Assembly: GCF_006345805.1 (NCBI RefSeq) | Contig: NW_021831739.1 | Location: forward strand, 1 to 39,606 | Reading direction: 5' to 3' | Length of the DNA: 39,606 nucleotides | Source of the DNA: Octopus sinensis | Taxonomy: Eukaryota | Part shown: in pieces, positions 1-39,606 of the stretch | Layout of the letters: each line of letters begins with the position of its first letter | Position numbering within the stretch: position 1 is the first letter of the stretch | Notes under the pieces: model-generated | Told to the model about the DNA's origin: nothing | Database searches by the model: none | What the model saw: only the letters and a program-made list of their open reading frames with translations | Program-made: the position numbers and the translations under genes

Positions 1-584
1 TGGTTTTAATATTTTAACGAGCTTTTACGAGTGATTGACTCTATCATTATGACTGATGTCAATTCCTTAGCCACCCCAATTAACTGGAAGGTTGATATTT
101 CTGACAGTCTATTTGTAGCAAGGTGAAGACTGTATTATTGTCCCTTATCTAAGCGATCAGTTCAGTTTCTGAAAAATATTCTGCATAATCAGTCGTGTCA
201 TATTGCCCTAAATTATTTAACTGTGAGAATTCTTCGTTTGTCTGATGATATTAACAATAAAAATGATACCATGTCTGCAAACGAATTGATTCCCAGTTTA
301 TAAGAGGTGGCATTTTTTTCAAATTCTAAATTATGTTGATCAATCAGAGCTAGGTTATTTTGGAAGATAATGCGTCTTTTGAAAAGTTCATTCTGGCTGT
401 AAATTTTTGCTACCAAATTAAGATTTATGACAAGCCAACAATGTTGTTTAATAAAATTTAGCCATTGTTGATTACTCTTTGAATCGTATAAACTAGTTAA
501 GTTAGTTTCATGTTGGCTGATTTTTATTCTTAGCATTTAAAAGACATTTTTTGTGAACATGAGTTCTAAAATGAGTAGATTCAT
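1..584 (-). CDS. Cathepsin L-like papain-family cysteine protease, 5' part (I29 propeptide); left boundary set at window edge
   Basis: ERFNIN-like motif (ELFKRRIIFQNNLALIDQHN) and GNFD-like motif (GINSFADM). Removing GT-AG introns 529-558 (30 nt), 410-439 (30 nt) and 242-269 (28 nt) gives an ATG at 584 and the canonical FADM-TNEEF. Exon structure below about 150 is unresolved and the frame meets a stop there. Confidence 0.8.
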
Positions 585-2042
585 TGATAAGAAATAGGTT
601 AGATATGAATAGCTTAATTCAAATATATTATTAGTTTTTTAAAATAGCCAAACAAAAAATAAACCATTAAATAGCAATAAAATAAATAATTTTTTAATGT
701 TTTAGGAAATCTGCAATTTCTTCGTTCTTTCGATCCCATTGATCACGACAAATCTTGTACAGCACAGGAAACAATAAGAGTTATTAGTTTGGTCCATTTT
801 CTTTTATCTAAGCGACGTCCCGTAAACATCAAAATCGTCCTGTCCATAACTCTTTCCCTACACTCCGAAGGTCTCTATCTATTATCTATATCGGGGGTGT
901 CAAAAATACGGCCCGCGGGCCAGAGCTGGCCCGCAGTATAAGTTTAACAGTGTATTTAAATTCTAAAATTATTATTTAACACCAAATAAAAATACAAGAA
1001 TCTAGATTCTAGAATATAAATAAAAATAAAAAAATTATTACTTAAAAAATAATTAATTGTTTTTTGGATTTATATTATTCTAATTGTTTTTCTTGTCTTG
1101 TGCTGATGTCTTTTTCAACAAAACGCAAAGTTGATACAGAATGCAGATCTTTTCAAAAAAAGTGGAAACTGGAATATTTCTTTGCCGATTTAAATCGGAA
1201 ACCTACTTGTTTGGTCTGTAGACAAGAAATTTCAGTTGTCAAAGAATATAACATTCGACGACATTACCAAACCCACCATGCTCATGAATACAATAATTTG
1301 ATGGGAAAAATTAGAAAAGAGAAGTACGATGCACTACTTGCATGTTTGCGGAATCAGCAATCTTCTTTTTCCAAATTTCGAGATGATAGTGAGGCAGCTG
1401 TCAAAGCTAGCTACGTTATTTCTCGGGAAATAGCGTTAGCATCAAAACCTTATTTTTATAAAAACATGTATTATGAAAGCTACTGAAATCATATGTCCTA
1501 TTAATCGGCCTGATTTCGCAAGCATTAGCCTTACAAGAAATACTGTGGCAAATAGGATTTCAGATCTTTCCACTGATTTGCACAATCAACTCAAGACGAA
1601 AATTAGTTCATTCATTACCTTTTCCATTGCTATTGACGAGAGCACTGACATTATGGATGTGGTTCAGTTAGCTATATTCATTCGTGGTGTGGACGAGAAT
1701 TTGACGGTCACAGAGGAGTTCCTTGATATGATACCTATGCTGGACACTACTACGGCAAATGATATATTCAAATCTCTCGTCAGTGTGTTGGATAACTTTG
1801 GAGTGGAATGGGCACGTGCTGTTAGTGTGGCTACAGATGGTGCTCCATCAATGATTGGAAAAAAAACTGGCGTTGTGGCTCAATTCAGAGAGAAGGTACA
1901 GGCTGTAAATGGAGGATGTGATTTTTGGATATTTCACTGCATTGTGCATCAGGAGGTACTGTGCACCAAATCGTTAAAAATGGACCATGTAATGGAGGTG
2001 GTCGTCCGGACAGTAAATTTTATCCGTGCCAGAGGTCTATAT

Positions 2043-4289
2043 CAGGGTTTCTCAAGTTTTTTAACGTCGGGGCCAAATCGATAATTAACCATTGTCTTCG
2101 GGGCCGCAGAATAAATTAAATTAAAACTTTCATTAACTTTTAACTAATTTTTTTTTAGATTCATTTTTTATTCAGAAACCGAGATAGTTAGTCTTAATTA
2201 ATTAAAGGAAAATGACTAAAACGAAAAATTGTTAACTAAAACGAAAAATTGTTAGCTATTTTAACTAATTGTTAACTAATTTGTCATAACACGGAATATA
2301 GGAGGCACATGTAGATCGCAAAAGCTGGCATAAGTGATTATCAGTCAATTTATTTCGATATTTATTTTTTATGTGAATCATTTTACTGAAAATTGACTCA
2401 CATAAATAAGTGGATCCGAACATTGAAGCATATTTATAAGCATTTATGAGTATATTCGGATATTTTTCTTTGGGAAGTGAACTATAAAATTCCATTAAAT
2501 TTTCAATCTTTTGCACTGAGGTAAATTGCACATCTGATTGAAGGTCTATCAATTCTAATTGGAGTGATGGCGGAGCATTCTTAGGATCTATATTGAATGG
2601 TGCTGCAAAAATTTTCATTGATGGCAAAATTTCATCAAAATTCTTAAAATAAACTAAATTTTAATAAACCTTAGAACGTTTTTCAAATTCAACAATAAGG
2701 TGACTGATAATGGTAGTATATTTTTCAAATGAACCGTTAGCTTTATTTTCACTCAAACAAGTAAAATGAATTGTATCTTTGAGCATTATTTGATCCCTCC
2801 AAAGTTTTAATTTTGATATAAAAGAAGCAATAGATCCATAGAGTTGATGGCAAAATTTATATTTCCCCTGTAATTCACAATTTAACGACGATAAATGAGA
2901 GGTTAGATCTACCCAAAAAGCTAAATCGGCAATCCACTCTTTACTGCTCAACAAATCATGGTATTTGTGGTCTTTAACAAATTCTCTTATTTGAGGGAGT
3001 AGTTCATAAAATCTAACTTCTATTCAAGCAAATATACCTTTTGAGGCACGCGGCACGACTCAACCATCGAACAGTGGTATGGTAAAGCACATCATTATGC
3101 ACTGTGTCAATTTCCACTAACATTTTTTTAAATCTCCTGTGATTGAGAGATTTACCGCGTATCCAATTCACAATGGACAACACCGTACTTATTACATTTT
3201 GCATTTTAAGTGACTTTGCGATTATATTCTCCTGATGAATGATACAATGTTGCCAAAATATAGGATCAAGATTTTTTTCAAGTCTCCATTCTGAATAAAG
3301 TCCATGAAACCCTTTATTACGACCAATCATATTCGCCCCCCCATCAGTACATATGGAAATTATTTTGGAAGGATCAATGTCAAATTCTTTAATACTTTCA
3401 AGGAATTCGTTAAGTACATCCATTCCTTTTGTAGTGCCTTTTAATGAACGAAGAGAAAAAAATTCTTCAGAAATTTTAAAATCCGAAGTGACACCTCTAA
3501 TGCATACGACCATTTGTTCGGTATCAGAGATATCTTTACTCGTGTCGACAGCAAAAGAATGATATAAAAAATCTTTCGATGTTCTATAAAAATTATTTTT
3601 AATAGTAAAGAACTTGATTAGCTGACGGGCAAGGTCCTCAAAAATACATTCTATTCTTCTTGTAATAGTATCATTACTTAATGGTAATCGTTTTGCAATA
3701 TTTTGTATATTTGACGGACAACATTCATCACAAAAAATGGAAATAGCAGTTTTAATAATTTCTCCGTCAGAATAAGGTTTCATATTTACAGCAAGAAGGT
3801 GGCTAATTTTATAAGACGTTAATAACTGATGCTTATTTTCCACTGGTTTAAATATTGAGGACTGATTTTTAAATGACGTCTTTAATATATTGAGTTTTTT
3901 TTTCCTTGACTCTCCGAGATATAAATTGTATATTTCGGAGTGCTTCTTATAATGACGTTCAATAGTATAATTTTTCAATGAATTAATGACACAGTTGCAT
4001 ATCAAACAAACAGCTTTACCATTCAGTTCAACGAAAAAAAACTTTTCTTCCCATTCAATTTGAAATTCTCTATTTTCTTGAGATAATGTTCGATATTTCT
4101 TTGATGGCATGAAAAAATACTCAACCTGAAATATATTTACAAACACGTGTAGTTAAAATATTATCTTTAATAATATTAATTTACAATTAATTTTATATCC
4201 AAAATTTATTTTAAAGTTTGGAAGTCGGGGCCGCAAAAAAGATTCTCGGGGCCGCATGCGGCCCCGAGGGCCGCACTTGAGAACCCCTG
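2043..4289 (-). mobile_element. hAT (Buster-type) DNA transposon, nested and apparently complete
   Basis: TIRs CAGGGTTTCTCAAGT and ACTTGAGAACCCCTG (14/15 match). 8-bp TSD GTCTATAT (2035-2042) / GTCTATAC (4290-4297). Subterminal GGGCCGCA repeats. Confidence 0.96.
2265..4110 (-). CDS. Intact four-exon hAT transposase, 587 aa after splicing
   Basis: GT-AG introns at 3584-3613 (30 nt), 3013-3037 (25 nt) and 2643-2669 (27 nt). 1846 - 82 = 1764 nt, open from ATG 4110 to TAG 2265. BED finger, VDTS, TDGG, CIIH, RWLS and YLCESIFS all present. Confidence 0.9.
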
Positions 4290-5504
4290 GTCTATACCAC
4301 CGTCAATTTGACAATTTTCTGAGTGATATTGGTTTTACTCACGGACTACCATATCATTCCGAGGTAAGGTGGTTAAGTTGAGGTTTGGTATTGAAGAGAT
4401 TTTTCGATTTAAGAGAAGAAATCAAACACTCCATGTTTGCAAAAAACAAACCTTTACCAGAATTGGAATCTCTTAATTGGTTGATAGACTTGACATTTTT
4501 GGTGGATATTACAGAACACCTGAACACGCTTAACAAAAATTTGCAAGGACGAAATAAAGTTGTTACACAATATTTCGAATGCACACAAGCTTTCACCATG
4601 AAGCTAATGTTATGGGAGACACAATTGACAGTGGGAAACACTGAGCATTTTTCTTGTTTAAAAAGTGTAATTTCCATCACATCGAATGTTGATGTGAGTC
4701 GCTATAAAGTGAAAATAACAGGATTACTTCAACAGTTTGAGACACGTTTTGAAATTTTTCGTGAACTTGAAAAGGAATTTACTGTTTTTCGATCACCATT
4801 CGCTGCAAATATTACACATCTTGCAGCTAACTTACAATTGGAAATTATTGATTTGAAATCTGACTTAGATCTGAAGAATAAATTTACCATTGTGGGCTTA
4901 GACACCTTTTATAAATTTCTCTTGCCGAAGTACTTCAACTTAACAGCCTTAGCTGCGAAAATCTTGTCAATGTTTGGAAATACATATCTATGTGAACAAC
5001 TTTTTTCTTTAATCAACATAAACAAAACAAAATTTCGATCAAGGCTCACCCACACTCATCTGAGTGAGATTCTAAGATTGACGGTAACTCAGGATTTCAC
5101 TCCAGATATTGACGCTATTATGAAGAAAAAAAGATGTCAAGTTTCTGGAACATATTTTAATTATAAAAATTAATAAATGTGTTGTTAAATGATTTTAAAT
5201 TAAAATTATAAATTAAAAATCATAGTACGAATTTTGTTAAATCAAAAATAAATAGTCTGGCCCGCGGAGCCTAAAATTTTTTAAATCCGGCCCGCGGGCT
5301 ATTGTCTTGCCTGAAAGTATTGTCTTGCCTGCTTTCAAAAACAGCAAAATTAACAAATATTGATTCCGACGATTCAAACCCTGATTTTTATTTAACATTA
5401 ATGCCTATTACCATGGTATCTGTTTTTTCTTTGTTTCCGGTCCCCATCTGTTTTGAATTTCCAAGTTACACACTTGTAACATGTTTTTAATCATTATCTC
5501 TTCA

Positions 5505-5690
5505 AAGATAATAACTCCTCCAACACCAAAATTCAAAAGCATCAATTTTTCATCTATCCGCCTTTTCAGTATTCATATTTAAGCGCCGTATATAAAAATT
5601 GGGAACACGATTAAATTGACCAGTCTGATTTGGTTTAAGCAAATATCTCTGCTTTTCCATATATTATTTTTCTTTATAATTTCTTCAGCA
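5505..5690 (-). mobile_element. RTE-like LINE fragment (post-RT region), decayed
   Basis: Reads IWKSRDI...IVFPIFIYGA*...KIDAFEFWCWR with stops and a frameshift. Confidence 0.7.
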
Positions 5691-5715
5691 TTTTATAAAA
5701 AAGTTAAAATTTATT

Positions 5716-5965
5716 CCGGACTCTTTTGAGCTATCCCTCCTTGCTTTCACAAACTCAGGAATCTTAGAAAAGTCGACAATTCAACTACTCACTGACATTA
5801 GTAGGAGAATCTCGAAAACAAACGACCGGGAGGGGACCAGCAAATCTCGGTCGCTGTGCTCAGTGGACCCTCTCGCCTGCTATTTCAGCCACTTACCTAG
5901 CTAGCATCTAACTTTGTTGAAAGAAAAAACATATTTCCTGAACTAAATAGTAAATAATTATATAT
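5716..5965 (+). mobile_element. CRE-like non-LTR retrotransposon 3' fragment
   Basis: LLAFTNSGILEKSTIQLLTDISRRI...QQISVAVLSG resembles the CRE-type C-terminus. Flanked by TTAAAATTTATT at 5704-5715 and 5966-5977 (AT-rich, so a tentative TSD). Confidence 0.65.
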
Positions 5966-6607
5966 TTAAAATTTATTTTTTCAAAAATAGTTTTTTATCT
6001 TTAATAAATTCGGAGATCATTTTCAGGACTTCATTATCGAATTGAGGAGGTGGTTTGCTCCTCCCTGAATTCAAAAAAAGAAATATATACCCACAACCCA
6101 ACAATAAAGTTCTATTTCACTGTCAGTAGAATTTAATAAATCACTGAATTGATTTAATTGTTCATCTGTCATTTTATTAATATATTCGAGGGCAAACTTG
6201 CTGAAATATATTTGGGGAATAATACCTCATTATTAAATCACTTTCCAGTGTTCCCCTCTTTCCTGCCTGATAAACAAGTCTACTTCTTACCCTGTTCTTT
6301 ATTTGGCACAAGCTACGTAAAAATATATTATGTGAATTAAAAAATAAAGTTCGTAACGTGCCACCAAACATAAAATAAATTATTTTATTATAAATAATGA
6401 AAAAGATATTATTTTTATATAAAAATATTGCTCAAATTTGTTCAATTTTTAGACGGAAATTATCATTCAGAATATTGTCAGTTTCTACAGTGAATTGTTA
6501 GATATATATTTTTATTATATTAATTACTAACAATTTAGAATATAAATCAAAATTATATGATTTACTGACCCATTTAGTGTCGTTCTGGTAATTCACATTA
6601 CAGATAT

Positions 6608-7250
6608 ATGGATTATCCTGCAGATACTGACAACTATTACGATTTTACTGAGAGGTCAGTCCGACAAGGCAACTAAATCCTAATTATTATTCTAATATAG
6701 AATTTATAAGAAAAGTGAATTTCATCTGGACAATCCAGTTAATATATACTATTGGAGTGATATCCATCTGCACATTCCAGTATAATTTATATCATAAATA
6801 TACCAGAGAGAATGTAAGGGATTACCTCAATCAAAATCCATGGTTTATGTATAATAATCTGTATTTATAAACCTTTTATTTATAGGGCTTTGATCGTTGT
6901 TTGTATGCTTGCCATTGGCTGCTTTAGAAATAATGTGAGAAATGTGCCGAGAAATTACATAATGCTATCCTTATTTGTATTTTATTGGGTTTTTGTCTAT
7001 TTTAGACATTTTTCTTTGCAAACTTTCTTGGAGCTGTCAGTAGGTTTGTTTTTTAATATTTGTACCTCTCTGAGTTGTATTTTTGATATTTTCAGTTTTC
7101 ATCTAATTATATAGAATGTCTATGTCAAAATCGAGTTATCTTATTGGACTGTATTTTTCGGTTTACAAACAAGAATAAATTCTTACATAATGTGCTTATT
7201 ACGGGCCTTTAGAAGGTCTGCTATATATAACTGTGCTGTTTTTATTATTA
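6608..7250 (+). CDS. Lifeguard/TMBIM (Bax inhibitor-1 superfamily) membrane protein; 3' part unresolved or possibly decayed
   Basis: Spliced reading MDYPADTDNYYDFTERSVRQ-EFIRKVNFIWTIQL...NVPRNYIMLSLF-TFFFANFLGAVS. Introns 6669-6700 (GC-AG, 32 nt), 6780-6806, 6861-6885 and 6977-7005. Confidence 0.75.
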
Positions 7251-7956
7251 GAAATGTTTACAAGGGAATGACTAGTTGTTCGATGCTGTCATAAATTTAG
7301 ATCTCTGTGACATTACAAATCTTCTGGATTTAGACTGCCGAAATTTCTAAATGCGGTTTCTCTGAGATTTTTTGCTAGAAAAATGGATGTTCTAATTTCG
7401 TTAGCTTTTTTATAAAATTGTTTTGTTAAATGTGACCTCCAGAAAAATTCAATAAATTAAACTTGTCCCCGGTCAAAAAAGGTTAAAACAGTGTGCTAAG
7501 ATATCATTAAATGCCATAATTATTAATATTATTTTAATACTAATATTCATTCTTGTAACAATTGAGCTATTTTCCATTAGCTGTATTGAATTTTTAAGAT
7601 TTCCACCTCTTTTTCCTCTGCTGCAAGTAATTCTTTGGTTGTTGATATGACACACATTTTTGCTGTGAATAAAAAAGCTGAGTCATCAGAACCAGAGACT
7701 TTATCCCCAATAAATCTAATTAAAATATAGCCTAAGACTTTACAGAGTTGACACAGAATGCGTAAATACAACATTAATGAATTATGTTGAATACTACTCA
7801 TTTGTTTCCAAAAATCAACTTGGTTTTAAAAGAATATGTCAAGGAGCTAAAGAACTGGCACTGATTTCAATAACAAATTGTGACCAAAGAAATAATTGAA
7901 CATTATTCACGAACATTACTTTTTTCCACTTCTCTTTTTTTAATAGAATTAAAATA

Positions 7957-9217
7957 TGTCACCGGCTGGATAATGCCCTGGGTTGGATAATGCCCTCTCA
8001 ACATTATTTTAAAAAAATAAATATTTTTTCAAATTAATTTTGATTAGATTTTTTAATTTTCTTAATTATTTTAGTAATTTATCAAAGTTTTTTTTCAAAT
8101 TAATCTAGCGTGAAAATTTGTTTTGGTTATTTAAGTTTTCAAATTTGAAAAATAATAAGTATATTCGATCAAATCTATATTTCAAAAACCAGAGGTTACG
8201 CTTTTTTCCCAAAGAAGAAAAGGAACTTAAACTAAAAACTATCGAGGTGATCGTTACATAATTATTATAGATTGAACATATGAGGACACATTTTGGAAGA
8301 GATAAGTTGCTTTCGATATTGAGAAAGGAAATTTATGCAGTAACCCAAGACGAAATTTCTGCTGTGATCTCAAAATTCGTTCACTGTCAGGTGCATATGT
8401 ATTGAATTATTTTTAGTCAAAAAAGTTGATGGCGACTAAGCCAACAATCACTCCTATTATTGCAAGAGGGCCTAAAGATCGCTATATTGCAGATTTAGTG
8501 GATTTAAGAAGGTATGCTAGCCTTAATAGCGATAATGGATGGGTATTTTTTTGTATTGTCATTTGATGGAAATGAAGCGGTTGAATCAAGTCAATCGGAG
8601 ATAATTGGATCCGATTATTTTGAAAACGAGGACGATTGTTTGAATCAACAAAGTGTGTATGAAAGCCATGTTCTCGCCGGAGAAAAAATGAAAAGGAGGC
8701 GGAAATGGAAATTTGATGAAGATGTAGCCGTAGGAGATAATGTCCTACTGAGACATGATATTGATGCGAATCCAAATAACCGAAAATACCCCCTATACGA
8801 TCAGATTGATTCCACTATATATGAAATATCGGAGGTTGATAAAGACCAGTGCGTACTTAAAGATCTTAATGACGAATCATCAAAATATGTACACAAAAGT
8901 CGTATAAAAAAATATGACTCTTATAAAAAATTTTTATATAATAAAAATTCATGAATTTTTAATATTTGTTTTTAAATGGTAGACCTAAAAAATTGTATAA
9001 TTATAATAAAATACGTTATTGATTCTGAAAAATTGGTGATGCCGTTTTTGCCGACTCTTTGAAAAATTCTTTTAATCAAAAAATTGAGAAAAAATTGAAT
9101 AAATCGAATTAATTCCATTATCAAGTTATTTTAATTAATTATCAGGTTATTTTCGTTTGATTTTAAAAAAATTTTAAGGGGTATTATCCAACCCAGGGCA
9201 TTATCCAGCCTGTGACA
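7957..9217 (+). mobile_element. Ginger2/TDD-like integrase-type DNA transposon, internally deleted
   Basis: About 40-bp TIRs, TGTCAC(C/A)GGCTGGATAATGCCCTGGGTTGGATAAT...GTGACA, and a 5-bp TSD AAATA (7952-7956 / 9218-9222). Degenerate HHCC region (EHMRTHFGRDK...VHCQ), 26-nt intron at 8391-8416, integrase core start RYIADLVD; core deleted after about 8560. Confidence 0.85.
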
Positions 9218-9429
9218 AAATATTTTAGAAACTTGTAATTTCAGCTTTTAGCTGCAATTCTTGACATGTGTTTTTTCCCTCTGGTTAATTTAGTTAATTT
9301 TATATAAATAACAATTTCAGGAACAATGTATTCGCTGTTTTTTATGCACTGAATATTCGTGTCTGTAATTATTTGAGAAAAAATATTTCATTAATAAGAT
9401 AAATTTTAACGTTTAAATGGTTATTTAAA

Positions 9430-9570
9430 GCGCCCTTACGTGCTTTCTGATTGTTGTCTACAGAACGGAACCCGCAGTCGATCAGCAATGATGTCTACAC
9501 AGGTAACATCCCAAAATTAAACCAGCCATTTACTAAAAATAGGTCCGTAATCCACACCCTTTTGGAACTG
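9430..9570 (-). mobile_element. CRE-like RLE endonuclease fragment, heavily decayed
   Basis: WDVTCVDIIA motif on the minus strand. Confidence 0.5.
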
Positions 9571-9624
9571 AGAGAAAAGTTTAATTTGTATAAAAAAGTC
9601 TTAAAATGTTAAATTTGAGTATTC

Positions 9625-9664
9625 GTTAACCAGTAGCGCTCGGTAACCGGTAGCGCCTGTGACA
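9625..9664. repeat. Orphan Ginger-like terminal inverted repeat
   Basis: Ends in GCCTGTGACA like the 9217 terminus and carries two AACC(A/G)GTAGCGC repeats. No partner found in the window. Confidence 0.55.
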
Positions 9665-10249
9665 TATTGTATGTCTAATAAGGTCTGATTGAACAAGTTC
9701 GAATAGGATAGGCTTGTTTAGATTGCGTGTTTGAATATTAAGCAGAGTGAACTAATATTTTCTTACAATAATCATTTGATAAATACTATGATCGTATTAT
9801 ATTGCTGATTGAACAAGTATGATTGAAAAAACATTGATTTATAACGGGAATCATACCACATCACCAAAAGCCCCCATTTTGCGAATACAATCGACATGAG
9901 GTCTCCTAGCAGGAGGACATTGCTCAATCAACGAATTCATCTACAATCACAACATGAATATACAATCGTCGGATTCTGTAAAGCAAAATTCTTTAAAATT
10001 TGAGCAAAATAATCAGAATGACTCACCCCACTAATCAAATCAACATTGACAGACCCCGCAGACTCCAATATGAACAAGGACAGTTTAAAGTTATCTAAAC
10101 AACTTTCCCATCGTGAATAAACCGTCCTGGAGAGTTAAATGCTCAATCCTCATGTCGATATAGTGCTGTCGCTTATTGACAGACGGCTCAGGGTAGATCA
10201 TGTTGATGGAATTGACCATAAAAGCACTCCTAAAATGGCAATCCCTCTG

Positions 10250-11290
10250 TACCAATAGGAGTGGAATGTCTGATCGACGTACAAGGAGGGGGTGTCGAAC
10301 AACAATTTAGACAGACCCACGAAATATATATTCCGTTCAATGTGGTCATTAAATACGACCATCCGAGAGTAAATATGTTTACTAATAAACACCAATGGCC
10401 TACAGATGAGAGGACAGACATACGCCAACTCACATGTCTTAGCAAGCAGGGACATGACAAAGGCCGACCCAAACAGGCCAACCTCATTAAAGAAGAATAT
10501 TCTAAACACTCCCAATACAATATAATAATACTCTTTTTATATGTCAATATTTTAGTCTGACAAAAACGAGTGATGAGTGACTTAACATGTCCTCGAATAA
10601 CCCCATCAACTCACTCGGCCAGGCCTGGAGGACCACCGCCCGAAAGGCAAACCCATATTGCTCAAACCCACACATCTTGATGGGGGAGTATGCCATATTA
10701 AACAAGACGGGGAATGTGGAATCCACGTATATATATGCCTTCATAATACGGAAGAATGAGGGAATCAGTTCGACTGTCTCGTGGAATGTCCCCTTCACCA
10801 AAAACAACATGAAATTGCGGTAGACCTCTGACAGCCCCCCTTTGGGTGTTGTTCTATGAGGACTGCCATCACTTGGAGGGCGTAGCGTTGGAGGTCTACC
10901 ATTATAAACACCCCCACCTGCAATATCCCCAGCAAACACCTTTTCGAACTGTTGGAGACACATCTGGTTGTAATATGGGAGGACAGAAGGACTGTCCCCA
11001 CCCACCAGGAACTGACACAACACCTCAAAGAAGTAGTGAATAAACATTGACTTGGAGGGGTTCTACTCATCCTCCACTCACACCTACCGATATTATCGAG
11101 GGCAGTCGGTCTCGGATGTACTCTCCCATGGACTGGTCTTTGCTCACTTTCCCCACTCTCATCACACCTTCCCTATTATAATCAATCACTCTGAATTGCA
11201 TAAACGTTGTCCTCATTTTGTCCGCTGCCATAAGAATGTTGCCTCCTCGACAACACTCCCATCACTTCCGGGTAAAATACACTCACAAAC
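10250..11290 (+). pseudogene. Possible TRAPPC11-like C-terminal fragment, disrupted
   Basis: Collinear weak motifs IPFNVVIKY, TYAN...DMTKADP, MGEYAIL, GLPSLG and YSPMDWSLLTFPTL, recalled against the TRAPPC11 C-terminus. Stops and frameshifts present. Tentative. Confidence 0.4.
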
Positions 11291-11395
11291 TGCTCTATAT
11301 TCCCCCCATTACTCTATTATACTCACACTACACTTACTGGCGGGAATAATTGTTCTAGAACGTACTAGAACATTCTAGATCCCGAGGCCACCAAA

Positions 11396-11745
11396 ACAGG
11401 AATATTCCAACCAAAATGTGGAGGAGGTTGACAGGGCTGCAATATACTGTGAAATCCTCAAGTTGGTGAACCCCGGGGAGTCCGTGTCTGAGGCAATTCG
11501 TCGTGGGGGCAGGGACGACAGGGAAGGCGAGTGAGCGTGGGGGGAAGAAAGCGGAATGTGGAAAGGACGAGGAAAGGGTGCTCGGAGGGATTGGAGAGAC
11601 TGATTGGATTGCGGACAGTTTGGTGAGTGATGGAGAGATGAACATATATCAATTCACGTGCGAACAGATCGAGGATGTCCTTAATGGATCCACTGCTGTC
11701 ATTCCAAAGGTCATTGTTGATATGTTTGCTGATGATGTTTTATAA
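11396..11745 (+). pseudogene. CD2BP2 (U5-52K)-like fragment
   Basis: ILKLVNPGESVSEAIRRGG, then IADSLVSDGEMNIYQFTCEQI in another frame. No N-terminus or GYF domain seen. Confidence 0.55.
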
Positions 11746-12829
11746 TTAAACTTTGGCACAAAAAATAATTTCGGAACTTTGAAACATGACTTTGGTCTTC
11801 TTGGATTTTATAATGCTTAAGAAAACTTGCTCGCCTGAGTAAGTTCAGTCAAAGGTGAATGGGACTCTATCATATTTTATGTTAACATCATGAATATATG
11901 TTTCAAAAATAAGTTTGAGATTTTATAGTAGTATTTCCATTTCATTTTTGCTCTTTAGCAAGGTTTGATAGGCGACTTGTTTAAAATCAGTGACAGAGAT
12001 TTAAACTTATTTACCGACAAAACTTTATGTGCAATGTCGGCCAATTCAATTTATTTCTGTGAACGTGTTGACTAGACCCAAATGAGAACGCGTTCATCAG
12101 AGATGATTCGCGTAGACAAACCACGTTTTCTTTACAGTAGGAACTCGACTGCCTTTAATATACAGTGTCACAAGTTTAAGGATTAAGATGCACTGAGTCA
12201 ATATTTTAGAATATTTAGAACAAAATGGTGTTTTTTGTATGAATCTTATATCCGAAACATTTACGATCTTGATAGAAACGAGTTTTTTGTGTACATGGGA
12301 TCATTCTCCGATCATTGCAAAAAACATAAAAATGGTAATCATCTGGCCATTCAGTGTAGTAAAATGTTAAACAAAGATTACATAAAAAGAAGTTGAAAAG
12401 TGTTTCTAGTATTTTATTTGAAAAATAAAAATAAATAAATATGAGAGAAAAAAGACAAGAGGACAATCATGTCAATTCAAAAAAATATTTAAATTCTTAT
12501 AAATAGATGTCTAAGACTATAGGCTGGATGGCAAAATGCAAAATACTCTAAACTAAAAAGCATCGAAACCTGATGGCCCACATTTTTAAAAAAATTTTCA
12601 ATTTAAAATTTTTATTTTAGTCTTATTAATAAAAATGTGAAAACTTCTTTGGTTATCTCCAAACTGTTTACACCCAACTGAACTGCAAACAGTTTATAGT
12701 CTTTTCCGTCGTCCCAACATTTTATAAATTTTTCACGATATAGAGCATTTAATCATTGTTTAAAAACATGATTTATAAAACATAGATTAATTAAGTTAAT
12801 ATTATTTAATTGATGTTAATCCGACCGTT

Positions 12830-13205
12830 GTCCGCTTAAGGTTAATCACCTCCTTTTAGAGGAGGAAGTAACCAACACAACTCTTTGATCTTCTGTCTCC
12901 AAATTAGTTATGACTCTTTTTTACTCATTCTCTATATTATCTTCGTACGAATGACTTTCTTCAATTAAGAGGCTACTGACTGAATTTATCTCCTCATCAG
13001 TGATTCTGATCCCGTGCCTGTGCTCAACAATCATACTCTCCAGTGTTTTCTTCAACACAACTGACTGTATATAAGACTGAGTTGCGTCTTCGATAGTCAA
13101 CTTTTCAATGTATTTGGAAACGAGCCCGTCCCAACTCAAACCAATGGAATTATTTCAATTTGAGCGTCGTAAAGAATGGACAACTACCCTGCCAATAGAT
13201 CATAG
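12830..13205 (-). mobile_element. R4/NeSL-like RLE non-LTR retrotransposon 3' fragment
   Basis: SWDGLVSKY...YIQSVVLKKTLESMIVEHRHG, homologous to the copies at 29.5 kb and 33.7 kb. Confidence 0.8.
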
Positions 13206-13499
13206 ATAAAGTCAATTTGTTAAGAATTGATGACTATAGACCTGTCGATCATTAAAGGGAATAAATAGCACAAAAAGAATGGAAAGCATTATGATCGAAT
13301 ATATACACGGAATGAAGAAATATAATACCCCTTTACTACTAACCGACTTAAAACACTGGACGCTGCAAAGACATCAACAAAAAGCACAGTAGGGTATCCC
13401 GTAAAAATAATTCTCACATAAACCTAAAATCCGCTAATACTAACAGGAATAAAAAATCACTCATTAATATCAATAAGCCAAGTGACAGACTGGAAAAGT

Positions 13500-13965
13500 A
13501 GTTTCATATTAAAATCCCTACACATCAACCAGACACCCAAACCTGGCAATTGACGAAAAAACCGTCAAAAGACTAATAAACTCCTCATATCCATTCTTCA
13601 ACACCATCCCTCCTGAACACTCACAATAAACAGACAAATTATCTCCTCTAATCTGCATTTCACCAATCACACCAAGCCTTCCTTCCTTCATATTCCACCA
13701 CGTTCTTGTCTCTACACAAATCAACATCTCTCACAAAGTGACATCCAGAACATGTGACCTATCATTTCTCACTCACAACTACCTCCGTCAACACAAATGA
13801 CCGACAAGGGTCCTCAAACTTCATCCTTCGACTGAATTCACTCACTCCCAACATTGTAAACAGAGATATACGAATTCTATCCACTACATGTTCTATATTT
13901 CCATCCAATTTGAGTATCTTTCGTAAAAGAAATGTATTAACCAATCCTCCACTCTGTTTATACAA
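13500..13965 (-). pseudogene. POLE: DNA polymerase epsilon catalytic subunit, C-terminal zinc-finger fragment
   Basis: LGVSEFS...KFEDPCRSFVLTE-(24-nt intron)-VTCSGCHFVRDVDLCRD, then SVYCECSG. The segment between the two Cys clusters is missing and no upstream gene body is seen. Confidence 0.85.
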
Positions 13966-15229
13966 TAAGCAACCATAACCATATTTTCCCCCAATTGAAC
14001 CTCCAACAGCTCTCTGAGCTTACTGAAATACTCAACGAGCACATTCTACAATCAATACAAGATATTTAAACAAACATTCGTCGATTTCTCTCTGGCAGAT
14101 ACTCAGAAATATTCCAATTCATCATAATCTAAGCACATTTGCTAATAGAACGACTCACAGCCATGTTTCCCTCAGTGAAAGACTCGGAAGTCAAGGAACC
14201 ATAGAAAGTAGACTCTCCTTGACTGTCACATTCACTCACTCGACCAATAATACCCCCATGGTTAGCCTATTCCAATACACAATCAAATGCAGTACAGTGT
14301 CGTGCCAAAGAAGGGCAGTCCAGAGACGTGAGCAGACAATGTCCAATGAACGAAATACAGAACAACTGAGAATACGCTTAGTCATATATTCCGGATAATT
14401 AGTGGCCTCTGACATGTTGAACTTGCCAGTCGATATCACTACTCTTGTATAGTCAGAGTAGACCACAACAACCCCCAGACTACAGATTTGAATAATAAAC
14501 TGGATATTATTTGGTGGTAAACCTGAATAATCAATTTTTTAATCAAATTAATAATCATTCTCACATAGGCTGGCTCATAAAATAAACTTTCGGAACACCA
14601 CAAAACATAATTATGAGCCTTCAAATGTCTTGCAAAGAAGAGATCAAACCCAAAGGAATACACGTCCGGGGGGTAATTTCCTATTGGGATGTGCAGATAT
14701 CGACAATGCTCAGTCAACTCCTTTCAAATAAATACAAATCAATACATTTTTTGTCTTTTTCAATTCAAAAAAATGTCGAATCATTGTTCTAGCTTCCACA
14801 CGCTGCCAATCCAAGACAGAAAAAAGAGATGGACTGTAATTGAACCACACTAAACAACCTATCCTGCGACTTGTGTTTCATGAAGGCACTTTTTCTCTAA
14901 AAATGGCAGGAGGACTTATAAACCTGAACAAGACTGAATTACAAGACAACAAAGGGATTTGGACAACGCGGAGATGGACTTGTTAAAAGAGCGAGAAACC
15001 TTATCCATTGAAGTCTCCGCTTTTACGGTAAAAACAAAGTCAGGAAAGTCATTTGTCGACTCATTCGAATTCTCCGATCTTATAAAACTCAACACTCGAC
15101 CACAAACCTAACCGAGAAGTAAACAGTCAGTATCCTCTCCCTCGGAACGTCTGTTTATATAGAAACGCCTTTTCATAGCGACTTGAAGACTGTGCAAATG
15201 CCCATTGACGTAACCATCACACTTGAATA

Positions 15230-16488
15230 ATATGCCATGGATGGTTATACAAATCTGCTGGGGACTTTCCCGCCTTTGATGTATCACGTGGGTCAACTTG
15301 AAAACAAAAACATTTTTTCTTTGATTTATTTTTTCGGGCAATTCGTGATGCTTCGACGTGATAAATCAATGGATTGGCCATAAAACACAAATTCTCTCTC
15401 AGTGCTTCAACCTTGTCAGTCAATGATGATAAAATCTTTAATAAAATTAGCAAATAAAAACCTCGTCGAAATTAAGCACCTGTTCAATATCGACTTTATT
15501 TTCAATACAAATTGAAAACTTCAAGACCTCATTTAAATTCCCATCAACCAATCAATTGTACTATTTTCCTATAATGTTGGATATGACACTAACGCCCTGT
15601 ATAGAAGGCACAATAATGTCAGTACAGATGGACTTTATTCTCCCAGGGTTATCAAAGAATGTTTTATATGGATAATCTGCCCCCACAGTGGACAAGTAGT
15701 ACAATCCACTCGAAGCCAGCTATTTAACTATACAATATCAGCCCCACATAATCACATTCCACCTCACACGGCAAAGGGAGGACCAGTCTCCAACAGACTC
15801 AGCAAAGGGGAACACACAGGCGTGAAACTCGTCAGTATATCGAGACAAGTACAACTGAATGCACTCACAAATATGTCTCTGTACTATCATCAGCACTTTT
15901 TGAGTACTCTACTATATACTGGGCACACTGAGGGGAATCATTATTAACGAGTTAAACCCTTCCATCCACAGTCCCATGTTGTCCTCAAGAAAATTTCAGT
16001 CCACAGTTCATCCGAGCGAGATTCATAACAATAACTAAAATAAAACACAAATTAAACCGCTTAAAAATTAGGTTAACCACTCTAAACAAATCTTTGACAC
16101 TTGTTAAAGAAAGTGCGGGAAGTTTGGCCACAATCGAGGTGAGCAAGGCGGGCCAGTTGTCATGATTCTTGATTTTATGTCGTTTATGGAGTCTGGTGAG
16201 ACCTTATTCCGGGAGTCGTCGTTCTGGGAGTTGTGGAGGGGGGTATGCGAATTTGTAGTGTTTGGTCACGTAGTTTTTGAGGGTTATTGCAGCCAAAAGG
16301 CGGGTATTCTCAGGGAAATTACAATTTGATGTTATTTGAAGAAGAATAGAGCCATAATGTGCTAAATTTGACTCTGCTTGGGTTATGAACTCAGTGGCTG
16401 TGGTTTGGAGGGAGTCTGTTACCTGTGCTTCTGACCTGTGGGTCATGGTGGCAGGCGTTCTCGAGATTGGAAGCAATCTGGACGACAT
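15230..16488 (-). pseudogene. CSE1L: Exportin-2 (CSE1/CAS) copy with several internal deletions
   Basis: AAITLKNYV, NWPALL, SDELWTEI, FLEDNMGLWM, ICECIQLYLSRYTDEF and YKTFFDNPGRIKSICTDIIVP occur in CSE1 order, with in-frame stops. Boundary below about 15560 is uncertain. Confidence 0.82.
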
Positions 16489-17964
16489 ATTGGTCTCCCA
16501 TGTTCTATATATAAGGACACACAATAAACACGATGTATTAAATTTTATTTAATGATTTATTTTATTTTTTAGTTTTATTGATATTTTGAATTAATTAGTT
16601 ACTTGAATTTTACTTGTTCACAATTTATTATAATTTTTATTTTTAAAATTACAAAATTAAAAATTGTTTTATTGTAAATAATTATAAAAGTAATCCCACT
16701 ATATAGACTACGAGATATCAACTAATTTTACGGCTGTAAAATGCGAAATTTGTAATCAATAAGTTTAAATTTATTTAACCTGGTAATTTAGTTAGAGGCA
16801 CCCTATTTTTTAACTAAAAAGTTTTAATCTTTACTTTTCTGTTCGATGCCGTCCTTTTGTCATTAAAAATGGACTACTGTTTGACCATTCAGAAGAATTT
16901 ATTCTTAATAGACCATCAAGACCAAGTTTACGATAAAAATCAAATTTTGAATTTTTGCAATAATAGAAAAATAAACTGTTAAAGCACAAATACTAAAACT
17001 ATTTCATTTATTTTTATCTGTTCAATTTAAAACTGGCCGATAGTGTTAATTTGCTAATAAACAAGTATGTAGTAGCATCTACTAAAGAAGAACATTGACA
17101 TTGTGCATTTTTTACTTTATCAAAACCGTGGTTATTTGTTGACAGAAAGTGACAATTTTTGACCTAATAAATAATCGTTTTTATTGAATTAAATTATTTT
17201 TAAATGTGAAAAATCAAAAATATATAAAAGCAATTTTTTTAATTCTTATGGGAAAATATATACATTAATCTTATTTTACTTATACCTTCAATAAAAAACC
17301 TAATCTGTCATAAGAATTAAAAAAATTCTACAATTTTCAAAAAAGTGTTTCAGATATAAAAGATTAAATGTTCTACAGACAACTTTAATGCGGACTCAGA
17401 TTTCTTTGCTATTCACATAAACATAGTCGGATGTATTAAGTCTGAATCTTAAAACATCACGGAAAAGGCAAAGAAAAAGTAGAATTATAGTTAAAACGTC
17501 TGAAAAGTAATTCTCTATTCAAGAAGTAAAGATTTACCACAAAAGCAATAATTTAGTCGAATTATAGCTTTAAAATGTTTTAAATCTAACGATATCCCAT
17601 AGATGTAATTTACTTAAAAGTCCTGAAAGTTGGTCTCCTTGAATAGAATTTACCACTAATATAAACCGATATCATTATTTCAGTCAATTTTTAACCCAAG
17701 ATGTAACTACCTCAAAGAATTAGACCTGTCTCGGTTGAGTGCATCACAAAAGTAGTCGTCAAACTAGACTAGCCGTTGTTTAAACAAGCTGCCAAAATTT
17801 TCGGATGATTAGCTAGGGAAATGGTACCCCGAGTGTCACACCACATTGAGACTGCTCGTGGAGCACGCCCAGCTGACTGTCAGTTCAAACTAGAAGAGGA
17901 ATGCCCTCATAATAAAGGTTGGACAAGTTACATTTACTAGAAAAAGATGCCAGTAATATGCCTC

Positions 17965-18905
17965 TTAGCAGAACTGGAGTTGAATAAAAATGTGAACCTT
18001 CCAGCGAGCACCACAAACATTGCAAAGACAGAAGGTGGTCATTGACTCGTCTGCACTCCGTGTCTGCAGTTGGTTGTACAACACGTCGCTTTATTTGCAC
18101 TTGCCCCACTTAATTTGGGTGGTGTGTGTCCCCGTGGTCACCGCCAACTGAGATTTGTTGATGGAGTTCTTCGTCAATTGGGCCACCAGGGATTTCAACT
18201 CGTCGTTGGCCATTTCCTGCGGATTAGAGAATGAACAACCTCGGTGGTCATGTTGGCGAACTTGGCGGGGGAAATGACCATCGACACGACATTCCTCCGC
18301 AGTTCGGGGTTGTTGGGGTCCTTCAAATTAATGACACGACTCAGAATTCGTGTTTTGTAGCCCCAATCAGTCCGCGACTTGTGGTTGACAAAGATTTGTG
18401 AATGAGTGAGTTAAGGAGACTACAGGAGAAGGTGGGAATATAAAAAAGAAAATCCTCCTCGATCATTGCCGCAATGTCCTCCCAATGGGGTTCCCGCACA
18501 GTCCCCCCGCACTCAGGGCATCCAGCAGCATTGACCTACACTTAATCCGAGTTGGGTCGTCGGTGGGGGACACATACAGTCGGCCGGGTTGCATCTCCTT
18601 TGCTGGTTCGGAGTTAAAATGCTTCTTCCATTTCTGAATCAATGACTTTGAGAGCGACGAAATCACCCCATTTGCCGACTTTTTCCGGATCTTATTCACA
18701 GTCAGGCCAATTTTAGTTTTCTGTGAGTAGTCAATTAGGGGCATACGGCCAAAATGTCAAGGGTGAGTGCCAGTCCTTTCAATTGCCTCAGCAGAATGAT
18801 TATGCCTCCGTCGTCCTGCTATTATTATTCCACCAAACCATCACGCCATCCTCCATTAATGCATCCAACTCCTTCTTGACACTGAGGACAAAAGTTGTTT
18901 TTGTT
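17965..18905 (-). pseudogene. TCEA: Transcription elongation factor TFIIS, nearly full length but damaged
   Basis: [32 protein letters not shown]...CGARWK-FC*. Introns 18816-18838, 18721-18746, 18398-18453 (AT-AC), 18217-18239 and 17974-17997. Lesions: frameshift at about 18490, Cys>Trp and TAA in the Zn ribbon (KWGKCK*), DEP>DES, no clear ATG. Confidence 0.92.
18398..18453 (-). other. U12-type (minor spliceosome) AT-AC intron
   Basis: 5' ATTTTCTTT (consensus ATATCCTTT, two mismatches). Perfect branch site TCCTTAAC ends 12 nt before the terminal CAC. Removal restores IEE-E-IF in frame. Confidence 0.75.
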
Positions 18906-21900
18906 TTGACTTAAACTTAGAAAAAAAATTAAATGCGCTATTTTTTTAATAAAAGGCATTAAAATCTTACAGAAAATAGATTTGGGTGCTCGATATTTTT
19001 GAGAGCACTAATCCCGATAGTTCCGTATATTAATTCAGCATTGTGCAGTCTTCATTCCAAGAGTGGAGAATCAGCCGTGCTGCGGATAGCTAAACAGTTT
19101 CCTCAGTGTGATCCTCTTGAAGAACCACACAGTTTCCCTCCTAGGTGTTTTAATCATCCTTTCAAGGGTCCCAATGACACTACTCGTCTCGAAGTGGGAC
19201 GAATTCAAAAACGACGTGTACTCGGATTCCTGAATGTGCCGAATATACCACATGGAAAAATTACTTTCTGAGAAAAATCGAGTTTACTGGATTGTGAATT
19301 GTTTGGAGAAATGCCCAGATTTGTTGTACCCTGAATATAAAGAGAGTTAAGCGATTCTTGCACAAACTGTCCTAACCTACAACAGAAAACATTCCAGATC
19401 AACGACTTGCCATATAAGTAGTTAAGTGATTCTAACAATTCTTTGAAAGAAACAGGAAGGAGTTTACTTCTTCAGGAAGGGTTTTAATATTGCATATTCT
19501 CGCCACATTTCAAAGCAAGTTCCCTTCCACCTGTGTCTTAATGCTTATTATCTGCTTGAAATGAGTTCCTTTCACACATACCAACATGATAGAATACTGG
19601 TTCAGAGAGAGTACACAAGGAAACTGGATGAATAACTGATAATAGTGCAAACAAGAGAGATCTGAGGAGATTAAAGAAGCGGCACCTCCTCGGACAAATA
19701 ATCTATCGAAAATGGTGTTAGTAGGAAATGGTCCAATAAAACGCAGTACTTCTTTGTAACGAATTTCTCGGCTTGATGACGATGACTACATTGTACAATT
19801 GTTTTCCCAGAAACTGACAATGAACTGGCGTTTATTTTATATTTTCCTGCAGGAACAAAATATCTCATTAAGGGAGGTGAGGCATAAAGAGAACAGTTTG
19901 TGGTATTTCGGACGATTGACGCTGGCGATATAATTGGATTAAAGTTCGAGCATAACGCACAAGACAATTAATGTACCTTTACTATGCTTGGCTGTTCGGA
20001 TCCGTCCTCGCCCTAGCTGTGCTGTGCGGAGGATGTTTTTTACTTCGGTCAGTCTAACCAATTGCATGTTCTAGTAAAAAGTATCCCCTCCACTCAGACA
20101 CAGTGATACATCGCACCAATAAAATCAACATAAAAAATAGCCGTTCCAACAGCAAACACTCCGCAATTGGGAGAAGTAATTTCAGGAAAATAACTCCAGT
20201 CAATTGGGAGGTCTGATCAGATAATTATAATAATGATTTACCTTTTGAGTAAAGTCGCGCTGGAATATGATTGTGTTTTTAATAATAATAAAAATAGAAA
20301 AAAAGCCGTGTCACTGACAGACCGGTAGAAAGTGGCAGCATTTGCTTGTTCTTGTGCATCATTGGCTTTTAACACTACATCACTCAGCATAAAAACGAAA
20401 TCTTCTAATTTGCGGACTACTTGTTTATAGAACTTGGCCAAAATAACCAAAATATCAAAAATTGCAGCATTAAAATAAATTAGTCAAAAGATAAATAGAG
20501 GACTATTTATTCAAAAAGTCACGGTACAGCAATGGATATAATGGTTGGATGGGGAAATAGAGAACCCGTCAAAATGGTTGTCACAGGTAACCGAGAGGCA
20601 ACCAAGACAAAAGGAACCAGGACGCAGAAACATGAAATGGAACTCACACTGAGCGGAAGAATGAGGCTCGACTATAACCCGAACTGTGGCATTCCCAAAA
20701 CAAAAATATTGCCTGTAGAATAGGACACGCAATGCATACCTCATACGTCCACGATCTACAGATACGACGACGGTGGCCGTCCTGTGGGAACTATTATAAA
20801 GAAGACAGCCGACGGGCACAATGCAAGACCTGCCAGTAGTCAGTCATCTCAACTTGGACACGTTAAAATCGTGATTGACAATAGGGGGACTTATGACCTC
20901 AACTTTGAGGGGAGGAACATCATTAGTGGAGGGGGGATTATGTAATTCTGGCCAACAATGTCAATCCCGTCTTTTAAGGCCTACAAATAGTAGTGGCCGA
21001 ATACTTTCCATTGAATAGTGAGCAATTCCACTCGAGTACTCCCAACTCTCGGATGTATGACTTGCAATCAATGCTTTCGACCATTCCAACTTTGGGGAGT
21101 TGATTAGGTTGAAATAGAGGACCATCGACAAGGACTGTCCCCTGGATACACTCCGAACAGGACACACAACACGATCCAGTTTCAAACAGTGTGAATAACA
21201 CATAACCGAACATGGTGTGTACACAAACTAGTATGCAGCCAACCAGAATACTAAAAACAAGGGGACATCCACTTGGACGACAACAACACATTGGGGGGAG
21301 TCGACATATGACAGACAAGTTTGGAATACACACTGGACAGGAGATGGACTTTGACGACAATACACGAAGTGCGGATTCAAATACTAAATAATACTTAGCA
21401 ATTGACTAACGATTAGATTATAACGATAAGAGGCAATTTAGAGAACTCAGGATAGAGCAATGTCCCAGAAGATAAGGTCGATATTGTTTTATATTTCACA
21501 GATAAAACTTTATTGGTCTCTTTTAAGTCGTCGTCAAGTTGTGGAGAATGCAGTGAGAAGGCCATCTGATTGTAGTGATGCCTTTTTCCACTATAAAAAT
21601 GGATTTGTAGACGATGAGGTGACCAAGGTTGATGATTTGTAGATGGATTGTTCTGATGTAGTGGTAATTAGGCGAATTCAGCGGATTTTGAATAACACAG
21701 CTCATTCTCTCCGTTTACAGATAACGAACAATGAAGGTATGTGTGGATGTGAGTATAAGACAGTTCGGAGAATTGAAAATTTGGCACAGGATGTCCTCAA
21801 TGACTTGGGAGATGGGCTAATCCCGCTCGAAGAATATTTGAACAGCAGGAAAATTGAACAACTCAGTAGATTTTGTATATTTCAGTTATAAAGAAGGGGT

Positions 21901-22199
21901 TCGTTACATGCAGGGACTTTTGGAGGAGTTTATAGAACGGCTAAAAAGTGATAATTATTAACGAGTTTATATTTGTCACATTAAGTTGCATTTTTATTGC
22001 ATTTTTTGATAAATTGTTTGCGTTTAGTTTTTTCGGAATATTATTTGAAACTAATGAATATAAAAGTGATTTTGGACATAAAAATCATTTAAAACCAATT
22101 GAAATTAATTAAATATTTATCGGTAAATAAATAAATGAACAATCTCACCTTGGTTGGGTCCTAACTTGTTTTAACAAGAGTACTAAAAATAAAAATATA

Positions 22200-22700
22200 G
22201 ACCAAGTGGAAACATTTAATCTCGGTGAGTTTTTGAAAACTCGCACATGCTTCGATCTAATGCCTAAGAACTCACGTGTTCTTCACTGATCCTAAACGGA
22301 GTTCGGGCAGCCCCGGTATGTGATAAACTCACAATTATCGGTATATAACTGTAATCAATTTTTAGGAATGTTAACCATAACTGATTTAATGAAAATACTC
22401 CTCAAACATATCCAGGGACGAATGGAGGAGGAAATTGGAGATCTCACCGTCCGACAATGGCGGGGTACTTTTCTGTGGATTCTATTGGCTTAGAATTGAC
22501 TAAAACTTTAACTCAGCCTTTGAGTTTTATTCTTTCTAAACAATCTCTTTGGGAAGCAATTCACACTCTTCTGGACGCCCACGTTCATAGATTGCCTGTG
22601 TTTGACTCACTGGCCTTGTTTAATCCAATGCAAATAGTCACTTTGAAAAGAATACTTAAATTTATGTTAATTTCTGTAAGAAATTTGTCTAATGGTCAGA
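22200..22700 (+). pseudogene. PRKAG: AMP-activated protein kinase gamma subunit fragment (CBS domains), deleted and 3'-truncated
   Basis: FLKTRTCFDLMPKNSR, NGVRAAP, GMLTITD and VHRLPVFD...TLKRILKF. Deletion between SRVL and NGVRAAP; cut off by a hAT fragment at about 22728. Confidence 0.85.
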
Positions 22701-22727
22701 TGGGTGGGAATATCCCTAACCTGGTAA

Positions 22728-22945
22728 TTTAAACCCACGATGAACTCCAACCATCGCAAGTGCCCCATCTGCTGAACAAGCCATAATATTGTTAAGGGGT
22801 ATTTCATGTCTCCACAAATATTATTCGACAGTTTTAAAAATTGTTAACCCTCTTGTGTCGTGTTCAAGATGTTCAGAAAATAAAAATTCTTCTTGAATTA
22901 CATCATTTTGATTAATATAACGTAAGAATTAATAGAAAAGCACGT
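22728..22945 (-). mobile_element. hAT transposase fragment, same family as 34111-36200
   Basis: IQEEFLFSEHL...ACSADGALAMVGVHRGF. Clearly alignable at DNA level with about 35779-35965. Confidence 0.85.
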
Positions 22946-23029
22946 GATAATAATATACAAAAATTCCAACGCCTCCCTAATATGTTCTAGCACCCCCGTC
23001 AAGAATCACTGGTTTAGAAAATGGATGAA

Positions 23030-23279
23030 AAATAACTATGTTTTCGCTTCTGTTCCGAATAAGCGATTTCAAATTGATCTTATTGATCTGAAAAGGTTTG
23101 AAAACGTCAACGAAGGATACAAATAGAATTTATCCGTTATTGACGTCTATTGTCGGTTTTATGATTATAATTATCTTATTTTTGCATTTGCTAAGCAACT
23201 AATGAATAAGTCAGGAATCGAGGTTTCAACAAATCTCGAGTCCCTTTTTTATCTCATTGATCCCTGTCAGATTCTACAG
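23030..23279 (+). mobile_element. Integrase-core fragment (Ginger2/TDD-like)
   Basis: KRFQIDLIDL...NEGYK*NLSVIDVY...AFAKQLMNKSG...ILQ, truncated before the second catalytic Asp. Confidence 0.7.
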
Positions 23280-23439
23280 TTGTTTAGGTCGACTTTTCAA
23301 ATGGTGAAAAAAATCGGTGTTTATGTCTCGTGTAAAAAAATAACAATTAAAGTCTATTTATTAACTTTTAAAGTTCATAGTATTAATTTGTTGCGAAGTT
23401 GCCATAATAACAGTCAAAAGACAAGCTGCCATAGAGGTC

Positions 23440-23680
23440 TGGTTGGCCATGTCTCAAAATTTTTGTCAAAGTTATTCCATGCGTATCCAGTTATAGTAAT
23501 AATTTGTTTTAAATTTATATTTTTTGAATTCATAGACAAGAATTATACATCATCTTTAAATTTAACTGTGAAATTTATTAAATTATTAATGTATCCTGAC
23601 TTGAAGGATTTTTCTATTCTCATTTCTAACGGTTGAATAAATTTCGTGGCGTTTTTTACAAAAAATAACTGGATATTAAA
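23440..23680 (-). mobile_element. pogo/Tigger-like DDE transposase fragment
   Basis: NATKFIQPLEMRIEKSFKSGY...INLKQII...AWNN resembles the pogo QPLD..I..FK..Y...AW pattern. Confidence 0.55.
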
Positions 23681-26679
23681 GTAAACATACAGCAGTGGGC
23701 TCAAAAAGTAATGGCACCACTTAATAAATTTTAATATTCTGAATGTACATCCATGAATTAAAAAGTATTTTTTAAGTGAGAAAAATTAAGGGAATCAGTT
23801 CAGATTATATAAAAACAGTTCGATAGAAACGACATCAATTATTTTCTAATCCTTAATGTATTTTAGAGATGTCTACATAAAATAATATCACTAATCGAGG
23901 GAAATTAAATTCCATTAACAGCAATCAGTGGGAGTGTTTGATTAATCACGGTTTATATTTTATTATTAATATTTATAGTTGCTTGGAATTTATTTTTTGT
24001 TTGTAAAATTTTAAATCTTGTAGGTAAATATAACTGATTTTTTGATTACAGAAACTCACTATTTATTTTCTTTATTTAATGTTTAAACATTTGCTTTTTA
24101 AGTTAATAAAGATACAATAAACTTGTACTATTAATCAGGGTTCAGATGTATTTAAAATCACAAGTGTAAAAAACATGTTTATAATAAGAAAAGTCAAACA
24201 TTCAGCAGAAAATTGCTTTGACTTGAAGAACCTGTTATTTTTACAAGAAGCCGTAAAATTTGAAACTAAGCAGTACATCTCCAGAACGAATGTGCCTAAT
24301 GGTATGAAGAAAGATGAGTTTTTTCAAATAGAATTAAATGAAAATGATAATTTTTATGACGATAATAGTTTAACAAATAAAGTTAGAGATATAATAGAAA
24401 ATGAGAATTTGTTTTTAGAGTTTCAGAATTCGGAAGGTTAAGGCTAAAACTTTAATTTTAGGACGCCGTGGCCAGTATAAGCAGGATGAAAGGAGTGAAA
24501 ATAAATGGAAGGGCAATGATGAACAATAAACCACCAAGCAGTTATTTTCCAACATTAATTTGTAGATAAAACAATAGAAGACATTTCTCGGAGGGTGATG
24601 GGATGAATTTCTCCATGTGGTTCCACAAGATTGCCTTTATAACAGAAACTCAAGAAATAATGAATTTCTTTGAAGTGATGTAATATAAGTGAGCAGCTTT
24701 AGAAGAAATGCGACGAGGGTCGAGTTTGTTGAGGAAATATTTTTTACATTACCACAAAACTTTATCGTGGCGAAAAAATAGTTTTGGACTTTCATGAACA
24801 TTTTATCCATCTTCTGAGAGGGGACTTGAGTGATGAAATACCGACAGATGCACAAAGTGCTGATTCGGCGTCAGTCATATATTCAATTGAAGATTACATT
24901 AAATCAAATTCCATCATATCTTGTACAGAAGGGGAGACAATGAGCAAATTTGCGGAAATGTCATTGAAACAGTTTAATAATTAGTTATTCTGAATTTATG
25001 TATTAAATTGAATGTTCGTTTTTTTAAGGACAAATTTGTTATTTAAATTTTTAAATAAATTGTAGAATTTTTTTTGTTTTGTATTTCATATTGTATAATT
25101 TGTTTGAATTTGTTTACATGTTCTTTAAAAAATATATTAGATGTGTTCTCAAAATTTGACTCTGATAAAAATAAGTGATTATTGTTTTGTTTGTTGTAAA
25201 ACATTCTCGCAATTTACGATCGAATTTATTTATATTTAGAAATACAGTCCAAACATAAATAATAATTTACAATTGAATTTATTTTGACGATTGTATGAAA
25301 ACTCGAAATAAAATGATTAATCTTATTTAAAATTATACGAAATGGGGTACTGTTGGCTTGGGCATCTTTCAAACTTAATTTTGAGCTTATTGAATAAGCC
25401 TTAACTTGTTCTGTGAAATTTTGAAACAAAATAGACAATTTTTGATGAAACTGATTGATAAAGGGACCGAGTCATATGAGAATTCGCGAAAATTCCACTT
25501 ATATTACTTATCCTAAAATAAATAACTTTTCAACATCTGAAATTAACAAAATTAGTTGTAAGATCATCTTTTGTTTGAAATATCAACAAATTTGCAAAAA
25601 TGACGTGGTGGTTTGACCATGATAAAATTATAAAATTTTCTGTCATCACTAAGACACTTCTTATGTTGTAATTTTTGTGCATTTTCATATTAAATTGAAC
25701 TAATTTATATACATTGTACTTAACTGAATCAAATTTTGTAGTTCTCTAGTTCAGTAATTCTTTTTGAGGATTTTTCTTGATTTTGAAATTATTTTTTGTT
25801 CTTGATATAATCCAGCGTCACTTGCTGACGTACCACTTTTTAGCATAAGTTTTTTGGTGAGCTCATCATAGTTTAATACAAATAGATGATGATACAATAC
25901 ATTTCCTCTAGAATCATAAAATCAATGGCGCGAGATATAGCACGTTTTATACAACTAAGAACATGTGTCCTTAGTATGTTTCGGGTAACTCAAAGGAAAC
26001 AACACGATTCACATAGATATGTTTACCGAATTTTTTTTTTATTCTGCTAATCTAGTACTCGTTCTGTTCTAAACACAAAGGCTACCTGACAGTTTAATTG
26101 CAGCGTCAATTGTCCTCTCGAACTGAAAAAGGGGTTTTAGAACGTTTTTTCGTTAATTCATAAGAAATTCGCCTACTGAAGAAAAACAGCACTCATTTTA
26201 CGAGGTCTTCTTTAGATTGCGATTTTTCGGAGATTTTCTACGCCCTTAGCATTTTCTAGTCGCATTCCAACGGTTGTGCGTAATTTTTCGTCTTATGAAG
26301 CATTCAGTTTTTCGATACATTTTGTATTCAGGATTCGCGTTCTTGAGGTCTACTGTAGAGAAGCAGAAAAATTATTTGAATATTTTCATATTTCCGCCAT
26401 TTGACTTTAATCTTTTGAGTACTTATCTTGGACGCTTTTTCTAAATCGGTAATGCACTAATTATATTTTCAGGCTCCTTTTAAAAGTCTTGTTATTTTAA
26501 GATTAGTTATAGATTTGAACCTCGGGAAAAACCTGGAACTGACTTTTCTGCGTTACTACAAAGCCAAGGGGTTTTATGGGGAGAATGAAGAACAACATGT
26601 CATGCGCAGAATCTCCAATCAAAATGACCACCTTAAGTGCTTTAATAAATTTTTATAGTCACGATTTTATACATAAATC

Positions 26680-27400
26680 GCTTCATCATCGGCATAAATC
26701 GCTTCTTCTATTTTTCCAGTTCCTACATAGCGATCTCCAAGTATATTGTGAATAGTAGCGGTGACAGGGAGTCTCCCTGAGGAGTGCCTGTGTTTATTTC
26801 AAATTTCCCTGAGTATCTTTTTCCAACTCTCACAAGGAGATCTGTGTTAGATAGAAGAATTTGGGTCATTCTTAGACTCAATTCGTCAATAATCCCTTCC
26901 ACTACTGTCATCAGTTTGCTCCTGTTAACCGAGTCGAAGGCTTTTGATAGATCTAATTCCAGAATGTGGATGGCATTGCAATATCTTTGATGTGTCGCAC
27001 ATCTCTATTTGTAAATCCATTCTACATCAGCTTTTGATCTTCCTTCTCTGAACACACCTCGACTTTCGGGTAGTTATTCATGGGAAGGTCCTATTATTCG
27101 TTCCAATACAATGCTATCTAAGACTTTCCGTAGAGAATTTGATAATATAATTGGTCGTAGGTTTTCAACCGGTCCGTTGGGTTTATTTGGTTTTGGTATA
27201 GCTATTAGTATTCTTGTCCCCAGGTGTAAAGTTGAGTTAGTTGAAAACATTCATTTAGTAGTATAGCGATTTTTTGAAAAAGGGAGTAAGGACCATATTT
27301 TGAATTCTGGGTTTATTGTATCTAGTCCAGGGCTTTTGTCATTTTTTAGTTTTTAAAATGCTGTTTTTAATTCCAAAATTGTAATTAGTTCCTTTATGGG
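26680..27400 (-). mobile_element. RTE-like LINE reverse transcriptase fragment
   Basis: KSPGLD, IPKPNKP..NLRPI, DLSKAFDSV, GTPQGDSLSPLLF and IYADD, with stops and frameshifts. Confidence 0.88.
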
Positions 27401-28037
27401 TCTTTAATCACATTGAAAAATTTCTCAAAATTTCTTTTTTGATTTATTTTGTATATAAAGACAGTATTGTTGAATACAATCTGTTGATTTTTTTCTTTAA
27501 TTTAATCTTTATTTTATATACCGTCCAAACTAGATTATATAATGACGTTGCGTACAAAAAGTCATGTGAATATCCTGTTTCACCAAAAAAATATGAGTTT
27601 ATGTTAATATATTGAACGACGTGTTTTGATGTAACCATATTTTAACGCCTGTTGAGAAATGATGATTTTTTTGTTTTTATTTTTAATTTTTTGGTTGTTT
27701 TTCTATTTTTTGTTTTTATTATTTTCCGCAAATACAACATCTGAAAAGCCATTGAAATCTGCAAAGCCAAATTCAAACCTTGAAATAAAGTCTTTTGCTT
27801 CAAGAACAAGTTCAATTTCATTTGTCAGCTAAAATAAAAACATCAGCCAAACCAATGAAGGGTGGAAGATTTTATTCCCCAACAACTCGAAAGACACCGT
27901 TCCCACTCCCCAGACGTCAATCTGTCGATATAACGTTTTTAGAAAAGTTGAAGATATTTTTCCAGATTTCCGGAGCAATTTCAGGATATTCATCACAGCA
28001 AATTACTTGTTTCTGCCTGGCAGAAATATCAAAAATT

Positions 28038-28691
28038 TCAATTTTGATCTGTGTACTTTAAAGGAAGACTGTCTCTGCAGAAACATAATGATGAATGAAG
28101 TCACGGGAATGCTACGATACACACTTTGGCACAAAATCCCAAAAAATGAGGGCATTGATCACTTCAAAGCATTTAAATTCACTACCGTCATGCATTCTCT
28201 CAAAGAATTTACTTTAGCCATTATTTTGAGTAATATACTGTTAAATCCACTAAAGGCGACCGAAACGAATCATCGAAACGCCGTAATAACCAAAGATGTG
28301 CTCGTGGACAATATTGGACAATATTCCTGCTGTGCCATAATAGCCAAAGATCGAAATGCCGTAATAACCAAAGATGATTTTCTCAATCTTGATTTGTGTA
28401 CTTTGAAAGAAGACTGTCTCTGCAGAAACATAGTGATGAATGAAATCACGAAAATGCTACGATACACACTTTGGCACAAAATAGAAAAAAAATGAAGACA
28501 TTGATCAACTGTTCGACATAGTTGATCACTTCAAAGCATTTAAATTCACTACCGTCATGCATTCCCTCAAAGAATTCACTTTAGTCATTATTTTGAGTAA
28601 CATACTGTTAAATCCACTAAAGGCGACCGAAACGAATCATCGAAACGCCATAATAACCAAAGATATGCTCGTGGACAATATTCTTGCTGTG
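28038..28691 (+). repeat. Imperfect tandem duplication (about 280-310-bp unit) of unidentified coding-like sequence
   Basis: Copies at about 28038-28330 and 28383-28691, with a third 27-nt partial copy at 28350-28376. Confidence 0.9.
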
Positions 28692-28809
28692 TACGAGATT
28701 TATTAGCGAATGGACATCATTGGCCTGACTAACACAATGCTCAAAGATAAAACTTGAAATCGACGCAGCGAATTATCTTCAATGCGAATTATCTTCAAAA
28801 ACGATTTCT

Positions 28810-28868
28810 TTTTTTTTTTTTTAATTGCCATTTTATTATTAAAAAGGTTTTAGACGAGCTTTTTTTTT
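28810..28868 (-). mobile_element. 59-nt retrotransposition scar (poly-A tail with AATAAA)
   Basis: 13-bp direct repeat AAAAACGATTTCT at 28797-28809 and 28869-28881, with a T-run immediately inside the left copy. Confidence 0.7.
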
Positions 28869-29265
28869 AAAAACGATTTCTGAACGTTAAGATTTTGTGA
28901 ATGAGTTGAAGCAATTTAATAATTGATGCTTCGTAGTGAACAGACATTACTTTATCTTTCTGCCTTCGAAGAGGTCAGAAAAGTCAGAGTCTGGTCACCT
29001 GTTGCTGAGGAAATCTTTACTGTGTTGTCATTCAACCTAAAATTCTCTGAATTAAAAATAACTCATTATTAATGAGTGATGCCGATTAGATAAAATTGAA
29101 AAGTGAATAAGATGATTTTGCAAAACTGACTAACATTTTGGTTTTTTTTGAGTTTCATTAAAACTCTAAATTTTGATTCTTTAATAACGATTCAGATAGC
29201 TGCTGTTTTTATAATTATGTTAATTAATTGGATTCTCGTCATAATACAATTTAAGTTCATATTTT

Positions 29266-29362
29266 TAATTTATACAAACAAGACAAAAATTACAGATAGC
29301 TAAGTTAGTTAAAGGCCTCACGAGACACCCGACCAGCCGCGCGAATGGCGAAGACGTTCCCT
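29266..29362 (-). mobile_element. CRE-like extreme 3' tail
   Basis: GNVFAIRAAG...stop. Direct repeat AGTTCATATTTT at 29254-29265 and 29363-29374. Confidence 0.6.
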
Positions 29363-29379
29363 AGTTCATATTTTATAGA

Positions 29380-31003
29380 AATTTGTTTTAAATGAAAATT
29401 CAAACTAATTGATAAATCAGTCAGCTGTTGAAGAGCAATGATTTATAAGGTCAATGTAATAGGCCAATTTATTTTGTACATCAATTAATAACAATTAAAT
29501 TTAACTAAAATTGTTTTTTTGAGCCATTCCTTAGCTCTCTAACTGCAATCTCTTGTCGACCATCACCAATCCGATCCTCACTCCAGGATTGTTGTTCCAT
29601 GGGCACGATTCCGTCGTCCTCAAATTGTCGTAGAGATTTTCGTTGTAGAAAATGAATGACTTCACTAACATCACTCTCTTGAAAGTTCATCCCATGTCGG
29701 TGCTTCACTAACATGCTTTCAAGAGTTTTCTTTAGTACAATAGATTGAATATATGCCCTCGGAATAATATCCACACCCAAAGAATCCATATATGATTTGT
29801 AGAATTTACTCACAATTCCCTCCCAAGTCATAACAATAGGGACAATTTTAACTTTCGCTTTGTATATTTGGGACAACTCTCCAGCGAGGAGGTCGTATTT
29901 ATGAAGTTTTTCAACCTCAACCACCTTAAGCATCTCCTGAGAAGTGATTCCGACCTCTACTAAAGTAATCTCCCTTGTCCTTTTATCGAAAACAAATATG
30001 TCCGGCTTGTTATGTTGTACTTTGATGTCTGTCATCAGCGTCGTATCGACTCTGATCTCAACATTCTCAGTTGTTACTATTGATTGGACTGAGTGAGTCT
30101 TCAGTTTCTTTGAATATGTGATTCCATATTTACGACACAGGTTTAAATGAAGACATCTCACCACCTCATTGTGACGGCGTATATAGGGTTTTCGGATCAA
30201 TATAATAATTTTTAAATTCAAAGAAAAAAAGATCAAAAAGAGTAAATTATCGTAAATATGCCGAATGTCCAGCTTTACTTCTTCCTCGAGAAGGTCTTGT
30301 AACGACCTTAAAGCCAACTTCATCCAAAAATATTAAAGCTTTATCATTATGCAAAGCTTCCAAATTTTTGAAATCTGTTGCATATTGTCTTCTGCTTTCT
30401 ATAGTTGAAACTGAGTTTCTTCTTTCTGGTATTAATGTAACTCTTTTAAGAGTATAATGAAAAGAATTTAAAGCCTTGGCGACGGTGTCCAGTGATAATT
30501 TTAAATTAAATTTGAAAAATATCCATTCGCTCAAATCCTTCAAAGATCTGGTGCAATCTTCATCAACATATTCAACTTATTCTTGTTTCATTTCGTCTGT
30601 TAGCTTAGACCTTCTATCTCCACCACGTTTAGATGGAATAACTTTCCCCGTTTAACTTTTTCAAAATACTGTTAACGGTTTGATATTTCTTGTCGAACAG
30701 TTGAGCAATATCTTTGGTTGAATATCCATCCAAAGATTTGTTTATTATACTTTCTCTCACATCATTAGATATTATTTGTCGGCGAACAATCGCTGGTTCG
30801 ATTGAATATTCAGAAGCATTTTGATTATGTAAATCCATTAACAGTAAATTCAGATCAATAAAATTTAAATTTTATTTAATTTAAAAATTATTTTGGTTCG
30901 AAAAGTTATTATATTGGTTCGAAAAATTATTATATTGATCCGAAAACCCTATATAATCACTATTTAACATTCTATTGCATCTCGTTGCCAAATGATCGAA
31001 AGG
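29380..31003 (-). mobile_element. R4/NeSL-like RLE non-LTR retrotransposon, 5'-truncated, split by a Tc1-like element
   Basis: DHLATRCNRMLNSDY (30955-31003) joins IRRHNEVV...KPDIFVFDK...EVGIT...KLHKYDLL (PD-(D/E)xK-type endonuclease) once 30184-30951 and one TA are removed. 3' boundary approximate. Confidence 0.88.
30184..30951 (-). mobile_element. IS630-Tc1-mariner transposon, internally deleted
   Basis: About 28-bp perfect TIRs TAGGGTTTTCGGATCAATATAATAATTTTT, TA TSD, and roughly 20-nt subterminal repeats at 30880-30945. HTH region, KRGG and IFLDEVGF present; rest of the DDE domain absent. Confidence 0.92.
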
Positions 31004-32989
31004 CCATATTAAAGCAATTAATTAAATGGAATTTAATCCTGTCTAAAAATAAATCTTTTTTATCTTTGGAAAATATGCATTTTATGAACCCTTACAGATG
31101 TAGTGACGTTCCGTTAAGATGGTCTCATTATCTGAACTTGATTCTTGTAGCATTTGACTCAATTTTTTAGATTAAAGAAATTCCTTTATGATCTAAATAT
31201 TTTTTTATTTACTTGAACTTTAAAATTTCAGATTTTTGTTAGTTTCATTCTTCGGCGTGATATTAAAGATTTTATCTTTTTATAATCCGTCTGTACACTT
31301 ATTTATAATCTAAACCTTTATTGACTTTATTATTTTTTTGATAACAAGTGGTTGTACTTCTACGCCACCACCTTTTCCGAGTTTCCAAGCATTTAATGAA
31401 ACACAAATCATTCTAGGATTACAACCTCTCAATCAGGAATCTATTCTTCCTGTAGAACCGATCACTGCCGACGACTGTGCACTATACATTTGAAAATATT
31501 CCTGCTGACTTGTTTTCCCAAAAAAATCAATTTGGAATACAAAGGGACAATCTGTTGCCAGCTGTGTTGTTGATTCTTGTTAATTCTGAAAAATATTATT
31601 GTTGCAATTATGTATATAAATTTTTACACTAAAAATAGACAAATAGGAAACACAATGCTTATCCCCTGCATATATAAGCATTTGGCTTGTGGGGATACTG
31701 GTTAGACTTAGTTTTCATCTTCTCCAGGATTTGGGGCAATGGCTGAGGTGGATGACATTTGTAAACAAGTCTCGACTTTTCTTGAACGATGAATTTTTAA
31801 AAATTTCTTCTAGTATTTTAGTTTTTCTTTAAAAAGATTTGATTTTTATTCATCCTCACTTTACTAGTTTTAAAGTCAGCTTCTATTGTCTGTTTACGTT
31901 GAATATCTCATAATTGATTGATAAGTGACTAAAGAAAAAACGAATTTTTTTTAACAATTCCAAACAAGATCGATTTGCAATCCGAACCTTAATGAAAGTA
32001 AAAATTAATTTACAACGTTATCTCTCAAGGAATACTTGTATTTATGCCAATTCTTCTATTTATCTTTTTTTAGTATTCATCGGATTTATCTCAAAATCAA
32101 AGGATCCGTCTGCTAGCCATTCTCGCGATTAGTTAAAATAAACACCTTTTATGTATTCGATCATCGTTAACTGATTTTTTACAAGAATTCCCTTAAAAAT
32201 ATGTATATTTTTTTGAAAAACTATAATCTTAGATTGTTCAGACTGCTGTAAATCCTTTGAATCTTGAACTTTCCCAGACAATTCGGATTTCGGAATTTTT
32301 CAATTCTGTCCTATTATTGTCAGATTTAGAATCTGGGGACTCGATATTTTTAGAAACTAAAATAATTATAATCATAAAATTGACAATATAAGTCAAAAAC
32401 AAATAGGATCCATTTGTATCCTCAGTTAACACTTTAGACCTTTTCAGATCGATGAGGCCAATTTAACATCGCTCATTCGGAATAGAGGCATAAACATGAT
32501 TAAACGCACAATCCCTAATTTGTCACTTTGTTATGGAATGTCTTAAGTCATATAGCAATGCATTAACATTCTCCAAATATCCTTCTTTCTAGGTCAATCA
32601 AAAAATTAAATTTCAATTTGAGATCAAATAATAAACTACGAACCATTTTGTCTAAACAGGCCATGTTATCAATAGCTTGCTACAAAATTAGTCATCTTGC
32701 AAAAAATAAGAAGTCTTTATTGAGATTGAGAATTTAATAAAGCAAAATATTCTTATATTTACAAAGTTGACTTAACTAACAGCTTACCAGTAATACAGGT
32801 TCTCAGAGAATTAAGAGAGTATCTGAAGATCTAGCTCCATACTAAATCCAATTTTTATAAATTATTCTATTGGTTTTGACACTTTACTACGCATTCAACG
32901 TCCAAAAACTTCCAAAAGATTTACGGTTACATCAATAATCGTTTATTATTTAAAAATAAAAAAATATACTGGTGTTTTAATTTAATTAC

Positions 32990-33215
32990 GACCAGTTTGA
33001 GGAGGCAAAAATGGCCCGCTGACTCGAAACCGGCCTTTACGATTTTGTTGAGGGCTTTTTGTCTGTGTGCCCTGCCTGCACTCATCTTGCAGGACAGTAG
33101 GTGCAGTCCCTTTTCGTAAACAGTCTTACCGCATCTGAGCGGTGTTTAGCACAGACGTCCAAGCCGAGTCGGTAAGAGACTCAGATAAGCACTGCAGCAT
33201 CATCTAGCCGGAACA
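32990..33215 (-). mobile_element. CRE-like retrotransposon zinc-knuckle fragment
   Basis: RCGKTVYEKGLHLLSCKMSAGRAHRQKALNKIVKAGFESAG matches the CRE-type CG..V...GLH.LSC..SAGR..RH..LN pattern. Confidence 0.7.
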
Positions 33216-33559
33216 TCTAAATTGAATATAAAAAAATATGATAAATTTTATGGTGAAATTTGTAGATAATATTGATGTCGAGAGATAAAATATAATTCAT
33301 CCATTAGGACGGAATGACAATATCCCTATTTCGCCAAGGTAAGTCACTCATGTGCGATAAAACATGACGGAAATTTGGTTGTTTTTGAACATTATCTTGT
33401 CAGTTAAATCCTCAGGGTATGCTGGTGAAATTGGATATTTAATTCTAATATCATTTTTAATAGAATCAAAAATCCTATTTAATCGACCTATCTACTTCTC
33501 ATTGGCTATCAAAGGGAAACAATGGTCCACGGTACTGTCTTTTGCAAGATAGGAATTTG

Positions 33560-34110
33560 TTTTTTGCATACGCGCGATCACTCTGCGTCAATTGCAAAAA
33601 AAGCAACAAACAATTGACCATCTAGCCAAGCGGTGTGGTAGGATGCTAAACAGTGATTATCTCCGAAGACATAATAAGGTAGTTAAGTGTATTCATCTTC
33701 ACTTATGTCGAATGTATGGAATTGAAAGAACATTTAGTTGTGTCAATAATTTCGACCCAAAATGTCGAAAACAGAGTTGACAGGTCAATTATGACTGAAA
33801 GGAAAATCCAATTCAATAAACCTGACATTTTTATACATAACAAGAGGAAAAAAGAAATAAATTTAATCGAAGTGGGGATTACTTCACAAGATTGTTTAAA
33901 GCAAATTGAAATTATGAAATTTCACAAATACGATCTGCTTGTAAACGAACTATCGATCCTCTATGAAGCAAAAGTAAAGATTATTCCATTTGTCTTGACA
34001 TGGGATGGAGTTGTCTCAAAATTCTGTAAAAATCACATGGACAAGTTATCCATTGAAGAAGGAACTAGAACATACATTCAGTCGCTTGTGCTGAAAAGAA
34101 CGCTCTAGAG
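33560..34110 (+). mobile_element. R4/NeSL-like RLE retrotransposon fragment, truncated by the hAT at 34111
   Basis: CVNC...DHLAKRC (CCHC), RRHN, KPDIF, EVGIT, KYDLL and KRTLE. Confidence 0.88.
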
Positions 34111-36200
34111 CAGTGGTTCTTAACCTTTTCTAAGTCAACTCACCCTTTTGACACAATTTTGAAGTTTCAAAATTTCAGCGCCCCTTATTATCTAATTTAT
34201 TTTTTTAATTATAGATTTATTTAGGAATTTTTTTGACATTTGTCTCATTTTAATATTATCAAATATTACTTATTATTTTTAAGAATTAAAAAGAATATTC
34301 ATAAAAAACTTTTTTTTATTTAAAAATTTTGATGACTGCTTATGCCTGATTATCGATCGCTGCATATAACAAATTTTTGAACATTTGGAGGTTAAGGAAA
34401 CTGAATAAAAAGACAAAACTAAAGATAACACGTTCATTGTTCCTGTCTCGACGTATAACGGATCGATATGGAGAATCACGAAAGCTGATATGAACAGTTT
34501 GAACCAATTTCATCGAAATCAACTGAGAAGAATTACGAACATACAATTCCCAAGAAAAATATCTAACTCGACCTTATACAACAGATCTAACTCGAGACCG
34601 ATCTCCATGGACATCCTGGAATCCAGATGGAGACTTTTTGGGCACATATTGAGACTGGACAACCTCGCTCCGCCGAACATCACCATGGAAAACTATTTTG
34701 CCCAATCCAAAGGAGCTTTCCGTGGAAGACCTAGAGTCACTCTACGAAGACTTGACAGGAGTAAACAAAAGACTGAAAAGTGGGGACGATCTTGATTCAT
34801 TACGGACTATACCAAAGAACAGGGGGCATGGAAACGGATGTGTGTGAGGATACTGGCTGTGGCACAAGGAAAACTTAATTAAATTTATGATTTTCCGACA
34901 GTGCTATATAATAATTGTGCCTGATGAGAATTTGTTGGTTTCTTTATGTCAGCTTCACTATTTGACAGATTAAGTCTCAAATCTTCTTTATTCACAATTT
35001 GAAATTTATTTATTTTTTGGTCAAAATATTGGGGACTGCACTAGATCCTCTTTCAACTAGATATGTTGAAGGAAATCCTATTATGAGCGTTTCAACTTCA
35101 TTCCACTATTGAGGATATTTTTCTTCTAGTAATCCAGAATTGTTGAAATCCAAGTTTGTTGAAAATAATTTTAGCTTCAATGTCATATTTCAGATTTAAT
35201 AAATTTTATATTATTGCTTGAGATAAATTAACGATTTCAGTTTCAAATGGATTTATGTATCAATCAAAAAATTTTAAATTTGTTCGAAGCAAATTTTCAT
35301 GTCGTTTCTTAATTTTTTTTAGATGCAAACAAAAGCATTCGCAGTCCGAATCCGTCAATTTATCGACCTGATAAATATTGCTACAAAAAATAACCCCAAA
35401 TTTTTGTAGACTTAGAAAATTGATAAAAATCTTTTTCTTAATATTCTTTTCATACAGATGTAATTTTTGAATAAAATGCATGATAATTCCATTTTCATTT
35501 GTTAAATTAATATTGTTTCCCTGCAAGCTAATATTTACTTCATTAATTTTATGAAAAATATCTGCTAGATAAGCTATATCAGCTTTCAATAAAATCAATT
35601 TACTAAAACGATAAAGTAATAATAATTGCCTAAAAATTCTCTGCTCATGTAAATGACAAAATTCTAAAATTGAATGATACAATTGAAAAAATCGACGCAA
35701 ACAGTTTCCTTTTTAAAGCCATCTAAGATGGCTATGTAAAAGAAGTCGTTCATAATGCTCATCGTTTTGTTCACAAATAAACTCCAACCATCGCAGGTGC
35801 GCCATCTGTTGAACAAGCAGTAATATTGCTAAGGGGTATTTCATGTCTCCAGAAATATTGTTCAACAGTTTTATAAATTGTTAACCCTCTTGTTCCGAGT
35901 TCAATGTGTTCAGAAAATAAGAATTCTTCTCAAATTACATCATTTTGATTAATAAAACGTACGTAAATTAATACAAGTGCAACAATATCGGTAAATGTCG
36001 ATTCATCAATTTGAATTGAAAATTTTGTTGTTCTTAAAAATGCACAGATCTTAAGATTATTTAGCATTCTTGAGGGCTTCATTCCTTTATTTGTAAAGAC
36101 CTTTTTATACATGAGACACATAGGAAGTGAATTGTTATGGTTGTAAGGTATCATTCCAAACTTTAGATATTCACTCGAATATATTTTTATCAGACATCTA
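34111..36200 (-). mobile_element. hAT (Buster/Charlie, SCAND3/ZBED5-like) element, decayed; only one TIR retained
   Basis: TIR CAGTGGTTCTTAACCTTTT follows CTCTAGAG (nnnTAnnn). Motifs YLKFG, MKPSR, IDEST, TDGAPAMVG, RWL, IAYLADIF and terminal HQAQ. Large internal deletions. Confidence 0.88.
34430..34882 (+). mobile_element. RTE-like LINE 3' fragment inserted in the hAT
   Basis: FHRNQLRRI...RWRLFGHILRL...RGRPRVTL. Confidence 0.85.
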
Positions 36201-36233
36201 TAAAATATTAAATACAATTCACTCGAATATATT

Positions 36234-36410
36234 CCTCGGTATCCTCATTGCTCGGAAGAAAATGGATGCTCGCGAGTCCTCTTGGTTGAGGCAGAGGATC
36301 TCGCTCGCAATCGTGCGCGGGAAAGCGCAAGCAATCCGTTCGGCTGGGCTATAACCCCATGACTTCAATTATTATTTGAATATTAATTTGTTCAATTGTT
36401 AAAAAAAATT
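36234..36410 (+). mobile_element. CRE-like 3' tail
   Basis: DARESSWLRQRISLAIVRGKAQAIRSAGL* followed by an A-run at about 36400. No TSD found. Confidence 0.75.
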
Positions 36411-36539
36411 AACAAATATTTATTAATATTATCAGTAAATTTTTTGTTTAAGTACACACAAGACAATTTTAATTTAAAATTAATGGAAAAGAACGTGATA
36501 TTGATTTACAAAAACTAATACAAATATTTATAATAATTA

Positions 36540-36712
36540 AAAAAATAAAATTCCAGCGCCTACGTTCAGAAATCTTGTTCACCAGGCGTCTCCATCGGGG
36601 TCTGCTTTGAGCATATACTCGTAGGTCTTCAAGGTCGTCAGCACATCCAAGTTTTCTTCCAATTCCGTTAAGATCCTTGTTTAGTGCAACAGGGAGAGTG
36701 ACCCTGGGGCTT
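36540..36712 (-). mobile_element. RTE-like LINE extreme 3' fragment
   Basis: PRVTLPVALNKDL...DDLEDLRVYAQSRPRWRRLV, homologous to the end of 34430-34882. Confidence 0.7.
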
Positions 36713-38111
36713 CATATGAACGTTTCACTAAGTCCTACCACTTTTAATTTGTAGTACTGCCATTCTGTCATCAACCCTCCACACTCTGTAAATTCTCCCA
36801 TCAAGACAACGATGGATAGCAAAGGTAGGTCAGTAGTGATTGAATTCGGAGTTTAGAAGTAGATGTTGAATCGTGCAAATAGTGACTCAGTATGATTTAA
36901 AGTCTTTTATTAGATTCGTCCTTTTTTCTTTAAGCCTCGAACGTTGAATTACCCCAAAGTGAACAGATTATTCGAAACGTGTAAAAAAGACATGACTTTA
37001 GGAATCACGTCACCGTTTAACCAATAAATAATTCTTAGTTAAAGACTTCCGAGACTGACTTCCGGCGTCTTTGGCTCCGGGACCCTCACTTCCCTAAAGA
37101 AATTGGGACATCTTTGTTCTTCGCGGTCCAAGGACCCTAGGGAATTTACTTTCCTCATTCAGAGGATCCTGCTGGCTGTCATGCGTGGCAACAGCTGTTC
37201 CCTCCGTCTCGCTGGGAGAATTTATTAGTTTGTTGACTTTACTTAGTAGTATTACAATTTTTGAAATCAATTCTTAGTTAAATAATTTAAAATAGAATTT
37301 ACAAAAAAACGTTAAAAAAGAAATAAATTATTTATCTAGTGATTTTTGAAATGTTAGTTTTACTTATATCGTTTTCACTTACAACTATGCACATAAGTAA
37401 GTTTAATGATGAAATTTGTTAGGTTTGATGATTTAGGAAAATAAAACAATTACAAATGACCCAAATTGCTTTAATTTAACAGGTAAGAATTTCCAAATAA
37501 AATATTGTTTTTAGAAGTATACGAAGAAGTATATGCTAATCGTTATAAATTTGCAACAAGATTTTGTGGATATACATAATATCACAATTACTACAGTGGT
37601 TTGGAATTTTTCAAATATAATATAGAATTTCCACACGCAAATTTTTATATTAAAGAGAATGGAAACAAGCAGGCTTGCTTTCAGAGAAAAGATTATGGAT
37701 ATTCACTTGAGAGTTTTATATTAATGGTTGATATTTTGAATTTATAATTTAAAGATGAGACATGAACTTGATTATGAATATACGTATCCCAACAAAACAG
37801 TCGATCTAGAAGATGTTAATGATTTTTCTTTCACCTATTGGCTATTCCCAAATAAAGATGCTATTTCTTTCGGTATTTTATATAAGATTAAATCTAGATT
37901 TTCCTTACGTTCTTAAAGAATTCGAGATAATTTACTATCAAAACAATTTTTTCAATTTCCACTTAAAAACAAAAATAAATGAATTTAGTTCGGCTCGTAT
38001 TTGTACTAATATCGACAACTACACTCGTTGTGAAAATATCGAAAACAGTTTCATATTTGTAATATGATTTTTAGATACTGTTTCTATTCAATCATGGAAT
38101 TTAAAATTAGA

Positions 38112-39318
38112 GACCAAAAGACAACCCGGCGTCCTACAGGCCAATATCTCTCCTCTGCGTCCTTTCCAAAGTTCTGGAAAAACTTATACTCAACCACATC
38201 AAACAATATCTCCCGGATTTGGACTTTCAACATGGATTTAAATGTGGTAATCAACCACCTCGCACCTTGTCACTTTGACGAACTTCATCTCAGATGGACT
38301 ATCTACCAAACCATATAATCAAAAAACGGTTATGTGCTCAGTGGATATCCATAAGGCTTTTGACTCCGTTCCAAAAAATACTGACCAGAAAATATACCTT
38401 AGTGGAATTCACCCAAGACTGAAAATGTGGCTAGCTAACTTCCTCAGCGGCTGAAGAGGCAGAATCCAACAAAACAATACAAGATCGATGTCTCGATACT
38501 TTCCAAACGGGGTCCCTCAAGGCTCCCCCCTTTCACCAGCCCTGTTCAACTTATTCTTATCGGATCTACCGCTACCAAACGACAAAGACTCAATCATTTT
38601 ATCATACGCTGACGATATCGTAATTGCTACCCGGAGCCGTGAGGTGAACACGGCGAGTACAAAACTGCAGAACCACCTTAATAATCTCGAAAGTTGGCTC
38701 TCGCTAAACCGACTATCAACGAGTTCGGAAAAATCGGTCACCACGCTTATGACCTCAGCAAGGAAGCTTGGGAAAACGGTGGTGAACCTGTACCTAAATA
38801 ACATGGAAATCCCGTTTCAAAAATCTTAGAAAATCCTCGGGGTGACTTACGACAGTCATATGTGTTTCTCTCAACAAGTCGATAATATTACTACGAGGTG
38901 CATGAAGAAACTGAACATCTTGAAAGTGTTTCTTCGTAAATGCAGACAGTGTATCAGCTTCCCCGCACTACAAGCCTTATACCGGCAATTCATCGAACCC
39001 TCCCTTAGCTATGCTTGTGAGGCGTGGGAGGGTTTATCAGTGGAACGAACCGCGCTAAAATCGAGAAAACTCAAGATCGCTTCCGAAAAGCACTGCAGGG
39101 ACCGAACGAACATCTACTCATCGCCCCATTTAATGAAATCTTGAGAAGAAACCTCGGGGCTACAGGGCCTAAAACACCACCACCGCGCCCTCACAGAATT
39201 GTGCCGGGACAAGGGAGGAGCAGCCGGCAAAGTTGAGGACCCTCCTCAGAGAAGCCGTCACCTGATTAATTAGTTTGATGTTTTGGACGGTGATCTTGGT
39301 TCTAATAATAATAATAAT
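38112..39318 (+). mobile_element. I/Jockey-group LINE, 5'-truncated RT pseudogene with (TAA)n tail
   Basis: SYRPISLL, QHGF, DIHKAFDSV, GVPQGSPLSP, YADD and KILGV motifs. (TAA)n at 39303-39320. 14-bp TSD AATTTAAAATTAGA at 38098-38111 and 39319-39332. Confidence 0.92.
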
Positions 39319-39338
39319 AATTTAAAATTAGACAAACT

Positions 39339-39485
39339 TTTTTTTTTAACTAACAAATATTTAATTAAAATGGGGAATAAGTTATACACGAATTAATAAA
39401 GAGCCTGGAGGTCAGCTCAAAGTCGCCGCACTGCGTATCGAGTGGCAGTTTCCGCGGAGCACTGCGACCGAGATTCGTGCCCTAC
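39339..39485 (-). mobile_element. CRE-like 3' tail with poly-A
   Basis: RISVAVLRGNCHSIRSA...stop. T-run at 39338-39347. 12-bp TSD ATTAGACAAACT at 39327-39338 and 39486-39497. Confidence 0.8.
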
Positions 39486-39606
39486 ATTAGACAAACTATT
39501 TGTAACTTTAGAATTTAAACTCAAACATAATCTTATGGAACACTATTATTGAATTGAAAAATAAAAATCCATGTTAAAGTAATTAATTAGCTTAATCTTC
39601 TCTTTT

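What the first reader, a model, noticed from the sequence alone, without database searches (positions are those of the whole stretch)
2265..4110. Apparently broken hAT is a cryptic intact transposase with three host-sized micro-introns
Seen: the three separate ORFs join into one 587-aa frame on removal of 30-, 25- and 27-nt GT-AG introns. The joins give family-typical sequence (RWLSRAACLKR-FYELLPQIREF; EKRSK-NFDEIL). BED finger, D/D/E triad, CxxH, both TIRs and the TSD are retained. Two introns carry stops, so transposase production depends on splicing. Inference: a potentially autonomous element adapted to the host's minimal-intron spliceosome, where splicing could gate activity as in P elements. 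Standard annotation would call it dead.
Basis: partly seen in the sequence, partly recalled or inferred. Interest (0 to 1): 0.75.

Follow-up and report, generated by a model that had tools for sequence, protein, structure and literature searches.

The report
Parasite transposon with three tiny introns
This recently mobile cut-and-paste jumping gene, likely from a tiny kidney parasite (a dicyemid) sequenced along with an octopus, looks broken only because three 25-30-base segments interrupt it; one is missing exactly in public sequence contigs and all three are likely introns, so the element is likely intact, but nothing yet shows that splicing acts as its on/off switch.

Summary
Confirmed. Removing GT..AG segments of 30, 25 and 27 nt gives a stop-free 587-aa Buster-type hAT transposase that aligns without gaps to intronless relatives (0 of 102 carry an insert at these sites). 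The element spans 2043-4289, has 15-bp TIRs, and has 13 near-full-length copies differing by 0-3 substitutions, 3 with an intact spliced frame. Intron 3 is missing exactly in contigs from two studies. A sister family (51% protein identity) keeps all three intron positions with different sequences, and a third family is joined at the intron-2 site. A TFIIS gene in the window has predicted 23-26-nt introns, so the contig likely comes from a dicyemid parasite, not the octopus named in NCBI. The P-element-like gate is unsupported. The intron-2 stop is not conserved in the sister family. Retained intron 2 in contigs could be antisense RNA. Intronless families thrive in the same contigs. Splicing of intron 1 was not seen, and no run is on record as RNA. 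The scan has already noted micro-introns in other transposon families of this genome (eight notes, different DNA). My searches found no paper on it. New variant of a known kind.

The parts
2043..4289 (-). Full-length Buster-type hAT transposon, 2247 bp (family A)
   Evidence: TIR-to-TIR span; 13 near-full-length copies at 98.4-100% in G000
4275..4289 (-). 5' terminal inverted repeat, 15 bp
   Evidence: 14 of 15 bases match the other end
2043..2057 (-). 3' terminal inverted repeat, 15 bp
4290..4297 (.). 8-bp target-site duplication, right copy (one base changed)
   Evidence: 7 of 8 match; empty site seen in L108, L109, L113
2035..2042 (.). 8-bp target-site duplication, left copy, identical to the empty site, TA at positions 4-5
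4228..4274 (-). Four subterminal GC-rich 7-mers (likely transposase binding sites; inferred)
   Evidence: two more at 2068-2107
3614..4110 (-). Exon 1 (497 nt): start codon, zinc finger C35/C38/H53/H57 at 3940-4008
3584..3613 (-). Intron 1, 30 nt, phase 2, in-frame and stop-free; splicing predicted, not seen
   Evidence: same site in family B (9 of 10 loci) and in family A subfamily loci L089, L090
3038..3583 (-). Exon 2 (546 nt): D179, D246, CxxH 279-282, RW 338-339
3013..3037 (-). Intron 2, 25 nt, phase 2; retention ends the protein at 355 or 365 aa
   Evidence: same site in families B and E; joined form seen for family E only; retained in X4 and X8 contigs of family A
2670..3012 (-). Exon 3 (343 nt)
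2643..2669 (-). Intron 3, 27 nt, phase 0, in-frame stop; exact loss seen in contigs
   Evidence: 27 letters left out at 2643 in runs X8 and X12, two studies
2265..2642 (-). Exon 4 (378 nt): E544 at 2397-2399, hAT C-terminal dimerisation domain, stop
   Evidence: PF05699 over cut-off
3185..3210 (+). Antisense 26-nt GT..AG segment, missing in one X8 contig (likely cryptic splicing of antisense RNA)
892..5310 (+). Older, intronless, damaged SPIN-like hAT into which the element inserted (ends approximate)
   Evidence: PF18658; one frameshift, one stop, no intron called; 92-96% to its best other copies
17965..18890 (-). Context: host TFIIS-like gene with predicted 26, 26, 23 and 24-nt introns (a fifth of 43 nt is uncertain)
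   Evidence: spliced alignment to P0319

Best explanation
This is a young, multi-copy Buster-family hAT transposon, likely autonomous and likely belonging to a dicyemid parasite co-assembled with an octopus genome, whose transposase gene carries three 25-30-nt GT-AG segments that are likely ordinary host-type introns (exact loss seen for intron 3, predicted for introns 1 and 2). Mechanism: the host's short-intron spliceosome removes the segments (seen in contigs for intron 3, and for the intron-2 site in family E; inferred otherwise). The 587-aa protein would bind the TIRs through its zinc finger and cut and paste with its D179/D246/E544 triad into nnnTAnnn targets (inferred from motifs, the Hermes-like fold of a 52% relative and fresh TSDs). 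The introns were likely gained in an intronless ancestor long ago: the intron-2 site first (families A, B, E), then sites 1 and 3 (A and B), with a separate gain three codons away in family F. They likely persist because this host splices short AT-rich GT..AG inserts at little cost, not because they regulate the element.
For: Stop-free 587-aa join. Gap-free alignment at all three joins; 0 of 102 homologues with an insert. Blind deletion test. Exact 27-nt loss at 2643 in X8 (organism C, study P3) and X12 (organism D, study P5). The X12 contig shares four diagnostic substitutions (2751, 2758, 2772, 2796) with an X3 contig that keeps the intron, so the same subfamily exists with and without it. 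An X8 contig runs from the exon-2 end straight into 30 bases identical to family E's post-intron sequence. Family B (65% DNA, 51% protein, pS 0.72 vs pN 0.32) has GT..AG introns at the same sites and phases: called in 9, 9 and 7 of 10 loci. 4 of 6 older family A subfamily loci keep GT..AG, two with the length changed. 11 other insertions have perfect 8-bp TSDs, 10 of 11 with TA at positions 4-5. Copies differ by 0-3 substitutions. 0 of 66 DNA matches lie on chromosome-scale scaffolds. TFIIS micro-introns in the window. Dicyemid median intron 27 bp (PMC6543705); only dicyemids and myxobolids had such introns among 51 animals (PMC13644364). DNA of tunicate-clade relatives has no intron at the sites it covers (L092, L094, L096, L098, L101).
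Against: No run is on record as RNA and all are contigs, so strand and splicing rate are unknown. Intron 1: no joined form seen; the one bridging contig (X2) retains it. Intron 2 of family A is retained in 2 of 2 bridging contigs from organism C (X4 no. 12, X8 no. 9). Only 3 of 13 near-full copies keep the intact spliced frame; the rest have indels, 58 of 70 being single bases in runs, which may be assembly errors or real decay. The dicyemid identity is inferred, with no named dicyemid sequence to compare. A+B+E monophyly is only 'not rejected' (p-AU 0.164), and the larger quick tree put E nearer the tunicate elements. The search of G000 scored 40 of 262 candidates.
Confidence: 0.72

Rival explanations
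1. Regulated splicing gates the element, as with P-element IVS3: intron 2 (or 3) is retained in most cells, giving a 355-365-aa (or 464-474-aa) protein that keeps the zinc finger and two aspartates but lacks E544 and the dimerisation domain, and may act as a repressor.
For: Intron 2 retained in both bridging contigs of organism C. In X4 contig 12 the gap arithmetic (29+26+1 = 56) fits loss of intron 3 while intron 2 stays (inferred). Retention of intron 3 truncates the protein in both A and B. P-element precedent (PMC9762592, passages).
Against: In family B introns 1 and 2 are in-frame and stop-free, so the intron-2 stop is not conserved. The same X8 run shows antisense splicing next to intron 2, so the retaining contig may be antisense RNA. 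Family E is joined at the intron-2 site. Depths are low (4.9 and 8.0). Intronless families are equally young.
Confidence: 0.13
2. The introns were gained at normal size in another animal host and shrank after the element entered the dicyemid lineage, or were ancestral to the clade and lost in the tunicate elements.
For: Family E shares the intron-2 site yet grouped with the intronless tunicate elements in the quick tree (SH-aLRT 94). Host introns shrank in place in myxozoans (PMC13644364).
Against: No relative outside G000's small contigs shows an intron at these sites: 5 metagenome loci checked as DNA over the parts they cover; the 102 protein homologues cannot show introns. The careful tree leaves E unresolved and does not reject A+B+E. 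Family F has its own site on a distant branch.
Confidence: 0.1
3. Some segments are not introns: intron 1 is a 10-residue coding insertion, or the copies are dead and moved by another family's transposase.
For: Intron 1 is in-frame and stop-free, and no joined form was seen. 10 of 13 copies have frame-breaking indels.
Against: Intron 1 keeps GT..AG across families A and B while its sequence and length (26-30 nt) change. It is 87% AT against 68% in exons. It falls in a predicted helix of the relative's model (150-172). A and B exons show purifying selection.
Confidence: 0.05

Closest known systems
Buster family of hAT transposons (TcBuster, SPIN, Mar; PMC12637253 and PMC3517528, passages read)
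   Same: 2.2-kb element, 15-bp TIRs, 8-bp TSD with nnnTAnnn consensus, zinc finger plus DDE domain, near-600-aa transposase, GTF2IRD2-like hits, young near-identical copies.
   Different: The five elements described in PMC12637253 have one ORF; this one has three introns. About 8 residues of the relatives' low-confidence C-terminal tail are absent.
Tunicate hAT elements (cluster P0002 with Ciona savignyi members; Clavelina lepadiformis P0063)
   Same: Nearest relatives outside this genome, 52-54% identical over the whole protein.
   Different: No intron in DNA at the sites covered.
Hermes transposase (PDB 8edg, 4d1q, 2bw3)
   Same: Top fold match of the model of relative P0002 (E 5e-11); the family profile matches the Hermes C-terminal region containing the catalytic glutamate (the residue's role is recalled).
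   Different: 13-16% identity; Ac-family targets (recalled). The window's own spliced protein was not folded.
Dicyemid and myxobolid ultra-short spliceosomal introns (PMC13644364, parts 1-2 of 3 read; PMC6543705 and PMC6736024, passages)
   Same: Size 25-30 nt, reduced GT..AG signals, AT-rich.
   Different: Host introns are described as shrunken at conserved positions; these sit in a mobile gene whose relatives lack them, so they were likely gained.
Drosophila P element IVS3 (PMC9762592, passages)
   Same: Transposase needs splicing; retention truncates it.
   Different: Regulated retention is shown for P and not shown here; the intron-2 stop is not conserved in the sister family.
Intron-bearing hATs Ac, Tol2, Restless (recalled, not read) and CACTA transposases (PMC4158355, search listing only)
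   Same: Introns in DNA-transposon transposase genes are well known.
   Different: Those introns are of ordinary size and lie in other families.

Membership tests
hAT superfamily | Short TIRs and 8-bp TSD | tested here: met
   15-bp TIRs; perfect 8-bp TSDs at 11 other insertions, 7 of 8 here
hAT superfamily | D/D/E triad, CxxH and RW motifs | tested here: met
   D179, D246, E544, C279xxH282, R338-W339; each column conserved in 100-102 of 103 aligned relatives
hAT superfamily | C-terminal dimerisation domain and Hermes-like fold | tested here: met
   PF05699 30.7 bits over cut-off 21.4; fold tested on the 52% relative P0002 only
hAT superfamily | N-terminal BED-type zinc finger | tested here: met
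   C35xxC38...H53xxxH57; PF18658 E 3.5e-6, 27.0 bits vs cut-off 27.3
Buster family | TSD consensus nnnTAnnn | tested here: met
   T at position 4 in 11 of 11, A at position 5 in 10 of 11; consensus from PMC3517528
Buster family | Transposase falls in the Buster clade rather than Ac or Tip | tested here: inconclusive
   Named hits are GTF2IRD2-like or hAT-domain proteins, which PMC3517528 places with Buster; no named TcBuster, SPIN or Ac reference was in my trees
Autonomous active element | Own transposase catalyses transposition | not testable with these tools
   Indirect only: intact frame in 3 of 13 copies, 0-3 substitutions between copies, fresh TSDs
Spliceosomal micro-introns | Exact removal at GT..AG in transcripts | tested here: inconclusive
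   Met for intron 3 in two studies and for the intron-2 site of family E; not seen for introns 1 and 2 of family A; runs are contigs of unrecorded kind
Spliceosomal micro-introns | Position, phase and ends conserved while the inside diverges | tested here: met
   Families A, B, E and family A subfamilies
Dicyemid genome | Host genes with introns mostly under 30 nt | tested here: met
   Predicted 26, 26, 23, 24 nt in the window's TFIIS; 28, 25, 23 nt in L070; only this gene family was tested
Dicyemid genome | Phylogenetic placement of conserved genes with Dicyemida | not testable with these tools
   No named dicyemid sequence was returned; window TFIIS is 45% to P0319 overall, while a chromosome-scale zinc-ribbon exon is 88% over 25 aa
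P-element-type splicing gate | Conserved truncating intron | tested here: inconclusive
   Not met for introns 1 and 2; intron 3 truncates in both A and B
P-element-type splicing gate | Tissue- or stage-specific retention | not testable with these tools
   Only unstranded contigs were available

The most novel reading that the evidence does not exclude
Buster transposons that settle in dicyemids gain sub-30-nt introns de novo, because the host splices almost any short AT-rich GT..AG insert (it even splices such segments from antisense RNA). The introns then lock a family of habitual horizontal jumpers into this one host lineage, since ordinary animal spliceosomes could not remove them, and inefficient removal of intron 2 or 3 doubles as a brake that yields a truncated repressor.
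Probability: 0.15. Interest if true: 0.75.

Novelty: new variant of a known kind. Interest (0 to 1): 0.45.

Why it matters
Intron gain is rarely caught with a known ancestral state. Here related transposon families in one genome carry 0, 1 or 3 micro-introns at mappable sites, so the order and source of gain can be tested, and the minimal sequence an animal spliceosome accepts can be assayed with short reporters. It also gives a clean test of whether introns restrict horizontal transfer. Practically, it shows that proteins filed as octopus 'GTF2IRD2-like' likely come from a parasite's transposons, and that annotation with a normal minimum intron size misreads live elements as truncated.

Tried and rejected
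No RNA holder was listed for the element; this is no evidence either way. X9 and X10 did not bridge any intron. No cover of intron 1 in X4, X8, X9, X10 or X12. The indel table was cut (25 rows hidden), so joined forms at low depth in X3 or X6 could be missed. A 22-nt gap in X2 near 3682-3703 is not GT..AG on either strand and was treated as a plain deletion. Aligner calls dropped as artefacts: a 26-nt 'intron' in L087 (its family shows a 6-codon insertion there), a 58-nt one near the 3' end of the alignment in L073 and L075, and the 24-150-nt pieces in L094, L096 and L098, which tile nested insertions. L050 and L055 were first run on the wrong strand and rerun. Depletion of cryptic sense-strand GT..AG pairs: none (4 observed vs 4.3 +/- 1.8 in synonymous shuffles). 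Host-to-parasite transfer: the chromosome-scale family and the small-contig families share at most 68% DNA over 570 nt, so no recent transfer among the 31 loci compared. A ciliate host with TAA/TAG read as glutamine was considered and rejected: the 587-aa frame has no internal TAA or TAG, and TFIIS ends in TAA at its conserved end. A single-sequence PDB search gave only chance hits. A 21-nt GT..AG in the 5' leader (4146-4126) is retained in X4 contig 19. Three papers I wanted (Buster classification, Restless splicing, piRNA control of P splicing) could not be retrieved under the ids I recalled. Not-in-print rests, none of which listed a paper on introns in dicyemid or Buster transposases; subscription journals, Repbase and all supplements were not seen.

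Full report
Observation. The element runs from 4289 to 2043 (2247 bp), with TIRs matching at 14 of 15 bases. It sits inside an older plus-strand hAT. Three other copies of that host element show the empty 8-bp site, identical to the left duplicate; the right duplicate differs by one base. The joined protein has C35/C38/H53/H57, D179, D246, C279xxH282, R338-W339 and E544, columns conserved in 100-103 of 103 aligned proteins.

Is it more than chance? The joined protein aligns to full-length relatives (34-53% identity) with no gap at any join, while keeping intron 1 opens a 10-residue gap. 0 of 102 homologues carry six or more extra residues at any of the three sites. In a blind scan of all stop-free deletions of 0-45 nt near each site, homology chose 30, 25 and 27 nt, and the GT..AG placement lay at or within 2% of the best score.

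Copy number and age. A DNA search of G000 gave 66 matches from 40 of 262 candidates scored; 13 are near full length. They differ from the window by 0-3 substitutions. 3 of 13 (L001, L002, L011) keep the 587-aa spliced frame. The other 10 have indels, 58 of 70 events being single bases in runs, which I read as likely assembly error but cannot separate from decay. Eleven other insertions have perfect 8-bp duplications, 10 with TA at positions 4-5, the Buster consensus given in PMC3517528 (passages). A model of the 52% relative P0002 (pLDDT 93) matches Hermes best.

Whose DNA? NCBI files the unspliced read-through as a 365-aa GTF2IRD2-like protein of Octopus sinensis. But none of the 66 matches lies on the chromosome-scale scaffolds that appear. 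A TFIIS gene in the window has predicted introns of 26, 26, 23 and 24 nt, and a second zinc-ribbon exon on a chromosome-scale scaffold is much closer to the reference (88% over 25 aa, against 45% overall) with no micro-intron called beside it. Among 51 animals, only dicyemids and myxobolids have such introns (PMC13644364, parts 1-2 of 3 read). Dicyema sp. has a median of 27 bp (PMC6543705, passages). D. japonicum was isolated from octopuses (PMC6736024, passages). A co-assembled dicyemid is therefore the likely host; this is inference, not a phylogenetic placement.

Splicing evidence. 8 of 13 listed runs were laid; all are contigs, none on record as RNA. Contigs of X8 (organism C, study P3) and X12 (organism D, study P5), about 97% identical to the window, lack exactly 27 letters at 2643. 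The X12 contig shares four substitutions with an X3 contig that keeps the segment, which fits splicing better than an intronless variant. An X8 contig aligned from 3038 continues into 30 bases identical to the sequence after family E's 31-nt intron, so that family is joined at the intron-2 site. Against: family A's intron 2 is retained in both contigs that bridge it with 31 or more letters on each side (X4 no. 12, X8 no. 9). Intron 1 is retained in the one bridging contig (X2 no. 2) and never seen joined. X8 also lacks a 26-nt segment at 3185-3210 that is GT..AG on the plus strand, so antisense RNA is likely present and spliced, and retained sense introns cannot be read as regulation. The 56 gap letters of X4 no. 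12 split 29+26+1 by depth, which fits intron 3 plus an antisense 28-nt GT..AG at 2713-2740 plus one base; this is arithmetic, not a listed joint.

Related families. A protein search of G000 (73 of 4979 candidates scored) and my own spliced aligner show the following. Family B (65% DNA, 51% protein identity, pS 0.72, pN 0.32) has introns at the same three sites and phases with different sequences, called in 9, 9 and 7 of 10 loci. Family E has only the intron-2 site (2 of 2 loci; one also covers site 1 without an intron). Family F has a 27-nt intron three codons past site 3 (3 of 3 loci). Families C/G and D on the same small contigs, the outer element, and the chromosome-scale family have none. 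A and B are sisters (96/95); F lies on a distant branch; E is unresolved, and A+B+E is not rejected (p-AU 0.164), though the larger quick tree put E with the tunicate elements. Five metagenome loci related to the tunicate elements show no intron at the sites they cover. The simplest reading is gain in steps from an intronless ancestor; where the introns came from is not shown.

Mechanism. Shown: frame, motifs, ends, young copies, exact loss of intron 3 in contigs, shared intron positions. Inferred: host identity, splicing of introns 1 and 2 in this family, autonomy, and gain inside the dicyemid lineage. The gate model predicts a conserved truncating intron. Retaining intron 2 in family A gives 355-365 aa without E544, but in family B (L036) introns 1 and 2 are in-frame and stop-free; only intron 3 truncates in both. 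Equally young intronless families coexist. For P elements regulated IVS3 retention is shown (PMC9762592, passages); here it is not. I give the gate about 0.13.

Comparison and novelty. By ends, targets and motifs this works like, and very likely is, a Buster hAT; placement against named references was not tested. The five Buster elements in PMC12637253 (passages) have one ORF. Introns in other DNA transposases are well known (recalled; PMC4158355, listing only). Searches listed no paper on introns in dicyemid or Buster transposases; supplements and subscription journals were not seen. The scan's own unchecked notes report the same pattern in other hAT, Merlin and Ginger families of this genome, none matching this DNA; I had reached the dicyemid reading before opening them. 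Verdict: real, a new variant of a known kind, interest 0.45.

Noticed in passing
window 3185-3210 (+) and 2713-2740 (+): Antisense GT..AG segments of 26 and 28 nt; the first is missing in an X8 contig and the second fits the gap arithmetic of an X4 contig. This suggests the host splices chance short GT..AG segments from antisense transposon RNA.
   Followed up: partly
window 17965-18890 (-): TFIIS-like gene with micro-introns and one in-frame TAA at 18091-18093; copies L062 and L063 have no stop called there, so this copy may be damaged or mis-assembled.
   Followed up: partly
window 892-5310 (+): Older intronless SPIN-like hAT hosting the insertion; one frameshift and one stop; many copies at 92-96%.
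   Followed up: partly
window 213-536 (-): Cathepsin propeptide (I29) fragment with GT..AG segments near 20-30 nt by eye; the gene seems to continue towards the window edge.
   Followed up: no
window 14236-14538 (-), 16204-16548 (-), 22385-22732 (+): Host gene fragments: DUF1744 (DNA polymerase epsilon-type, recalled), importin-beta N-terminus, CBS domain; they look like pieces scattered among repeats.
   Followed up: no
window about 34900-36250 (-): Second, decayed hAT-like element; weak alignment (32%), no intron called.
   Followed up: partly
window 26723-27004, 29505-30576, 33683-34795, 38455-39144: Fragments resembling non-LTR retrotransposon reverse transcriptases and endonucleases and a Tc1/IS630-like transposase (by eye from translations).
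   Followed up: no
window 2215-2282: A 20-bp tandem duplication and short repeats at the transposase stop; the protein ends about 8 residues earlier than its relatives, as does family B.
   Followed up: partly
window 4126-4146 (-): 21-nt GT..AG in the 5' leader, a possible fourth intron; retained in the one X4 contig covering it.
   Followed up: partly
L033, L034, L051, L078 versus L032, L035, L036, L037, L055: Family B intron 2 comes in 21-nt and 26-27-nt forms among otherwise near-identical copies, a recent change of intron length by one short repeat unit.
   Followed up: no
L038-L049, L056: A young (98-100% identical), intronless Buster-type family on chromosome-scale scaffolds, likely active in the octopus itself.
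   Followed up: partly
runs X3, X6 (organism B), X4, X8 (C), X10, X12 (D): Relatives of this family occur in runs labelled as three other organisms, with some contigs 95-99% identical: shared parasite, close parasite species or transfer between them.
   Followed up: no

What the first reader, a model, noticed from the sequence alone, without database searches (positions are those of the whole stretch)
18398..18453. U12-type AT-AC intron surviving in a micro-intron genome, twice as long as its U2 neighbours
Seen: a 56-nt AT...AC intron with an exact TCCTTAAC branch site 12 nt from the 3' end, whose removal restores IEE-E-IF. The four GT-AG introns of the same gene are 23-26 nt. Established: TFIIS genes are among the classic carriers of AT-AC introns, and minor splicing has often been lost in reduced genomes. 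Inference: this lineage has, or recently had, a minor spliceosome, and U11/U12 recognition sets a larger minimum intron size. The two donor mismatches may be pseudogene decay or a divergent U11/U6atac pairing.
Basis: partly seen in the sequence, partly recalled or inferred. Interest (0 to 1): 0.75.

Follow-up and report, generated by a model that had tools for sequence, protein, structure and literature searches.

The report
Minor spliceosome survives in micro-intron parasite
A dead gene copy in a tiny-intron animal (likely a dicyemid parasite) carries an ancient rare-type intron, and this animal keeps genes for all four RNAs of the second splicing machine, whose predicted introns stay 51-61 bases long while most ordinary ones have shrunk to 20-31, which likely reflects a size limit that only the main machine escaped.

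Summary
Observation confirmed: minus strand 18453-18398 is a 56-nt AT-AC intron with a TCCTTAAC branch site. The window's TFIIS is a pseudogene. Two intact ~96% copies have the perfect donor ATATCCTTT, so the mismatches are decay. The intron sits at the same codon and phase as the minor intron of the host's TFIIS and of human TCEA1-3. The contig belongs to a micro-intron animal co-assembled with a large host, likely a dicyemid. Contigs of the same composition carry U11, U12, U6atac, a weak-scoring U4atac and an SNRNP25 gene; 48K, 59K and CENATAC were not found. Seven genes have minor-type introns, all 51-61 nt with the branch A 43-54 nt from the donor; 16 of 17 major introns read are 20-31 nt. 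No credible short minor intron turned up. A size floor is likely but unproven: there is no RNA evidence, and Blastocystis minor introns are shorter (median 39 nt). The intron itself is a known conserved one. I found no paper reporting minor splicing in dicyemids, but this scan noted it before on other DNA (ALG8, e1-9521976).

The parts
17965..18889 (-). TFIIS (TCEA) pseudogene copy
   Evidence: Pfam Med26, TFIIS_M and Zn_ribbon_TFIIS on exons of the intact copy; ~96% identical to intact copies on C6303 and C9883; 17 nonsynonymous to 6 synonymous changes, neutral expectation 22% synonymous
18398..18453 (-). U12-type AT-AC intron, 56 nt, phase 1
   Evidence: same site as host TFIIS and human TCEA1-3
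18445..18453 (-). Decayed minor donor ATTTTCTTT (intact copies ATATCCTTT; changes at +3 and +5)
   Evidence: predicted U11 pairing -3.3 versus -7.4 kcal/mol
18410..18417 (-). Minor branch site TCCTTAAC; predicted branch A is intron nucleotide 43
   Evidence: pairs with the organism's U12 at -11.5 kcal/mol
18819..18838 (-). GT-AG micro-intron 1, 20 nt (26 nt if the GT at 18844 is used)
   Evidence: the second paralogue has an intron at about this site
18721..18746 (-). GT-AG micro-intron 2, 26 nt
18217..18239 (-). GT-AG micro-intron 4, 23 nt
17974..17997 (-). GT-AG micro-intron 5, 24 nt (26 nt in the intact copies)
18889..18890 (-). Breakpoint of a 99-nt deletion that removes the start codon
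18463..18510 (-). 2-nt insertion (18510-18509) whose frameshift ends at TGA 18465-18463, before the minor intron
18091..18108 (-). Zinc-ribbon lesions: Cys225 to Trp and Gln230 to stop
17874..21378 (.). 3.5-kb segmental duplicate (~95%) of C6303:41243-46764 that carries the pseudogene

Best explanation
This is an ancestral U12-type intron in a decayed duplicate of a TFIIS gene from a micro-intron animal, likely a dicyemid, whose intact copies are predicted to be spliced by a retained, compact minor spliceosome that likely still needs about 43 nt or more between donor and branch point. SHOWN: the intron, its conserved position, the lesions of the window copy, four minor snRNA genes and SNRNP25 on contigs of like composition, and seven minor-type introns of 51-61 nt. 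INFERRED from the established pathway: U11 pairs with ATATCCTTT and U12 with TCCTTAAC as one U11/U12 particle; U6atac, delivered with U4atac, then replaces U11. INFERRED: genome-wide deletion pressure shrank major introns to 20-31 nt, but minor introns stopped just above the spacing that the bridging particle needs, and those that went lower were lost or converted. One TFIIS paralogue did lose this intron cleanly. The window copy itself is likely no longer spliced efficiently. My odds: about 0.95 for intron class and pseudogene decay, 0.9 for a dicyemid, 0.85 for a working minor spliceosome, 0.6 for the spacing floor as cause.
For: Perfect donor in two intact copies. Gapless join, and no AG end gives an in-frame product from this donor. 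Same codon and phase in host and human TCEA1-3. U12 at 56 bits on the same contig as the intact gene; U11 63 bits; U6atac 51.7 bits; U4atac 35.3 bits in three copies, found by complementarity to this U6atac, binding -22.7 kcal/mol against a shuffled mean of -6.9 (300 shuffles, best -21.4). SNRNP25 split by micro-introns. All lie on contigs whose 4-mer profile matches C6303 (r 0.75-0.89) better than host DNA. A second SSU rRNA of 1,667 nt matches published dicyemid primers with 0 and 2 mismatches, against 7-9 for six host SSU loci. Seven minor-type introns measure 51, 52, 52, 55, 56, 57 and 61 nt with branch A at 43-54, close to the ~45-nt human donor-to-branch limit. Short-spacer patterns gave no credible hit on parasite contigs; 10 of 11 short relaxed candidates were viewed and none was credible.
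Against: No RNA reads, so neither splicing nor snRNA expression is shown. SNRNP48, PDCD7 and CENATAC were found only on host chromosomes; RNPC3 was not searched. U4atac is below Rfam's cut-off of 53, and U6atac lacks the usual long 3' region. Duplex energies do not favour cognate over host-parasite cross pairs. The link of snRNA and rRNA contigs to the window is by composition only, except for U12. Blastocystis minor introns have a median of 39 nt, so the floor is not universal. n is 7, and the motif search favours strong consensus sites. One major intron in MCTS1 is 58 nt (by eye), so this length also occurs among major introns. Both intron substitutions fall in the donor (P about 0.035 under uniform decay), though changes cluster elsewhere in this copy too (6 close pairs against 2.9 expected).
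Confidence: 0.8

Rival explanations
1. The minor spliceosome works, but there is no mechanical floor: minor introns are longer only because they need room for longer signals or carry a slower deletion history, or my motif search missed short degenerate ones.
For: n = 7; Blastocystis median 39 nt; minor introns are longer than major ones in other lineages with heavy loss, at sizes far above any steric limit.
Against: Donor, branch site and tail need only about 25-30 nt, yet all seven keep an extra 26-37 nt of low-information spacer. Patterns with spacers from 0 nt were run. About two thirds of Dicyema introns are under 30 nt, so seven draws all at 51 nt or more have a chance below (1/3)^7 if drawn from that pool.
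Confidence: 0.3
2. The minor machinery is recently dead or vestigial, and these AT-AC, AT-AG and GT-AT introns are now cut by a tolerant major spliceosome.
For: Three of four minor-specific proteins were not found; U6atac is only 87 nt; non-canonical ends are frequent, and a GT-TG major-type intron is predicted in SNRNP25.
Against: All four snRNA genes keep their pairing boxes and, for U11, U12 and U4atac, Sm-type sites, despite only 70-77% identity to the host's. All seven intact donors keep RTATCCTTT, while the pseudogene's donor has decayed. The protein searches go exon by exon and lose power on micro-exons.
Confidence: 0.1
3. The donor mismatches reflect a divergent U11/U6atac pairing code in this lineage.
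For: Both intron substitutions sit in the donor.
Against: Intact copies and six other genes have the canonical donor; the U11 5' end is AAAAAGGG; the window copy is broken upstream and downstream.
Confidence: 0.02
4. The window copy's lesions are assembly errors and it is an intact allele or another species' orthologue.
For: Small unplaced contig; several indels in low-complexity runs.
Against: 31 substitutions in 917 nt with a neutral synonymous share, a stop codon, a lost zinc ligand and a 99-nt deletion, inside a 3.5-kb block with different flanks.
Confidence: 0.05

Closest known systems
Minor (AT-AC) intron of human and mouse TCEA1, TCEA2, TCEA3 (PMC6717393, supplement rows)
   Same: Same gene family, codon and phase 1 (exon ends AAG, AAT, ATC match IEE-A, IEE-C and, recalled, IED-H); donor ATATCCT; branch site TCCTTAA or CCTTGAC.
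   Different: 56 nt here against 438-3,511 nt in human; neighbours are 20-26 nt; the window copy is a pseudogene.
Blastocystis ST1 minor introns (PMC5608401 passages; PMC10639083 passages)
   Same: A parasite with ~30-nt major introns that keeps the minor spliceosome; AT-AC-rich.
   Different: A stramenopile; hundreds of minor introns with a median of 39 nt and all seven proteins found. Here they are few, 51-61 nt, with one of four proteins found.
Dicyemid and myxobolid ultra-short introns (PMC6543705 and PMC6736024 passages; PMC13644364 main text)
   Same: Median 27 nt in Dicyema sp.; repeat-rich genome of ~37% GC; spacing excess at 22-26 nt here.
   Different: The text I saw treats only major-type splicing; U11 and 'minor' do not occur in PMC6543705, and AT-AC and 'spliceosom' do not occur in PMC6736024.
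Lineages with severe but incomplete minor-intron loss, such as Diptera (PMC10639083, sections 25 and 32)
   Same: Few surviving minor introns, longer than major ones in the same genes.
   Different: There they are hundreds to thousands of nt and variable; here they fall in a 10-nt window near the donor-to-branch limit. That survey left out introns under 30 nt, and Dicyema is not in its supplement's species list.
Scan finding e1-9521976 (ALG8 52-nt GT-AT intron, same genome)
   Same: Same organism and conclusion; I confirmed the intron's sequence.
   Different: This report adds TFIIS position homology, the pseudogene comparison, five more genes and the length range.

Membership tests
U12-type (minor) intron | Donor RTATCCTTT | tested here: met
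   Met in the intact copies; 2 mismatches in the window pseudogene
U12-type (minor) intron | Branch site TCCTTAAC about 10-20 nt from the 3' end | tested here: met
   Exact; branch A 13 nt from the 3' end
U12-type (minor) intron | Removal restores the protein; no major-type alternative | tested here: met
   Gapless alignment; the only in-frame GT/GC-AG alternatives would delete 12-13 conserved residues
U12-type (minor) intron | Position shared with known minor introns | tested here: met
   Host TFIIS; human TCEA1-3
U12-type (minor) intron | Excised in vivo, dependent on U11/U12/U6atac | not testable with these tools
   No RNA run was listed; needs reads and knock-down
Minor spliceosome | U11, U12 and U6atac genes above Rfam cut-off | tested here: met
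   63.2, 56 and 51.7 bits against cut-offs 39, 53 and 33
Minor spliceosome | U4atac gene | tested here: inconclusive
   35.3 bits, cut-off 53, E 0.007; full-length model match, Sm site, pairs with U6atac
Minor spliceosome | SNRNP25 (25K) | tested here: met
   PF18036 hits at 25.7 and 23.2 bits on C8594, split by micro-introns
Minor spliceosome | SNRNP48, PDCD7, CENATAC | tested here: inconclusive
   Host hits only; low power on micro-exons
Minor spliceosome | RNPC3, SNRNP35, ZMAT5, ZCRB1 | not tested
   No specific query was at hand; the U12 loop CCUACUUU that 65K binds (recalled) is kept
Dicyemida | Dicyemid-type 18S rRNA | tested here: met
   Primers R2 0 and F3 2 mismatches on C1618; link to the window by composition only
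Dicyemida | Animal genes with introns mostly under 30 nt | tested here: met
   Ligand-gated ion channel genes on C6303; animal TFIIS best hits; introns
Dicyemida | Placement in a phylogeny with named dicyemids | not tested
   No named dicyemid sequence was returned by any search
Pseudogene | Disabling lesions and neutral substitution pattern | tested here: met

The most novel reading that the evidence does not exclude
Dicyemids run a stripped-down minor spliceosome (snRNAs 12-25% shorter than the host's, an 87-nt U6atac, possibly without 48K, 59K and CENATAC, tolerant of AT-AC, AT-AG and GT-AT ends) that is still bound by the classical ~45-nt donor-to-branch limit, while their major spliceosome has broken it. 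One nucleus would then hold two different rulers for minimal intron size, and the changes that allow 20-nt introns would map to major-only parts.
Probability: 0.4. Interest if true: 0.75.

Novelty: new member of a known kind. Interest (0 to 1): 0.55.

Why it matters
What sets the smallest spliceable intron is open, and Larue and Roy ask whether short minor introns are selected against where minor introns are being lost. An animal whose major introns are about 25 nt but whose minor introns sit at 51-61 nt, in the same genes, gives an internal control. The two spliceosomes share U5 and most later-stage proteins (established knowledge), so the difference points to the recognition step. It also adds a phylum to the map of minor-spliceosome retention. 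The TFIIS family here shows the intron intact, decayed and precisely lost.

Tried and rejected
RNA evidence: no RNA holder was listed, so no reads were laid; this is not evidence either way. Two protein searches returned no same-species TFIIS product (best 67% identity, none). Myxozoa and Blastocystis were considered and set aside on the ion-channel genes and the primer match. A loose pattern gave 292 hits, of which only the first 100, all on host chromosomes, were listed; it was uninformative. Genome-wide pattern totals were of the same order as their reversed controls, so counts alone show nothing; hits on the 30 large chromosomes were not followed. Of 50 other contigs with hits, 49 were examined: 9 were parasite-like, 7 of those were in coding context, and C8150 and C12597 were rejected as chance. 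C9332 and C11636 were ambiguous and dropped. Rfam missed the parasite U4atac genome-wide. The parasite zf-U11-48K hits are a two-finger GTSF1-like gene (label recalled), not SNRNP48. Duplex energies did not separate cognate from cross pairs. The reversed control for GT-YAG spacing was noisy. A scripted table of major-intron lengths was not obtained, so 13 of the 17 lengths are read by eye.

Full report
THE OBSERVATION. The feature is on the minus strand. Bases 18453-18398 form a 56-nt segment that starts AT, ends AC and has TCCTTAAC 12 nt before its end. Removing it joins E-E-E-I-F. The other four introns are GT-AG and 20 (or 26), 26, 23 and 24 nt long.

THE WINDOW COPY IS DEAD; ITS SISTERS ARE NOT. 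A DNA search found two ~96% copies, on C6303 and C9883. Both have the donor ATATCCTTT and an open 263-aa frame. That frame aligns without a gap at this junction to six animal TFIIS proteins. Retention truncates it at 176 aa, and no AG end is in frame from this donor. The window copy lies in a 3.5-kb duplicate. It has lost its start codon, is frameshifted before the intron, and has Cys225Trp and Gln230stop. Its 23 exonic substitutions split 17 nonsynonymous to 6 synonymous, as neutral change predicts. Both intronic substitutions fall in the donor (P about 0.035), but changes cluster elsewhere in this copy too. The predicted U11 pairing falls from -7.4 to -3.3 kcal/mol.

THE INTRON IS ANCIENT. 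The host's TFIIS on C23 has an ATATCCTTT donor at the same codon and phase. Human TCEA1, 2 and 3 are listed minor-intron genes with exon ends AAG, AAT and ATC (supplement rows of PMC6717393). These fit IEE-A and IEE-C in the aligned human proteins. A second paralogue in the parasite has lost the intron exactly.

WHOSE DNA IT IS. G000 is 2.7 Gb with 30 large chromosomes, but the window's 4-mer profile matches C6303 (r 0.95) better than host loci (0.53). C6303 encodes ligand-gated ion channels, so this is an animal. In its first 690 kb, GT-YAG spacing is in excess at 22-26 nt, with a noisy control. The assembly holds a 1,667-nt SSU rRNA beside 2.6-kb host ones. It matches the dicyemid primers R2 and F3 with 0 and 2 mismatches, against 7-9 for six host loci. 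Dicyema introns have a median of 27 nt. I infer a dicyemid in a cephalopod host; no named dicyemid sequence was compared.

THE MACHINERY. On parasite-like contigs I found U12 (C6303, 56 bits), U11 (C1794, 63.2 bits) and U6atac (C8703, 51.7 bits). Rfam missed U4atac genome-wide. A pattern made from the complement of this U6atac found three copies, which then scored 35.3 bits over the whole model, below the cut-off. It binds U6atac at -22.7 kcal/mol against a shuffled mean of -6.9 (best of 300: -21.4), though cross pairs with host RNAs are about as good. The four RNAs are 118, 128, 111 and 87 nt, against 134, 150, 132 and 116 in the host. SNRNP25 is present. SNRNP48, PDCD7 and CENATAC gave only host hits, which is weak evidence for genes cut into micro-exons. 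Part of the human U6atac 3' end (nt 91-109) is reported dispensable (passages of PMC4980772).

THE CENSUS. Nine listable donor-plus-branch patterns hit 50 contigs outside the chromosomes; 49 were examined. Nine were parasite-like, seven of them in coding context: TFIIS (two contigs), a MyTH4-like gene, HSBP1, MCTS1, a phospholipase C and ALG8. A relaxed scan of 1.09 Mb gave 24 donor-branch pairs (reversed control 14) and added a GGPS1-like gene, whose join is gapless against human GGPS1 numbering. Of its 11 short candidates I viewed 10; none was credible. Of 6 mid-length ones I viewed or already knew 5; six long ones were not viewed. The seven introns measure 51, 52, 52 (or 58), 55, 56, 57 and 61 nt, with the branch A at 43-54. 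HSBP1, MCTS1, ALG8 and PLCB/PLCD are human minor-intron genes with compatible exon ends; I did not align those positions. Of 17 major introns in TFIIS (two paralogues), SNRNP25, MCTS1 and HSBP1, 16 are 20-31 nt and one is 58 (four measured, 13 read by eye). The census is a lower bound.

HOW IT LIKELY WORKS. U11 and U12 recognise donor and branch site together as one particle. The simplest reading of a 10-nt length window whose lower edge matches the ~45-nt human donor-to-branch limit (passages of PMC12081236) is that this particle cannot span less, while the major spliceosome has adapted to ~25-nt introns. This step is inferred. Against a universal rule, Blastocystis minor introns have a median of 39 nt beside 30-nt major ones.

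WHAT IS IN PRINT. Searches pairing dicyemids with U12 or AT-AC found one general paper and none; broader searches listed no dicyemid minor-splicing paper. I saw passages of PMC6543705, PMC6736024, PMC2483917, PMC5608401, PMC6778094 (plus supplement rows), PMC7710466 and PMC12953835; parts 1-2 of 3 of PMC13644364; and passages, sections 25 and 32 and a supplement search of PMC10639083. Ogino et al. 2010 and the supplements of the dicyemid genome papers were not seen and could mention such introns. This scan's note e1-9521976 reached the same conclusion from ALG8.

VERDICT. A real, conserved minor intron in a pseudogene: an ordinary member of a known class. Its interest lies in the setting: a retained, compact minor spliceosome and a likely size floor in one of the two animal lineages with the shortest introns. 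Interest 0.55.

Noticed in passing
L118 (G000:C6303:~627 kb, minus): A second TFIIS paralogue keeps four micro-introns at matching sites (28, 25, 23, 23 nt by eye) but lacks the minor intron exactly: the frame reads through IEEQIF.
   Followed up: partly
L121:828-1501 (host chromosome C23): The host TFIIS minor intron is 674 nt, and the frame requires AT-AA ends rather than AT-AC.
   Followed up: partly
L130 (G000:C8594, SNRNP25): The last intron is best read as a 29-nt GT-TG intron, like the GT-TG cases in earlier notes on this genome.
   Followed up: no
L059:4486-4572 and L060:5136-5247: The parasite U6atac is 87 nt with two small 3' hairpins and GGC in place of the AGC triad (plants are recalled to have GGC; unchecked). 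A second copy keeps only the 5' half.
   Followed up: partly
L185, L186, L214, L194: Three of seven minor-type introns have non-canonical ends: GT-AT in MCTS1 (two copies) and ALG8, and AT-AG in a phospholipase C (or AT-AC at 58 nt).
   Followed up: partly
L273:7437-7491 (minus) and L016:1501-1557: Minor-type introns in a GGPS1-like gene and a MyTH4/RhoGAP-like gene (label recalled; no Pfam hit on the exon tested). Neither family is in the human list searched.
   Followed up: partly
Host chromosomes: At least 38 U6atac-like matches are spread over the host chromosomes, against a few for U11, U12 and U4atac.
   Followed up: no
L115:430-1743 (minus): The host SNRNP48-like gene is a single open frame of 437 aa.
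   Followed up: no
C9883:9484-12704 and C6303:287.9-290.9 kb: A ~169-bp tandem array is shared by both contigs; C9883 looks like rearranged pieces of C6303.
   Followed up: no
window 1046-5173, 26723-27004, 29505-30576, 33683-39144: Transposase-like and reverse-transcriptase-like fragments (labels recalled from motifs) fill much of the window.
   Followed up: no
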